Positions 1-64,000 of a stretch of 64,000 nt of DNA are shown here, piece by piece (positions within the stretch are counted from its first letter, which is position 1; the number at the start of each line of letters is the position of its first letter). Under the pieces are notes generated by a model. The model searched no databases. It was not told where the DNA came from and was given only the letters and a program-made list of their open reading frames with translations. The stretch is from Acidobacteriota bacterium. GTDB taxonomy: Bacteria; Acidobacteriota; Blastocatellia; RBC074. The translations under genes were made by a program, and so were the position numbers. The stretch spans positions 776-64,775 of the forward strand of contig JAEUQO010000097.1 of NCBI GenBank assembly GCA_016789605.1. The letters are read 5' to 3'.

Positions 1-1374
1 AAACCGCTGACCAATCTGGTCATCATCACCTCCATCGTTTCGATCATCCTGACCTTTGTCGTGTCGAAGCTGATGATTCCGAACCTGGGCGATGGTTCTT
101 TGTGGTGGAAGCTGTCCATCATCATTTCCTGCGGCACGGCGGCAGGCGCGATCATCCCTGAACTGGTCAAAGTCTTCACCTCGACCGAATCCCGGCACGT
201 CAGCGAAGTCGTCACCTCTTCGAAGGAAGGCGGCGCATCGCTCAACATCCTATCCGGCTTGGTGGCCGGAAACTTTTCTGCTTACTGGTTGGGCATCAGC
301 ATCGTCGCATTAATGGCGATTGCTTATGCTTTCAGCCTGGAAGGTTTGGGCGCATTGATGGTCGCTCCCGCAGTCTTCGCTTTTGGTTTGGTCGCCTTCG
401 GATTTTTGGGCATGGGCCCGGTAACCATCGCCGTGGATTCTTACGGTCCGGTGACAGACAACGCACAATCCGTTTACGAATTGTCGTTGATCGAACAGGT
501 TCCCAACATCGAATCCGAAGTCAAAAAAGATTTCGGCATAACGGTCAATTTTGATCGCGCCAAATACTTGCTGGAAGAAAACGACGGCGCGGGTAACACC
601 TTCAAGGCGACGGCCAAACCGGTGTTGATCGGCACGGCGGTGGTGGGCGCAACGACGATGATCTTTTCGATCATTATGTCGTTGACCAACGGCCTGACCG
701 AGAACGTGGACAAGCTCTCACTGCTGCACGCGCCTTTCGTACTCGGATTGATTACGGGCGGCGCGGTGATTTACTGGTTCACCGGCGCTTCCACGCAGGC
801 CGTGACCACGGGCGCATACCGCGCGGTCGAATTCATCAAAGCCAACATCAAACTCGAAGGCGTCGAAAAAGCGTCGGTCGAAGACAGCAAAAAAGTCGTC
901 GAAATCTGCACGCAATATGCACAGAAGGGGATGTTCAACATCTTCCTGACGATCTTTTTTGCTTCGCTGGGCTTTGCCTTTGTCGAAGAATACTTCTTCA
1001 TCGGCTACCTGATTTCGATTGCCATCTTTGGCTTGTACCAGGCGATCTTCATGGCCAACGCGGGCGGCGCGTGGGATAACGCCAAGAAGATTGTCGAAGT
1101 CGAACTGAAAGCCAAAGGCACGCCGCTGCACGACGCTTGCGTGGTCGGCGACACGGTCGGCGATCCGTTCAAGGATACCTCGTCGGTGGCGCTGAATCCG
1201 GTCATCAAATTCACGACCTTGTTCGGCTTGCTGGCGGTGGAATTGGCGGTCAGCTTGCGTCATTCCGGCAATAACACATCGCTCAGCCACGTGCTGGCGG
1301 TCGTCTTTACCGTGATTTCGATCTATTTCGTTTACCGTTCGTTTTACGGTATGCGCATCGGATCGGACAACTAA
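1..1374 (+). CDS. hppA: Membrane-bound H+/Na+-translocating pyrophosphatase, C-terminal part (5' end outside the window)
   Basis: Frame 1 is open from nt 1. The protein is polytopic and hydrophobic and carries the PPase signatures AGGAWDNAKK and GDTVGDPFKDTSSVALNPVIKF. Confidence 0.9.
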   Translation, partial: KPLTNLVIITSIVSIILTFVVSKLMIPNLGDGSLWWKLSIIISCGTAAGAIIPELVKVFTSTESRHVSEVVTSSKEGGASLNILSGLVAGNFSAYWLGISIVALMAIAYAFSLEGLGALMVAPAVFAFGLVAFGFLGMGPVTIAVDSYGPVTDNAQSVYELSLIEQVPNIESEVKKDFGITVNFDRAKYLLEENDGAGNTFKATAKPVLIGTAVVGATTMIFSIIMSLTNGLTENVDKLSLLHAPFVLGLITGGAVIYWFTGASTQAVTTGAYRAVEFIKANIKLEGVEKASVEDSKKVVEICTQYAQKGMFNIFLTIFFASLGFAFVEEYFFIGYLISIAIFGLYQAIFMANAGGAWDNAKKIVEVELKAKGTPLHDACVVGDTVGDPFKDTSSVALNPVIKFTTLFGLLAVELAVSLRHSGNNTSLSHVLAVVFTVISIYFVYRSFYGMRIGSDN

Positions 1375-1404
1375 AGCGACGCGCGCCATTTCTGTCATTC
1401 AAGC

Positions 1405-1442
1405 AAAAGGCAGTGATCTTCGCGGGTCGCTGCCTTTTGGTT
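1405..1442 (+). terminator. Intrinsic terminator after hppA
   Basis: Hairpin AAAAGGCAGTGATC-loop-GGTCGCTGCCTTTT followed by GGTTT, about 30 nt after the stop codon. Confidence 0.55.
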
Positions 1443-1455
1443 TATGCTGTGACCG

Positions 1456-2085
1456 GTGAAGCGGACCATGGAAGTACAAAGCGCAGCCCAGACATTTTTT
1501 GCCGCTCAGCGGTTTTCCTTGCCCGATGCAGACGTGCGGCTCTATCTACAGTTTTTTACCGTGGAAGAGAGCAACCGGTTGTTTCGCCTGCTGCGCGCCG
1601 ATACGCCCTGGGCACAACGTCACCTGACGATTTTTGGCAAAACGCATCCTGAACCACGCTTAACCGCGTGGTATGGCGACGAAGGCAAACAGTACAGCTA
1701 TTCGGGATTGACGCTGCATCCGCTGCCGTGGACCGAAACGCTGTGGCAACTCAAAACGCGCCTGGATGCCGTCGCGCAAACCAGTTTTAACAGTGTGCTG
1801 CTCAACCTGTACCGCAACGGGCGCGACAGCAACGGCTGGCATCAGGACAACGAACCGGAGTTAGGCGTCAATCCGATCATCGCTTCACTCAGTTTTGGGG
1901 CAGAGCGGCGCTTTCAGTTGCGACACAAAACGCGCCCGGATGTAGCCAAATTGGAAGTTAACCTGCCGCACGGCAGTTTGTTGCTGATGGCTGGCCCGAC
2001 ACAGCATTTCTGGCAGCATCAAATCCCGAAAACCGCGAAACCCGTCGGCGAGAGAATCAACCTGACGTTTCGCGTCATCAAGTAA
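1456..2085 (+). CDS. alkB: AlkB-family Fe(II)/2-oxoglutarate-dependent DNA/RNA alkylation repair dioxygenase
   Basis: HxD triad member in [11 protein letters not shown], second His in HQIPKT, and C-terminal RINLTFRVI. The length (209 aa) is typical. An in-frame ATG at 1468 is an alternative start. Confidence 0.82.
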
Positions 2086-2138
2086 CCCATTCTCGCAGTG
2101 ATCACTCAGGCAGCGCCCCTTCTGGAGACTCTTCGCTT

Positions 2139-3773
2139 ATGACCATGACGATGCCTCCTTATCGCGATGTCACTGTCGGCGCGTTGTTGACGCGACTGGC
2201 GGAAAGTTTGCCCAATCACGAAGCGCTGGTTTATGCAGATCGCAACTTGCGCTGGACTTTCGCCGAACTCGAAACTGAAGCGCGCCTGATTGCGCGCGGC
2301 TTGTTGGCTTTGGGCGTGCAGCGTGGCGAACGCGTCGCGGTTTGGGCGACCAATGTGCCGGAATGGGTCGTGTTGCAATTTGCGCTAGCCAAAATCGGAG
2401 CCATTCTGGTCACGGTCAACACGGCGTTGCGCGCACACGAAATTGAGTATTTGTTACGCCAGAGCGAATGCGGCACGGTCATCACCATTCGCGGATTCAA
2501 GGACGTGGATTACGTCGCGGCGTTGCGCGAAATCGGCGCCCTCGGCCAACGACGGCTGCCTGATTTGCAACGCGCGCTGTTTATCGCCCGTCACGCGCAA
2601 GACCAATGCCCGGAAGGATTGTTGCCTTACGACCATTTGCGCACACTGGCAGCGCAAATCAGCGAAGAAGACCTGGACGCACGCGAACGTCAGATCAGCG
2701 TGGATGACGTGATCAACATGCAATACACATCGGGCACGACCGGATTCCCCAAAGGCGTGCAACTTTCCAGCCGCAATATCTTGAACAACGGATATTGGAT
2801 GGGTCAGGGATTGGGCTACACCGCGCAAGACCGGCTGTGTCTGTGCGTGCCGCTCTTTCACTGTTTTGGCTGTGTGATCGGCGTGCTGGGCGCATACACC
2901 CACGGCGCGTGTTTGTGCCCGCTGGAATTTTTTGACGCGCGCAAAGTGCTGGAAACGGTCGAACGCGAACGTTGCACCGCGCTCTATGGCGTGCCGACCA
3001 TGTTTCTGGCCGAAATGGAAGACCCGGAATTCAGCCGTTTCGACCTGTCGTCATTGCGCACGGGCGTGATGGCCGGCGCGCTCTGCCCGGAGGCGCTGAT
3101 GAAACGCGCCATCAGCGAAATGAACTTGCGCGAAATCACCATCATTTATGGTTTGACGGAGGCTTCACCGGGCATCACGCAAACGCGGCGCGACGATACG
3201 TTGGAACGTCGCACGCAAACCGTCGGCACCGTCCTGCCCGAAATGGAAGTGAAGATCATTGATCCGGCGACAGGCCAAACGCTGGGCGCAAACCAGCCGG
3301 GCGAACTGTGTGTGCGCGGTTACAACGTGATGCACGGGTATTACAAAAACTCCAAAGCCACCAACGCCGCGATAGACGATGATTGCTGGTTGCACACGGG
3401 CGATCAGGCGACACTGGACGAAGACGGTTATGTGCGCATCACGGGCCGCATCAAAGACATCATCATTCGCGGCGGCGAAAACATTTCGCCCAAGGAAATC
3501 GAAGACTGGTTGCGTCAGCATCCGGCAGTTTCCGATGTCTATGTTTATGCCATCGCCAGCGAGTTTTTTGGCGAAGAAGTCGCCGCCGCCGTCAGGCTGA
3601 AACCTGACGCAACCATCACCGCAGACGAATTGAAAGCCTTCTGCCAGGGACAGCTTGCGCGCTTCAAGATTCCCAAATATCTGCGGTTTGTCAGCGACTT
3701 TCCCATGACGGCGTCAGGCAAAATCCAGAAATTCAAATTGCGCGAATTGCACGAAGCGGAATTACAACGATGA
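2139..3773 (+). CDS. AMP-dependent acyl-CoA synthetase/ligase
   Basis: AMP-binding motif [11 protein letters not shown], plus TGD and the C-terminal GKIQKFKLR lysine motif. 544 aa. Confidence 0.85.
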
Positions 3774-4228
3774 GCGCTCAATCACACACAGCCGTGGCCC
3801 GCGCCCAGTTTCCCTATTGGACCAGGATCGAAGTCCGTTGGGGCGATATGGATGCGATGGGGCACGTCAACAACGCCGTCTATTTCAAATACTGCGAATC
3901 AGCACGCATCGAACTGTTGCGCAAGCTCGGCATCAAAGGCCGCGCCGAAGGCAGCACGCACGGCCCGACGCTGGTACATGCGGCCTGCGATTTCAAACGC
4001 GAGGTGAAATATCCGGCCACGCTGGAAGTCGGCGTCGCCATCGAAAGCGTCACCCAACGCAGCTTTCGCATGCAATACGCAATGTTTCTCGACCAAACCG
4101 ACACGCTGATTGCCGTTGCCACCAGCGTCAACGCCTGGCTGGATTATCACGCCGGTCACGCCATCAAAATCCCTGACGAATTGCGCGCGGCATTGCAGCA
4201 ATATCAAAAGCCGGAGCAACAGGCATGA
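3770..4228 (+). CDS. Acyl-CoA thioesterase, 4HBT/YbgC-like hotdog fold
   Basis: N-terminal [19 protein letters not shown] motif. The start overlaps the upstream stop by 4 nt (ATGA). Confidence 0.7.
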
Positions 4229-4806
4229 GAGTCATCACCGGCCTGTACAAAGGCCGCCGCTTAAAAACGCTGGAAGGATTGTCAGTTCGTCCCACGTCTG
4301 ACCGATTGCGCGAAACGCTGTTCAACATTCTCGCCCCGCGCATCGAAGGCGCGCGGTTTGTGGACGTCTGCGCCGGTTCGGGAGCCGTCGGCATCGAAGC
4401 GCTTTCGCGCGGCGCGGCGCACGTGACCTTTATCGAATCTGCCCGCAAAGCCATCGCGATCATGCGCGAAAACCTGGCGCATTGCGGCATCAGCGAAAAC
4501 TTCAAGCTGATTCCGCGTGACGCGGTACAAGCGCTCAAATACTTCGCGCAGGAACAACAACAGTTCGATATTTTCTATCTCGATCCGCCATACGCATCGC
4601 CGATTTATTCGTCGGTGTTATGGCAAATCGCGCAAGGGAATTTGCTGGCCGACGATGGCATCGTGATTGTCGAACATCGCCGCGACACGCCGTTGCTGCC
4701 CAATTACGACCGGCTGCGTCCTTACCGGCAAGTGCCGCAAGGCGAATCCTGTCTGACTTTTTACGAGCTTGAGGCCGTGCTACCATCCGCGCCGCTCAAT
4801 TCCTGA
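4225..4806 (+). CDS. rsmD: 16S rRNA (guanine966-N2)-methyltransferase RsmD
   Basis: MRVITGxxKGRRL and [15 protein letters not shown] at the N-terminus, SAM motif [12 protein letters not shown], and DPPY. It sits directly upstream of coaD, the classic pairing. Confidence 0.85.
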
Positions 4807-4821
4807 TTCGGAGAGATTCTT

Positions 4822-5316
4822 TTGGCAAAGCGCGCAATCTATCCCGGCACATTCGACCCGTTGACCAACGGACACATAGACATCATCGCTCGTGCTTGTC
4901 ATTTGTTTGATGAAGTCGTGGTGGCCATTCTGGTCAATCCGGGCAAACAACCGCTCTTTACCGTCGAAGAGCGCATAGAGATTTTGCACGCCGTACTGAC
5001 GCCGCAATTTCCGCAAGTGCGCCTGGCAACGTTTCAGGGCTTGCTGGTCGAATTTGCGCGTGCACAGCAAGCTGACGCCATCATTCGCGGCGTCCGCTCG
5101 GTCAAGGATTACGATTACGAATTGCCGATGGTCTTGATGAATCGCCGCTTGCATCCGCAACTCGAAACCGTCCTGCTCGTCGCAGCAGAGGAAAACTCCT
5201 TTGTCAGTTCCAGCCTGATGAAAGAAGTCTTTAGCCTGGGCGGTTCGATTGACGGGCTGGTGCCTGAACTTGTCATCCAGCGAATGCAAGAAAAACGTTC
5301 TCAAAAATCCTCTTAA
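4822..5316 (+). CDS. coaD: Phosphopantetheine adenylyltransferase
   Basis: [16 protein letters not shown] nucleotidyltransferase motif. 164 aa. Confidence 0.92.
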
Positions 5317-5334
5317 TTGTCTGACGCAAGCATC

Positions 5335-6543
5335 ATGACGCAAGCACCATCTCTTCCCGTCTTTCCGCGCTCGACGCGGGCACAAATGACTGGCTTCTCT
5401 TCGACTGCGGCGGTGTTACAGGCTGCCGACAAACTGCGCGCGCAAGGCGTGCAAGTCATTGATCTGGGCGTAGGCGAACCCGACTTTCCGACGCCCGAAC
5501 ACATCAAAGCCGCAGGCAAACAGGCGCTCGACGAAAACTTCACCAAGTACACGACCTCTGCCGGCATCGTTCCGTTGCGCCAGGCGGTTTGCGATTACAT
5601 CAATGGCAATTTCGGTTCGGATTACACGCTGGAACAATGTTGCATTGTGCTCGGCGGTAAACAGGGCATCTTTAACGCAGTGATGTCGCTGATCAATCCG
5701 GGCGATGATGTGTTGATTGAAAATCCTGGCTGGGTCTCGTTTCCGGAAATCGTGCATTTTGCCGAAGCCAATCCGGTCAGAATCAACACCGAGGCAACCG
5801 ACTTTCACCTGACCGCCGACATGGTCAAAGCCGCCATCACGCCGAAATCCAAACTGATCATTATCAATTCGCCGTCGAATCCGACGGGCCGCGTGATTGC
5901 ACCGGCGGAATATCGCAAGATCATCGAAACCGCTGCCGAACACGATATGTGGGTGATTTCAGATGAGTGCTATTTGCAATTTGTCTATGCACCGGCGCAG
6001 GTCAATTCTGCCGCCGCGCTGCCGCCGGAATTGCGCGCACGCGTGCTGGTTGCCGGATCGCTTTCCAAAACCTATGCGATGACTGGCTGGCGCATCGGCT
6101 TCACGCTCGGCCCGCGCGAGTGGGTGGCCGAAGTGCTCAAAATTCAAAGTCAGTCTGCGACACAAGCGGCGTCTATCGCGCAAAAAGCCGCCATCGCCGC
6201 GCTGACGCAATCACAAGACCCCGTCAAACAAATGCTGGCAGAATACCAACGGCGCGCAGACTGGTTCATCCCGGCGCTGAACGAAATTCCCGGCATCGCC
6301 TGTAGCCGCCCCGAAGGCGCGTTTTACGCCTTCCCGAACGTCAAGGAATTGGCGCGCAATTGCGGTTACGCCACGTCAAAAGAGTTGTCCCACGCGCTGC
6401 TGCACAAATACGGTCTGGTGACGACCGATGGCGCGGCCTTTGGCGCAGAAGGTTATTTGCGCCTGTCCTTTGCTAATTCAATGGAAGCGCTGCAAGCTGC
6501 CATTGAGCGCTTGCGGCAATTGGTCAACGACCATCGCCGCTAA
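5335..6543 (+). CDS. Class I/II PLP-dependent aminotransferase (aspartate aminotransferase-like)
   Basis: PLP-lysine motif [14 protein letters not shown] and NPSNPTG. The ORF track starts at TTG 5317; the first ATG is 5335. Confidence 0.85.
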
Positions 6544-6571
6544 CGATTTCCCTCCAGCCTGCGAGCCGCGC

Positions 6572-6617
6572 AAGCCACGGTTGCAAGCGAACGCTTGCAA
6601 CCGTGGCTTCGTGTTTT
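6572..6617 (+). terminator. Intrinsic terminator after the aminotransferase gene
   Basis: Perfect 18-bp stem AAGCCACGGTTGCAAGCG / CGCTTGCAACCGTGGCTT followed by CGTGTTTTG. Confidence 0.65.
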
Positions 6618-6668
6618 GACCGACAAAAATTTGCGACGATTTCCGCCTAAGCTCTTTGTCGATTTATC

Positions 6669-8192
6669 ATGGCAAAACCGTCGGTTCAACTTGTCTGGTT
6701 CAAGCGTGATTTGCGCGTGCGCGATCACCGCCCGCTTTATGAAGCCGCACAACGCGGCGCGGTATTACCGCTGTACATCATCGAACCGAGTTTGCTACAC
6801 GCACCCGATTTTGCGCCTTCGCACTGGACGTTTTTGCGGGACTGTTTGCGAGAATTGCGCGCTGAGTTGGCCAAGCTTGGCCAGCCGCTGATCGTGCGCG
6901 TGGGTGAGACATTGCCGGTACTGCAAAGTTTCGCAGAACAATTTCACCTGAGCATTTGGTCGCACGAAGAAACAAGCAACTGGCTGGCATATCGGCGCGA
7001 TCAAGCCGTACGCCGTTGGCGACGCGAGCAAAACATCGAATATCACGAACTGCCCTGCAACGGCGTGGTGCGGCGGCTGAAAAGCCGTGATGAATGGGCC
7101 GCCATTTGGGAAGAACGCATGCGCCAACCCAAGACACCGATGCCAAAGGCGTTGACGCCGATACCAGGAATTGAGCCCGGCGCGATCCCTACGCACGAAG
7201 AACTGGGCTTAACACCAGATAAGCGGGCCGACGCCATTCAACGCGGCGGCGAAATCGCCGGGCGTCGTTGGCTTACAAGCTTCTTTCAAGTACGTGGCGT
7301 CAATTACCAACGCGGACTTTCAAGCCCTCTAAGCGCCGCCGATGCGTGCTCGCGGCTCAGCCCCTATCTGACCTGGGGCAGCCTTTCAACCAAACAAGTC
7401 GTGCAGGAGTTACGCGAAAATCTGGCTTCTGCCACGCCGCGTTGGGAACGTTCGCTGCTCGCCTTTCAGTCTCGTCTGTATTGGCGCTGCCATTTCATAC
7501 AGAAACTCGAAGACGAACCGGCGCTTGAGAACCAGAACTTCGTACGCGCTTATGACGGATTGCGCGAAAGCGAATTTGCCCCAGAAAAATTTGGCGCCTG
7601 GCAACACGGCGCCACAGGCTTTCCGATGATTGACGCCTGTATGCGCATGCTGAACGCGACGGGTTGGTTGAATTTTCGTATGCGTTCGATGTTGACAGCA
7701 TTTGCGGCTTACGATTTATGGCTGCATTGGCGGGAACCGGCGTTACATCTGGCACGGCAATTTGTGGATTACGAACCCGGCATTCATTACTGCCAGATGC
7801 AAATGCAATCCGGCACCAGCGGTCACACGACCATTCGGCTGTATAACCCAACCAAACAGGCACAAGACCACGATCCGAACGGAGAATTCATCACTCGCTG
7901 GTTGCCGGAATTGCGCGCAGTGCCCGTGGCATTTCGCCATACGCCGTGGCTGATGAGCGGCGAACAGCAACGCAAAGCGGGTTGTCTGATCGGCAAGCAT
8001 TACCCCGCGCCGATCGTGGATCACGAACGGGCAATCCGCCACGCACGGCAACGGATTTCCGCGTTTCGCCGTAATCCGCAACTGGCAGAAGAAGTTTCCG
8101 CCGTTTTTCAGAAACACGGCAGCCGTCGCCAAATGCCTGAAGCTCGTAAAAAAGCTGCGCCATCAAATCAGTTGCGCTTGTTTGACGACTGA
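6669..8192 (+). CDS. Photolyase/cryptochrome-family FAD flavoprotein
   Basis: N-terminal LVWFKRDLRVRDHRPL photolyase motif, SRLSPYLTWGSLS, and a C-terminal FAD-binding region (DYEPGIHYCQMQMQSG). 507 aa. Confidence 0.8.
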   Translation: MAKPSVQLVWFKRDLRVRDHRPLYEAAQRGAVLPLYIIEPSLLHAPDFAPSHWTFLRDCLRELRAELAKLGQPLIVRVGETLPVLQSFAEQFHLSIWSHEETSNWLAYRRDQAVRRWRREQNIEYHELPCNGVVRRLKSRDEWAAIWEERMRQPKTPMPKALTPIPGIEPGAIPTHEELGLTPDKRADAIQRGGEIAGRRWLTSFFQVRGVNYQRGLSSPLSAADACSRLSPYLTWGSLSTKQVVQELRENLASATPRWERSLLAFQSRLYWRCHFIQKLEDEPALENQNFVRAYDGLRESEFAPEKFGAWQHGATGFPMIDACMRMLNATGWLNFRMRSMLTAFAAYDLWLHWREPALHLARQFVDYEPGIHYCQMQMQSGTSGHTTIRLYNPTKQAQDHDPNGEFITRWLPELRAVPVAFRHTPWLMSGEQQRKAGCLIGKHYPAPIVDHERAIRHARQRISAFRRNPQLAEEVSAVFQKHGSRRQMPEARKKAAPSNQLRLFDD

Positions 8193-8194
8193 AC

Positions 8195-8929
8195 TCAAAG
8201 CACATGCTCGTCAGGCTGCAAAAACCGCCACTGCCCTTCTGGCAAACGCCCAAGTTTCAAATTGCCGATGCGCACACGTTTCAACCCGACGACCTGTAAA
8301 CCGACGGCTTCGCACATGCGGCGGATTTGGCGTTTGCGACCTTCGCGCAACACAAAGCGAAGCTGATCACGGTTGAGCCATTCGACTTTCGCTGGCAACA
8401 GCGGTTTACCGTCAAGTTCCAATCCATGCCGCAACAAACGCAATTTGCTGTCTGGCAATGAACCGACGACCCGCACCAGATATTCTTTTTCGACGTCGCT
8501 GCGTTCTCCGATGATTTGTTTGGCCAGACGGCCATCTTGTGTGAACAGCAACAAGCCTTGCGAATCAATATCCAGGCGTCCGGCGACGGCCAAGCCTTTC
8601 AAATGTTCGGGACGCAAGCGAGTTCCGGTTTTCTCGAATTGATTGGCGGCGGTCAGCAATGTAATGGCAGGCGTGTATCCGGGTTCTGGCTGGGCAGAAA
8701 CGTAGCCGATGGGTTTGTTCAGCAGGATGGTGACGAGCTTGTTTTGTTGTTTGACGGCTTGCGGCGCAAGTTTGACCTCTACGTCGGGTGAGACTTTGGT
8801 GCCCAGTTGACTCACGACCTGGCCATTCACCAACACCAAACCTTTTTCGATAAAGGCATCTGCTTCGCGGCGGGAACAGATGCCTCGCTCGGCCATCAGC
8901 TTGGACAACCGTATCAGTTCATCGCTCAT
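8195..8929 (-). CDS. RsuA/RluB/RluF-family rRNA pseudouridine synthase with N-terminal S4 domain
   Basis: S4 motif [20 protein letters not shown] and catalytic [14 protein letters not shown]. The start lies 2 nt after the stop of the upstream DUF1501 gene. Confidence 0.85.
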
Positions 8930-8931
8930 GC

Positions 8932-10380
8932 TTACGCCAACAGCTTTTCGACCAATTCGCCGTGCACGTCCGTCAGGCGGAAATCGCGCCCCTGGAAGCG
9001 ATAGGTCAATCGCGTGTGATCAAATCCGAGCTGATGCAAGATCGTGGCGTGCAAGTCGTGCACGGTCACCGGGTCTTTGACGACGTTAAAACCGAATTCG
9101 TCGGTTTCGCCCACGGTGATGCCCGGTTTGAATCCGCCGCCCGCCACAAACATGGTGAACGATTTGTTGTGATGATCGCGGCCCAGGCTGCGATTGGCAT
9201 CGGGATCGCTTTCGACCATCGGTGTGCGGCCAAATTCGCCGCCCCAGATCAAGATGGTGTCTTCCAGCAAACCGCGCTGTTTCAAATCGGCAATCAAGGC
9301 GGTGGTCGCCTGATCGGTCTGTTTGCACTGGTTTCTGACACCTTTGGCGACTTCGCTATGATGATCCCAGGCTTCGTGGAAAAGCTGTACAAACCGCACG
9401 CCGCGTTCGAGCAAGCGACGCGCCAACAAACAATTGTTGGCATACGAAGCCTTGCCCGGCGTTGCGCCATACATCTCCAGCGTGGCCTTGGATTCCTTGG
9501 ACAAATCCATCAGTTCCGGCGCGCTTTCTTGCATGCGATACGCCATTTCAAAGGCATTGACGCGCGTCGCAATTTCAGGATCGCCGGTCATTTCCAGATG
9601 ATGCTCGTTGATCGCCTTGAGCGTATCCAGCGAACGCCGCTGCATTTCGCGCGTGATGCCGCGCGGATTCGACAGCGACAAAATCGGATCGCCGCTGCGA
9701 CGGAACGGGACTCCTTGATATAGGGTCGGCAAAAAGCCACAGCCCCAATTCGACGCGCCGCCGCTGGTGCCGCCACCGGAAGACAACACGACGAAGGCGG
9801 GCAAATCTTGCGTCTCGCTGCCCAGTCCATACGTCACCCAAGCGCCGAAACTGGGCCGTCCAAATTGCACCGAACCGGTATTCATAAAAATCTGGCCCGG
9901 CGCGTGGTTGATGGCTTCGGTTGTCATCGAACGGATGATCGTGATGTCATCAACGACTTTGGGCAGATATTGAAAAGCGTCAGACAATTCCGCGCCCGAT
10001 TGGCCGTGTTTGGCAAACTTGAATTCTGAGGCGTACAGCCCGGCATCCGGTTTGATGAAGGCGTAATTGATGCCTTTGACGAATTCCTGTGGCACCGGTT
10101 TGCCGTTGTATTTCACCAGCCCCGGTTTGTAATCAAACAGATCAAGCTGTGACGGCGCGCCAGCATGAAACAGATAAATCACGCGTTTGGCCTTGGCGGC
10201 GTGATGCGGCTTTTTGGGTGCGAGCGGATTGCTGCCCGTCCGATTGCCCTGCGCAAAGAGATTGCCATCTAACAGCGACGCCAGGGCCAATGACCCCAGC
10301 CCCATGCCACAATCTTTGAAAAAATGGCGACGCGTCACCAGCTTCTTATATTCACGTTTGATTTCGTCGTGATGAGTCAT
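8932..10380 (-). CDS. DUF1501-family (sulfatase-fold) protein with Tat-type signal
   Basis: [21 protein letters not shown] twin-arginine leader and a C-terminal GRDHH motif typical of DUF1501. Confidence 0.78.
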
Positions 10381-10589
10381 AACGATTCCTTGTATTCGTT
10401 TTGTCTCGTGTCCGGTTTTGTCTGGTAGGGATAAAAACTTCTTGCCCGAAAATCGCCCTCAGCTTACACGGGTTTTTCTGGTTTTACCAAAGCGCTGCGC
10501 CCAAAAACAAAACTGCCGCCAGCGCCAAAGATGGTATGCGTCTTTGGCGCTGGCGGCAGCGGTTTCCCCCAACCAATCTCAAAAGCGGA

Positions 10590-12551
10590 TTACTTTTTCA
10601 GCAAAACGACTGGTGCTTGTTCAACCGCACGAATGCGCTCGAAAAAGCTGCGCACTGCGGTGTATTGCTCCACAGGAATTGTCGCCGATTTCAGCACCAA
10701 CGTGCGTTTGAACAGCAAATGCCCGTCTTTCACTTCGCAGACGGCAGCGTAATTCCCAAACGACTGATTCAGTTCGGTGGCTTCCGGGAATTCGTCCACT
10801 TCAAACCCGGCAGGCAATTTGATCTTGACGGTTTCGCTGTAAGCTTCGGATTCGAGCACCACCGGATGCTTCCGCTTCGTATCCGTCAAAAAAACCGACG
10901 AGCGCCGCGAGACGACTGCGGGTTTGAAAACCAGCAACCTGCCTTGCATCACTTGCCCATAACTGGGCGATTTGAATTCAACGTCGAGCGCGAATTTTCC
11001 GGCCAATGCGTCATCCAACGGCTCGGCCTTGAGCACGTTGGCGCTGGGCGCAGTTTGCGTGATCCAACGTTCCAGCGTTTTCAAATACTGCGGCTTGGCC
11101 ACACGCTTGAACATGCGGCGTTCATCCACGGCAGCCTGACCAAACGAACGCTCGCTGACTTTGGCCGTCAGTTGTCCGTCGGCGCTCAATTCCGCTTCGA
11201 CGGTGCGTTCCAGCCGATTGGCTTCAGGCAAAGTAACAGGCATTTTCAGCAAATCTCCGGCATCGCCGACAGCGACCAAGGCATAACTGCCCTGTTCGTG
11301 ATCCGGCAAATATCCGAACGGCGTGTCGTCATCCGTCGGATCAAAAACCAGCAAGCGCCCGGCTGCCGGATGATTGATGACGGTCGGCGCGATGGTGTCT
11401 TCGCTGACTTTGATTGCGATGATGTAATGATTGAATTGATGCGGTGAAGGCCATTCGGGCCGGACGTAGGTCGGATCGCCGGAGTAAATGATCACCGGGT
11501 ACGATTCGATCTTCAGCGCTTTCAGCAAGGCGCGCATCAAGTTGGCTTTGTCTTTGCAATCGCCATAGTTTTTGCTGAAGACCTCAGCCGCCGCGTGCGG
11601 GCGATATCCGCCGCCACGCCCCAAACCGATTTGAATGGAGATGTAATTGACAGCTTGCGCATAGCGGGCGATGGCCTGTATGCGTTCAAATTCGGTTTTG
11701 GCATTGGCCGTCAGTTCACGCGCCTTGGCTTCCATCTCCGGGGTGTAAACCGTTTGCGGATCGCTTAACTCAATCGTGTAACGTGACACATCCTGCCAAC
11801 TGGCAAAGGTGCGCACCGGGGCGCTCTTGCCTGCGGGCGGATACACACTGACGGCCAAACGCGGAATCAGGTTAGTAAATTCCGGTTGCGCTGGTTCTGC
11901 TTCGAGATGCGGCAGGTTGCGCAATTCCCAGACATAGGTCGTGCCATTCACGACCGGCTCCAGTTTGTCGCGATTGAACGTCACGCTTTCGGCGCGCCAG
12001 CCTTGCGGCAAGGTCACGCTGACGCGCGAAAGCAAGACCGGCAGCACGCGCTGAAACTGATGCGTAAATTGCGTAAAGATCGTTTTTTCTTCCGTCGTGA
12101 TTTCATAACCGAAAACGCTGCCCGGCACAGCATCGTCTTCAGCGTTAAGCAAACGGGCGCGCACTTCGTTGTACACGTCGTTTTTGGCCAGGGCGAAATC
12201 GCTTGTCTCTTTCTTGCCGTAACTTTTGACTTCGCCCGTCGGGCGCAACAGCCACGCGCGCATGTCTTTCACCTTTTCCGAATCGGTGCTGTAACTGGCA
12301 ACGGCGTGAGCCGCCGCACGCCCGTCAGCGTTCAAAATGCGCACGGCGTAACTGTCAACCGTTTTGACGCGGCCATCGTCTTCGTATATGCGCCGGGATT
12401 CCTGGTAAAGCACCACGGCAACAACGTCTTTTCCGTACTGAGGAAGCGTGCTTGCGGCCGCCTGGCGCAACCACGCGGGCGGATCATCGGCCCAGGCACT
12501 GGCGCTCAAACACGCCAGCGCAAAAACAATCAGCAGAAGCTTTTTCAGCAT
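10590..12551 (-). CDS. Secreted DUF3857 + transglutaminase-like cysteine peptidase-fold protein (catalytic Cys present)
   Basis: Start chosen at the ATG preceded by GGAGGAAAGAC. Signal peptide MLKKLLLIVFALACLSASAWA and transglutaminase core YGDCKDKANLM. Confidence 0.75.
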   Translation of the reverse strand: MLKKLLLIVFALACLSASAWADDPPAWLRQAAASTLPQYGKDVVAVVLYQESRRIYEDDGRVKTVDSYAVRILNADGRAAAHAVASYSTDSEKVKDMRAWLLRPTGEVKSYGKKETSDFALAKNDVYNEVRARLLNAEDDAVPGSVFGYEITTEEKTIFTQFTHQFQRVLPVLLSRVSVTLPQGWRAESVTFNRDKLEPVVNGTTYVWELRNLPHLEAEPAQPEFTNLIPRLAVSVYPPAGKSAPVRTFASWQDVSRYTIELSDPQTVYTPEMEAKARELTANAKTEFERIQAIARYAQAVNYISIQIGLGRGGGYRPHAAAEVFSKNYGDCKDKANLMRALLKALKIESYPVIIYSGDPTYVRPEWPSPHQFNHYIIAIKVSEDTIAPTVINHPAAGRLLVFDPTDDDTPFGYLPDHEQGSYALVAVGDAGDLLKMPVTLPEANRLERTVEAELSADGQLTAKVSERSFGQAAVDERRMFKRVAKPQYLKTLERWITQTAPSANVLKAEPLDDALAGKFALDVEFKSPSYGQVMQGRLLVFKPAVVSRRSSVFLTDTKRKHPVVLESEAYSETVKIKLPAGFEVDEFPEATELNQSFGNYAAVCEVKDGHLLFKRTLVLKSATIPVEQYTAVRSFFERIRAVEQAPVVLLKK

Positions 12552-12651
12552 GTCTTTCCTCCTGCAGCCTCTCTCGTTTTCCTGCTCTCTTTCACCCCAA
12601 AGGCGCTGGCGAGCAGGAAATGCCGTCAGACGTTTCCTGCTCGCTGCCAGA

Positions 12652-14616
12652 CTATTGTTTGACATTGGCCACCGCGCCCTGTTTGAACGTCAAGGCGTGG
12701 TTATCGCTCTTATGCACGGTGTCAAAAGCCGACTTTAAGGCGGTGTAAGAAGATTTCGGGAACATCATGCCTTCAAAACGCAGCTCGCGTTTGTATTGCA
12801 ATATGCGTTGATCCTGGGTGACGCCGATATTGACTTTGTAATGCCCGAGTTCGCCAAAGCCAAGATCGCTGGGCTGGTCTGCATTTTCGAGCGCATAGCC
12901 TTCCGGCAAATCCATCATTACCAGGTCTTCTTCCAGCCACGGGAAATGGAAGTAGACGTCGTTTTGCCGGGTGCTGGTCGCGAACATCTGGCCAATGCCT
13001 TTTTGGAAAAACGCCGGTTGCAAAAACATGCGTTTGCCCGTGCGCTCTGCGTACCCTGGCACGCGCAAGGTATAGCTATAAACAAAAGGCTTCAGCGGGT
13101 CTTGCGGGTGTTCGATTTTCAGGTTGGAAACTTCCGCACTGCTCAACCGCTCTTTCACGGCGTCGCGCAATTTGGTTTCGCGTTGTTCCGCGGTTTCGTC
13201 GTCGTATTCTTCTTTCATCGAAACGGCAAAATGGCCTGTATATTCGACGCGCACCTGGCCTTCGAGCGTGCCATCGTCGGTCAGCTTTAAGCGTGCGGTG
13301 CGGCGGATTCTCGATTGGTCAGCAGGAGAAAGCTGCGTTCTCACCATTACCGGTTCTTTACTGTCGCACACCAGCGCCTGAATGCCTTCTTCCTGCCAGC
13401 GCAACATGCCAAACGGAACATACGTGCTGGCGGGATCAAAAAACCGCCATTGATCGCCGACTTTGACGGCGATGTTATAGGCTCTCATGAAATATGGGTT
13501 GGTGAAATTCGGATCGAAAAACTTGCGGCTGCGGTCGCCCAACTTGGCATAGCGAGCTTCAAACCCGGCAGCTTGGGCCAAGGCAGCGAATAGAAAATCA
13601 ATGTCTGTGCCTGTGCCATACCCACGCTTGAGCGTATCGGCAGGCGAATTATTGTCCTTCAGTTTTCGTAACTGCTCTTCGGTAAATCCAGAAGCATCGT
13701 CGTTGACGTTTTTGATTTTGGTGCGGCAGAAATTAAACAAACGCTCCAGCTTTTGTTCGGGCGTTGTGGCATCGCCGATGGTTTCAGTGGCGACACGGCG
13801 AATGTCGTCATTCACCTTCATGAATTCCTTGGCAACTTCCGCATACTGTCTGCCCAAATCGCGCCAATACGTTGCAGGGTCTTTGCGCACATCGGGCGCG
13901 TAATACACCAGCATCCAGGTACGCACTTGATCAGGAGGCGGCATGCGCGATTCTTCGCGATAAGCCGGCACGTTGGTCATTTCGGTGCGGAAAAAGCCAT
14001 CTTTGTCTTTGACGAAGTTGGATGAAGCCCCCTGGAACGTTACAGTTTTCATTGGGTACATCGCCCCCGCCAATGGTTTCAGGTAGTAGCGCACGACCTG
14101 TACGGGGATTTCCCGCTGAAAATACAGACGCAAATAGTTGTCTGACGTCGCGCTGATTTCGCGCCAGCGGTATTCAATGATTGCACCGGGTTCGACCCCA
14201 GGCATGGCGAACGATTTTGAGCGCAATTTGAAGCCGCCAAACTTGATCACTTCGCGATCGAACACGGCGTCTTTTTTCAATTCAATGATGGTTCCGTCAG
14301 GTTTGATCGTGCGACCAGCGACGTCTTTGATGCCGACGCCTTTAAGGTAGGGAATATCAATCTTGCTCTGTGTATCTTTGCCGCGCTCGGTAAAGATTTT
14401 GACGCGCAACAGATGGGTATATTCGGTGGTATCAGTGTTGTCATTGATATACACCTCCCACAGCAACGCTTCGGCATCGGCATCTTTTTCGACGATGGGA
14501 GCTTTTAACGCAACGTGGGCAGGATCAAGTGGCTTCCATTGCTGTGCATAGGCAGCGACAGAGCCCAAACCGATCAGACTGAGCAGCAAGGAGAGTGATA
14601 AGCGTTGAAGTTTCAT
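12652..14616 (-). CDS. Secreted DUF3857 + transglutaminase-like fold protein (core Cys replaced)
   Basis: Signal peptide MKLQRLSLSLLLSLIGLGSVAAYA. It is a paralogue of the downstream gene, with the equivalent core reading YGTGTDIDFLF. Confidence 0.75.
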   Translation of the reverse strand: MKLQRLSLSLLLSLIGLGSVAAYAQQWKPLDPAHVALKAPIVEKDADAEALLWEVYINDNTDTTEYTHLLRVKIFTERGKDTQSKIDIPYLKGVGIKDVAGRTIKPDGTIIELKKDAVFDREVIKFGGFKLRSKSFAMPGVEPGAIIEYRWREISATSDNYLRLYFQREIPVQVVRYYLKPLAGAMYPMKTVTFQGASSNFVKDKDGFFRTEMTNVPAYREESRMPPPDQVRTWMLVYYAPDVRKDPATYWRDLGRQYAEVAKEFMKVNDDIRRVATETIGDATTPEQKLERLFNFCRTKIKNVNDDASGFTEEQLRKLKDNNSPADTLKRGYGTGTDIDFLFAALAQAAGFEARYAKLGDRSRKFFDPNFTNPYFMRAYNIAVKVGDQWRFFDPASTYVPFGMLRWQEEGIQALVCDSKEPVMVRTQLSPADQSRIRRTARLKLTDDGTLEGQVRVEYTGHFAVSMKEEYDDETAEQRETKLRDAVKERLSSAEVSNLKIEHPQDPLKPFVYSYTLRVPGYAERTGKRMFLQPAFFQKGIGQMFATSTRQNDVYFHFPWLEEDLVMMDLPEGYALENADQPSDLGFGELGHYKVNIGVTQDQRILQYKRELRFEGMMFPKSSYTALKSAFDTVHKSDNHALTFKQGAVANVKQ

Positions 14617-14978
14617 GGCAACTTCCTTTCTGTGAATACGCCAGGTTGAGGTTACGATGCGAGCTGAAGCAACATTTAAGCAGAGGTGAAAGCGTCAAAG
14701 GCGGCTTCGCGCAAATCAAAAAAGTTGATGCAATCGCTGAGAACTCTGAGCCGAGTTATCGCCGAGTTATCTATGTTATCTGTTTACGCTCAAACTTTGG
14801 GGATCGCCGATGGCAGACTTGATCTTAAGGCGGCTTCAGATGCAGTTTCAACAAAAATCTGTTGCCTCCTAACCTAAGAAAACCTGCCCTCCCCCAGACC
14901 GCCGCAAACAACTGAACAAAGAGTGAAGCCGGTTTTGACCTATACATGAGGAAGAGGTGTCTGGGGAAATTCTCCGTC

Positions 14979-15006
14979 TTGGCGGGATTTCGCGCTGTGC
15001 TATAAT
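14979..15006 (+). promoter_or_regulatory. Candidate sigma70-type promoter for the 7TM-HD gene
   Basis: TTGGCG, a 16-nt spacer, then TGcTATAAT (extended -10), about 65 nt upstream of the ATG at 15072. Confidence 0.3.
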
Positions 15007-15071
15007 TCGCGACCGCACATCAACGTCCGCTTGCCAATTGTTCCCCACAAGCAAGCAGCGTCAGTATCACC

Positions 15072-16874
15072 ATGACTCAGGAACACCAACGTTCGTGGTT
15101 GACGCGCCTGAAGCGCCTGCCGCAATCAGCGGGACAGCAGCTCTCCATCCAATTTCGCCGCATTCCGCAACGCACCCGCTTCTTGTTGTTGTCTACGGTC
15201 TTCGCCTTCTTCACCACACTTTTTACGTCGCATTTTTCGCTCACGATCGTCCCCGCCTATCAGTTGGGAGACATTGCCAAAGCAGACATCGTCGTACCTG
15301 CGGACTTGCTGGTTAAAGATCAAGCGCACGCGTTTGGTGCGCTGCCGTTTTTCAAACACAACCCGGTCATTTTGCGAGCGGGCGAATCCGTGAATGCAGA
15401 AAAATTGCCGCTGATCGAAGTCGTGCGCCGCTATCAGTTGGCACAGCGCAGCCCGTTGCGGTTGCTCGGCCTGTTCGCGTTGATTGCGCTGATGTATTTC
15501 GCGCTCTTCAAAGCGGCCACGACCAGCCAATCGTCTCGGTTGGGGCCGCGTACGGCGTATTGGGTGGCAGGTTCCGCCCTGATGATTCAGACGTTGCTCG
15601 TGCGCGCTGGCATGTATGGCGCAGCCGTACTCAGCACCCAGCCGGAAATGATGAGCTTGGGCGGTTTTTTTGAATTTGCCTTTGCCATTCCGTTTGCGAG
15701 CGGCGCGCTTGTGTTGTCGCTGCTGATTGGCGGCCAAGTCGCGCTGGTAACGGGATTGATGAGCGCGATTCTAGCTGGTTTTATCGCACCTGATGGATTG
15801 GCCTTTGTCGCGTTTGCGCTGGCAGGCTCAGTCATCGCGATTTATAGCGTACAGCGCTATCACACACGCAATGCGGTGGTGATCGCCAGTACGGCGGTGG
15901 GCGCGATTAACATCTTGATGGGATTGGCGGTGATGCTCATTGCCGAACACGGCTGGCAATGGTCGCGTGTGTTGGGCGGCATGGTATTAGGACTGGCAGG
16001 AGCGCTTTTCACTGCGGCAGCAGCCAGTCTGGCAATCCCAGTTTATGAATCGGCGTTCGACATCCTGACGGACATGAAGCTGATGGAGTTGGCCAACGCC
16101 GACAATCCTCTGTTGCGGCAACTGGCGATTACCACACCGGGGACTCATCATCATTCGTTTATGGTTGGCGTACTGGCAGAAGCCGCCGCCAAAGCCATCG
16201 GCGCCAACCCCCTGCTGGCACGCACCGGTTGCCTGTATCACGACATTGGCAAACTGGCTGCGCCCAATATGTACATCGAAAATCAAAAAGGTGGCCCGAA
16301 CCCGCACGATCGAGTTTCGCCACTGAATAGCGTGCGAATCATTACTGGTCACGTGCGGCGTGGCATCGAAATGGCGCGCGAAGCCAACTTGCCCTCACAA
16401 ATCATTGACTTCATTCCGCAACATCACGGAACGCGCGTGCTGGCGTATTTCTATCACAAGGCCAAGGCGCAAGCTGAAGCTCGCGGCGAAACCGTCAACA
16501 TCGAAGATTTCCGCTATCCCGGCCCCAAACCGCAATCCAAGGAAGCAGTCATTCTAATGCTGGCCGATGGCGCTGAGGCTTCTGTTCGTTCATTAGAAGA
16601 GCAAACGCCGGAAAACATCCGCGCCATCGTCAAGAAGATTGTGGACAGCGTGGTGTCTGATGGCCAGCTAGACGAAAGCAACGTCACCATGCGCGAATTA
16701 ACCGTCATTCGCGAAACACTGATCAACACGCTCGCCAACGTCTATCATCAGCGCATCAGTTATCCGGGGTTTAATCCGCCGAGCGAAAAAACACCGGCGG
16801 AGACGACCCAACCGGGGACCTCATCACAAGAACCCAAAGGCGCAGAAGTCAGCACGGCTGCTGCGCGCAGGTAA
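15072..16874 (+). CDS. pgpH: 7TM receptor with intracellular HD phosphohydrolase domain (PgpH/YqfF type, candidate cyclic-di-AMP phosphodiesterase)
   Basis: An N-terminal extracytoplasmic region is followed by about 7 TM helices and an HD domain (GTHHHS, LYHDIGKL, IPQHHGT). Confidence 0.75.
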   Translation: MTQEHQRSWLTRLKRLPQSAGQQLSIQFRRIPQRTRFLLLSTVFAFFTTLFTSHFSLTIVPAYQLGDIAKADIVVPADLLVKDQAHAFGALPFFKHNPVILRAGESVNAEKLPLIEVVRRYQLAQRSPLRLLGLFALIALMYFALFKAATTSQSSRLGPRTAYWVAGSALMIQTLLVRAGMYGAAVLSTQPEMMSLGGFFEFAFAIPFASGALVLSLLIGGQVALVTGLMSAILAGFIAPDGLAFVAFALAGSVIAIYSVQRYHTRNAVVIASTAVGAINILMGLAVMLIAEHGWQWSRVLGGMVLGLAGALFTAAAASLAIPVYESAFDILTDMKLMELANADNPLLRQLAITTPGTHHHSFMVGVLAEAAAKAIGANPLLARTGCLYHDIGKLAAPNMYIENQKGGPNPHDRVSPLNSVRIITGHVRRGIEMAREANLPSQIIDFIPQHHGTRVLAYFYHKAKAQAEARGETVNIEDFRYPGPKPQSKEAVILMLADGAEASVRSLEEQTPENIRAIVKKIVDSVVSDGQLDESNVTMRELTVIRETLINTLANVYHQRISYPGFNPPSEKTPAETTQPGTSSQEPKGAEVSTAAARR

Positions 16875-16885
16875 CCTCACTTGTC

Positions 16886-17461
16886 GTGCCTATACTTTCT
16901 CTTCCCACCCCAGCGCTGATTTTGTTGATTGCGCCTTCGGGCGCGGGAAAATCCACGTTCGCCGCGCGCCACTTTTCCCCAACCGAAATTATTTCTTCAG
17001 ATCGTTGTCGCGCATTCATCAGCGATGATGAGAACAATCAACAAGTGACTCAAGCGGCGTTTGGGTTGTTGCATCATTGGACGCGTTTGCGTTTAGCCCA
17101 GCCGCGCTTGACGGTCATTGACGCCACCAACGTTCAATACAGCGCGCGCCAGCCGTTGCTGCGCCTGGCGCGAGCAGCGCAGGTTCCTGCCGTCGCACTG
17201 GTCTTAGACGTGTCGCTGGCAACCTGTCTCAGCCGAAATCGTCAGCGTCCCCAACGCTTCGTCGCGGAAGAAATCATCCGCCAGCAATATCACGAATTCA
17301 CCTCTGCGCTCTTGCATCTGTCACGCGAAGGTTACGCACAGATACGCCGACTCAAAGAAGACACGCTCGACAGCATTCAGATTTTACGCGAGCAGATCAC
17401 ACGCGAGCAGATTACAGATGAGCAGGCGGTGCGTGAGGCGTTGGAAACAAGGAAAAATTAG
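16886..17461 (+). CDS. Stand-alone P-loop polynucleotide 5'-kinase-like protein (Pnkp kinase-module homologue)
   Basis: LIAPSGAGKSTFAARHFSPTEIISSDRCRAFISDDENNQQVT and RLTVIDATNVQ closely mirror the kinase domain of bacterial Pnkp RNA-repair enzymes. GTG start. Confidence 0.7.
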   Translation: MPILSLPTPALILLIAPSGAGKSTFAARHFSPTEIISSDRCRAFISDDENNQQVTQAAFGLLHHWTRLRLAQPRLTVIDATNVQYSARQPLLRLARAAQVPAVALVLDVSLATCLSRNRQRPQRFVAEEIIRQQYHEFTSALLHLSREGYAQIRRLKEDTLDSIQILREQITREQITDEQAVREALETRKN

Positions 17462-17682
17462 AAAGCAGCGGGATTCGTATTAGAGAACATACGACGAAAA
17501 ATTAATGGCCAAGTTTGTTTGCGGATATTTGCAAATTCTGGCGGGCAAAATTGGAAGAACGCGGCGATTCACACTTTCATGTTGTTGCCTAGCAAAGAAT
17601 AGCTAGGGGCCAGGGCGGGCCACCATTCGGGCTACGGCACCAGGCTCGTTGATGGCCCGCTCCTAATTTTAGTTGCGGTAAT

Positions 17683-18285
17683 TTACTCCTGTTTCACCTG
17701 GCTTTCTGCTACCGACCCCGACTCTTCCCCCAGTGCGAATGCCCCGAAGATGGTTTTGAATTCTGCCGTTGCTTTGCGCAGTTCGATCCACTGCGCCCAA
17801 ATCTCTGGTGTTTGTAACCAGACGGTGAACCACTGTGCGATCTCCCCCTGCACGTGTTGCTCACCAACTTGGCTTGCTTGAGCTTGCGCCAAAGCAACGG
17901 CCTTCTGTTTTGCATCCAACGCCGCCTGCCGCGCAAATCGCACGCCTGTACGATCTCCCGCTCGCTTGAACTCCCGATAGAAATCATCAATGTTGCGCAG
18001 CGCTTGTTCCGCGCGCGCCAGCGTATTCAGTTCATAAGCGATCCCGGCAAACAACGTCTCGTATTTTTCCGTCGGTTTGGCCATGCGAAAGACTTGCTCA
18101 AACCGAATAGGCAAATCCTCTGCGTGCAGGATGCGGGCAATCTCGCCCGGATCGAGCGCACCGCCTTCGCCAAATTCCGCCACTAATGCCGCGTTGATCA
18201 TTGCGATTTCGCGTGCGGTGACCTCGCCCATCGCTTCACGATCGTAAATATCCAACACCATTTCGCGTTTCGATTTACGTTTCAT
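17683..18285 (-). CDS. Hypothetical soluble all-helical protein, probably co-transcribed with the ABC ATPase
   Basis: Start trimmed to the ATG 25 nt downstream of the ABC gene stop. I saw no TM segment and no recognisable motif. Confidence 0.5.
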   Translation of the reverse strand: MKRKSKREMVLDIYDREAMGEVTAREIAMINAALVAEFGEGGALDPGEIARILHAEDLPIRFEQVFRMAKPTEKYETLFAGIAYELNTLARAEQALRNIDDFYREFKRAGDRTGVRFARQAALDAKQKAVALAQAQASQVGEQHVQGEIAQWFTVWLQTPEIWAQWIELRKATAEFKTIFGAFALGEESGSVAESQVKQE

Positions 18286-18310
18286 GCTCAAGGCCGATAC
18301 GCGCCGCCAA

Positions 18311-19213
18311 TTACTGGCGCTTGACGCTTTCGATGAAGATTTCGTTGAGCGAAGGGGCAACCAATTCAAAGCGCGTCAATTGCGCGCCACGCGCGATCAG
18401 TTGTTGCAACAACGCTTGCGGATCATTGCCGTCTGACAGCGTGACTTCGGTGTAATCGCGCCGCCGGATGAACCGCTCAACTAACGAATTGCCAGTCAAC
18501 GCCGCGTCCAGGTTTTCGCCGTCCAGCGCCACATAACGCCAGCCGAAATTGCGTTTCACGTCGCGCACCGAACCGCCCAGAATTTTCTGGCCGTGGTTGA
18601 TCAAACAAATTTCGTCGCACAACTCTTCGGCCTGTTGCATCAAGTGCGTCGAAAAGATGATGGTTTTGTTGTTGGCTTTCAGCTCTTGCACGATCTCCTT
18701 GAGCAGGCTGGCGCTCACCGGATCAAGCCCCGAAAACGGTTCGTCCAGAATGACGAGGTCAGGGCCGTGCAAAATCGTCGAGACAAACTGGATTTTCTGC
18801 TGCATGCCTTTGGAAAGCTCTTCCCACTTCTTATTTTTCCATTGCGCCATTTCGATGCGCCCCAACCACTGGTCAATGCGCTTTTCGGCTTCGGCGGCAG
18901 ACAATCCTTTCAACTCGGCGAAAAACAGCAACTGCTCACCGACTTTCATCTTCTTGTACAAGCCGCGATCTTCGGGCAAATACCCGACGCGCTCTTGCAA
19001 CTTGCTGCTCATCGGCTGATCAAACAGCCGGATTTCTCCGGCATCAGGCATGGTGATGTTGACGATCATGCGAATCGTCGTGGATTTGCCTGCCCCGTTC
19101 GGTCCCAGAAGTCCAAAAATGCTTCCCTGGGCGACTTCCAGCGAAAGGTCTTTGACGGCGGTGAAATCTCCGTATTGCTTGCTGACGTGGCGAACTGAAA
19201 TTGCGTTTGGCAT
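18311..19213 (-). CDS. ABC transporter ATP-binding protein (ABC-2/NatA-like with DUF4162-type C-terminal domain)
   Basis: Walker A GPNGAGKST, signature LSKGMQQK, Walker B LVILDEP. Confidence 0.9.
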   Translation of the reverse strand: MPNAISVRHVSKQYGDFTAVKDLSLEVAQGSIFGLLGPNGAGKSTTIRMIVNITMPDAGEIRLFDQPMSSKLQERVGYLPEDRGLYKKMKVGEQLLFFAELKGLSAAEAEKRIDQWLGRIEMAQWKNKKWEELSKGMQQKIQFVSTILHGPDLVILDEPFSGLDPVSASLLKEIVQELKANNKTIIFSTHLMQQAEELCDEICLINHGQKILGGSVRDVKRNFGWRYVALDGENLDAALTGNSLVERFIRRRDYTEVTLSDGNDPQALLQQLIARGAQLTRFELVAPSLNEIFIESVKRQ

Positions 19214-19472
19214 GGTCTTTATCTGGTTTCTCTTGTGCTATGCGATGATGTGTATCCTACGGTACGGCTCTCGCCGCAAACAAGCGCAGGGTAAACATCT
19301 GTTGCTGCGCTGGTGGTTCAGGCGAAAAAACGACTGAACCGGCGTCTGGGTTCAAAGTGATTTGGCTCGACGCTTGCGCTACCGCTCAGCTATAATCGCC
19401 GCGTTTTTTACAAACGTACAGGCGTCCCCAAAAAATCTTCGCCCCCGACAGATAGAGTGAGAAAAAGTCCCG

Positions 19473-21065
19473 ATGGCCAGTTTTCGCATCAGAACGCCAG
19501 CCGAATATTTGCAGCTTTTGTGGCGCCGTCGAATTTTCGTCCTGGTGCCCGCCGTGATTGTGACTTCGGCGCTGGCATGTGCCGTCAGTCAACTGCCCAA
19601 CATCTACGAATCCACCACGGTCATCATCGTTGATCCGCCCAAGGTTTCGTCGAATTATGTGCAGCCGGTCAATCAGATTGACCTCAATTCGCGCTTGAAT
19701 TCGATTCAGAAACAGGTCACCAGCCGCACCGAGTTGCAGCGCATCATCAATCGCTTCGGCTTGTATCAGGAAATGACCAGCCGCAATGTGCCCATCGAAC
19801 TGGTGATTGACGAAATGAACCGCCACATCTTTGTGCGTCCGTTCAGCGCGTCATCGGGCATTTATGCGTTTTCGCTGTCGTTTCGCGGCGCTGATCCGCG
19901 CACGGTGCGTGATGTCACCGCCGAACTGGCGGCCCGGTTTATTGACGCCAACTCTGACGAAACGCGCCGTCAGGTTTACACCACGATTGACCAGCTCGAA
20001 GGCCGCATCAACGAAGTGAAAACCGAGCTGGAAAAAATCGAGACCGCGCGCGCCAGCTATCTGGTCAGCCACCCCGACGCGTTGCCCGGACAAGAGCAAA
20101 ACATGCTCGGCCAGATGAATTCGCTGAGTTTGATTCGCCAGTCACAACAGACTTCGATTGACGCGTTACGCAGCCAGATCGCCACCAGCGAGCAATTGCT
20201 GGCGACGTTGCGCCAACAGGAAACCGTCGAGCCGGAACCGCCGCTAGCCGCCGGCCAAACCGAAGGCCAATTGCGCACGCGCCGCGCAGAACTGGACGCG
20301 CAGCTCAAACAGTTGCTGACGCAATACACCGAAAAGCATCCCGATGTGATCAAAATGCGGGTGCAAATCGAATCCATCAATCGCGAATTGGAAGACCTGA
20401 AAAACAAAGCCGAACAGGATCGGCAAGCCAAGCGTGCGGCGCGCACGGCCAACCCGCAAATTCAAAGTCTGGAAATCAAGCTGGCAGCCGACCGCCGCGA
20501 CCTGGTGCGCAAAGAGGCGGAACTGGAACAAACCAACCGCCAGTTTGGCGAATTGCAAGGCCGCTTGCGTTCGACGCCGCTGCTCGCCACCGAAGCGACC
20601 AAAATTGATCGCGATTACACTACGCTCAAAAAACGCTACGAAGATTTGCTGGCGATGCGCGACAACGCGCGCTTCAGCGCAAAAGTGATCAACGATTTCA
20701 GCGGCGAAACCTTCCGCATGGCCGACCCGGCCAACGTACCCGAAGCGCCCGTTTCGCCCAAACGCAATTTGCTGTATCCGCTGTCGCTGGCCGTGGGCTT
20801 GCTGACCGGATTGATTGCGGCGGCGGCGCTGGAAATTCGCGCGCTGCTGACAATTCGCGACGCGCGCGATGTGGCGCATTACACGCGCTTGCCGTTGCTG
20901 GTGACCGTGCCCCAAATCATCACCGAGCCGGAACGACGGCGACAACCGCTGTTCACCCTGGCCAAAGTCGTCGGTTTGGTGGTGCTCATCGCCATCGCCA
21001 TACCGCTGTTGTATCAGGTGCTCAAACTTTCGCGCGTGCTCAACGCCGTCACGGGAACATACTGA
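19473..21065 (+). CDS. Polysaccharide co-polymerase / chain-length determinant (Wzz/GumC family)
   Basis: N- and C-terminal TM helices flank a long coiled-coil periplasmic region containing the QYTEKHPDV motif. Confidence 0.8.
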   Translation: MASFRIRTPAEYLQLLWRRRIFVLVPAVIVTSALACAVSQLPNIYESTTVIIVDPPKVSSNYVQPVNQIDLNSRLNSIQKQVTSRTELQRIINRFGLYQEMTSRNVPIELVIDEMNRHIFVRPFSASSGIYAFSLSFRGADPRTVRDVTAELAARFIDANSDETRRQVYTTIDQLEGRINEVKTELEKIETARASYLVSHPDALPGQEQNMLGQMNSLSLIRQSQQTSIDALRSQIATSEQLLATLRQQETVEPEPPLAAGQTEGQLRTRRAELDAQLKQLLTQYTEKHPDVIKMRVQIESINRELEDLKNKAEQDRQAKRAARTANPQIQSLEIKLAADRRDLVRKEAELEQTNRQFGELQGRLRSTPLLATEATKIDRDYTTLKKRYEDLLAMRDNARFSAKVINDFSGETFRMADPANVPEAPVSPKRNLLYPLSLAVGLLTGLIAAAALEIRALLTIRDARDVAHYTRLPLLVTVPQIITEPERRRQPLFTLAKVVGLVVLIAIAIPLLYQVLKLSRVLNAVTGTY

Positions 21066-21085
21066 GCGCGTTTCTCGACTGAACT

Positions 21086-22144
21086 ATGTATCTGCAATTT
21101 TACGGGCTGCGAGACATCCCTTTCAGTTTGACGCCGGACCCGCGGTTTCTTTATTTCACGGCCAGTCACCGCGAAGTGATGGCCAATTTGCATTACGGCA
21201 TTCAGCACGGCAAAGGGTTGATCGTCGCCACCGGCGAAGTCGGCACGGGCAAAACCACGCTGTTGCGCGCGATGATCGCCCGCCTGGATCGCAGCGTCAT
21301 CAGTTCATATCTCTTCAATCCGGGTTTGAATGTGCCGGAACTGTATCAGCATCTGGCGGCGGATTTCGGACTGGGCCCGTACACGTCAAAAGCCGATGCG
21401 TTGCAAAAACTGGGACGGCTGTTGACCACGCGGCATGCGCGTGGTTTGCGCACCGTCTTGATTGTGGACGAAGCGCAGGGTTTGTCGCACGAATTGCTGG
21501 AAGAAGTCCGCCTGCTGCTGAATTTTGAAACCTATACCGAAAAACAGTTGCAGATCGTGCTGACCGGTCAGCCGGAATTGCGGCAAGTGCTCAACAGCCC
21601 GGAGTTGCGGCAATTGAAACAGCGCATCAGTCTGCGCTGTGAAATCAAACCGCTCAAAGCCGATGAAGTGGCGGCCTACATTCGCACTCGGCTCAAAGTG
21701 GCAGGCGCCAATCGGTTGGATTTGTTCACCGCCGATGCCGTGGCGTTGCTGTATCGCGCCTCCGAAGGGATTCCGCGTCTGATCAACAATCTGTGCGACA
21801 ATGCGCTGCTGACAGGTTATGCGCTGAACGCACGCACCATCGGGGCCGACGTCATTTCCGAAGTTGCCGAATCGCTGGATTTGCTGCAACCGATGATCCA
21901 GGCCGATCCGCGCGAAACGTTACAAACGGCGCTGCCGCCGTTGCCCGTCTTGCGCGAAGACGGCGAAGAGTTTGCGGCCCAGGAAACCAAAACCATTGAA
22001 CCGCGCTTTGCGCGCAAACGCTCGCATCCGCGACGTAAAGGCGCTCCGCGCGGCAATGAGCGAGCGCCGGAAACTGGCGAACCAGCGCAATTCAAGCTGA
22101 TCTCGACGCCAGAACCGGGCGAGAACAAAACCAAGACAGGATGA
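21086..22144 (+). CDS. ExeA/GspA-like AAA ATPase of EPS loci
   Basis: MYLQFYGLRDIPF N-terminus, Walker A GEVGTGKTT, Walker B LIVDEAQ. Confidence 0.8.
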   Translation: MYLQFYGLRDIPFSLTPDPRFLYFTASHREVMANLHYGIQHGKGLIVATGEVGTGKTTLLRAMIARLDRSVISSYLFNPGLNVPELYQHLAADFGLGPYTSKADALQKLGRLLTTRHARGLRTVLIVDEAQGLSHELLEEVRLLLNFETYTEKQLQIVLTGQPELRQVLNSPELRQLKQRISLRCEIKPLKADEVAAYIRTRLKVAGANRLDLFTADAVALLYRASEGIPRLINNLCDNALLTGYALNARTIGADVISEVAESLDLLQPMIQADPRETLQTALPPLPVLREDGEEFAAQETKTIEPRFARKRSHPRRKGAPRGNERAPETGEPAQFKLISTPEPGENKTKTG

Positions 22145-22217
22145 GCACGTTGGCAATTTCGCCTTCGCCCAGTTCGTGCCCTAAGCAATAAGCGAGCGGC
22201 GAAGCTGCTGACCGATT

Positions 22218-23507
22218 ATGAGCAAAGTTTTTGAGGCGCTGCGGCGTCAACAACAAAATCAACCGACAGAAACCGATCGCGATCCGTTGGCGGCAGAAAC
22301 GGGAGCCTCTGGCGAAAGCAGCCCCGATCCCGCTGAAGGGTTTGAGTTGCCGTCGGCGATTGGTGCGCCAGTAGGACCGCGCTCAAACGAAGGCGCGCTG
22401 TTTTCTGCCCCTCCCGTCAGAGAAGAACCGCCGACGTTGCCGCGCACGGCCAACACTCCGGCACCGCCGCCAGTCGCGCCCCGCAGCAATGGAAAAACCG
22501 CAGCAGAGAAAGCGTCTGCCGGGCCAGCAGTACAACCTGCGCAGGTAACACCCAGCGCTGCGCCCGTCAGTCAACCCGCCCAACCGGCGCGAAATGGGGT
22601 TACCCACAAGGCAACGCCGGTCATTCGCCGCCCGGCATTGCCAGTTGAAGCGCCGCCGGAACCAACGCCTGCCATTGAGCAACCGGAAGAAACACTTGCG
22701 CCGCCTGCGCCGCGCGAAATTCCGATCGAACATCTTTCGCCCACACAACTGCATCCGCGGTTGATTTTGCTAACCGAACCGCAGACGCCCGAATGCGAAC
22801 AGTACCGCACGCTGCGCACACAAATCTTTCACGCGGCGGAAAAGAAAACGACGCAGGTCATCGCCATCACCAGCGCACTGGCAGGCGAAGGCAAAACCTC
22901 GACCGTATTGAATCTGGCGTTGGCAATTGCGCAGTCGCAGGAAAAACGCGTGCTGGTCATTGACGGCGATTTGCGGCGCCCGAATGTCTCTGCCTATCTG
23001 GGTGTGAAGCGACGGTTGGGGTTGGGTGATGTGCTCAACGGCGACAGCGAAACGCTCGATGCGATTTTTGGCGTGGCCGATCTGGAATTGTACGTCCTGC
23101 CAGTCACACGCGAAGCGCTGAATCCGACCGAATTGCTCTCGCGCGAACGTTTCAGCGATATGATCGCCAACTTGCGCGAATACTTTGATTTCATCTTGAT
23201 TGATTCGCCGCCAGTGCTGCCTTTTGCCGATGCGCGCTTGCTGTCTAATCACGCCGACGCCGTGTTGCTGGTCGTACGCGCCGGTCTGGCGTCATACGAT
23301 ACGGTGGAAAAAGCCATCGGCATGTTACCGGCCAATCGCATTCTGGGTGTCGTGCTTAACGGCGCTGATCATCCAGATGAAGCCAACTATTACGATTACT
23401 ATTACAACTATTCGCACGGCCGTCCGCGCCCTCACACGTGGTGGGAAAAACTCAAACACCGCCTGCGCAGTGACCGCCGCAAAAGCTCAAGGAAATTGAC
23501 GAGGTAA
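22218..23507 (+). CDS. BY-kinase (CpsD/CapB-type tyrosine autokinase) with Pro/Ala-rich N-terminal extension
   Basis: Walker A' SALAGEGKTS, DxD motif VIDGDLRRP, and C-terminal tyrosine cluster YYDYYYNY (nt 23388-23411). Confidence 0.8.
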   Translation: MSKVFEALRRQQQNQPTETDRDPLAAETGASGESSPDPAEGFELPSAIGAPVGPRSNEGALFSAPPVREEPPTLPRTANTPAPPPVAPRSNGKTAAEKASAGPAVQPAQVTPSAAPVSQPAQPARNGVTHKATPVIRRPALPVEAPPEPTPAIEQPEETLAPPAPREIPIEHLSPTQLHPRLILLTEPQTPECEQYRTLRTQIFHAAEKKTTQVIAITSALAGEGKTSTVLNLALAIAQSQEKRVLVIDGDLRRPNVSAYLGVKRRLGLGDVLNGDSETLDAIFGVADLELYVLPVTREALNPTELLSRERFSDMIANLREYFDFILIDSPPVLPFADARLLSNHADAVLLVVRAGLASYDTVEKAIGMLPANRILGVVLNGADHPDEANYYDYYYNYSHGRPRPHTWWEKLKHRLRSDRRKSSRKLTR

Positions 23508-23567
23508 CGAGCGCTGCGCTCTCGCCCCTGACTCAGCACTTAACCCTCACGACCCAGAACGCAGTTT

Positions 23568-24995
23568 ATGATTCGTCGTGGTGTATGGCTTAAAACTTTC
23601 ATTCTGCTGGTTGTCGAAGCGGGCATTATCCTTTCTGTTGTGCTGCTTGGTCTGTACTTACGCTCGCCCGAACATTTCGACGACATCCTCTATGCCCAAC
23701 GCGGTCTGTACAAAATCGCGCTGCCGACCATCGTTTGCCAGCTCATCTTCTACCTGTTTGACCTGTACGACGTAACCAAACCTCGGTTGCGCCGCGAATT
23801 GCTGACCGATCTCTTTCAATCGGTAGGCGTCGTGTTGCTGATACTGGGTGTGATTTTTATGCTGCGCCCGACGTTGTTGTTGGGCTATTTGCAGGAAACG
23901 CGGGGCGGCACAGCCGTTCGTTATGGCAACGGTGTGCCGGTGATGGCCATGATGCTGGCGTTGGCGCTGATGATCCTCTGGCGGCTGACGATTCACTGGC
24001 TGATGCGGCATCCGAAACTGGGCGACCGCCTCTTGATCGTCGGCACGGATACGCTGGCCATCGAAGTCGCGCGCGAAGCTCGTTTGCGCCGCGATCTGGG
24101 TTACAAGGTCGCGGGCTTTACCGCAGAAGACCCCAAACTCGTGGGCGAATCATTTTTGGGGCTGCCGGTGCTGGGGTTGACCAGCGAATTGGATCGGTTG
24201 GTGGAGATAGAAAAAATTGATCGCGTGGTCGTGGCCTTGCAAGACCGGCGCGGCCACATGCCGGTGGATCAGTTGCTCAAAATCCGCTTGCAAGGCCAGG
24301 CCGCCATCGAAGAAGGCACGGCGCTGTATGAAAAGCTCACGGGCAAAATCAGCGTCGAAATGTTGCGCCCCAGTTGGCTGATTTTTTCTGGCGGCGCCAA
24401 ACGCACCACGATCTGGAACATCGCGCGCCGGGCATTCAACGTCGGGATGGCGTTGCTGGGTCTGTTGCTGTCATTGCCGCTGGCTATTTTTGCCGCCGTC
24501 GCCATCAAACTCGATTCGCGCGGCCCGATCTTTTATGCGCAAGAACGCGTGGGCCGTAACGGACGCACGTTCAAAATCATCAAGTTTCGTTCAATGCGCC
24601 AGGACGCCGAAAAAGACGGCGCGCCCAAATGGGCGTCAGAAAAAGACCCGCGCATCACACGCATCGGCAACTTTTTGCGCAAAACGCGCATTGACGAAAT
24701 TCCGCAATTCATCAACATCTTGCGCGGCGAAATGAGTTTTGTCGGCCCGCGTGCCGAACGTCCGTTTTTCGTCGCGCAACTGAGCGAACAGTTGCCGTTC
24801 TATGCGCAACGCCATTTGGTTGAACCGGGGCTGACCGGGTGGGCGCAGGTCAGTTACCCTTACGGCGCAAGCGTGGAAGACGCGCTGCAAAAATTGCAGT
24901 ACGATTTGTATTACATCAAAAATGTCTCGCTGTTATTCGATCTGTGGATCATGTTCAAAACCGTCAAGATCGTACTCTTTGGGCAAGGCCGTTAA
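23568..24995 (+). CDS. Exopolysaccharide polyprenyl-phosphate glycosylphosphotransferase (WcaJ/EpsB-type initiating enzyme)
   Basis: N-terminal TM helices and a C-terminal Bac_transf domain (KFRSM, RIDEIPQFINILRGEMSFVGPR). Confidence 0.88.
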   Translation: MIRRGVWLKTFILLVVEAGIILSVVLLGLYLRSPEHFDDILYAQRGLYKIALPTIVCQLIFYLFDLYDVTKPRLRRELLTDLFQSVGVVLLILGVIFMLRPTLLLGYLQETRGGTAVRYGNGVPVMAMMLALALMILWRLTIHWLMRHPKLGDRLLIVGTDTLAIEVAREARLRRDLGYKVAGFTAEDPKLVGESFLGLPVLGLTSELDRLVEIEKIDRVVVALQDRRGHMPVDQLLKIRLQGQAAIEEGTALYEKLTGKISVEMLRPSWLIFSGGAKRTTIWNIARRAFNVGMALLGLLLSLPLAIFAAVAIKLDSRGPIFYAQERVGRNGRTFKIIKFRSMRQDAEKDGAPKWASEKDPRITRIGNFLRKTRIDEIPQFINILRGEMSFVGPRAERPFFVAQLSEQLPFYAQRHLVEPGLTGWAQVSYPYGASVEDALQKLQYDLYYIKNVSLLFDLWIMFKTVKIVLFGQGR

Positions 24996-25059
24996 AATCG
25001 GACGCCCGTCGGCCTCTGCTGCCCAAGGCCTCTGCCCAAGGCCTTTGAGGAATAAAGCA

Positions 25060-25890
25060 ATGAACCAACACCGCTGGCCAAAAGTTTCGTTGACCATGCT
25101 CTCGCTCGTGTTCTTAACAGCGGGCGCAACCTATGCACAGCAACCCGGCAGTTTGGACAAAGCGCCGTTGCCGACGACGACGCAAGAAAAGCCCGCGCCT
25201 CGTCCGCGCGAAACGTCGCCCGCCAAGAGCGCTCCTGTTCAAACGCCTGCCGACGCTGAACGCCAGGCGCTGCGACGTGAAGATCAATCAGAAGTCGAAG
25301 CCGCCGTGCTGCCTTACATCAACAATTTTTTTGCCACCACGCGCATCGGCCCGGAAGACGTCATTTCAGTGGACGTCTTTGACCAACCGAATTATTCGCG
25401 CACGAACATCACCATCCCGCCAAATGGACGCATCAGTTATCCGCTAATCGGCCAATTAAATATCGCGGGCCGTACTACCGAAGAGCTGGAAAAAGAGATC
25501 ACCGAAAAACTGGCGGAATACATTCGCGAACCGAAAGTGTCAGTCAACCTGGTGCAAGTCCACAGCATGAAATATCTGGTGGTCGGCGACGTCACAACCC
25601 CCGGCATCTATGAAATGACGCGGCGCATGTCTGTGGCCGAAGCGCTGGCCAAGGCCGGCTATGTCACCCGGTATGGCGATTTGAAAGGCGTTAGCGTGCT
25701 GCGCATGCAACCCAACGGTCAGATGTTCACCATCCCGGTCAACATGAAAGAAGTCGAAAAAGGAAAGCAGCAAGACGTCTTTCTGGTACCCGGCGATACG
25801 GTGGTTGTGCCCGGCAACAAGTTCAAAGCCGTAGACAAAGTTATGAGCCTGGTTACGCTGGGCTATTGGATGCGCATCATCGCGCGGTGA
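25060..25890 (+). CDS. Polysaccharide export protein (Wza-like, Poly_export + SLBB)
   Basis: Start trimmed to the ATG before the signal peptide (MNQHRWPKVSLTMLSLVFLTAGATYA). PNGRISYPLIGQLNIAGRT motif. Confidence 0.85.
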   Translation: MNQHRWPKVSLTMLSLVFLTAGATYAQQPGSLDKAPLPTTTQEKPAPRPRETSPAKSAPVQTPADAERQALRREDQSEVEAAVLPYINNFFATTRIGPEDVISVDVFDQPNYSRTNITIPPNGRISYPLIGQLNIAGRTTEELEKEITEKLAEYIREPKVSVNLVQVHSMKYLVVGDVTTPGIYEMTRRMSVAEALAKAGYVTRYGDLKGVSVLRMQPNGQMFTIPVNMKEVEKGKQQDVFLVPGDTVVVPGNKFKAVDKVMSLVTLGYWMRIIAR

Positions 25891-25897
25891 AGTACCT

Positions 25898-27013
25898 GTG
25901 AATGTCGTAACGCCAGTCAGCCAATCCACCTCGCACCAGCCCACACGCGGCTTGGCGCTCTTTTTCTGTCTGTTGCTTTGCTTGCTGTTTCTGCCTGCCC
26001 GCAAGCAATTGGCCGCCGTGGAACCTGCGTGGCTAAAACAGTCTGGCGGCGTGCTGGCCAAACTCAACGCGGTCTTTTTCACCGACCGCGAACACGGCTG
26101 GGCAGCCGGTAGCAATGGTACCTTGCTGGCGACGAACGATGGCGGAACACACTGGCAGCCATTGCCGTTGCCTGGGCGCACACGCAAAGAACCGGTGTTG
26201 GATTTGTGGGCCTTTGCGCCGGATCAGGTCTGTTTGCTGGGCGAATACGGATTGTTCAATCGCAGCGGCGAAGTCGCCTGGCACGAGCGCGTGTTTGTGT
26301 TGCGCAGTGAAGATCGCGGCGCTTCCTGGCTGGCAGCCCGCACCGCGCCGCCGCCGTTACAACCCGGTCAATCCATCATCATCAAACAAATCAACAAAGA
26401 CACCGCCAAGATCGAAGAACCCAAACCACCGCCCGAACCGGTGCTGGTGCGTTTTGCCTTTGTCAACGCGCGCATAGGCTGGGCGGTCGGCGAACTGGGG
26501 ACGATTCAGTTCACACGTGACGGCGGACAAAGCTGGCAACTGCAATTCACGCAATTGCGCAAACTGTTCAATGACGTTTCGGCGCTCAATGAACAACAAG
26601 CCTGGATCGTCGGGGGCGGCGGCACAATCCTGCAAACCGGTGACGGCGGGCAAAGCTGGCAACCACAGACAGCAGGCAATTCCGCCAATCTGTTGGCAGT
26701 GCATTTCACCGACGCCAAACACGGCTGGGCCGCGGGCAATAACGGAACGATGCTCGCCACAACCAACGGCGGGTTGCGCTGGCAAACGCAAATCACTGGC
26801 ACAACGCGCACGTTGTACGATGTGTTTTTCGTCAACACGCGCGAAGGCTGGGCCGCAGGCGAACGCGGCACGCTGTTGCACACGACCGACGGCGGCGCAA
26901 CCTGGCAAGACAACTCGCTGGAAACACATGCCAATTTGCACCGCCTGTTTTTTCTGTCGCCGGATTGCGGCTGGGCAGTCGGCGGCAATGGCGCGCTTTT
27001 CAAATACGAATAA
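25898..27013 (+). CDS. BNR/Ycf48-like beta-propeller protein (secreted or membrane-anchored)
   Basis: Six or seven repeats of the xxDGGxxW type (NDGGTHWQ, RDGGQSWQ, GDGGQSWQ, TNGGLRWQ, TDGGATWQ). GTG start and a hydrophobic N-terminus. Confidence 0.75.
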   Translation: MNVVTPVSQSTSHQPTRGLALFFCLLLCLLFLPARKQLAAVEPAWLKQSGGVLAKLNAVFFTDREHGWAAGSNGTLLATNDGGTHWQPLPLPGRTRKEPVLDLWAFAPDQVCLLGEYGLFNRSGEVAWHERVFVLRSEDRGASWLAARTAPPPLQPGQSIIIKQINKDTAKIEEPKPPPEPVLVRFAFVNARIGWAVGELGTIQFTRDGGQSWQLQFTQLRKLFNDVSALNEQQAWIVGGGGTILQTGDGGQSWQPQTAGNSANLLAVHFTDAKHGWAAGNNGTMLATTNGGLRWQTQITGTTRTLYDVFFVNTREGWAAGERGTLLHTTDGGATWQDNSLETHANLHRLFFLSPDCGWAVGGNGALFKYE

Positions 27014-27133
27014 AACACTGGCCAGCGCTGGCCGTAGGTAGATTGGCTGTCTTCCCTGCGCCCCAACAACGCGGCCTGAATTCCGCAGCGCCCCCTTCTC
27101 TCCCTCCAACTCTTTTGCATTCTTTTTGAACCT

Positions 27134-27979
27134 ATGACGACACAAGCACCATCAACTATCGGCGCAGATCAAATGACCTATGGGTCGTATTTGCGTGTTT
27201 CTGAGCTGATCAATTTGCAGCACCCGCAATCCACGCCGCCACATCACGACGAATTGCTTTTCATCATCATTCACCAAACATACGAGTTGTGGTTCAAGCA
27301 GTTGCTGCACGAACTGGACGCCGTCAACGCCAATTTGCGTGCGGCAACACAACGCCCGGCAGAACACGACGCCGTGTATGAAGCCGCGCGCCTGTTGCGC
27401 CGTTGCACCGAAATCGCGCGCGTGCTGGTCGAACAGTTCACCATTCTGGAAACGATGTTGCCCACGCACTTTCTGGCCTTTCGCGAACACCTGCGTCCGG
27501 CCAGCGGGTTCCAATCCGAACAGTTTCGCGAAATCGAATTTCTGTGCGGCTTGAAAGACGAAAAGATGCTGCGTTATCACGAACCTTCGCCGGAAATGCA
27601 TGCCAAGCTGCAACAGCGATTGCACGAACCATCGCTGCGCGAACTGTTTTTCGAGGCGTTGGCGGCGCTGAATGTGATGCCCGCGCTTGCAGCAGACGCC
27701 AGCGAAGAAGATCGCTATCGCGCGCGCGCGCAAGCGATTTTGGCCGTATATCGTGATGAACGCGGCAAACGTCACTGGATTGACGTGTGCGAACGTCTGA
27801 CCGAATTTGACGAACTGATCGTCAGTTGGCGTTTGCGCCACATCCAGATGGTCGAACGCACAATCGGTGTGCGCTTGGGCACGGGCGGCAGCAGCGGGGC
27901 TTCGTATCTGAAAGTCACGCTCGACAAAAAATTCTTCCCCGAATTGTGGGAAGCCCGCACGATGCTGACTGAAATTTAG
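27134..27979 (+). CDS. kynA: Tryptophan 2,3-dioxygenase
   Basis: YGSYLxxxxLxxLQ and HDELLFIIIHQTYELWFKQ motifs. 281 aa. Confidence 0.88.
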   Translation: MTTQAPSTIGADQMTYGSYLRVSELINLQHPQSTPPHHDELLFIIIHQTYELWFKQLLHELDAVNANLRAATQRPAEHDAVYEAARLLRRCTEIARVLVEQFTILETMLPTHFLAFREHLRPASGFQSEQFREIEFLCGLKDEKMLRYHEPSPEMHAKLQQRLHEPSLRELFFEALAALNVMPALAADASEEDRYRARAQAILAVYRDERGKRHWIDVCERLTEFDELIVSWRLRHIQMVERTIGVRLGTGGSSGASYLKVTLDKKFFPELWEARTMLTEI

Positions 27980-28006
27980 GCTGAACAGGTTTTCTCTTCG
28001 ACAAGC

Positions 28007-28708
28007 ATGAAATTAGCTATTCTCGACATTGACGGAACGCTGACCAACACCAGCCACGTAGACACAATCTGCTTTACGCGCGCGGTGGCTGAAACTCACG
28101 GCATTACCGAAATCGGCGCTTCGTGGGCAAACTGTCCGCACGTGAGCGATTCGGGCGTCACGCACCAAATCTTCCTGGATCATTTCAAACGCGAACCAAC
28201 CGACGCAGACGTGTCGCCTTTGAAAACACGCTTTTTTGAGTTGCTGCATGAGCATCGCGAACTCGATCCGGCGTACTTTGCCGAAATCCCCGGCGCGCAA
28301 CGCATGGTCACGCAGCTGGCGCAACAAGAAGATTGGGTCATCACCATCGCGACCGGTTGTTGGCACGGTTCGGCCAAACTGAAACTGGCGGCGGCGGGAA
28401 TTGACGTGGATCGTTTCCCGGGCGGTTTTGCCGAAGATGCGCGTCCGCGCGAAGGCATCGTGCAAACGGCCATTGATCGTGCGCGCAATCATTATGGCAT
28501 CGGCCAATTTGCCAAAATCGTTTCGGTCGGCGATGGACTGTGGGATGTACGCACCGCCGCCAACCTTGGCTTGCCCTTTGTCGGCATCGCCCACGGCGAA
28601 CGCGCGCAAACATTACGCGCGGCAGGCGCGCGCCATATCGTTGGTGATTATCACAATCTGGACGGCTTTTTTGATTTTCTGAACGCGGCTGAAATGCCCA
28701 GAAAGTAG
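28007..28708 (+). CDS. HAD-superfamily hydrolase
   Basis: Motif I DIDGTLT at the N-terminus and motif IV SVGDGLWD. Confidence 0.75.
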   Translation: MKLAILDIDGTLTNTSHVDTICFTRAVAETHGITEIGASWANCPHVSDSGVTHQIFLDHFKREPTDADVSPLKTRFFELLHEHRELDPAYFAEIPGAQRMVTQLAQQEDWVITIATGCWHGSAKLKLAAAGIDVDRFPGGFAEDARPREGIVQTAIDRARNHYGIGQFAKIVSVGDGLWDVRTAANLGLPFVGIAHGERAQTLRAAGARHIVGDYHNLDGFFDFLNAAEMPRK

Positions 28709-28714
28709 GACAAC

Positions 28715-29905
<1,191 letters not shown>

Positions 29906-29950
29906 CCAGACGTCAGTTTGGTGTCAGAGATAACTCAAACGGTTTCTGGC

Positions 29951-29997
29951 AAAAAAGCGGGCAGAAAGAGAGTCAGTCTCTTTCTGCCCGCTTTTTC
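29951..29997. terminator. Bidirectional intrinsic terminator between convergent genes
   Basis: Perfect 15-bp stem GCGGGCAGAAAGAGA / TCTCTTTCTGCCCGC flanked by an A6 run (5') and a T5 run (3'). Confidence 0.72.
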
Positions 29998-30094
29998 TTT
30001 TGGGAACCGCCGAGCGCACTCCGCAAAATCCGGCCTGGCAATAAACCAGGCGAAAAGCAGCGTGAAAAACGAACAGGCGCGTTGCCTCTCAGCC

Positions 30095-30769
30095 TCAAGG
30101 CGAAGCGTTAGGATTTGCAGTGGGAACTGCCGTGGGCGGCGCGTTCCCCGCGCTGACTTGCAGGAAATAACGACCGGCGGATTCGCCTTCTGGCCCGTAG
30201 GTAAAGAGCGCATACGCCGTGCCGTCACCAAACACCTGATACACATATTCGTTGCCCCAGGGGTCAACCGAATAATCACCTTCCAGATACGGCCCGCGCC
30301 AGCTTGCCAGCTCTGACGGACGTTTGAGCAACGCGCCCAACCCTTCCTTGGCGCTCGGATAACGCCCGACATCGGCAAAGAAGTTGTCCAGCGAATGCGC
30401 GTACAAATCCAATTCGCGGCGGGCCATCATTTCGCGGCGTTGTGCCGCCGCCTGGGCTTTTTTCTGTTCCTGCCGCCGCCAGTACACAGATCCAGAAACT
30501 GCCAGCGCCACACAACTCAAGACCGCCAGCAACGCCAGCATTTTTCGGCGGCGCGTGCGTTCCAGCCGGGCTGCGCGAAGTTCCGGCACAAACACCATGG
30601 TTTTGTCCGGCTCCTGGGTCGAAGGCAAATGCCGGGCGACTTCAGCTAGTTGTCCGTGCGCTTGACGCGGCGCACCGGGAATATGGGCGGAGCACACCGC
30701 ACAAAAGCGCCATTTGGGCAACAACACCGCGCCGCATTGCTGACAACGTTTTTCTGTGTTTTCAGACAT
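30095..30769 (-). CDS. Zinc-ribbon / single-TM / GspG-like pseudopilin-domain protein (candidate anti-sigma factor)
   Basis: Start trimmed to MSENTEKRCQQCG. CxxC-x10-CxxC ribbon, TM helix MLALLAVLSCVALAVSG, and a C-terminal T2SS-G fold motif (WRGPYLEGDYSVDPWGNEYVY). It lacks a prepilin cleavage motif. Confidence 0.7.
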   Translation of the reverse strand: MSENTEKRCQQCGAVLLPKWRFCAVCSAHIPGAPRQAHGQLAEVARHLPSTQEPDKTMVFVPELRAARLERTRRRKMLALLAVLSCVALAVSGSVYWRRQEQKKAQAAAQRREMMARRELDLYAHSLDNFFADVGRYPSAKEGLGALLKRPSELASWRGPYLEGDYSVDPWGNEYVYQVFGDGTAYALFTYGPEGESAGRYFLQVSAGNAPPTAVPTANPNASP

Positions 30770-30908
30770 GAAATGCCTCTGCTCGCTGATGACCGCCTGG
30801 GCAGGGATGCTACGGCGCACCTGACGAGAACACAAGGCAAAGCTGACTGATCGTCACGACCGCTCTTCCAATTCAAACAACGACGTCAAACCTCTCGCGT
30901 GTACGCGC

Positions 30909-31496
30909 CTAGCCCGCGATCGCCAGCCGCGCAGACAACGCAAAACCGACGGCAACGCGCGAATCACGCAACGCTTCGCGCATCATTTTGCGCCCACGGT
31001 TCAGCCGCGACATCACCGTGCCCAGCGGAATCTGCAACGTCTGGGCAATTTCCTTGTATGAAAACTCTTGCACGTCAGCCAGCAACACCACGGCGCGATA
31101 GTTTTGCGGCAATTGTTCAAACGCGGCCAACACCTCTTCATCGCGCACAAACGGCGAGGGCGACGGTTCGAACGCCACAGTTTCGGCCAGGGTCTCTTCG
31201 TTCACGTCGGCTTGCGGCAAACGATAGAGTTTGCGCCGATGATGAGAGATGACATGAAACATGATCTTGAACAGCCACGCCCGACAATTGGTGCCCGTCT
31301 CGAAACGATGAAACGATTTCCAGGCTTGTAAAAACGTTTCTTGCACGACGTCTTCAGCTTCGGTTTGGCTACCGAGCACGCGCCGCGCCGTGCGGAACAA
31401 ATCATTCAAATGCGGCAGGGCGACCGTTTCGAAACCTTCCATCGTCGGCGTTTGCGTTATCAGCGAAGTTGGGGATATCTGAGTTGCAGCGAACAT
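30909..31496 (-). CDS. ECF-type RNA polymerase sigma factor
   Basis: Region 2 AEDVVQETFLQAWKSFHRF and region 4 FSYKEIAQTLQIPLGTVMSRLNRGR. Confidence 0.85.
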   Translation of the reverse strand: MFAATQISPTSLITQTPTMEGFETVALPHLNDLFRTARRVLGSQTEAEDVVQETFLQAWKSFHRFETGTNCRAWLFKIMFHVISHHRRKLYRLPQADVNEETLAETVAFEPSPSPFVRDEEVLAAFEQLPQNYRAVVLLADVQEFSYKEIAQTLQIPLGTVMSRLNRGRKMMREALRDSRVAVGFALSARLAIAG

Positions 31497-31673
31497 CTTG
31501 TTTTCCTCCTCGCCCGACTAATGCGCGCTGAAATGGCGAAAGCTGCCACGCAAAAAGAAAAATAAATTTCTGCTCGAAGGCTGTAAGGAAACGCTGCGCG
31601 CGCCGACTATTGGGTGTCTCTGGCCAGACGTAAACATCACGTTGTAAGCCGTAACCAGTGAACGAATCGGGAA

Positions 31674-32279
31674 ATGCAAGACAAGACAAACAATCGGGTG
31701 ACGCAGTTACTAAAAGCGTGGAGCGACGGCGACGCCATCGCGTTGGAGCAGTTGATCCCGCTGGTATACGACGAACTTTATCGTTTGGCGCGAGGGTATA
31801 TGAACCGAGAAATGGCAGGTCATACGTTGCAAGTCACGGCGCTGGTCAATGAAGCCTATTTGCGGCTGGTGAATTGGAAAGAAGCGCGCTGGGAAAACCG
31901 CGCGCACTTTTTTGGCGTGGCGGCGCAATTGATGCGGCGCATCCTGGTGGATTTTGCCCGCGCGCGCAATTACGAAAAACGCGGCGGCGGCGCGGCGCTG
32001 TTGGCGCTGGATGAAGCCAACGCGTTGCCCATACAACCTGACGCTGATTTCGTCGCGCTGGACGACGCACTAAAAAGCCTGGACGAACTGGATCAACGAA
32101 AAAGCCGCATTGTCGAATTACGGTTTTTTGGCGGCTTGAGCGTAGAAGAAATCGCCGAGGTGCTGAAGATTTCAGAACGAACCGTCATGCGCGAATGGAG
32201 CCTGGCGCGCGCCTGGCTGTTTCGTGAATTGAGTCAGGCCAACGCGCACGAATTTGAATTGCGCGAAACCAGCGTGTGA
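31674..32279 (+). CDS. ECF sigma factor of the TIGR02999 / ECF43-like (kinase-associated) type
   Basis: [35 protein letters not shown] and [16 protein letters not shown] are characteristic of this subgroup. Region 4 is [21 protein letters not shown]. Confidence 0.85.
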
Positions 32280-32355
32280 TCCAGCCATGCACAAAAACTT
32301 TTTTCGCCGGTGTGGCAGCTTTTCTGGCCAGCTCTCGCATTAGTCGTCGAGGAAT

Positions 32356-34665
32356 GTGCGAATGAATTCTGACCGCTGGCAACAAATCAACGACCTGTAT
32401 TACGCCGCGCTCGAACGCAACACAGCGGAGCGGTGGAACTTTGTGCGCGTCGCCTGTGGCAATGACGATTTGTTGCGCAATGAAGTCGAATCCCTGCTCG
32501 CCTCAAATGACGAAGCGGGCGAATTTCTCAGCGAGTCGGCCTTGAAAGTCGCCGCCAAAACATTGGCTGAAGGGCGCGGCGATTCGCTCACCGGGCAGAA
32601 AATCGGCCATTACCAGATTCATTCCTGGCTGGGCGCGGGCGGCATGGGCGAAATTTACCTGGCCGAAGATTTACGGTTACACCGCAAAGTGGCGCTCAAA
32701 CTGTTGCCGCGCGAATTCACACTGGACGCCGAACGCGTGCGCCGTTTCAAACAAGAAGCGCGCGCGGCTTCTGCCCTCAACCACCCCAACATCATCACCA
32801 TTTTTGAAATTGGCGAAGCCGAAGGATTGCATTACCTCGTCACCGAATTCATTGACGGGCAAACCTTGCGGCAACGATTGGCGGCTTCAAGCTCCAGCGC
32901 GCCGCCGCTGCCGTTGACCGAACTGCTGGACATCGTTTCCCAGGCAGCAAGCGCGCTCGCCGCTGCGCACGAAGCCGGCATCATCCACCGCGACATCAAA
33001 CCGGAAAACATCATGTTGCGCCGTGATGGATACGTGAAGGTGCTGGATTTTGGCATTGCCAAATTGCTCGACCGATTTCCGGCAGAACGCGCGTCACACA
33101 GCGACAGTTTGCTGAAAACCGATCCGGGCAAAGTGATGGGCACCGCGCATTACATTTCGCCGGATCAATTGTTGGGGTTAGAGGCAGACGCCCGCAGTGA
33201 TATTTTCAGTCTGGGCGTCGTCTTGTACGAATTGCTCACCGGACGCCCGCCTTTTGACGGCGTGACGCCCAGCGCCATCGTCGCCGCGATTTTGAATCAA
33301 GAGCCTGTGCCGCTGGCGCGTTACATTCGCGCCTTACCCGCCGAACTTGAACGCATCGTTGACAAAGCGCTGGCCAAAGATCGCGAGCAGCGCTATCAGG
33401 GCATCAAAGACCTGCTGATTGACCTGAAAAACCTCAAGCTGGAACTGGATGTCGCCGCCAAATTGAAGCGCAATTTCGCGTCGGAACCTGCGCCAGGCCC
33501 AAAGCCCGGCGTGCTGGCGGCGAATGACGAAACCCAGCCGACCTTTTCCACTGATGCCGCGCCGCCTGCGGTTGAATCGGCGGCGTTTCGCGGGGATGAA
33601 TCTGTACCGTTAAGCGCCAGCATCGCCCTGCCAGAACGCAAAAGCGGCAAACTGGAACCGGTGGGCGGCGCGGTGCCGCTCGATTCAGCCTATTACATCG
33701 AACGCAGCACCGATCAGGAGTTTCACGAAGCCATCACCCGGCAAGACAGCCTGGTTTTGGTCAAAGGCGCGCGACAGGTCGGCAAAACATCGTTGTTGGC
33801 GCGCGGTCTGCAACGCGCGCGACGCGCGGGCGGACGCATTGTGCTGACAGACTTTCAGTCGTTGAGCGCGGAATATCTGGCTTCGGCAGACAAACTGATT
33901 TTGACTTTGGCCGAAATGCTGGCCGACCAATTAGAGCTGGACGTTTTTCCCAACGAAATCTGGAATTCGTTTCTCAGTCCGGGCGTGAATTTTGAGCGCT
34001 ATCTGCGCAAGGAAGTGCTGAGCAAAATCGAAACGCCCATCGTCTGGGGGTTGGACGAAGTGGATCGCTTGTTCAGTTGCAGCTTTGGCAGCGACATCTT
34101 TGGGCTTTTTCGTTCCTGGCACAACAAACGCGCGCTCGACCCGGAAGGCCCCTGGAAACGGCTGACGCTGGTGATCGCCTATGCGACCGAAGCGCATCTG
34201 TTCATCACCGATTTGAACCAGTCGCCTTTCAATGTCGGCACGCGGTTGGCGCTGGACGATTTTTCGCTGGAACAGGTCGCAGAACTCAATCGCCGTTACG
34301 GTTCTCCGCTCAACGATCACGGAGAATTGGTCCGCTATTGCCAACTGGTCGGCGGACACCCTTATCTGGTGCGGCGCGGGTTGCACGAATTGACTGCACG
34401 CCAGTGGCGTTTAGCCGAACTGGAAGCCCAGGCCGCCGATGACGAAGGCCCTTTTGGCGATCATTTGCGGCGGTTGTTGCTTTCGTTGACGCAAGACACG
34501 CAACTTTGCGAGGTCGTACAAACGGTTTTGCAAGGGCGCTCTTCGGCCAACACCGACAGTTTTTACCGGCTGCGCAGCGCCGGACTGATGACGGGCGATT
34601 CCGTGCGCGATTTGCATCCGCGCTGCCAGTTGTACGCCACCTACCTAAAAAAACATCTGTTGTAA
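32356..34665 (+). CDS. Soluble Ser/Thr protein kinase fused to a C-terminal AAA_35-like P-loop NTPase module
   Basis: Kinase features: G-loop LGAGGMGEIY, VALK, HRDIKPEN, DFG. NTPase features: Walker A GARQVGKT (aa 471-478), Walker B VWGLDEVD, SPFNVGTRLALDDF, GGHPYL. No TM segment. Confidence 0.85.
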   Translation: MRMNSDRWQQINDLYYAALERNTAERWNFVRVACGNDDLLRNEVESLLASNDEAGEFLSESALKVAAKTLAEGRGDSLTGQKIGHYQIHSWLGAGGMGEIYLAEDLRLHRKVALKLLPREFTLDAERVRRFKQEARAASALNHPNIITIFEIGEAEGLHYLVTEFIDGQTLRQRLAASSSSAPPLPLTELLDIVSQAASALAAAHEAGIIHRDIKPENIMLRRDGYVKVLDFGIAKLLDRFPAERASHSDSLLKTDPGKVMGTAHYISPDQLLGLEADARSDIFSLGVVLYELLTGRPPFDGVTPSAIVAAILNQEPVPLARYIRALPAELERIVDKALAKDREQRYQGIKDLLIDLKNLKLELDVAAKLKRNFASEPAPGPKPGVLAANDETQPTFSTDAAPPAVESAAFRGDESVPLSASIALPERKSGKLEPVGGAVPLDSAYYIERSTDQEFHEAITRQDSLVLVKGARQVGKTSLLARGLQRARRAGGRIVLTDFQSLSAEYLASADKLILTLAEMLADQLELDVFPNEIWNSFLSPGVNFERYLRKEVLSKIETPIVWGLDEVDRLFSCSFGSDIFGLFRSWHNKRALDPEGPWKRLTLVIAYATEAHLFITDLNQSPFNVGTRLALDDFSLEQVAELNRRYGSPLNDHGELVRYCQLVGGHPYLVRRGLHELTARQWRLAELEAQAADDEGPFGDHLRRLLLSLTQDTQLCEVVQTVLQGRSSANTDSFYRLRSAGLMTGDSVRDLHPRCQLYATYLKKHLL

Positions 34666-34706
34666 GTTCTCGTGCGGTCTGACGACTAATCAATGTCCAA
34701 AGACCT

Positions 34707-37700
34707 ATGAGCACGTTCACTCTCCCACAATCTGTCCGAAATTTTTATATCGTCGGCGGCACTTTGCGGCGCGATGCCGCCTGTTATGTCGAACGCGCGG
34801 CGGACAACCAGCTTTACGAAGCGTTGCAGGCCCGGCAGTTTTGCTATGTGCTGACTTCGCGTCAGATGGGCAAATCGTCGCTGATGGTGCGCACGGCCTC
34901 GCGCTTACGCGAAGCGGGCGTCGGTGTCGCCGTACTCGATCTGACCGCCATCGGGCAAAACGTTCAGGCCGAACAGTGGTATGGCGGCTTGCTCAGCCAG
35001 ATGGGCCAGCAATTCGACCTGGAAGATGAGCTGCTCGATTATTGGGCGGATCATTTCAATCAGGTCAATCTCGGTCCGTTGCAACGCTGGTTGCGCGCGA
35101 TACGCCAAATCGTCCTGCCACGATATCCCGGCGCAGTCGTAATTTTCATTGATGAAATTGACGCCGTGCTCAGTCTGCCGTTTTCGACGGACGAGTTTTT
35201 CACGGGCATCCGCGAGCTTTACAACTTCCGCACGGAAGACGCTGAACTCGAACGTCTGACATTTTGCTTGCTGGGCGTCGCCTCGCCTGCGGATTTGATC
35301 CGCAACACCCGCACAACTCCCTTCAACATCGGGCAACGCATTGAGCTGCGTGATTTCACCGCCAGCGAAGCCGCCGCGCTGGCACAAGGTTTGCGGCGCG
35401 ATGAGCCAATCGCTACCGAATTGCTGCAACGCGTGCTGTATTGGTCAAATGGGCATCCGTATCTAACGCAGCGTCTTTGCCAGGCAGTTGCGGATGACCC
35501 AACCGTGCTGACGGCGGCGGGTGTGGATACGCTCTGTGCCGAGTTGTTTTTTGGCAAACGCGCCAGCGAACGCGACGATAATCTGTTGTTTGTCCGTGAG
35601 CGTTTGCTCAAAAGCGAAGCCGATGTCGCAGGCTTGTTGTCTCTTTACGCGCAAGTGCGCGCCGGTCGTGCGATTGAAGACGACACCGCAAATTCGCTGG
35701 TGACGGTATTGCGCCTGGCGGGCATTGTGCGCATCGAACGCGGCTATCTGACGCCGCGTAATCGCATTTACGCGCAGGTGTTTGACGCCGAATGGGTGGC
35801 CAAGAATATGCCGGACGCTGAAATGCGGCGACAGCGTGCGGCATACCGGCGCGGCGTCTGGCGCGCCAGTGTCGTTGCGGCGTTCATCATTGCCATCATT
35901 GCGACTTTGGGCGTGGTGGCGCTGCGCCAACGCAACCGCGCCACGTTGCAAGAACGCGCCAAAAACCGCGCGCTGTATGCCGCGCAAATGAACCTGGCGC
36001 AGCAAAACTGGGAGTATTTCAGCGTCGCGCGCGTACTGAGCATGCTGGGCGAATACGAACCACACGCAGGCCAGGCACAAGCAGAAGATTTGCGCGGATT
36101 TGAGTGGTATTACCTCTGGCAGCTTTGCCATAGCGAACGGTTCACCTTGCCGCACAACGACTGGGTGTATCACGCGGTGTTTTCGGCAGATGGCAAATCC
36201 CTGGCAACCGCATCGCGCAATCAGGCCGTCCAGGTATGGAATTTGGCAACGGGCAAGCTGGCTTATGAATTACCCTCTTCGGCGGGCAGTGTGGCGGATG
36301 TAGTCTTTTCACCCGATGGACGATGGCTGGCATCTGTCGCGGCAAGCCAGCAACACATTACGCTGTGGGATGTCGCCAGCAAACGGGAATGGCGCAACCT
36401 GACGGGCAGTCCGTCGCCGCTGGCGTGTCTGGCAATCACGCCAGACGGACAGCGACTGGCCGCGCTTAGCATAGACGGCGTTGTCCGTATCTGGGCGGTG
36501 GATTCAGGACGCGTGCTACTGACATTGCCCTTTGCCGCTGTAGACGACGCGATGTTTGGCTTGCGGTTTTCGCCCGATGGCCGCTGGCTGGCCGCCAATG
36601 GACGCGGATGCAAAATCTGGGACACGACAACCGGACGCGAGCATCTGTCTTTATTGCCAGGAAAAGTCGCCGGACACGTGAGTTTTTCTCCGCATAGCAA
36701 GTGGATCGCGATTCCCAATGCCACGGTGAAAGTGATGGAACTGGCGACAGGCAAAGAAGTCGCCGAGTTGAATGGCCATTTTGATTTTGTGTTTTCTTCC
36801 GCGTTTTCGCCCGATGGAAAATTCCTGGCGACGGCAGGACGTGATCAAGTCGTCAAGTTTTGGGATACGACCTGGTGGCGTGAACAGGCGACCATCAAGG
36901 GACACAGCAATTCGATCCTTGCAATCGAATTTGCGCCGGATGGGCAAACACTGGCCACCGCCAGTTTGGATCACACCGTCAAGCTATGGCCGTTGACTCC
37001 TTTGCTCAACCAACCACGTATGACAACGGATGGAGCCAATGCCGTGCAGGTGTTGCACCCCAGCAAAGTGATTTTGCAGCCGCTTTCATTTGCCCCTGAT
37101 GGCCGCCGACTGGTTTCAGCAACAACAGAACTCCAAAGCGACGGCACGCGCAAACATGGCGTCAGCTTGCGCGTCTGGGACGTAAACACCGGCGCAGAAT
37201 TACTTGCCAAACAAGCCGAAGAAAGCTCCTTTCGTTCAGCCATCTTTTCCGCCGATGGCCGCCAAATCATCACCGGCGATACAAACGGCCAAATCAAATT
37301 TCACGATGCCGCAACCGGTCAATTGCTCAAGACGTTTGCGGGCGGTCCCGGCGAAATCATTCATCTGGCCTGTTCACGCGATGGGCGCTGGCTGGCCACC
37401 GGCAGCACCGAACAAGGTGTCACGATCTGGGAAATGGCAACCGGTCGTCCGCAATACCTGCACACATTGCCGTCGCCTGTTCTAGGACTGGCTTTTGCGC
37501 CAGACGGAAACCGCTTAGCAGCAGTCGGCGTTGATCGGCGCATTGATTTTTGGGACGCCGCAACCAATCGCAACAGCGTTTCTTTTCGCTCGCCTGATCC
37601 TCCTGGTGATGCTTTCGCCGCGCTGGCTTTCACCCCGGACGGCCAACAACTGCTGGTCACACAAGACGATTTATTGCTCGTGCTCGACAGCGTTACGGGA

Positions 37701-37982
37701 CACGAACAGCGGCGGCTAGCGGCACACGCTAAAGAAATCACGGCGCTGGCTTTTTCGCCGGAGGGCAAACGTCTGATCACAACCGGCGATGACCGCACAG
37801 TGCGGCTTTGGGATTGGATGCACTGGCACGAACTGGCCACCTTTCGCACTGAAGTAAATCCCGTGGCCGTCAACCTTAGCCCGGATGGTACGGTGTTGAG
37901 CGTGGTCAATTACAAGTATCAGGTCAAACAATGGCACGCCGCCTTACCACGCGAAGTCGCCGCCCTCGCCAACGCCAACTGA
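34707..37982 (+). CDS. AAA_35-like P-loop NTPase + single TM helix + 14 WD40 repeats
   Basis: The N-terminal module is paralogous to the C-terminus of the preceding kinase (YVERxxD, SRQMGKSS, IFIDEID, TPFNIGQRIELRDF, NGHPYL). TM helix at aa 385-406. There are 14 (F/I)SPDG-type blades. Confidence 0.85.
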   Translation: MSTFTLPQSVRNFYIVGGTLRRDAACYVERAADNQLYEALQARQFCYVLTSRQMGKSSLMVRTASRLREAGVGVAVLDLTAIGQNVQAEQWYGGLLSQMGQQFDLEDELLDYWADHFNQVNLGPLQRWLRAIRQIVLPRYPGAVVIFIDEIDAVLSLPFSTDEFFTGIRELYNFRTEDAELERLTFCLLGVASPADLIRNTRTTPFNIGQRIELRDFTASEAAALAQGLRRDEPIATELLQRVLYWSNGHPYLTQRLCQAVADDPTVLTAAGVDTLCAELFFGKRASERDDNLLFVRERLLKSEADVAGLLSLYAQVRAGRAIEDDTANSLVTVLRLAGIVRIERGYLTPRNRIYAQVFDAEWVAKNMPDAEMRRQRAAYRRGVWRASVVAAFIIAIIATLGVVALRQRNRATLQERAKNRALYAAQMNLAQQNWEYFSVARVLSMLGEYEPHAGQAQAEDLRGFEWYYLWQLCHSERFTLPHNDWVYHAVFSADGKSLATASRNQAVQVWNLATGKLAYELPSSAGSVADVVFSPDGRWLASVAASQQHITLWDVASKREWRNLTGSPSPLACLAITPDGQRLAALSIDGVVRIWAVDSGRVLLTLPFAAVDDAMFGLRFSPDGRWLAANGRGCKIWDTTTGREHLSLLPGKVAGHVSFSPHSKWIAIPNATVKVMELATGKEVAELNGHFDFVFSSAFSPDGKFLATAGRDQVVKFWDTTWWREQATIKGHSNSILAIEFAPDGQTLATASLDHTVKLWPLTPLLNQPRMTTDGANAVQVLHPSKVILQPLSFAPDGRRLVSATTELQSDGTRKHGVSLRVWDVNTGAELLAKQAEESSFRSAIFSADGRQIITGDTNGQIKFHDAATGQLLKTFAGGPGEIIHLACSRDGRWLATGSTEQGVTIWEMATGRPQYLHTLPSPVLGLAFAPDGNRLAAVGVDRRIDFWDAATNRNSVSFRSPDPPGDAFAALAFTPDGQQLLVTQDDLLLVLDSVTGHEQRRLAAHAKEITALAFSPEGKRLITTGDDRTVRLWDWMHWHELATFRTEVNPVAVNLSPDGTVLSVVNYKYQVKQWHAALPREVAALANAN

Positions 37983-38015
37983 CCAACGGCAATTGTCTGC
38001 CCAGTTCCTAAAGAC

Positions 38016-38056
38016 AAAAGCGGCAACAAGCACGAACGATGCTGGTTGCCGCTTTT
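38016..38056. terminator. Bidirectional intrinsic terminator
   Basis: AAAAGCGGCAACAAGCA-loop-TGCTGGTTGCCGCTTTT, with one mismatch, between convergent genes. Confidence 0.6.
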
Positions 38057-38089
38057 GATTTTGCTGTAAATGAAAACAGCTTCGCGAAA

Positions 38090-38431
38090 TTATCGAACTT
38101 TGCGGTCGGTCTCTTCGAGCGCACTGCCCAAATTGCGTCCGGCCCAGGTCATCCCGTGAATGTATTTGCCAACGGCTCCGACGCGCGCGCCTTTGGCGGG
38201 GACGCCGCGTTGCGTCACGACCCAGAGTTTGCCGGTTTCATCACTCAGTTCATATGCGCCCTGTCCCAACGCGCCAAAACTGTTGGTCACGGTTCCGATC
38301 ACCAGAACTTCTTTGCCGCGATAACGGGCAGGATCAGCGTTCAAACGTCCGATCGTGGTTTCTTGCGGACAGGCGGTAAAAAAGACAGTGCAGGCAAGCA
38401 AAAGCACGGATGCGAAAATGCGAGTTTTCAT
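38090..38431 (-). CDS. Small lipoprotein, possibly OB-fold-like (uncharacterised)
   Basis: Start trimmed to the ATG preceded by GAGGAGGAGGAA. Signal plus lipobox-like FFTAC. 113 aa. Confidence 0.55.
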   Translation of the reverse strand: MKTRIFASVLLLACTVFFTACPQETTIGRLNADPARYRGKEVLVIGTVTNSFGALGQGAYELSDETGKLWVVTQRGVPAKGARVGAVGKYIHGMTWAGRNLGSALEETDRKVR

Positions 38432-38755
38432 GGATTCCTCCTCCTCAGGTTGTTGCAGGTTGATGGGCCGAAACCTGGCGAAGGGGGCGCGCTTGAGTTG
38501 CCCTGACCTCAGCAGAATGAAGGGGACTGCTGTCTCGCAAGAGCCGCGGCAACTAATGTTCGACCGGCGCGCATTATACCCAAAACTTTCGCCGGGTACA
38601 GACCCGCCAATTAACAATCGGGCTGACCACACTTGAGCAACCAAAGTTGGACGTCCTCCCGACTGCGCTGGTCCGCCGTGGCAGAAGTCCGAAAACTCGC
38701 TGACATATCGAGCAGGCCAAATGCCACCGCAGCCAATCGTGCTCCGCGCGTACTG

Positions 38756-41320
38756 TTATTCGGTGCGCAGCGCAATCATCGGGTCAACACTGGCGGCGCG
38801 CATCGCGGGAATCCAAGACGCCAGCAGCGCCGCAGTGCTCAGCAATAAGGTAATGACAGTGAGCATGCGCGGATCCCACGGAGAAACGCCGAACAATTGT
38901 TCAGTCATGAGTCGCCCGGCGGCAATGGCGAGCGGAATCCCGAGCCCAAGTCCGATCCCGATTTGCAAGAAAGCCTCGCGCAGAACCAGGCGCACCACCT
39001 GGGCCCGATCAGCGCCAAGCGCCATCCGCACGCCAATCTCGTGTGTACGCTGTTCGACGGTGTAAGCCATCACGCCGTACAACCCCACCGCAACCAGCAC
39101 CAAACCGAGCACACCAAAGAGCATCGTAAGCGTGGCGATCATGTTCTGTTGCTGAAAAGCGCCGCCCAGCACGTTCGTGTACGAATCCACACTATAGATC
39201 ACCAGATTAGGTTCAACGTCACTGATCGCTTTGCGCACCTCAGCTTCGATGCCGGGCCGACTGCCAGGCGCCCAGACAACAATGTTATAGAGGAAGTGAG
39301 AATTGCGGTCGAAGGTGGTGAATTCCGGATCGTCGTATTTGACGCTCTGCGTTTCGGGCAACCAGAACATCGGGCGAACCGGTTCTCGGTAATCGTAGGT
39401 CATATAGCGCATGTCGCGCACTACGCCGACGATCTCAAACGTGTTGGCGTACTGAATGCGATTCATGCCGAAATGCTGACCAATCGGATTCTGGTCTTTG
39501 AAAAAACGGCGCACGAAGGCTTCGTTGACGACGGCGATGGGTCGCGTCGTGGCGCCGTCCTGCTCTTCGATCGTACGCCCCTGCACGATTTTTGCGCCCA
39601 GTGTTTCAAAGAATCCGGGCATGACACGGGCCCAACCTGCGCCACTGTTCTCCCTCGGTCCAGGTTCGGGGCGGCCTGCAATACGAATGCCCTCGTTCCA
39701 GCTATCGCCGCTCATGGGCGCATAGAGCGCAGGCGCAGCCATGCGCACGCCAGGAACGCCCAGCAAGCGTTCGTCAATCCGACGATAGACCTGCTCCATT
39801 TGTTCGGGTTTGTAATCGCTCAGCCTGGGGTTAATTGAGACAAGATAGCGATCCTGCGTTTCAAACCCAAAGTTCTGCTGCTCAAGATTACGCAGACTCT
39901 GCCCCAAGAGCGCAGCGGCAGAGAGCAGCACCAGCGACATCGCGGCTTGCGCGATCACGAGCGCTTTTTGTGCGATGGAACTGCCGCCACGCACGGAACG
40001 ATTGCTGCCGCGCAAGGCTTCAATCGGATCAACATGCGAAGTCATCCAGGCGGGGGCAACGCCGAAGAGAACGCCCGTGAGCAGTGAGACCACGAGCGTG
40101 AAAAGCAGCACGGGCCAGGAAGGCGACGCCTCCACTGGAATGTAGAGCGCGGGCCCGCCACCGCTCTGAAAGGCGAGATGCAGAATCAACTTGCTGCCCG
40201 CATAGGCAACGCCAATGCCCAAAATCCCGCCAATGACAGCCAGCAAAGTGGATTCAACCAGCGCTTTGCGCACCAGCCGACTGCGCGATGCGCCGAGCGC
40301 AACCCGCAGCGACGTTTGCGCGCGTTCTTTCAGGCCGCGAGCGAGCATGAGATTGGCGAGATTGCCGCAGGCGACCAACAGCACACAGCCAGCAGCAATG
40401 AGCAGCAGCTTCAAACCATCCTCGTATTGGTCACGCATGGCGGCAGTGCCAGCACCACCAGGTATGAGATTGAGGGTTTGTTGACGCCAGGTTTGCTTTT
40501 CGCCGGGCTCCATGTCGCCCTCATGGCTCGCGAGCCAGCCCTGGAGTTCGACGCGCAGCTTGGCTTCGACCGTCTGAGGATTCGCCCCGGGACGAATGCG
40601 TCCGAGGAGGTCGAGCCAGTTCGAATTGGGGCGTCTGAGACGATAGCCTTCGCCGCCGAGGAGCCGTTCGCTGTTGAGCGGAATCCAAATATCCGGCATG
40701 CCACCGCTGGCAAGCTTGGCGCCATAGAAACCGGGCGGAGCGACGCCGATCACAGTGAAAAGCTGGCCGTTGATCTGATAGCCCGCCCCCACCACTGAAG
40801 GGTCAGCGCCATATTTTTCGCTCCAGACGTGATAGCTCATGACGGCGACGGGCGACGCGTTTGGTTGATCGTCTTCATCGGTCAGCAAACGGCCAATCCA
40901 GGGATTGATGCCGAGGGTGCGGAAGAAATTGCCGGAAACGTATTGGCCATTACGCGTGTCAACCGGCCCCTGCGCGCCTGAGCGGCGAACGCCAAGCGGC
41001 GCATTTCCCGCTTGCAGCGCAGCCAGTTCAACGAACTCGGGCGTATTTTCGCGGAAATGTTTGTAAGCCTCGTAGGAGAAAAGCGAAAAATTGCCATCGT
41101 TGCCCTGCGTATACCCGCCCCAATTGCAGCAACGGACTTTGTCGCCAATGCGCCAGAGTTCTTCCGGCTTGGTAACCGGCAGAGACTTGAGCAACACCTG
41201 ATGAACCAAGGTAAAAATCGCTGTCGTGGCACCGATTCCCAAGGCCAGCGTAATTACCGCAGTAATGGTGAATCCGGGTGTTTTTCTGAGTCGCCGCAAC
41301 GCTTCCTTCAAATCCGTCAT
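38756..41320 (-). CDS. ADOP-family duplicated FtsX/MacB-type permease
   Basis: 854 aa with two MacB_PCD + FtsX halves. The N-terminal LRRLRKTPGFTITAVITLALGIGATTAIF is typical of the family. Confidence 0.88.
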   Translation of the reverse strand: MTDLKEALRRLRKTPGFTITAVITLALGIGATTAIFTLVHQVLLKSLPVTKPEELWRIGDKVRCCNWGGYTQGNDGNFSLFSYEAYKHFRENTPEFVELAALQAGNAPLGVRRSGAQGPVDTRNGQYVSGNFFRTLGINPWIGRLLTDEDDQPNASPVAVMSYHVWSEKYGADPSVVGAGYQINGQLFTVIGVAPPGFYGAKLASGGMPDIWIPLNSERLLGGEGYRLRRPNSNWLDLLGRIRPGANPQTVEAKLRVELQGWLASHEGDMEPGEKQTWRQQTLNLIPGGAGTAAMRDQYEDGLKLLLIAAGCVLLVACGNLANLMLARGLKERAQTSLRVALGASRSRLVRKALVESTLLAVIGGILGIGVAYAGSKLILHLAFQSGGGPALYIPVEASPSWPVLLFTLVVSLLTGVLFGVAPAWMTSHVDPIEALRGSNRSVRGGSSIAQKALVIAQAAMSLVLLSAAALLGQSLRNLEQQNFGFETQDRYLVSINPRLSDYKPEQMEQVYRRIDERLLGVPGVRMAAPALYAPMSGDSWNEGIRIAGRPEPGPRENSGAGWARVMPGFFETLGAKIVQGRTIEEQDGATTRPIAVVNEAFVRRFFKDQNPIGQHFGMNRIQYANTFEIVGVVRDMRYMTYDYREPVRPMFWLPETQSVKYDDPEFTTFDRNSHFLYNIVVWAPGSRPGIEAEVRKAISDVEPNLVIYSVDSYTNVLGGAFQQQNMIATLTMLFGVLGLVLVAVGLYGVMAYTVEQRTHEIGVRMALGADRAQVVRLVLREAFLQIGIGLGLGIPLAIAAGRLMTEQLFGVSPWDPRMLTVITLLLSTAALLASWIPAMRAASVDPMIALRTE

Positions 41321-41959
41321 GTCATGTCCTCTTGATTATGGTTGGTGCCGCCCATCTGGTGTTGTTCGCGGCATCTCGCCACGGCCCTACGAGCAGAGTC
41401 GGCTTGTAAACAAGCCGGTCTCCACGGTTGCAGGTTTCAGAACAAGCTATGCGCAGGCGGGTCTATCAACGCCCAAAGTCGCGCTGATACCCGCGTCACA
41501 CTCGCCTTAGATCATGATGGTCGTCATCTCCAGATAACCTGCCAGATAACTTGATGGAGGGTGAGTGACGTTTCAGATCAAAAGGTTTCAGATTTATGCC
41601 TGAGGTCGGCCGTCAATCGCCTGTACGGATTGGCCACAGCTGATTATTTTCAAAATGAACCGGCGAGGATTGCACGCAAGAGGTCTTTCAACATCAGGCA
41701 GGAGTAAAGTTGTGTGTCTTCCGGGTTGGCTTCGAGGATGCACAGATTCATAAAGGTCTGCCGAGGGATGATGGTTGGTCCGAAATCCGTGCGGTAGTCC
41801 TGAGGTCAGGATACGTCTCGTTGCTAATCATCAGACGCGAAATTCCCTCTTGGTAAAATCTATGTTGATGTTCAGCGTACTGACGCAGTGTAACGTCAAA
41901 ATGTCTTTGTACCGTTCGTGTGTTCTACGTTATGGGCTGTCCGAGAATCACGCCCGGTG

Positions 41960-43171
41960 TCAATCCAATTGCTCGGCCTTGATACCGTCATCACCCAACA
42001 CATCCAGCAATTGTTTGACGTGCTCGTGACCGCGCGCTTCGAGTGTTAGATCAATTTCAACGCCACCGACTTCCAGATTGGCAAAGGCGCGGTTGTGCGC
42101 AACGTCCAGAATGTTGGCCCCGACGGCGGCCACGTGTTGGCAAATGCGCGCCAATTCGCCGGGCCGGTCACGCATCAACGAACGCACACGCACCAAACGA
42201 CCATCTTTGGCCAAACCGCGTTCGATGATTTTCGAAAGCAGGTTCGGATCAATGTTACCACCGCTGATAACCAGCGCTACGTTTTTACCCGCCAAGCCAG
42301 TCACCTTGTGAAACAATACGGCAGCCAATCCGGCGGCCCCACCGCCTTCAACCACGGTCTTTTCGATTTCCAGCAATTTCAGAATGGCGCTGGCAATTTC
42401 GTCTTCGCTGACGGTGACGATATCGTCCACATATTCGCGTACTAAAGCCGAGGTGCGCTCGCCCGCACGCTTGACCGCCAACCCATCTGCGATGGTCGGT
42501 TGCGAAGCCACTTCGACCGTGTGGCCAGCGCTGACCGCCGCTTTCATCGAAGCAAAATATTCCGGTTCGACGCCGATCACGCGCAAATTCGGTTGCTGTT
42601 CTTTCATCGCAATCGCGATGCCGCTGATCATGCCGCCACCGCCCACAGGCACAATGACGGCATCAAATTTCGTCTCTTCTTCTAACAGTTCCAACCCGAT
42701 GGTCCCTTGTCCGGCAATGATGGCTTCATCGTCAAAGGCATGCACAAAGGTGAACCCGTGTTCGACGGCCAACTGTTTGGCCTGTGCCAATGCTTCGTCA
42801 TAGCTCGCGCCGTGCAAGATGACCTCACCGCCCAGGTCGCGCGTATTTGCGACTTTGATCAGCGGCGTGGCTTTGGGCATGACAATCACTGAACGCATGC
42901 CCAAACGTGTAGCGTGATACGCGACGCCTTGGGCATGGTTGCCTGCGCTGGCGGCGATAACGCCCGCCTGGCATTCTGCGGGAGACAACTGCAACAGCTT
43001 ATTGAGCGCGCCGCGCTCTTTGAAGCTGCCCGTCATCTGCAGGTTTTCGAGTTTGAAAAACGTCTGGCAACCACACAACCGGCTCAACGTCAGCGAAACC
43101 GGGCAAGGCGTGTGATAGATGGCGCGTCCCAACCGCGTGCGCGCGGATTGAATGTCAGCAAGTGTAACCAT
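41960..43171 (-). CDS. ilvA: Threonine ammonia-lyase (threonine dehydratase), short form with one ACT-like domain
   Basis: PLP-lysine motif TGSFKERGA and GGGGMISG. 403 aa. Confidence 0.9.
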
Positions 43172-43180
43172 AATGCTTTG

Positions 43181-44092
43181 CTATTTTGCTAATCCGTGCT
43201 TTTTCAAAAATGCGCGGATCGTTGCGTAGGCTTTCAAATATTCGTCTTTGGTAAAGCCGCCGTGCTTGCCTCCGGGAATGGTCAGCAATTGATTGGTGAC
43301 ACCCGCTTTGTTGAGCGCATCGTGTAAACGAGTCGCGTGACTGTAAGGCACAGTCGGATCGGCATCACCATGAATCGTCAGAATCGGCGGCAGGTCTTTG
43401 CGCACGTATTGCAACGGCGAAACGCGTTTGGCAACTTCTGCGCGATTGGGCAAGCTGCCCAACCACTGCACGGCATAGCTTTTCACATTCGGACTATCGT
43501 CCAGCAAATCGTTGACGTCCGTAATGCCATACCAGTTGACGATGGCGGCGACTTTCAGCTCTTCCGTGCCGTAACATTGCCGTTCCAATCCCGCAGCCGC
43601 CGGCAGCATTCCCGTCGTCAGCGCCAAATGTCCGCCCGCAGAGTGTCCCGTCACAACCAATTTGTTCACGTCGAAATTGTATTCCTTGGCGTTACGCATC
43701 ACCCAGCGCAAGGCACAGCGACAATCTTCGACAGCGGCTGGTGCCAAGGAAACTTTTGCCAAACGGTATTCCACATTGACCACGGCCCAGCCCATTTCCA
43801 AATACGGCAGGATGTTTAATACGGCGGACTCTTTAGTACCGCCAACCCACCCGCCACCATGAATAAACACCACTGTAGGCGTCGCTGTTCCCGGATTTGG
43901 CGGTTGGTAAACGTCCAGTTTGGCTTCGTAATTGTTTGCAACCAGATAAGTGATGTTTGGCACCACGCGATAGCGCAACGTCGCCGCCCAGGCCGCAGTG
44001 TCAGACAGCGGCTCCTGCGCCAGTGCCGTCAACGTCAGCAACACCATCAATCCAAGGATTCCCCCTGCGCTGAAACTTTGTTTTCTCTGCAT
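43181..44092 (-). CDS. Secreted alpha/beta-hydrolase esterase/lipase (HSL-like)
   Basis: Start trimmed to MQRKQSF before the signal peptide. Oxyanion FIHGGGW and nucleophile elbow GHSAGGH. Confidence 0.8.
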   Translation of the reverse strand: MQRKQSFSAGGILGLMVLLTLTALAQEPLSDTAAWAATLRYRVVPNITYLVANNYEAKLDVYQPPNPGTATPTVVFIHGGGWVGGTKESAVLNILPYLEMGWAVVNVEYRLAKVSLAPAAVEDCRCALRWVMRNAKEYNFDVNKLVVTGHSAGGHLALTTGMLPAAAGLERQCYGTEELKVAAIVNWYGITDVNDLLDDSPNVKSYAVQWLGSLPNRAEVAKRVSPLQYVRKDLPPILTIHGDADPTVPYSHATRLHDALNKAGVTNQLLTIPGGKHGGFTKDEYLKAYATIRAFLKKHGLAK

Positions 44093-44189
44093 GTCCACTC
44101 TCCGCAACATAACTTCGCGAACGCCATAAACAAATGGCCGGTGATTTCTTGCGAGAACCACCGGCCACGTTACAAGTCTTGTTGACTCG

Positions 44190-44909
44190 TTATTTCTTTT
44201 TGGCTGACCAAGTGCCGGAAAATCCGCCAGCCTCCCATTTGCCGCCCATTTCATTGCCAGTGCGTTTGCCCGGCAAGGGGAAAGGATTTCCCTGGAACGA
44301 AGCCATCAGGGTAACGCCGTCGCCTTCTTTCAATTCGATCGCGGTGATGCTCAGTTCGCCGCCGTTTTCGACTGAGGTGACCAATTTGTCGCCGTCCCGT
44401 TTGATGACCAAAACCATCGGAAATTCGCCCTGACCATCTGCGGTGATTTTCATGTCGTAGGTGCCTTCAATGGCAGCGCTGCTGCTCGCAGCAGGAGCCG
44501 CCGGTTTGGCCGCTGCTGTCGTCGCGGCTGCGCCCGCTTTGGCCGCTTTCCAGGTACCTTTCATATCGCCTGCCGTCCAGTCACCAGCGATATTGCCATT
44601 GTCGTATTTGCCAGCAATCACGACCGTCGTCCCACCTGCATCCGCGTTGATGGTGACTTTGTTTGCGTCATCCACCGTCACAGAAGTCACCGTCAACGGC
44701 ATCGGCGAATCCTTGATTTCGCCGGTCCATTTGCCGCCTTCTTTTTTGAGGGTCACTTGAAACGTTAGTGTGCCCAATTCGCTGCTGCTTGCCGTCAGGT
44801 TATAAGAACCTTCGACAGGGTGTGCTTGCGCAAATCCGACCACAGAAAAAATCGTCAGCCAGGCGGCGACAAGCGCGATGCCAGCCAGTTTCATCACACG
44901 TTTGCTCAT
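44190..44909 (-). CDS. Secreted protein with two tandem ~95-aa beta-rich modules (uncharacterised)
   Basis: AAGGAGAA RBS and signal peptide ending FAQA. Internal repeat: EGSYNL...GDWTAGDMKGTWKAAK versus EGTYDM...GKWEAGGFSGTWSAKK. Confidence 0.6.
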   Translation of the reverse strand: MSKRVMKLAGIALVAAWLTIFSVVGFAQAHPVEGSYNLTASSSELGTLTFQVTLKKEGGKWTGEIKDSPMPLTVTSVTVDDANKVTINADAGGTTVVIAGKYDNGNIAGDWTAGDMKGTWKAAKAGAAATTAAAKPAAPAASSSAAIEGTYDMKITADGQGEFPMVLVIKRDGDKLVTSVENGGELSITAIELKEGDGVTLMASFQGNPFPLPGKRTGNEMGGKWEAGGFSGTWSAKKK

Positions 44910-45295
44910 GATGTGTTCTCCTTGCTTGGTTGAAATCTAAGGGATGCCTGCCGCTATCTGCCAGAGCGCAAGCTGTAAGGGTAGACCGCTCCACCGGCTG
45001 CGGAGTCTACTTCTCGACAAAACAGAAAACAAGAGGGTCACAGAGACTCAATTGAGATCAACTGTCTTCTCCTCACAGATATTGAAAGGCGATGGACGAC
45101 AAATTGCCGAAGAAAAACACCTACAAACACCTCCTGCCAACCCTCACTTCAAGCAAAGATTTTTTGATAAGCACAAATCAAAAACCCTGACTTGACACTT
45201 TCAACTGTTGCAAATGAAGGACTTTCCGACTTATCTCAAGTTGAATCTTCTCGTAATTTTTCACCAAAAATTTTTCTCTTTTATACGATTTTCGG

Positions 45296-45324
45296 TTCAC
45301 TTTTTTACCTTAGCTCCGTATAAT
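45296..45324 (+). promoter_or_regulatory. Candidate sigma70-type promoter for the hemolysin-III-family gene
   Basis: TTCACT, a 17-nt spacer, then TATAAT, in an AT-rich divergent intergenic region. Confidence 0.3.
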
Positions 45325-45418
45325 CCGCCCGCCCCAAACAAAACCCTCACAAATAACGATCCGAACCCTCACAAAGCGAGTAACGCCCTCACGTGAACCA
45401 TTAACAAGGAGATGGTGC

Positions 45419-46126
45419 ATGTTTCTTGAGCGACGTTTAGATATTGAGGAAATTGCGAACAGCATCACGCACGGTTTTGGGGCGATGCTGAGCGTAATTG
45501 GATTTGTCGTGCTGATGTCATTGGCCTGGACCCGTGGCGACGGGTGGCACCTGTTAGGATGTGGCATTTTCGGCGCGGCGCTTGTCATGCTTTACACGGC
45601 GTCAACCCTCTATCACGGGTTTCGCCATCCCCAATTAAAACAGATATTCCGCTTGGTGGACCAAATCGCGATCTACTTGCTGATCGCAGGCACCTATACG
45701 CCTTTTATGCTGGTCAACATGCGGTGTATGTGGGGTTGGGCGTTGCTGATGATGGTTTGGACGCTGGCGCTCTTCGGTATTGGCTTTAAGCTAATCTTCG
45801 GCCAGCAATACCAACGTGTTTCCCTTCTGTTGTACCTGCTGACTTCCTGGATTTCCCTGATCGCGGTCAAACCCATTTTCGCCATGATTCCTCAAGGCGC
45901 ATTGCTTTGGATCGGGTTGGGCGGTGTGGCCTATATGATCGGACTGGTCTTTTTCCTTTGGGAAAAACTGCCGTTTAGCCATCCGATCTGGCACGTTTGT
46001 GTGCTGGCGGGAAGCTTCTGTCACTTTTGCGCGGTGATGTTTTACGTGTTGCCGTCATTTCCGGCACCGGATTCAGCACTCGCGCAAGTCAATCACACGC
46101 TGTTGCAGTTCATACAATTTCGTTAA
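45419..46126 (+). CDS. Hemolysin III / PAQR-family 7TM protein
   Basis: EEIANSITHGFG N-terminus, seven hydrophobic helices, HxxxH-type FSHPIWHV motif, and an AAGGAGA RBS. Confidence 0.88.
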   Translation: MFLERRLDIEEIANSITHGFGAMLSVIGFVVLMSLAWTRGDGWHLLGCGIFGAALVMLYTASTLYHGFRHPQLKQIFRLVDQIAIYLLIAGTYTPFMLVNMRCMWGWALLMMVWTLALFGIGFKLIFGQQYQRVSLLLYLLTSWISLIAVKPIFAMIPQGALLWIGLGGVAYMIGLVFFLWEKLPFSHPIWHVCVLAGSFCHFCAVMFYVLPSFPAPDSALAQVNHTLLQFIQFR

Positions 46127-48634
46127 GGCTTCTACCGGACTGATTTGGTTAATATCCAGCTGCTTGAGTGCTTCCAGCAACATCAGCCAAACCGGGTCAG
46201 CAATCATCTGGTCGCGCGAATCAGGTGTACCGTTTTGTGCCTTGTGGTCGTATTCGTGCAACAGCTCTTGCGCGCGATGGATAACGGGTTTCGGCAAACC
46301 AGCCAATTGCGCGACGTAAATGCCGAAGCTTTTTTCTGCTCGCCCGGGTTCCACTCTATGCAAATATTCAACTTTGCTGCCGTGTTCGCGTACGGCCAGA
46401 TGAAAGTTGCGCACACGCGGCAAATAGTCAGCGGCGTCAGTCAATTCGTGATAGTGCGTCGCGAAAAGGGTTTTGGCTGCGACGCGAGGCTGGTTGTGCA
46501 AAAACTCAATGACTGAACGCGCAATAGACAGCCCGTCAGCCGTCGAAGTCCCCCGTCCGATTTCATCCAGCAAAATCAAACTGCGCGGTGTTGCGTGTTG
46601 CAGAATGTGCGCGGTTTCGATCATCTCAACCATAAAGCTGGAATGTCCGCGCAGCGTGTAATCGTGTAGTCCGACACGGGTGAAAATGCGATCCACGATG
46701 CTCAACCGGGCCGCTTCAGCCGGAACAAAACTGCCAATCTGAGCCAGCAGACAAAGCAATGCGACTTGCCGCAAGTAAACCGATTTCCCAGCCATATTGG
46801 GCGCAGTCAAAAGCATAATCTGGGTCTCGCGATTGGAGAGGTGCGTGTCGTTGGCGACAAATTGCCGACGTTCAGACAATCGCTGTTCGATCATCGGATG
46901 CCGACCGTTAATAATGACCAGTTCGCCCTCTGCGCCAACAGGGCAAAACTCCGGTTTGACATATTCATACCGCGCCGCAGCCTCTGCTAGCGATGCGCAC
47001 AGATCAAGCTGTGCAATGCCTGCGGCAATTTGGCTGATGCGGTCGGCGTGCCGCCCAATTTCTTCACACACCTGCCGATAAAGCCTGGTTTCCAGTTCAA
47101 GGATGCGCTCGCTGGCGTTGGCGATCAGCGTTTCATGTTCTTTCAGTTCAAGCGTGAAAAACCGTTCGGCATTGGTCAGCGTCTGTTTGCGAATGTAATC
47201 GGCGGGCGCCAGTTTCAAATTTGGATTGGTGATTTCCAGGTAGTACCCAAAGACCTTGTTATAACCGACCTTGAGCGATTTGATGCCCGTGCGCGCACGT
47301 TCGCGCGCTTCAAACCTGGCCAAAAAATCTTTTCCGCCTGTCAGCAATGAACGCAGTTCGTCCAATTCCGGCGAAAACCCAGCGCGAATGATATTGCCGC
47401 GTTCAAAATCTGATGACGGACGCTCATTCACCGCGCGCGTCACGTAAGACACCACATCATCGCAATCCTGCAAATCCCTGCTGAAAATACTGGGCGCTTT
47501 GTGTTTTTCCAGCAATGAACGGAGCGCAGGTACTGCGCGCAAACTGCGCGCGAGCACGACAACTTCCATTGGAACGGCGAGTTTGCGCCGAATCCGCCCC
47601 AGCAAACGTTCGATGTCGAGCACTTCTTGTAGCGCAACACGCACTTTCTCACGCAAGGCAGCGTGCTGAAAAAACCAGTCAACCGCTTCCTGGCGCGTGC
47701 GCAATTCAACGACATCCAGCAATGGATGGCGCAACCAACGCCGCAACTGTCGCCCTCCCATTGGCGTGATTGTCAGGTCAATGGTAGCAACCAACGAGCC
47801 TGTTGGTTGCCCGCCGGTGAAATCCCAGCCTTGAAAGACTTCCAGATTGCGTACAGTTTGCGGATCAAGCCGCATGAAATTATCGGTGGTGAAATTTTGC
47901 AGCCGCGTCAAATTGGCGAGCGCATCAGGCTGGGTGTCGCGCAAATACGAAATGATCGCGCCTGCCGCTGCTGCGGCGTAGGGTTTGTCTTCGCAACCGT
48001 ATGCGGCCAACGTAACAACGTCGAAATGCGCCAGCAAAGCTTGCCGCGTCAGTTTGATATCAGCCTGGTCGTCCCGCAATCGCGTGAGGGCGCGAATTTC
48101 AAGGTCAGGGGCTGGTTGCGTACGTGGCAGTAACAATTCAGCAGGCGCTAAACGTTCCAATTCAGCCAAGGCTTGTTCCGGCTCCAGCTCTGTCGCCGCA
48201 AACTCTCCGGTTGAGACATCCGCAAATGCCAAACCGGCGACGCGCTCTCCCACAATGAAACTGGCCAAATAGTTGTTTGCGCGGCCTTCGAGCAAACCGG
48301 GTTCAATGATGGTGCCCGGTGTGATGATGCGTGTGACTTCGCGTTCGACCAAACCTTTGCCTGGTGGCGTGGTCTGTTCGCAAATAGCGACTTTATGGCC
48401 GCGATTGATCAGCTTGGCCAAATGCCCTTCGAGCGAACGAACAGGCACACCCGCTAAAGGCGACACTTGCCCTTTGCCAAACCATTTTCGCGTCAGGGCG
48501 ACGCCTAATTCGCGCGCGACGACCTGCGCATCTTCATCAAAGGCCTCATAAAAATCTCCGATTTGGAAAAGCAAAAGCAGGCCCGGATAACGGTGTTTGA
48601 TTTCCAGATATTGACGGCGCAACGGGGTGGTCAT
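46073..48634 (-). CDS. mutS: DNA mismatch repair protein MutS
   Basis: Start trimmed to MTTPLRRQYLEIK. Walker A TAPNMAGKS, plus LLDEIGRGTST and FATHYHEL. Confidence 0.93.
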   Translation of the reverse strand: MTTPLRRQYLEIKHRYPGLLLLFQIGDFYEAFDEDAQVVARELGVALTRKWFGKGQVSPLAGVPVRSLEGHLAKLINRGHKVAICEQTTPPGKGLVEREVTRIITPGTIIEPGLLEGRANNYLASFIVGERVAGLAFADVSTGEFAATELEPEQALAELERLAPAELLLPRTQPAPDLEIRALTRLRDDQADIKLTRQALLAHFDVVTLAAYGCEDKPYAAAAAGAIISYLRDTQPDALANLTRLQNFTTDNFMRLDPQTVRNLEVFQGWDFTGGQPTGSLVATIDLTITPMGGRQLRRWLRHPLLDVVELRTRQEAVDWFFQHAALREKVRVALQEVLDIERLLGRIRRKLAVPMEVVVLARSLRAVPALRSLLEKHKAPSIFSRDLQDCDDVVSYVTRAVNERPSSDFERGNIIRAGFSPELDELRSLLTGGKDFLARFEARERARTGIKSLKVGYNKVFGYYLEITNPNLKLAPADYIRKQTLTNAERFFTLELKEHETLIANASERILELETRLYRQVCEEIGRHADRISQIAAGIAQLDLCASLAEAAARYEYVKPEFCPVGAEGELVIINGRHPMIEQRLSERRQFVANDTHLSNRETQIMLLTAPNMAGKSVYLRQVALLCLLAQIGSFVPAEAARLSIVDRIFTRVGLHDYTLRGHSSFMVEMIETAHILQHATPRSLILLDEIGRGTSTADGLSIARSVIEFLHNQPRVAAKTLFATHYHELTDAADYLPRVRNFHLAVREHGSKVEYLHRVEPGRAEKSFGIYVAQLAGLPKPVIHRAQELLHEYDHKAQNGTPDSRDQMIADPVWLMLLEALKQLDINQISPVEALTKLYELQQRVIDLREC

Positions 48635-48835
48635 GCCCTTGATTCTATTCGCTTCGCCAACGTTCACCAAATTGCGGCGACACAGAAAACCACACACAAG
48701 CAAAACGATTGTGACGCGACGAGCGCTTTCAGATCGAGACCAAGGGACACGCTGCGACAGTGCGCCGCTTGACAGCCCTTAGGGCATCGGGCAGAATCGC
48801 GCCTCGTTTTTACAACACGTTCTTTTTGTGTAATT

Positions 48836-49015
48836 CGAGTAGAGGCGCGGCTTTCATCAGTACCTCATCCGAGAGAGCGATAACTCCGGGACGATGGGCG
48901 AAAGGGGTAAGCCGCCGAAGCTTGGCACGATGTTTCGCGTTCGTGCCGGTTGGCTGTCAGGGCTAAATCCCTGAGGCTGCCATCACTCACGTGGTGGAGT
49001 GCTCTCGGTAACCAT
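48836..49015 (+). promoter_or_regulatory. Lysine riboswitch (L-box) aptamer
   Basis: The conserved L-box blocks occur in the correct order: AGAGGCGCG, CAGTA, GAGAG, GCGAAAGGGG, GCCGAAG, GGCTGTCA, GGCTGCCATCA. It lies upstream of lysC. Confidence 0.85.
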
Positions 49016-49065
49016 CGTCATAATTTTTCACGCCCGCCCATAGGTTGGGTGTGCAAACAAGACCA

Positions 49066-49100
49066 GGGTTAGCAGGCATTCCGCCGCTAACCCTTTTTTG
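49066..49100 (+). terminator. Riboswitch expression-platform terminator
   Basis: GGGTTAGC-loop-GCTAACCC followed by TTTTTTGTTTT, between the aptamer and the lysC start. Confidence 0.75.
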
Positions 49101-49243
49101 TTTTCCCGAAGGCAACCGCATCGGCGCGCAGTACTGACATCGAGCAGTTCAGCAATGCAACCAGGCAACGCAACCAGGTGTGTCGGAGTTCAGTGCTTTC
49201 GGGAAATTTGACACAAAACTTTCGGAGGAAGCGAAACACTCAA

Positions 49244-50644
49244 ATGATCGTCATGAAATTCGGCGGCACATCCGTAGAAGACGCAACTGCCATCCGCCGC
49301 CTAGTCTCCATCGTTCGCACGCAATTGCCCCGTCAACCGATCGTAGTCGTTTCGGCGATGGGCAAAACCACCAATGGATTGTTGGAATGCGCCCGACTGG
49401 CTGCCGCCGGAGAGATGCTGACGGCGCAAACCAAACTGGACGGGATCGCCGCGCACCACTGCAAAACCGCTGAACAACTGGCGCTGCCCGGCGAGCTGAA
49501 CGAATTGATCTCGGATTTGCAGAAACGTTTTGCGGCATTGCGCGCGACGCTGGGAGAAATTCAGCGCACAGGCGCAATCACGCCGCAACTATCAGACGCG
49601 GTTTCAGCCAACGGCGAATTGCTTTCTTCGCTGGTGGTCGCGGCGGCATTTCGTGCACATGGGATCAAGGGCGTCTGGGTGGATGTGCGTCCGCTGATGC
49701 AAACCAACGATGATTTCACGCGCGCAGTCGTACAATTCGAAACGGCCAACCCGCAATTGCACGCCGGGTTTACAGCCGCGCTCGCAGATGGCGGCGTGCC
49801 TGTCACCCAGGGCTTCATCGGTTCGACGGCGGAAGGCGCCACCACCACCATCGGACGCGGCGGCTCTGACTTTTCCGCCTCGATCATCGGCGCAGCGCTC
49901 GACGCAGACGAAATTCAAATCTGGACCGACGTGGACGGCATTATGACGACCGACCCGCGCATCGTCGCGGAAGCGGCCAAAGTCAAAGTCATTTCGTTTG
50001 CCGAAGCATCGGAACTTGCCTACTTCGGCGCCAAGGTATTGCACCCTTCGACGTTGTTGCCGGCTATGGCCAAAGAAATTCCGGTGTGCGTGCGCAATTC
50101 GCGCCGCCCCGAAGTCGAAGGCACCGCCATCGTTCGCCACGCCGCGCAATCGCAAGCCCTGGTCAAAGCCATTGCCTGTAAACGCGGGTTGACCGTGATC
50201 AATGTGACGTCAGATCGTATGCTGATGGCGCACGGTTTTCTGGCGCGGCTGTTTACCGTTTTTGACAAACACGAAACGCCCGTGGATATGGTGGCGACTT
50301 CGGAAGTCAGCGTTTCGATGACCCTGGACGATACCCGCCATCTGGAAGGGCTGCTGGCCGATTTGCAGTCGTTTGGCGAAGTCACCGTCGAACGCGATCA
50401 GGCGTTGATCTGTCTGGTGGGCGAAAATCTGAAATACACGCCCGGCGTTGCGGCGCGTATCTTTTCCAGCATTGTTGACGTGAATGTTTCGATGATTTCG
50501 CACGGCGCGTCAGCAATCAACGTCAGTTTCATCGTCGCCGACGGCGTGGCAGAAAAAGCGATCAAAGCGTTGCATCGCGAATTTTTCAGCACGTTGGATG
50601 CCGCGACGTTCGAAGCTCCGGCGGTGGCGCAAGCTGTCGCATAA
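49244..50644 (+). CDS. lysC: Aspartate kinase
   Basis: MIVMKFGGTSV N-terminus and C-terminal ACT domains. The start is trimmed from the ORF-track 49178. Confidence 0.92.
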   Translation: MIVMKFGGTSVEDATAIRRLVSIVRTQLPRQPIVVVSAMGKTTNGLLECARLAAAGEMLTAQTKLDGIAAHHCKTAEQLALPGELNELISDLQKRFAALRATLGEIQRTGAITPQLSDAVSANGELLSSLVVAAAFRAHGIKGVWVDVRPLMQTNDDFTRAVVQFETANPQLHAGFTAALADGGVPVTQGFIGSTAEGATTTIGRGGSDFSASIIGAALDADEIQIWTDVDGIMTTDPRIVAEAAKVKVISFAEASELAYFGAKVLHPSTLLPAMAKEIPVCVRNSRRPEVEGTAIVRHAAQSQALVKAIACKRGLTVINVTSDRMLMAHGFLARLFTVFDKHETPVDMVATSEVSVSMTLDDTRHLEGLLADLQSFGEVTVERDQALICLVGENLKYTPGVAARIFSSIVDVNVSMISHGASAINVSFIVADGVAEKAIKALHREFFSTLDAATFEAPAVAQAVA

Positions 50645-50671
50645 CGGTTTCCAGGAACGAACTGCAATCGT

Positions 50672-51367
50672 ATGAGTTTGAACATCGCAATTGTCGGTTA
50701 CGGCAAAATGGGGCGCATGATCGAACGTCTGGCTGAAGTGCGCGGACACCGCATTGCTGCGCGCTTTGACATAGACAATAACCCCGACGGCACAGGCTTA
50801 ACCGCCGAAACACTGTCAGGCGTGGATGTCGCAATTGAGTTTTCGACGCCTGATACGGTGCTTTCCAACGTGAATCGCCTGGTTGCCTTGCGCCTGCCGG
50901 TCGTGGTGGGAACAACCGGCTGGTATCAGCAACTTGCTGCCGTCAAAGCCGAGGTTGAAAAACAGCAAGCCGCCCTGGTTTACGGCGCCAATTTTTCGCT
51001 GGGCGTGAACCTGTTTTTCCGGCTGGTACAACAAGCGGGCGCATTGTTTGCGCAATATGCCGAATACGATCCGTATTTGCTCGAAGCGCATCATCGCTTC
51101 AAAAAAGACGCGCCTTCGGGAACCGCACTCGTGTTGGCGGACCAGTTGCGCCAAAGCTACGGCGAGCGCACACCATCCGCCGCCAGCATTCGCGCGGGAC
51201 ACATTCCCGGCACACACGAAGTCGGCTTTGATTCAGAAGCCGACACTATCACGCTGACGCATACGGCGCGCAACCGCGAAGGCTTTGCCGCCGGAGCCGT
51301 CCTTGCAGCAGAAAAAATCATCGGCAAACAAGGCGTGTTTGAATTCTCGGAATTGCTATTTGCCTAA
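50672..51367 (+). CDS. dapB: 4-hydroxy-tetrahydrodipicolinate reductase
   Basis: IAIVGYGKMG NAD(P)-binding site and EAHHRFKKDAPSGTA signature. Confidence 0.9.
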   Translation: MSLNIAIVGYGKMGRMIERLAEVRGHRIAARFDIDNNPDGTGLTAETLSGVDVAIEFSTPDTVLSNVNRLVALRLPVVVGTTGWYQQLAAVKAEVEKQQAALVYGANFSLGVNLFFRLVQQAGALFAQYAEYDPYLLEAHHRFKKDAPSGTALVLADQLRQSYGERTPSAASIRAGHIPGTHEVGFDSEADTITLTHTARNREGFAAGAVLAAEKIIGKQGVFEFSELLFA

Positions 51368-51415
51368 ACGATCAGAACCTTGCGCACGAGCGCGCAAGGC
51401 TTTCAAGGAGGAGCT

Positions 51416-52330
51416 ATGGCCAATTTGAATCAGTTACAAGGTTGCGGAACGGCAATTATTACCCCGTTTCAACACGATGAATCCATTGACGAACTCGCAT
51501 TGCGCCGCTTTATTGAATTTCAAATCACCGGCGGCGTGGATTTTTTGGTTGCCTGCGGCACTACAGGCGAAAGCGTTACGCTGAGCGAAGAAGAACAAGC
51601 GCGCGTCGTGGCCTTGACGATTGAAGTCGCGAAGGGCCGCGTGCCGGTCGTCGCCGGTGCTGGCGGTTACAACACACGCGAAGTCATCGAAAAAATTCAC
51701 CGCTACGAAGCACTTGGCGCCGATGCGATTTTGTCCGTGACGCCGTATTACAACAAACCGACGCAAGAAGGTTTGTATCAACATTACCGCGCATTGGCAG
51801 AGGCGACGTCATTGCCGATCATTCTTTACAGCGTGCAGGGTCGCACAGGCGTCAACCTGGAACCCGCGACGGTTGCGCGTTTGGCCGAAATCGAAAACAT
51901 CATCGGCATCAAAGAAGCGTCAGGTAATATCACCCAAATCGGCGAAATCGCGGCATTGGTCAACAGCGATTTCAAAATCTTTGCCGGTGATGACAGCGTG
52001 GTGCTGCCCGTGGCGGCGCTCGGCGGCGTGGGTGTGATTTCAGTCGCGTCGAATTTGCTGCCGCGTCCGGTCAGCGATCTGGCCCACGCCTGTGTCGCGG
52101 GACGGTATGAAGAAGCGCGCAAATTGCACCGGCAACTGACCCCCATCTTCAAAGCCATGTTTATCGAAAGCAATCCCATCCCGGTCAAAGCCGCACTGGC
52201 AATGAGTGGATTGATCGAAGAAGTTTACCGGTTGCCGCTGGTTCCGCTAAGCGCAGCCAATCGCGTCAAGCTCGAACAAGTGTTGGCAGAAAGCGGCTTT
52301 TTGGCCAAAGCTGCCCAAGCCATCAGTTGA
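51416..52330 (+). CDS. dapA: 4-hydroxy-tetrahydrodipicolinate synthase
   Basis: Start at the ATG after AAGGAGGAG. ACGTTGES motif and YNKPTQEGLYQHY. Confidence 0.92.
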   Translation: MANLNQLQGCGTAIITPFQHDESIDELALRRFIEFQITGGVDFLVACGTTGESVTLSEEEQARVVALTIEVAKGRVPVVAGAGGYNTREVIEKIHRYEALGADAILSVTPYYNKPTQEGLYQHYRALAEATSLPIILYSVQGRTGVNLEPATVARLAEIENIIGIKEASGNITQIGEIAALVNSDFKIFAGDDSVVLPVAALGGVGVISVASNLLPRPVSDLAHACVAGRYEEARKLHRQLTPIFKAMFIESNPIPVKAALAMSGLIEEVYRLPLVPLSAANRVKLEQVLAESGFLAKAAQAIS

Positions 52331-52513
52331 AACGATTTAAGCCGACAATCAAATCCGCTTGCTAAGCAGTGGGAGGGCTGATTAACATGCGGCGCGATTG
52401 AGAGATGTCGCATATCCCCAAAATAAATTGCAGTCGTTCATCCATAACCAGATTGATTTGACACCGTCACGGAGTTGGAAGCTGGCTCTGTCAACGTCTC
52501 GACCATCGAACTT

Positions 52514-53548
52514 ATGAAACTGCCCTCCCTCTTCAACTTGATGACCGATGATCTGGCAATTGATCTCGGTACGTCGCGCACTCGTGTCTTTGCGCGTGGC
52601 CGCGGCATCGTCGTCAATGAGCCCTCACTGCTGGCCTATGACCAGCCGTCGCAAGAAGTCGTCGCCGTCGGTTTGGAAGCGCTTGAACTGGAAGGGCGCG
52701 CCTCTGGCGACATTCAGATCATTGCCCCGCTCAAAGACGGCGTGGTGGCGGATCCAACGTTTGCGGGCAAGTTGCTCGAACACTATCTGCGCAAAGCGCG
52801 CGATGGACGTTCCAGTTTGTCGCGACGCGTGCTGATCGCCATTCCTGCTGACGCCAGCACTGTCGAACATCGCGCGCTCTATTACGCCGCCAAAGAAGCC
52901 GGCGTCAGCAACGTTCATTTTGTGAACAAGGGCGTGGTCGCGATTTTGGGTTCGGGGGTTGATCCTGACGATCAGCGCGCAACGCTGGTCGTGGATGTGG
53001 GCGCAGGCACAACGACCATCTCAGCCATGGTGCATAACCATTTGATCTTTTCCCGCACCTTGCGTGTGGGCGGCAATGATATGGACGAAGGCTTGATTGA
53101 TATGATCAAGCAAAACCACAATTTGCTGGTTGGCCCGCGCACCGCCGAGCGCGTCAAAATCGAATTGGGTTGCGCCGTACCGTTGGAGCAGGAAAACACC
53201 ACCATGGTCAAAGGCCGCAGCACCATCGGCGGCAATCCTGAAATGGCCGTCGTCAACAGCATCGAAATCCACGAAGCCATCGAACCTGTCATCACGCGCA
53301 TCGTCAATGCCGTGCAAGATGCGCTCGAAGCCCTGCCGCCGGAAGCTTCTGGCGACATTTATGATCGCGGGATGATCCTGGCGGGCGGTTCGGCCTTGCT
53401 GGCCGGATTTGACGAACGGCTTTCTAAAGAAACCGAACTTTCCGTACAGTTGTCTGAAAGCCCGCAACGTGCCGTGATTCGCGGCTTGGGATTATTGTTT
53501 GAAAATCCTCTGATGTTGCGGCGCTCTATCATCCGTTCAGAATCGTAA
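52514..53548 (+). CDS. Divergent MreB/Mbl-family actin-like protein
   Basis: [13 protein letters not shown] (phosphate 1), DVGAGTTT (phosphate 2), and [15 protein letters not shown] (adenosine motif). It is colinear with E. coli MreB but with many substitutions. Confidence 0.8.
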
Positions 53549-53589
53549 GCTCCGCGTAACCAGCCCACTTGATCTAATGTTCAGCTAAC

Positions 53590-53617
53590 TTTGCTGGATT
53601 GACGCGTGTGCTATAAT
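53590..53617 (+). promoter_or_regulatory. Candidate extended -10 promoter
   Basis: TTTGCT, a 16-nt spacer, then TGcTATAAT. It has the same GTGCTATAAT string as the promoter candidate at 14997-15006. Confidence 0.3.
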
Positions 53618-53896
53618 CCGCCGCGTCGTTCCAGCTCTCGGCACACGGTGAGTACGGAGACGGTGCATTTTTCGGTTCGTTGATCTTTTGCCAGGAAGAG
53701 TTGGTCGGCCCAAATCAAGCAATATTTATGAGGTGCGATCTTCAGGCGATCATTCTTATCTGATCATTTCCGTTTTCTTCCTTTCAGTCAGCGCGAGCGG
53801 CGCGCGATGCCGTTTTGCGCGTCTCGCATTTCTGCCCTAATCATCTTAGCAATTTTACCAACAGGCGCGTTTTCACACGTGCACGGGTTAACTCTC

Positions 53897-53929
53897 CGCA
53901 CCGGCCTCTGGGCCGGTGCGTTGTTTTTT
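53897..53929 (+). terminator. Intrinsic terminator 13 nt upstream of the HNH gene start
   Basis: CGCACCGGCC-TCTG-GGCCGGTGCG followed by TTGTTTTTTG. Confidence 0.72.
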
Positions 53930-53942
53930 GTGAGGGGTTTCG

Positions 53943-54452
53943 ATGAATGGCAGGGTTCTTGTACTGAATTCGACTTATGAACCGGTCAATGTTTGTACGA
54001 CGCGCCGCGCCATTGTGCTCATTCTCAAGGGCATTGCGCGTACAGAAGAACGCATTGAACAGGAGTATCATTCGGCGCGCGCCCGGTTGCCGGTGCCGTC
54101 AGTGATTCGCCTGACCGAATACATTCATATTCCTTACGAACGAAAAAGCCTGTCGCGCAAAAACATCCTGCTGCGTGATCATTACACCTGCCAGTATTGC
54201 GGCAAAATCTTTTCCCCATCCGAACTCACGCTGGATCACGTGATCCCGAAATCGCGCGGCGGCAGTTCCAACTGGGACAATCTGGTCGCCTGTTGCAAAC
54301 GTTGCAACAATCGCAAAGGCCGCTATCTGCCCGAAGAAGCCGGGATGCGTTTGATCAAACGGCCACAAGCTTTTAGCTTGCATGTGAACCGCCAGATCAT
54401 GCGCTATCTGGGACGCACCGATGAAAAGTGGCGCAAATATCTGTTCTATTGA
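53943..54452 (+). CDS. HNH endonuclease (small conserved McrA-like type)
   Basis: CQYCG...[40 protein letters not shown]. Confidence 0.85.
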
Positions 54453-54781
54453 CGAGCGAAACCTTGCAATACCTTTACCTGACGACGCGCGGCCGCAAAA
54501 CCGGTTTACCGCGCGAAATTGAAATCTGGTTCACGACACACGGCGGAAAGTATTACTTGATCGCCGAAACGCGATTGCGCGCAAACTGGGTGCAAAACAT
54601 TCTGCACGAACCTCGCCTGGCCTTCCGCGTTGGACAAGAGCAATTTCACGGCACGGGCCGCGTGCTCGACGACGCTTCTGAACCGGAACTGGCCCAAGTC
54701 ATACGTTCATTGTCAGAACAAAAATACGGCTGGAGCGATGGATTGATCGTTGAGTTACGCCCGCTACCGTCTCCCGACTAA
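54428..54781 (+). CDS. Small nitroreductase/deazaflavin-dependent (DUF385-like) split-barrel protein
   Basis: [20 protein letters not shown] and GGKYYLIA motifs. The start is uncertain (GTG 54428 or TTG 54449) and overlaps the end of the HNH gene. Confidence 0.6.
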
Positions 54782-54898
54782 GTTACGCGACGATTGTTGA
54801 ACCAGGCCACCGCGCAAGCTACTATGCCGCTGTCGCCCCCGCACGTCATCTCAAATTCCCATCTATTTTCACGCTAAGCAGATCACTCTGGAGGATCT

Positions 54899-57526
54899 AT
54901 GTCGCATTATCTTCGTCGCGTGTGTTGGCTTTTGGCCGCCGTGCTATTAGCAACGCCACTGGCCCTGAAGCTGTCACACACAGCCGCACAACCGCAATCC
55001 GTCATGCCTGACGCAACGCGCCCGTTGCGTCTTGCCGCACACGATGATCACGAAGATCGCAAGACACAGTTAACCCGCGATCAAATCGCACGCGAAGCCT
55101 GGCTCTGGCACGCACTCAACCAACAGCAGCTAACGCAATCGCACAGCCTTGGGGCAACGGCTCTGACCAAAGAAATCCCCAACCAGGACATCAATGATAT
55201 TGCCGTGATCCAGGCAGACAATCGGCTGGTTGTGGATCCCAAAATATTCGATCTGAATGCGCGCACCGTGCAATTCACACCGTCAGGCGCGGGTTACACA
55301 ATCAGTTCGTCAGCCGCCGCGTTTGATAACAATCTGGGAACAAAACTGGATTTGACGACCGGAGCTGCCGTCAACCCCAAAGCGGGCGCAGAACCGGGAG
55401 ATGATGCGTATTTGTCACAAGACCTGGGATTCAGCTTTAGCTTCTTCGGCAACAATTTTTCCACGGTTGCCATTTCCAGCAATGGCAATTTGGCGTTTCG
55501 TCCGGCGGGCATCCCACAACAGGATTTCAATCTGGCAGCAGTCAGTTCCATCGCTTCGCTGGCAGAATTCCAAGGCGGGTTGCCGCGCATCGCCCCCTAT
55601 TGGCACGACCTGGATGCACGCGCCAGCGTGACGCAAGGAGCTAACGGCATTTACCTGCGCCGCGACAGTGACCGCGTCGTCATCACCTGGAACAACATCC
55701 GCGATTTCCCCAACGATCCAGCAGTAGATCGTGGGCTACACCGCTTTCAAGCGACGCTGTTCAATACGGGCCGCATTGTGTTGACCTATGACTTTGCGCA
55801 ACTGACCTCGCAAACGCTGGCCGGGATTTCTCCCGGTCAGACCCAAACGCTGCCGACGCTGGTGGATTTGAGCAATCCGCCCAACACAACATTTGGCAAT
55901 CCGGTGGGGGAATTTTTCTCGACCAGCATACGCGTGGATTACCTAGGCGCAATCCAGGCGTTTTATGCCACGCATCCCAATCGCGATGTTTATGACTTTG
56001 TCTATTTCATGACGGACTTTGATTTTGATTTGGGCGGCGGTGCGTTTGCGTTTTATCTGCCCATTCGCAACGACATTAGCGGTATCGGCCAGGATGTTGG
56101 CGACAATGATCCCACCGGCGCGCTCGGTTCGCGCAAAATCCAAGGCGTGCTCAACCTGAGTAACATCGCTTCGCGCGGAGGCGTGTATCCCGATTTGCCG
56201 ACCGCGCGCTTTCTGGGCGCAAACCACGCGCTTTCGATCATGGGGCAAGAGCAAGGCCATCGCTGGCTGTCGTACCTCAATTTCCCCGGCAACAATGTGC
56301 TGCTTCTCGGTCGTGATGATGCCCACTGGAGCTATTTCATGAACATCGAATCCACGACCAGCCATCCGGCAGCGCGGCGCTCTTCTTCTGCTGAAGGCAA
56401 CGTCTGGCGTGAAAATGGCGATGGCACGTTTACGTCGGTCAATTTGATTGACGGCTTTTCACGGCTGGATCATTACCTGATGGGATTGCGCCCCGCCAGC
56501 GATGTGCCCGATACGTTCGTGCTGACCAATTTAACCGGCACGGGCGGACGCACGCGCGAATCTGCGCCGCGCCCCAACTCTGTGGTGTTCGGCAGCAAGC
56601 AAACCGTCACCATCAATGACATCATTCAGGCCAACGGACAGCGCACGCCCAATGCCAGCACCGCGCAGAAAAGCTTCCGCGCTGCCGTCATTTTGCTGAC
56701 GCGCCAAGGTACACAGCCAAGCACTGCAACATTGAACAAGGTCACGCTTTATCGCCTGGCGTGGGAAAGCTATTTCGCGCAATCCACTGATTTCCTGGCC
56801 TCGATCAACACCGGCCTGGCTGATCAGACCACGTCGCGAGTCATTGCCGCCGCCTCAGCCGCGAGTTACAAACCGACGCTTGCGCCCGGTGAAATCACCG
56901 CACTTTTTGGTCAAGGCTTGGCGGGTAGCACTGTCGTTGCAACCACCCAACCGTTGCCAACAACCTTGGCCAACGTGCAAGTCCGCATAGACGGTGTGGC
57001 GGCGCCACTCTTTTTCGTTTCGCCCACGCAAATCAATTTCCAGGTTCCGCGCGGCACAGCATCTGTCACCTTGACGCCCGGTCTGGATTCGGCGACCGCC
57101 TTGGTTGAAGTCTTCCGTGATGGGCAATTGATTCGCGTTGGCGCGTTTCAAATCGCTCCGGTCGTTCCCGCAGTTTTCACGACCAATCAAAGCGGTTCAG
57201 GCGCAGCCGCAGCCATTGATGCCATCACCAATACGCCTGCGCCCTTCAATGCCAAACAAGCCAACGGGCAGCCAAACATCATCGCGGTGTTCGGTTCCGG
57301 CTTAGGTCAGGATGCGACGGACGTAGACGGCAACCTCAACGCCAATGTGCAAGCGACGATTGATGGCGTTCCCGCAACCGTTTCTTATGCTGGTCGCGCT
57401 CCGGGTTTCATCGGGTTGAATCAGTTCAACATCGTGTTCCCGGCCAATATCACATCCGGCACACATAACCTGATCGTATCGCGCGGCGGCATTCCCGGTC
57501 GCCAGGTCACTATCACCGTACGCTGA
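54899..57526 (+). CDS. Large secreted protein with two C-terminal TIGR03437-type (Solibacter C-terminal) Ig-like domains
   Basis: Signal peptide. The C-terminus has the ALFGQGLA...LPTTLANVQVRIDGVAAPLFFVSPTQINFQVP and AVFGSGLG...ATIDGVPATVSYAGRAPGFIGLNQFNIVFP repeats. Confidence 0.75.
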   Translation: MSHYLRRVCWLLAAVLLATPLALKLSHTAAQPQSVMPDATRPLRLAAHDDHEDRKTQLTRDQIAREAWLWHALNQQQLTQSHSLGATALTKEIPNQDINDIAVIQADNRLVVDPKIFDLNARTVQFTPSGAGYTISSSAAAFDNNLGTKLDLTTGAAVNPKAGAEPGDDAYLSQDLGFSFSFFGNNFSTVAISSNGNLAFRPAGIPQQDFNLAAVSSIASLAEFQGGLPRIAPYWHDLDARASVTQGANGIYLRRDSDRVVITWNNIRDFPNDPAVDRGLHRFQATLFNTGRIVLTYDFAQLTSQTLAGISPGQTQTLPTLVDLSNPPNTTFGNPVGEFFSTSIRVDYLGAIQAFYATHPNRDVYDFVYFMTDFDFDLGGGAFAFYLPIRNDISGIGQDVGDNDPTGALGSRKIQGVLNLSNIASRGGVYPDLPTARFLGANHALSIMGQEQGHRWLSYLNFPGNNVLLLGRDDAHWSYFMNIESTTSHPAARRSSSAEGNVWRENGDGTFTSVNLIDGFSRLDHYLMGLRPASDVPDTFVLTNLTGTGGRTRESAPRPNSVVFGSKQTVTINDIIQANGQRTPNASTAQKSFRAAVILLTRQGTQPSTATLNKVTLYRLAWESYFAQSTDFLASINTGLADQTTSRVIAAASAASYKPTLAPGEITALFGQGLAGSTVVATTQPLPTTLANVQVRIDGVAAPLFFVSPTQINFQVPRGTASVTLTPGLDSATALVEVFRDGQLIRVGAFQIAPVVPAVFTTNQSGSGAAAAIDAITNTPAPFNAKQANGQPNIIAVFGSGLGQDATDVDGNLNANVQATIDGVPATVSYAGRAPGFIGLNQFNIVFPANITSGTHNLIVSRGGIPGRQVTITVR

Positions 57527-57546
57527 ATTCCCTCTACAGCAGAAAC

Positions 57547-57596
57547 AAGGCGCAAGGCACGAATTCTTCATCGTGTCTTGCGCCTTACACTTTTTT
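57547..57596 (+). terminator. Intrinsic terminator
   Basis: AAGGCGCAAGGCACGA-loop-TCGTGTCTTGCGCCTT, then ACAC and a T6 run. Confidence 0.7.
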
Positions 57597-57742
57597 GGTT
57601 TGTTTCTGTCTCGCTTCCTGAAACTCCGGTTTACCTGGATCAGGCGCAAGAATTTCCAGCCAATCTACTAATTTCTTAATTGACAGTATCGAGTACCTCG
57701 GCTACCCTTCACACGAATTCTTTAATAGTTCAAAACCACTTT

Positions 57743-57752
57743 GTATGCATAC
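57743..57752. promoter_or_regulatory. Candidate BlaI-family operator
   Basis: Perfect 10-bp palindrome GTATGCATAC immediately upstream of the RBS of the repressor gene. A TTGACA-17-TACCCT promoter candidate lies at 57680-57708. Confidence 0.3.
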
Positions 57753-57769
57753 CAAAGGAGGCGATGCCA

Positions 57770-58144
57770 ATGGCACGCAGGAAGTCACCGACGCTCACAG
57801 AAGTCGAGCTGGAGCTGATGGATGTGCTTTGGGATAAGGGGCAAGCGACGGTCTCGGACATTGTCGAAGCCCTGCCCGAAGAGCGTCTGGCCTACAGCTC
57901 AGTGCTGACGATGATGCGCATCCTCGAACAAAAAGGATACGTCGAGCACGAGAAGGAGGGACGGGCGTTTGTCTATCGCCCGCTGATAGACCGACAACAA
58001 GCGCAAAAAAGCGTGATCGGTTATTTGCTCAAACGATTCTTCAACAACTCGCCCGAGCTGTTGGTCGTAAATCTGCTCGAACACGAAGACGTTGGCCCAT
58101 CCGAGGTCAAACGCCTCAAGCAAATGATCGAAGATACCGAATAG
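57770..58144 (+). CDS. BlaI/MecI/CopY-family transcriptional repressor
   Basis: LTEVELELMDVLWDKGQATVSDIVEAL winged-helix N-terminus. The start was chosen 8 nt after AAGGAGG. Confidence 0.88.
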   Translation: MARRKSPTLTEVELELMDVLWDKGQATVSDIVEALPEERLAYSSVLTMMRILEQKGYVEHEKEGRAFVYRPLIDRQQAQKSVIGYLLKRFFNNSPELLVVNLLEHEDVGPSEVKRLKQMIEDTE

Positions 58145-58201
58145 ACAAACGGTCTCCCCTCAACCCGCGCCTCCCCCAGGAGGCAGACGCAGGAGGACAA
58201 C

Positions 58202-60973
58202 ATGAGTTCCTGGCTCGAAACCTTTGATTCATGGGCGCGTCTGTGGCTCGAAGCCCTGCTCAATAGTCTGTGGCAAGGTTTGCTCATTGCCGTGCTGGTC
58301 TGGTTGTTGTTGCGCGTGCTGAAACAGGCCAGCGCCACGACACGGCACGCCGTCTGGCTGGTGACGTTGCTGACTATCGGAGCGCTGCCGTTTATCGCAT
58401 TGGCCGCCAAACAGACGCCGACACAAACGCCCAGTCAAATCCGCCAGCCAGTGCGACAGATAACAACACCGACGGTCAATCGTCCGGCAATGCAACCCAG
58501 TGCGTCGGTAAATCTGGCTGCACCATGGCAAACAACGCCGCTGGTGACGCAATCAGCATCTGGACCGGCACAAGCCGCGCCCTCATTGGCGCAACCACAC
58601 GCGACGACGCCGACCATACAGGCCGGGCAAAATCGGTTTTTGCTGGTAGAACAACTGACACGGTTGAATTCGCCTGTCAGGCAAGCGCCAGAAAAACTCG
58701 ACCTCAACAACGCTCCAACGGCGCAAACAGAACCCGTGGCGCTGGCGCTAAGCCCGTCGCGCAACACGCAATCGTCGTGGGCGCGGCAAATGCTCAATTC
58801 TGTTTTGGGCGGCGTGTTGCCCGCGTTGCTGGTAAGTCTGTGGCTGATCGGCAGCGGTTTAATGCTCTGGCGCATTGCGCGCAGCTACCAATCGCTGTTC
58901 CGTCTGCGCCGTCATTTCGGGCCGGTGCCGCACGCCCAGCAAGAACGAATGCAACAACTGGCGGAAAGCTTTGGCATCAAACGCCGCGTGCGTTTGTTTA
59001 CTTCGCACCGTATTTCAGTGCCGATGACGCTGGGTTCTTTCCGGCCAGTGATTGTGCTGCCGCCGGATTTGTCACAGACGTTGGCAACGACGGAATTTGA
59101 CAGCGTGATCGCGCACGAATTGGCTCACATCAAACGTTGGGATTACCTGACCAATCTCCTGCAACGGCTGGTACACGCGCTGTTGTTCTTTCATCCGGCC
59201 ATCTGGTTTATCGGCCAGCAATTGCTCATCGAACGCGAATTGGCCTGTGATGATTGGGCAGTGAAAACCTGTGAACCGCGCCGTTACGCCAGTTGTCTGA
59301 CCAAACTGGTTGAAATCCTGCAAGACACGAAACCGCAAATCCGAGTGCGGCTGGCGGCTGCCGGCATGCTCTTTGGAAAACACGTCATCTCAAGGAGGGT
59401 AGAAATGATTCTCAACCGCGACCGTAACGCGACAACAGCTGTCTCAAAAGCCACGTTGGCATACGCCATCGGCCTGGCCGTCCTGTTTGTCGCTTTTTGC
59501 AGCACGCTTTCGCCGGTGATCGCCGTTCCGCTGGGCCAAAAACCCGCCAAAGCGCCGGCCAAGAAAGAAACCAAAGCACCAGCAACGCCCGTGGCGAAAT
59601 CTGCTGAATTGCCACCGCTGCCCGCAGAAGCGCCATCCGCGCCCGCTTTGCTCGATGAATTTCCCCCGCCCGCGTTGGCCGAGCAATTGGATGTCACCGA
59701 ACCGATGGAATTAACCGTGGCTCCGGCGGCGATTGCGCCAACCGCTGAGGTGAATTTGCTTTCGCTCGCTGGCTCAGCCGCGTTGGCGCAATCACCTGCG
59801 GATGTGTCTTGGGGACAAACCCCATTGGCAGTGACCGTTCCGGCTTCTCCCACAGCGCCCTTGGCGCCACTTGCCACGACCAACAACATCTATGGCTGGG
59901 CAGAACAAGACAGCCGCAAGACGACGCCCGCCATTCCTGAAGCGGAATTGCTGGGCCTGCTCAGCGACATCGTCAAGCGTGATGCTGATCCCAATGTGCG
60001 CAACGAAGCGTTGCAAGGCATTTATCGGTTGCGCAGCGAAGCCGCCGTCAATACGTTGCTTGGCCTGTATGACAGCGTCAGCGACACCAAAACCAAAGGC
60101 GACATCCTGAGCTATGTGCTGCGCCGCGACGGCGACAACAGCAAAGCGATTGCCAAATTGACCGCCATCGCCAAAAGCGAGCCGAACGAAGAATTGCGCA
60201 ACCGGGCCATTCGCGCGTTGGGCGGCGTGAAAGGCGATGAAGGCGCAAACAATCTGATCCAGATTTACGACGGTTTGCAGGACGCAAAAATGAAGCAGTA
60301 TGTCGTCCGCTCGTTGGCCTACAACAAAAGCCCGAAAGCCATCGAAAAACTGAAACAGATCGCCAAAAACGACAGCGACCCTGTCGTTCGCCAGTCGGCC
60401 ATTCGCAGCCTGTACAGCATTGATGGTCGCTTGTACGTAGATACGATTCCCGGCGCGCGCATCGGTCAGATTGATCCAAACTTCAATTTCAGCGCGCCGC
60501 GCTTGCTGGAATTCAACGGTCAGAACTTCCCGCTTGATAGCAAGAAATGGGAAGACCTGCAGAAGGATTGGCAGGAAAACTGGGAAAAGAATCAGGGCAA
60601 ATTCCGCGAGCTGATAGACAAACTGCGCATTGAAGACCTGGATAAGCTGCGTCTGGAAATGCCCCAAATCGAATTGCGCCTCAAGTCTCTGGAAGACGAA
60701 CTGCGCAGCGGTTTTGCCCGTCAGCAAAACAACGAACTGGAAGCCCAGTTGCGGTTGCGTATGGCCGAAACGGAAGCCAAGCTCGCCAACTTGCGCACGC
60801 AATACACCGAAACGCATCCGAAGGTTGCGGAAACGCGCGCGCTGATGGAAGTGCTCAAGAGTCAATTGGGCACGGTGCGCAACTTCCAATCGCGTACGAC
60901 CAGACCGACGAACATCCGCCGCGTCACGCCGACGCCGTCGCCGGCCAGAGTGGCCACCAACTCTTCGCTCTAA
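58202..60973 (+). CDS. BlaR1-like M56 metallopeptidase sensor with Pro/Ala linker, HEAT repeats and C-terminal coiled coil
   Basis: TM helices, HELAH at aa 305-309 (nt 59114-59128), DPNVRNEAL / DPVVRQSAI HEAT motifs, and the coiled-coil motif QYTETHPKV. Confidence 0.85.
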   Translation: MSSWLETFDSWARLWLEALLNSLWQGLLIAVLVWLLLRVLKQASATTRHAVWLVTLLTIGALPFIALAAKQTPTQTPSQIRQPVRQITTPTVNRPAMQPSASVNLAAPWQTTPLVTQSASGPAQAAPSLAQPHATTPTIQAGQNRFLLVEQLTRLNSPVRQAPEKLDLNNAPTAQTEPVALALSPSRNTQSSWARQMLNSVLGGVLPALLVSLWLIGSGLMLWRIARSYQSLFRLRRHFGPVPHAQQERMQQLAESFGIKRRVRLFTSHRISVPMTLGSFRPVIVLPPDLSQTLATTEFDSVIAHELAHIKRWDYLTNLLQRLVHALLFFHPAIWFIGQQLLIERELACDDWAVKTCEPRRYASCLTKLVEILQDTKPQIRVRLAAAGMLFGKHVISRRVEMILNRDRNATTAVSKATLAYAIGLAVLFVAFCSTLSPVIAVPLGQKPAKAPAKKETKAPATPVAKSAELPPLPAEAPSAPALLDEFPPPALAEQLDVTEPMELTVAPAAIAPTAEVNLLSLAGSAALAQSPADVSWGQTPLAVTVPASPTAPLAPLATTNNIYGWAEQDSRKTTPAIPEAELLGLLSDIVKRDADPNVRNEALQGIYRLRSEAAVNTLLGLYDSVSDTKTKGDILSYVLRRDGDNSKAIAKLTAIAKSEPNEELRNRAIRALGGVKGDEGANNLIQIYDGLQDAKMKQYVVRSLAYNKSPKAIEKLKQIAKNDSDPVVRQSAIRSLYSIDGRLYVDTIPGARIGQIDPNFNFSAPRLLEFNGQNFPLDSKKWEDLQKDWQENWEKNQGKFRELIDKLRIEDLDKLRLEMPQIELRLKSLEDELRSGFARQQNNELEAQLRLRMAETEAKLANLRTQYTETHPKVAETRALMEVLKSQLGTVRNFQSRTTRPTNIRRVTPTPSPARVATNSSL

Positions 60974-61001
60974 ACCAAAACAAATTACTTGTTTTTCTGT
61001 G

Positions 61002-61057
61002 CGCTCTAGCGGTCTCACAGCCAACGCGGTGAGACCGTCACAGAGCGTTTTCTTTTG
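61002..61057 (+). terminator. Intrinsic terminator after the BlaR1-like gene
   Basis: CGCTCT..GGTCTCAC-loop-GTGAGACC..AGAGCG followed by TTTTCTTTTG. Confidence 0.55.
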
Positions 61058-61085
61058 CGCGTAAGCGGAATGAAGGAGGGCAATA

Positions 61086-61925
61086 ATGACTCGCAAACTA
61101 TTTTTCGCGCTCGCGGTGACCCTGATCACGCTCGGTTGTGCGGCGACCCAAGCACAAGACAAACCCAAACGTGAATACACCAAAGCCGATTTCATCAATG
61201 TGGACGGCGGCAGTTTGAATGACAAACTCGACCGCGCCGTCAAACAGTTCAAAGCGGCACGTCAGGGAGAAACGGTTTGGCTGGCCTATCACTTTCCGGC
61301 ACGCGCGGGCACGTCGTATGGTCCGTTCACCGGAATGATCTATTACGACGAGGGCATCAAACTCGAACGCAAGGATGATCCGGCCTCCGCCGCGATTTTT
61401 TTACTGGCGGATGTCAGCGCCTCGTCAACGAAGTTCAGCAAAATTCGTACGTTGGATTTGCGCGAGCCGTACGTGTTTGAAGACCGGCAGGTGTATTGGC
61501 TGGGCGAGGTAGATGCCAATCAAAGCCTGGCGCAACTGGAATCCATCTTGCGCGCCGACAAGGAAAACAAAGACCTGGCGCGTAGCGGTTTGCGCGCCAT
61601 CGCCACCCACGACAGTTCGCGCGCCATCGCTTTGCTCAAGGAATACGCGACCAACGATGCGCGCGTTGACGTGCAGCGTTCGGCGATTGCCAATCTCGGG
61701 CGCGTGAAAACTGCAGAAAGCCTGGCGACGCTGATCGAGCTTTATGACAAAACCGCCAGCAATGAATTGAAAGAAGAAATCATCGGCGGTTTGGGGCGTA
61801 GCGATGACCGGCAAGCCAGCGACAAACTGCTTTCTATCGCGCGGAACGATCCTGATCCGAAAATGCGTCAACGCGCAGTTCGCCGTTTGTCGAGCGTGCG
61901 CGGCAACGTCGTCTGGAGCAATTGA
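61086..61925 (+). CDS. Secreted HEAT-repeat protein
   Basis: Signal peptide MTRKLFFALAVTLITLGCAATQA and HEAT motifs (DARVDVQRSAIANL, DPDPKMRQRAVRRL). GAAGGAGG RBS. Confidence 0.7.
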   Translation: MTRKLFFALAVTLITLGCAATQAQDKPKREYTKADFINVDGGSLNDKLDRAVKQFKAARQGETVWLAYHFPARAGTSYGPFTGMIYYDEGIKLERKDDPASAAIFLLADVSASSTKFSKIRTLDLREPYVFEDRQVYWLGEVDANQSLAQLESILRADKENKDLARSGLRAIATHDSSRAIALLKEYATNDARVDVQRSAIANLGRVKTAESLATLIELYDKTASNELKEEIIGGLGRSDDRQASDKLLSIARNDPDPKMRQRAVRRLSSVRGNVVWSN

Positions 61926-61947
61926 CTTTCCTTATGTCCCCAAAAGC

Positions 61948-61990
61948 AAACGGCAAAAGTGCACTTGCGAGATCAGCACTTTTGCCGTTT
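61948..61990. terminator. Bidirectional intrinsic terminator
   Basis: AAACGGCAAAAGTGC-loop-GCACTTTTGCCGTTT between convergent genes. Confidence 0.65.
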
Positions 61991-62014
61991 GTCATTTGCC
62001 GTCAGCGAACGGGA

Positions 62015-62710
62015 TTACTTCTTGCGCCGCGAATATTTCATCAGCGTGTTCGGAAAGACCTTGACGGTCGCCGGAGCCGCTTTTTGACCTTTCAGCACCG
62101 CTTCTGCCGCCACGCCCTCGCCATACGCGCCTTTCATGTCGCTTTCGTCCAACGAAATGACCGTGCCTTTCAATTCCAACCCGGCAAACAGTCCTTTGCT
62201 GCGCGAATACGACAAAATCTGCGCGTTGAGTTGTAAATCGGTAGAGGCGCCAGCCTCGCGTCCAACCGGGCCTGCGGCCACCGAAGCGTCGCCGCCCATT
62301 TCAAATTTGTTTTTGAGCAAGCTGGTCATGCCATTGTCATTCATAAACAACAACACGAAGTCGGTCGCCTGAGCGCCGATTTGCAAACCAAAGCTGCCGC
62401 CTTTCATATTGAAATAAGCGGGAGCGCTCCAACCGGCGCGCGTGCGGCAACTGGCAACGCCGCGTCCGCCGCGTCCGCCGATGACAAATCCGGCCTTGAT
62501 CACTTGCGGAAAGACGGCGACGCAAACGGCTTTATCGAGCACTGTCGAAGGAATGGCTTTGTCAGGTGTCCCCATAATCTCGTTGAACACTTTCGCTGCT
62601 TTGGCTGCCTGGCTGGCGGCATCGTCGCTGTCTTTCGCCACACCAACCACACCCAGCATCAACGAAAGACACAACACACCGATCAGAGCATTGAGCATTC
62701 TGAACTTCAT
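62015..62710 (-). CDS. SYLF/Ysc84-like (DUF500) lipid-binding domain protein, secreted
   Basis: Start trimmed to MKFRMLNALIG after GGAGGAGAT. VCVAVFPQVIKAGFVIGGRGGRG and GGSFGLQIGAQATDFVLLFMN motifs. Confidence 0.8.
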   Translation of the reverse strand: MKFRMLNALIGVLCLSLMLGVVGVAKDSDDAASQAAKAAKVFNEIMGTPDKAIPSTVLDKAVCVAVFPQVIKAGFVIGGRGGRGVASCRTRAGWSAPAYFNMKGGSFGLQIGAQATDFVLLFMNDNGMTSLLKNKFEMGGDASVAAGPVGREAGASTDLQLNAQILSYSRSKGLFAGLELKGTVISLDESDMKGAYGEGVAAEAVLKGQKAAPATVKVFPNTLMKYSRRKK

Positions 62711-62877
62711 ATCTCCTCCAAAATTGAAAATCCGAAACGTTATTGATTCGCTATTTACTGTGTGGGGAAAGCAACGCCGGGATTTTCGCAGATGGCCATC
62801 GGCAAGTAAATGCAGCCCACAGCGTTTGCGGCGACAAGGCAATTGCGCGTGAAAAAACAGCGCCAGCGGACGCCAGG

Positions 62878-63189
62878 TCATTTTTTCCGAGGCGCGCGTT
62901 GTTGTGCTTTTTTCAGCGTCTCGGCATCTGGCTGGGGAATCACGCCAAAGCAGCGATATTGGTCTTCGTTCAACCGAAAAACGAATTTGCTCTCAGTCAC
63001 GCCTGGCGAAGCGTTCGGAAGTTGATGATCTGTAACACTGAGAAGCTCAGCCTTTCCCTGCGAGGTGTCAGCAGAAGCGATAGCTGCTGTTTGTTTTTCG
63101 GCGGCAGGCGATGTGCGTGACGGCTGTTGCGCGACTGCCACCGCACTCAAAAACAGCAAACAAAACAAACTTGAAAAAAGGGATTTCAT
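62878..63189 (-). CDS. Small secreted hypothetical protein
   Basis: Start trimmed to MKSLFSSLFCLLFLSAVAVAQ (signal peptide). The stop overlaps the longest upstream extension of the next ORF. No recognisable domain. Confidence 0.45.
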   Translation of the reverse strand: MKSLFSSLFCLLFLSAVAVAQQPSRTSPAAEKQTAAIASADTSQGKAELLSVTDHQLPNASPGVTESKFVFRLNEDQYRCFGVIPQPDAETLKKAQQRAPRKK

Positions 63190-63343
63190 GATTTTTCTCC
63201 TGACGCAAAAAGTTGGTGCTGAAGCTAACCATTTTTTGAACGCCTGCTCAGTCAGAACTTGCGCGACGTGAACGGTGAAAATGCCATCAGCCCGGAAAAC
63301 GGCAGGCCAAATGACCCGCCGTATATTCTGGCGTTCCTGATTC

Positions 63344-64000
63344 TCAAGAAGCGTGTTCGCGTTGATAGGCGACAACGCCCGCGCGAATTGTGTGCGACAC
63401 CGAAAAATCTGCGTCCAGTACCGCGAGGTCAGCATCCTTGCCGACTTCCAGCGAACCTTTGCGCGCCGCAACACCGCAAGCTTCGGCGGGCAACCACGAA
63501 GCGGTGTATGCCAAATCCACCAAACTCATCCTGGCAAAGCGCCTGGCATTGGCGAGCGCCCCATTCATCGTCAACACCGAACCGGCAATCGTCACGCCAT
63601 CCAACAGCGTACACAACGGACCGCGCACCTGAATCTGAAAATCGCCGAGCGTATAGGTGCCATCGCCGACGCCCTGCGCTGCCGTCGCATCGGTCACCAG
63701 CACGATGCCGTCGCGGCCTTTGGCCTTCCAGGCGAGTTCGACCATTTGCGGATGCACGTGTACGCCGTCGCAAATCAATTCCGCCTTGATGCCGGGTTCA
63801 TTCAACACGGCGGCTGCCAATCCCGGTTTGCGGTGATGCACGCCTGACATTGCGTTGTACAAATGCGTAGCCCGCGTCGCCCCCGCATCAATCGCCGCCA
63901 ACGCCGTGTCGTAATCCGCATCGGAATGCCCCACCGAAGCAATCACGCCTTCCGTACGCAACCAGCGAATCATTTCCAGGCTGCCGGGCAATTCGGGCGC
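63344..64000 (-). CDS. nagA: N-acetylglucosamine-6-phosphate deacetylase, C-terminal part (5' end outside the window)
   Basis: [30 protein letters not shown] and ICDGVHVHP motifs. The frame is open to the window edge. Confidence 0.88.

Follow-up and report, generated by a model that had tools for sequence, protein, structure and literature searches.

A locus for an ECF43 sigma factor, a soluble kinase and a WD40 protein in an Acidobacteriota bacterium harbors a conserved pair of paralogous AAA_35 NTPases

Organization of the locus

A stretch of 64,000 nucleotides from contig JAEUQO010000097.1 of an Acidobacteriota bacterium, here referred to as the window, was analysed with emphasis on positions 31674-37982. 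The initial annotation had described three co-oriented genes at this position, and the open reading frames agree with this: all three are on the + strand, with 76 nt between the first and the second gene and 41 nt between the second and the third. Its observations were confirmed in each detail, and the make-up of the locus in terms of domains, gene order and paralogy cannot be attributed to chance. The genes flanking the locus are ordinary chromosomal genes with housekeeping or transport functions, and no mobile elements were found in these flanks within the window. The following features were defined:

31631..31657, +, candidate ECF-type autoregulatory promoter, TAAAC-N17-AACCA, 16 nt upstream of the sigma factor ATG
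31674..32279, +, gene 1, ECF43-type sigma factor, 201 aa (TIGR02999 / PF07638)
31836-31838, +, codon of the putative phospho-acceptor Thr55, position matched to the mapped ECF43 phosphosite
32356..34665, +, gene 2, kinase with type A NTPase, 769 aa
32356..32610, +, N-terminal segment of the kinase of about 85 aa, designated kinN, without Pfam match
32611..33399, +, Hanks-type Ser/Thr kinase domain (RD kinase), aa 86-348 (PF00069, E=6e-45)
33667..34650, +, AAA_35 NTPase type A, output-linked and C-terminal, aa 438-765 (Pfam PF14516)
34707..37982, +, gene 3, type B NTPase with TM helix and WD40 repeats, 1091 aa
34725..35810, +, AAA_35 NTPase type B, sensor-linked and N-terminal, aa 7-368 (Pfam and AF2 model)
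35814..36053, +, one continuous predicted helix containing the TM segment, aa 370-449 (AF2 model)
35850-35933, +, single strong TM segment, aa 382-409 (hydrophobicity of the gene 3 product)
36138..37961, +, 14 WD40 blades forming two propellers, predicted to be extracytoplasmic (Pfam and regex)

The promoter motif comes from the DNA preceding the genes of sigma factor relatives. It is present in 14 of 86 such upstream regions, while shuffled sequences yielded 0.4 on average, and the whole window contains a single match on both strands, with 0.56 expected. In the relatives, the motif is located 100-190 nt upstream, so that its position 16 nt from the gene is atypical. For this reason, the match is proposed only tentatively and with low confidence as an autoregulatory promoter motif of the sigma gene.

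The sigma factor and its kinase

Gene 1 specifies a sigma factor of the ECF43 type, as had been proposed. The product scored 215.4 bits against TIGR02999 (cut-off 126) and 199 bits against PF07638 (cut-off 21; E=6.5e-59), and region 2.2 contains the residues Q53-V54-T55-A56 (QVTA) in place of the acidic DAED. In ECF43 sigma factors, the uncharged consensus QTTA replaces DAED, and experiments have located the phosphosite (PMC13147305, PMC8999054). Activation through phosphorylation by the cognate kinase is documented for EcfP/PknT and EcfK/PknS (PMC8999054, PMC13147305). The locus resembles these two systems, EcfP-PknT of V. parahaemolyticus and EcfK-PknS of X. citri, in the type of sigma factor, the lack of DAED, the Thr at the phosphosite, the kinase gene immediately downstream, and an operon without an anti-sigma gene (PMC13147305, PMC8999054). 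No anti-sigma gene was found in the sigma/kinase operon; the sole anti-sigma-like gene nearby belongs to a divergent canonical ECF gene. A Hanks-type kinase gene follows the sigma gene also in most relatives for which enough downstream sequence is available. These arrangements fit the suggested membership in an ECF group that lacks anti-sigma factors and is tied to Ser/Thr kinases.

The kinase motifs are intact (GAGGMG93, VALK112, HRDIKPEN211, DFG231) and no hydrophobic segment was detected in the gene 2 product, in agreement with the initial description of a soluble, catalytically competent kinase. A Pfam search revealed no TIR domain in this protein. For the kinN segment, no Pfam family was matched. 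It was found in every kinase downstream of a close sigma relative, and these sigma genes are nearly always followed by such a kinase. Kinase-TIR-AAA_35 relatives lack both kinN and a sigma factor. The sigma factor thus accompanies only the kinase subset with this segment, a point not remarked before, and kinN may serve to dock the sigma factor.

The C-terminal part of the gene 2 product was assigned to AAA_35, a P-loop family, with 276.7 bits (gathering cut-off 27; E=2.8e-82), as predicted. Walker A (GARQVGKT), Walker B (GLDEVD) and a GxP motif (GGHPYL) are present, and the module is 62-82% identical to A modules fused to other outputs.

The sensor protein

Gene 3 begins with a second AAA_35 match (aa 18-264, E=7e-27, 94.5 bits versus a cut-off of 27) with the motifs TSRQMGKS (Walker A), FIDEID (Walker B) and NGHPYL (GxP). 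It shows 30% identity to the A module over 248 aa (E=2e-25) and is therefore a paralogue of it, as the initial annotation had noted. The TM helix and the 14 WD40 blades ascribed to the remaining part were also recovered; 13 blades were detected by a strict regex and the 14th starts at aa 1057. In the AF2 model, the winged-helix domain of B leads straight into the TM helix. The blades are divergent, with a mean identity of 30%, and neither DNA-level repeats nor hypervariability were found among them.

The WD40 domain is probably periplasmic or extracytoplasmic, since the NTPase must be cytoplasmic, a single TM helix is present, and in the homologue from Nostoc a peptidoglycan amidase follows the TM helix. 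The positive-inside rule weakly favors the N terminus inside (K+R in the flanks, 5.1 versus 4.0). The TM segment is kept in about 110 of 120 B-family members irrespective of the type of sensor; it is found with WD40, TPR, NHL, CarboxypepD_reg, or amidase sensors, and is absent with PAS-GAF.

According to the domain searches, sensor and kinase are located on separate polypeptides which have only the NTPase module in common. PknT and PknS, in contrast, combine kinase, TM helix and extracytoplasmic domain in one receptor chain, whereas the kinase in the window is soluble and ends in AAA_35, with the TM-WD40 part on a separate protein starting with the paralogous NTPase. Among 27 complete kinases adjoining close sigma relatives, 16 are kinase-TM-sensor receptors, which corresponds to the arrangement assumed to be usual, and three are AAA_35 fusions, each with B encoded downstream. 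Since close sigma relatives usually adjoin one-piece receptor kinases, the AAA_35 pair apparently replaces the TM-sensor part. The order sigma factor, kinase-A, B recurs at seven loci (L001, L002, L010, L017, L100, L104, L106), so that the synteny anticipated for the three genes exists.

Predicted fold of the NTPase modules

AF2 models were obtained for the A module with a pLDDT of 93 and for the B module with a pLDDT of 89. Both are predicted to fold as NBD-helical-winged-helix proteins (NBD-HD-WHD) like PF01637 ATPases, Orc1/Cdc6 and STAND proteins. Foldseek matched A to 2qen/2fna, Orc1/Cdc6, MalT (8bob), CED-4 and Avs. The neighbors of B are the same, with the NRC2 resistosome among them, and the nearest structures overall are SSO1545/PAB2304, Orc1/Cdc6, CED-4, MalT, Avs3/4 and NRC2. 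For both modules, the archaeal PF01637 ATPases and Orc1/Cdc6 ranked ahead of classic STAND proteins, with TM-scores of about 0.6 and sequence identities of 14-17%.

The STAND layout, a P-loop NBD, a helical domain with GxP and a winged helix, is recognizable in both modules from the AF2 models, the Foldseek matches and the GxP motif, but effector, NTPase and sensor repeats, which STAND proteins combine on one polypeptide, are split across A and B. With single-chain STANDs such as MalT, AfsR/SARP-NB-ARC-TPR, kinase-STAND, TIR-STAND Avs and CED-4/Apaf-1, the pair shares the predicted fold, the GxP motif, effectors N-terminal to the NTPase, WD40/TPR sensors, and a set of effectors comprising SARP/wHTH, kinase, TIR and cyclase. 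It differs in consisting of two polypeptides, each with its own intact NTPase, and in a sensor usually placed across the membrane. By sequence, the modules belong to Pfam AAA_35, and their closest structures are archaeal PF01637 ATPases and not NB-ARC or NACHT. They may correspond to the MNS or 'Npun2340/2341' clade of STAND NTPases.

Distribution and modularity of the A and B genes

By sequence comparison, A and B constitute a conserved, general and modular two-gene cassette joining swappable sensors to swappable outputs. It is represented by about 9,000 members at 50% clustering and occurs in at least six phyla (Acidobacteriota, Verrucomicrobiota, Armatimonadota, Cyanobacteriota, Chloroflexota and Abditibacteriota). 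The initial interpretation was supported in part: its statements on domains, paralogy, usual arrangement and synteny stand, but conservation of the pair reaches well outside the versions with a kinase, and its nature as a general cassette had been missed.

A occupies the C terminus in almost every one of the top 150 representatives and is preceded by an N-terminal part that varies and may be a kinase, wHTH, SARP, TIR, cyclase or trypsin domain. Most of these outputs become active on dimerisation or oligomerisation. In the B proteins, the NTPase invariably comes first, and WD40, TPR, CarboxypepD_reg, NHL, amidase or PAS-GAF sensors follow. Walker A, Walker B and GxP are intact in both modules in 54 of 54 pairs, and judged from motifs and models both look active as NTPases. 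Of 74 testable loci, 53 have the B gene directly downstream of A in the same orientation, and about eight more have it at another place in the locus. For about ten of the 74 A genes, no B was found within 8 kb, and tandem A-A genes are present at some loci, so that A may in addition function by itself or together with a partner specified at another site.

The genes lacking a nearby B could indicate that A and B are merely independent tandem paralogues, the kinase-NTPase functioning in the cytoplasm on its own as a STAND-like kinase and the TM-WD40 protein having an unrelated task. This is very unlikely. At all loci examined, the effector was on A and the sensor on B, with no sensor on A and no output on B. 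Gene order is kept across phyla despite an A/B identity of only 30%, which also points to an ancient duplication. Overlaps of 4 nt in 12 of 61 pairs hint at translational coupling, and the distance matrices of A and B are correlated (Mantel test, r=0.75; highest of 2,000 permutations, 0.36), a value that can partly be produced by shared phylogeny.

The outputs also raise the question of a STAND-type conflict or defence system, in which B would sense signs of an invader or competitor and an effector would be delivered by A, a TIR NADase, trypsin or cyclase in relatives and here a kinase with a sigma-driven defensive regulon. This appears unlikely for the cassette, but has some weight for the family in general, since about half of the relatives possess an intact TIR (TIR_2 with the invariant catalytic Glu in about 42 of 89 A relatives). 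In Nostoc, a trypsin-TIR version is plasmid-borne and has toxin-antitoxin and integrase genes as neighbors, transposase and integrase genes flank L001, and a gene for a giant caspase-TPR protein adjoins L006. Single MAGs contain several copies of the cassette, the fold resembles Avs3/4 and CED-4, and characterised ECF43 systems answer attack, namely amoeba predation via a T6SS and polymyxin (PMC13147305, PMC8999054). Simple transcription factors (wHTH, SARP, LuxR HTH, sigma), however, make up many of the outputs, and PAS-GAF is found among the sensors. The known Avs-type phage sensors are, to our knowledge, cytoplasmic, whereas most B sensors are predicted beyond a TM helix. No match to the AAA_35 modules was obtained in PADLOC-DB, where hits were limited to the generic kinase domain (PD-T4-6, mad6) and the WD40 region (HEAT-ARM_XIII), and no copies of the NTPase were found in phage genomes. 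The absence of a TIR domain from the kinase protein, of WD40 hypervariability and of mobile elements flanking the locus within the window also argues against a role in defence.

A putative membrane-spanning receptor

The reading that we favor, with slightly better than an even chance of being correct, is a split, membrane-spanning STAND-like receptor in which the A/B NTPase pair activates the kinase and the kinase phosphorylates the sigma factor. The three genes would then specify one signalling pathway, with a receptor divided into two proteins meeting via their paralogous STAND/Orc-like modules. B would be the sensor subunit, with its NTPase at the inner face of the membrane, the long helix crossing it and the two propellers in the periplasm; A would be the output subunit without a sensor of its own. 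When B binds a ligand or clusters on the outside, this would be transmitted through the helix to the B NTPase. We know of no characterised system showing how one TM helix controls a NOD-type switch. The B NTPase may then recruit, or co-assemble with, A modules in an NTP-dependent manner, akin to a sensor NLR nucleating a helper NLR, and physical assembly of A with B is accordingly a presumed part of the scheme. Assembly of A would bring the RD-type kinase domains together for trans-autophosphorylation. The active kinase, holding the sigma factor by kinN, would phosphorylate Thr55 in region 2.2, and the phosphate is proposed to supply the negative charge missing in ECF43 sigma factors, enabling binding to core RNA polymerase and expression of a regulon that probably includes the sigma factor's own operon.

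Control would be exerted by activation and not by release from inhibition. In the opposite case, resting B would hold A inactive at the membrane, comparable to MalK/MalY acting on MalT or an anti-sigma factor on a sigma factor, and a signal would free A to form active homo-oligomers. Pairing, co-diversification and complementary architectures fit this equally well, A genes without B and A-A tandems suggest self-assembly of A, and MalT, a structural neighbor, is under inhibitory partners. Intact NTPase motifs in B throughout the pairs examined would be unexpected for a passive tether. Sequestration is considered improbable, although the data do not separate the two polarities.

It is conceivable, at somewhat less than an even chance, that co-activation extends to the family, and that AAA_35 A/B pairs are an unrecognised widespread class of bacterial transmembrane signal transducers, in which the membrane-anchored B, relaying an extracytoplasmic signal to its NTPase by the single helix, nucleates an NTP-dependent hetero-oligomer with A and thereby activates the proximity-dependent output of A, be it a kinase acting on an ECF43 sigma factor, wHTH/SARP, a cyclase, TIR or a protease. 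Prokaryotes would then possess a membrane-spanning equivalent of sensor/helper NLR pairs and a modular signalling scheme on a par with two-component systems, ECF/anti-sigma pairs and receptor kinases.

Relation to other paired NTPases

In animal NAIP-NLRC4 as well as in plant paired and NRC-helper receptors, paralogous NOD proteins also split sensing from execution, an analogy of logic. Hetero-assembly of NLR pairs occurs via the NOD, while for the AAA_35 pair it is deduced. Furthermore, NLR pairs are eukaryotic cytosolic immune receptors from other NOD clades, without a membrane-spanning sensor or a kinase-to-sigma output.

The coupling mechanism had been thought to be undescribed. In the literature searched, no description of the AAA_35 A+B cassette was found, but a conceptual precedent exists in nSTAND2 (Kaur, Iyer, Burroughs & Aravind 2021), a bacterial operon for two STAND-like paralogues whose NTPases are predicted to assemble into a hetero-multimer, with variable domains fused to one partner (PMC8195603). 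Identity of the two families was rejected by hhalign (probability 0.5%, E=0.12), a comparison of limited sensitivity with one nSTAND2 sequence, in which a Pfam search revealed no AAA_35 match. In nSTAND2, one module has eroded NTP-binding motifs, while both are intact in AAA_35 pairs; its effectors are GT4/HEPN, and it is gammaproteobacterial and mobile, with no TM sensor described (PMC8195603). The PF01637 ATPases SSO1545 and PAB2304 and Orc1/Cdc6, the best structural matches, have no fused outputs or sensors and their functions are different or unknown, but Orc1/Cdc6 paralogues likewise act as heteromers.

Organisation of the three-gene module

The three genes of the module are co-oriented and separated by 76 nt (gene 1/gene 2) and 41 nt (gene 2/gene 3); the spacing given in the initial annotation was thereby reproduced from the ORF coordinates.

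Genes and features of the module and its flanks in the window
28715-29905, + strand, kynureninase-like class V aminotransferase, module flank
30095-31496, - strand, canonical ECF sigma factor (PF04542/PF08281) and a 246-aa protein, divergent from the ECF43 gene
31631-31657, + strand, match to TAAAS-N16-19-AACCA, 16 nt before the sigma factor ATG
31674-32279, gene 1, sigma factor, 201 aa, co-oriented with genes 2 and 3
32356-34665, gene 2, kinase-AAA_35, 769 aa
34707-37982, gene 3, AAA_35-TM-WD40, 1091 aa
38756-41320, - strand, duplicated MacB_PCD/FtsX permease, 854 aa, module flank

Gene 1 reached 215 bits against TIGR02999, for which the curated cut-off is 126, and the cut-off of PF07638 was likewise well exceeded, which bears out its designation as a TIGR02999/ECF43-like sigma factor. 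The gene 2 protein consists of a Hanks kinase domain (aa 86-348) with all catalytic motifs intact (GAGGMG, VALK, HRDIKPEN, DFG) and a full-length AAA_35 match (aa 438-765, E=2.8e-82), and a scan of this protein for hydrophobic segments found none. Its nearest relatives, 78-79% identical, are encoded in MAGs of Blastocatellia/Acidobacteriota. Gene 3 specifies an N-terminal AAA_35 module (aa 18-264, E=7e-27), a single strong TM segment (aa 382-409) and 14 WD40 blades. The NTPase modules of genes 2 and 3 are clearly paralogous (30% identity across 248 aa, E=2e-25), and Walker A, Walker B and GxP motifs were found in both. The descriptions of gene 2 as a kinase without TM segment ending in AAA_35, upheld by Pfam, motif and hydrophobicity checks, and of gene 3 as a paralogous NTPase with one TM helix and 14 blades were thus correct, and the factual content of the initial annotation was confirmed throughout. 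In the following, the output-linked AAA_35 module of the gene 2 type is termed A and the sensor-linked paralogue of the gene 3 type B.

No mobile-element genes were detected among the genes adjoining the module. Duplicated MacB_PCD/FtsX permeases are common in Acidobacteria. The 246-aa protein following the divergent ECF sigma factor combines a zinc ribbon, a TM helix and a T2SS-G pseudopilin-like domain (PF08334), which would be an unusual architecture if it were an anti-sigma factor.

A scan for sigma-70 promoters between 30.8 and 38.8 kb of the window yielded none, and the number of terminators predicted in the same region was below that of shuffled sequence. The pattern TAAAS-N16-19-AACCA, derived from the upstream regions of sigma factor relatives and tuned with the window in view, is present upstream of 14 of 86 relatives, compared to 0.4 in shuffles, and has one match in the whole 64-kb window, for which 0.56 are expected. 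In the relatives it is located 100-190 nt upstream, a position differing from the 16 nt in the window, and the match is regarded as a tentative candidate for an autoregulatory promoter.

Sigma factor relatives and their adjacent kinases

In region 2.2 of ECF43 sigma factors, the acidic DAED motif is replaced by an uncharged motif with the consensus QTTA, the Thr of which is phosphorylated by an adjacent Hanks kinase in EcfP/PknT and EcfK/PknS (PMC8999054, PMC13147305). How signals are sensed by ECF43-linked kinases is still an open question (PMC13147305). The motif of the window sigma factor is QVTA, with Thr55 at the phosphosite position of the consensus, and the sigma-kinase half of the locus is of this known kind, belonging to the ECF43/Hanks kinase family.

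Eighty metagenomic loci were fetched with sigma factors 53-68% identical to that of the window. Where the downstream sequence sufficed, a kinase gene was nearly always located directly 3' of the sigma factor gene, and every kinase in this position carried an N-terminal segment of ~85 aa, named kinN here (window 32356-32610), to which no Pfam family matched. kinN is missing from relatives of the kinase-TIR-AAA_35 type, which have no sigma factor. Given this strict co-occurrence, kinN may serve as a docking segment for the sigma factor. Most of the relatives (L089-L168) show an overlap of 11 or 37 nt between the sigma factor and kinase genes, compared with a 76-nt gap in the window (32279-32356).

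Among the 27 complete kinases beside sigma factor relatives, 16 are receptor kinases with the order kinN-kinase-TM-extracytoplasmic domain, among them some WD40-like ones, another eight are long and show no clear TM helix, and three, joined by one truncated kinase, have a C-terminal A module and a B gene downstream. With 16 receptor kinases against three kinases with A, the earlier statement that TM helix and sensor usually reside on the kinase itself holds, and the window is a minority variant with an NTPase module in place of the TM-sensor part. Recent domain shuffling, in which gene 3 and the single-chain receptor kinases would share one sensor module, was rejected: the WD40 sensor of gene 3 is only 24-29% identical to the receptor kinase sensors.

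Distribution and pairing of the AAA_35 modules

Searches with the A module of gene 2 matched more than 3,000 proteins (module identity 62-82%), whose N-termini ahead of the module vary (kinase, OmpR-type wHTH, TIR, class 3 cyclase). An exhaustive representative search returned 9,035 clusters at 50% identity, 1,875 of them at E≤1e-30, and among the top 150 representatives A forms the very C-terminal end almost without exception, preceded by 100-660 residues that vary. With the B module of gene 3, more than 2,000 proteins were matched (63-75% identity). Here the C-terminal regions vary (WD40, TPR, CarboxypepD_reg, NHL), and a TM helix is found at about residue 376-410 in ~110 of 120 B-family proteins.

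More than 585 loci were found by a scan of genome collections, and the best 80 of these were analysed. They derive from Acidobacteriota, Verrucomicrobiota and Armatimonadota, plus one hit each in Actinomycetota, Limnocylindrales and Halobeggiatoa. Considering the 74 A genes of this set with at least 1.5 kb of downstream sequence, B follows immediately 3' on the same strand in 53 cases and is present elsewhere in the locus in ~8 more. A and B genes overlap by 4 nt in 12 of 61 pairs, which suggests translational coupling. The order sigma factor, kinase-NTPase, NTPase-WD40, for which a synteny check had been proposed, recurs for instance in L001 and L002. Overall, the AAA_35 pair is present in at least six phyla, and since the gene order is kept across phyla at only 30% A-B identity, the duplication giving rise to A and B must be ancient.

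Representative loci (L-numbers denote homologous loci from other genomes or metagenomes)
L001, L002: sigma - kinase-A - B(WD40)
L003-5: wHTH-A followed by B(WD40), no sigma factor
L006-8: TIR-A followed by B(NHL)
L016, L020, L021, L023, L033, L051, L056, L069, L084: A genes with TIR_2
L169 4786-11356, Nostoc sp. ATCC 53789 plasmid pNsp_e: Trypsin-TIR-A and B-TM-WD40-Amidase_3
L170 561-7260, Ca. Chlorohelix: B-TM-WD40 and kinase-A-LuxR HTH
L171 5449-9835, Abditibacteriota plasmid: TIR-A and B-PAS-GAF, no TM helix

Output architectures were tallied over 89 A proteins, with Pfam confirmation on ten examples: TIR (13 proteins), wHTH (13), kinase-TIR (12), SARP (9), kinase (8), kinN-kinase (7), cyclase-TIR (7) and cyclase-kinase-TIR (3). 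In every case the division is the same, A bearing an output and no sensor, B a sensor and no output. Pairs are also present in organisms that have been cultured or enriched (L169-L171). In Ca. Chlorohelix the two genes stand in inverted order, and an additional LuxR-type HTH is appended to A at its C-terminus, which departs from the usual C-terminal position of the module. Cyanobacterial sigma factors have been described with AAA_35 as a fused accessory domain (PMC11119718), which ties the module independently to a transcriptional output.

Predicted fold and membrane topology

Both modules were modelled confidently by AF2 (pLDDT 93 for A, 89 for B) with the same layout, NBD-helical-winged-helix. 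The top Foldseek neighbours common to A and B are the archaeal PF01637 ATPases SSO1545 and PAB2304 (TM-score ~0.6), followed by Orc1/Cdc6, CED-4, MalT, Avs3/4 and NRC2. Judged from the modelled layout and these neighbours, the AAA_35 module is a STAND/Orc-like NOD; the family may be equivalent to the 'Npun2340/2341 family' within the MNS clade (Leipe et al. 2004). A PDB sequence search with A gave a weak KaiC P-loop match alone (E=0.06). The Walker A Lys, the Walker B Asp-Glu and GxP are retained in both modules of all 54 pairs, and a degenerate pseudo-NTPase partner was therefore rejected.

In the AF2 model, the winged-helix domain of B is followed with hardly a gap by an uninterrupted helix (aa 370-449) holding the TM segment, so that the NTPase would be right against the membrane. 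Because the NTPase needs cytoplasmic nucleotide and the TM helix is single, the C-terminal repeats of B should be extracytoplasmic. CarboxypepD_reg and NHL/WD40 propellers are common extracytoplasmic modules. The peptidoglycan amidase after the TM helix of the Nostoc B protein was counted in favour of this topology, as was the sole PAS-GAF B protein, a cytoplasmic sensor type that has no TM helix. The positive-inside signal of the TM flanks is weak (K+R 5.1 vs 4.0).

A proposed split STAND-like switch

The distance matrices of A and B are strongly correlated over 54 pairs (Mantel r=0.75; highest of 2,000 permutations, 0.36), which is in part expected from shared ancestry. Complementary architectures, conserved gene order, gene overlaps and this correlation point to A and B being an obligate functional pair and make independent functions of the two proteins unlikely. 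We infer direct contact of A and B, with NTP-dependent hetero-oligomerisation as the central step; this interpretation, put forward in the initial annotation, is consistent with all tests run. B would detect a periplasmic cue and pass it along the TM helix to its NTPase, B would then nucleate NTP-dependent assembly with A, and the assembly would draw the output domains together; for the window, the scheme predicts phosphorylation of sigma factor Thr55 by the activated kinase. RD kinases are activated by trans-autophosphorylation, the active site of class 3 cyclases arises at the dimer interface, and TIR NADases and OmpR/SARP/LuxR DNA-binding domains are activated by proximity or dimerisation. 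As most outputs of the family belong to such types, the scheme would gain a unifying logic. Alternatively, B might keep A in an inactive state as long as no signal is received. Such sequestration fits the data as well as co-activation does, but the intact NTPase of B speaks against a passive tether.

With assembly of A and B as the proposed step, the pair would correspond to a STAND switch divided over two proteins, for which NAIP-NLRC4 and plant sensor/helper NLRs offer an analogy. The window system is classed as a split STAND-like switch that would span the membrane and signal into an ECF43 kinase-sigma module. Among published bacterial concepts, the two-gene operon of nSTAND2 (PMC8195603) comes closest; it differs in family, in having one eroded module and GT4/HEPN effectors, and in lacking a described TM sensor. 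Identity of the A/B pair with nSTAND2 was rejected on account of the different family and the two intact AAA_35 modules. In the literature searched, PF14516 is not mentioned and AAA_35 is essentially absent apart from the sole relevant mention in PMC11119718; the pair is described neither in a STAND survey (PMC13581612) nor in papers on conflict systems (PMC7159879, PMC8195603). The AAA_35 pair is uncharacterised in this literature, highly modular, and comprises ~9,000 clusters at 50% identity.

The locus indicates that the sensory half of an ECF43-linked kinase can move to a separate protein, to be rejoined via a NOD-like NTPase pair. If A and B hetero-oligomerise, this would be a new route of signalling across the bacterial membrane and would extend sensor/helper NLR logic to bacteria; a sigma-dependent reporter, the kinase and its partner would offer a simple reconstitutable system for NOD triggering from across a membrane. 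The EcfP/PknT pathway has been reconstituted in E. coli. Thousands of 'AAA-like domain-containing protein' annotations would be explained by the A/B cassette.

Signalling and defence

A role in conflict or defence is a real option for the AAA_35 family and a weaker one for this locus. TIR_2 directly precedes AAA_35 in about half of the A relatives, with an invariant catalytic Glu and often joined by kinase, cyclase or both, as in cyclase-kinase-TIR-AAA_35, and the trypsin version of Nostoc lies on a plasmid beside toxin-antitoxin and integrase genes. However, the gene 2 protein of the window has no TIR domain, its output is transcriptional, the sensor is predicted to be extracytoplasmic, and the flanks (kynureninase-like enzyme, canonical ECF pair, MacB/FtsX permease) are ordinary chromosomal genes. 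Furthermore, the AAA_35 NTPase had no PADLOC match, no phage copies were found, and a search for hypervariable or recombining WD40 repeats in gene 3 was negative. The two readings are compatible, since the ECF43 systems characterised so far act in responses to predators and antibiotics (PMC13147305, PMC8999054).

Copy number and variant arrangements

Several distinct cassettes were detected among the best 80 loci in one Chthonomonadaceae MAG (L040, L058, L063, L077, L078) and in one Acidobacteriota MAG (L011, L025, L049), and the system is therefore multi-copy within genomes; the 64-kb window contains one copy only. L034 (6918-10552) and L037 (1047-3878) carry A genes in tandem and lack a B gene within 8 kb, and in L023 (5889-13617) an A-B pair is followed by a second, convergent A gene of the cyclase-TIR type. 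L001 harbors, beside a complete cassette, an extra stand-alone B-type AAA_35 protein of 418 aa that has no TM helix (13589-14845), and in L106 (8002-12465) two B-type genes (1097 and 374 aa) follow one kinase-A gene.
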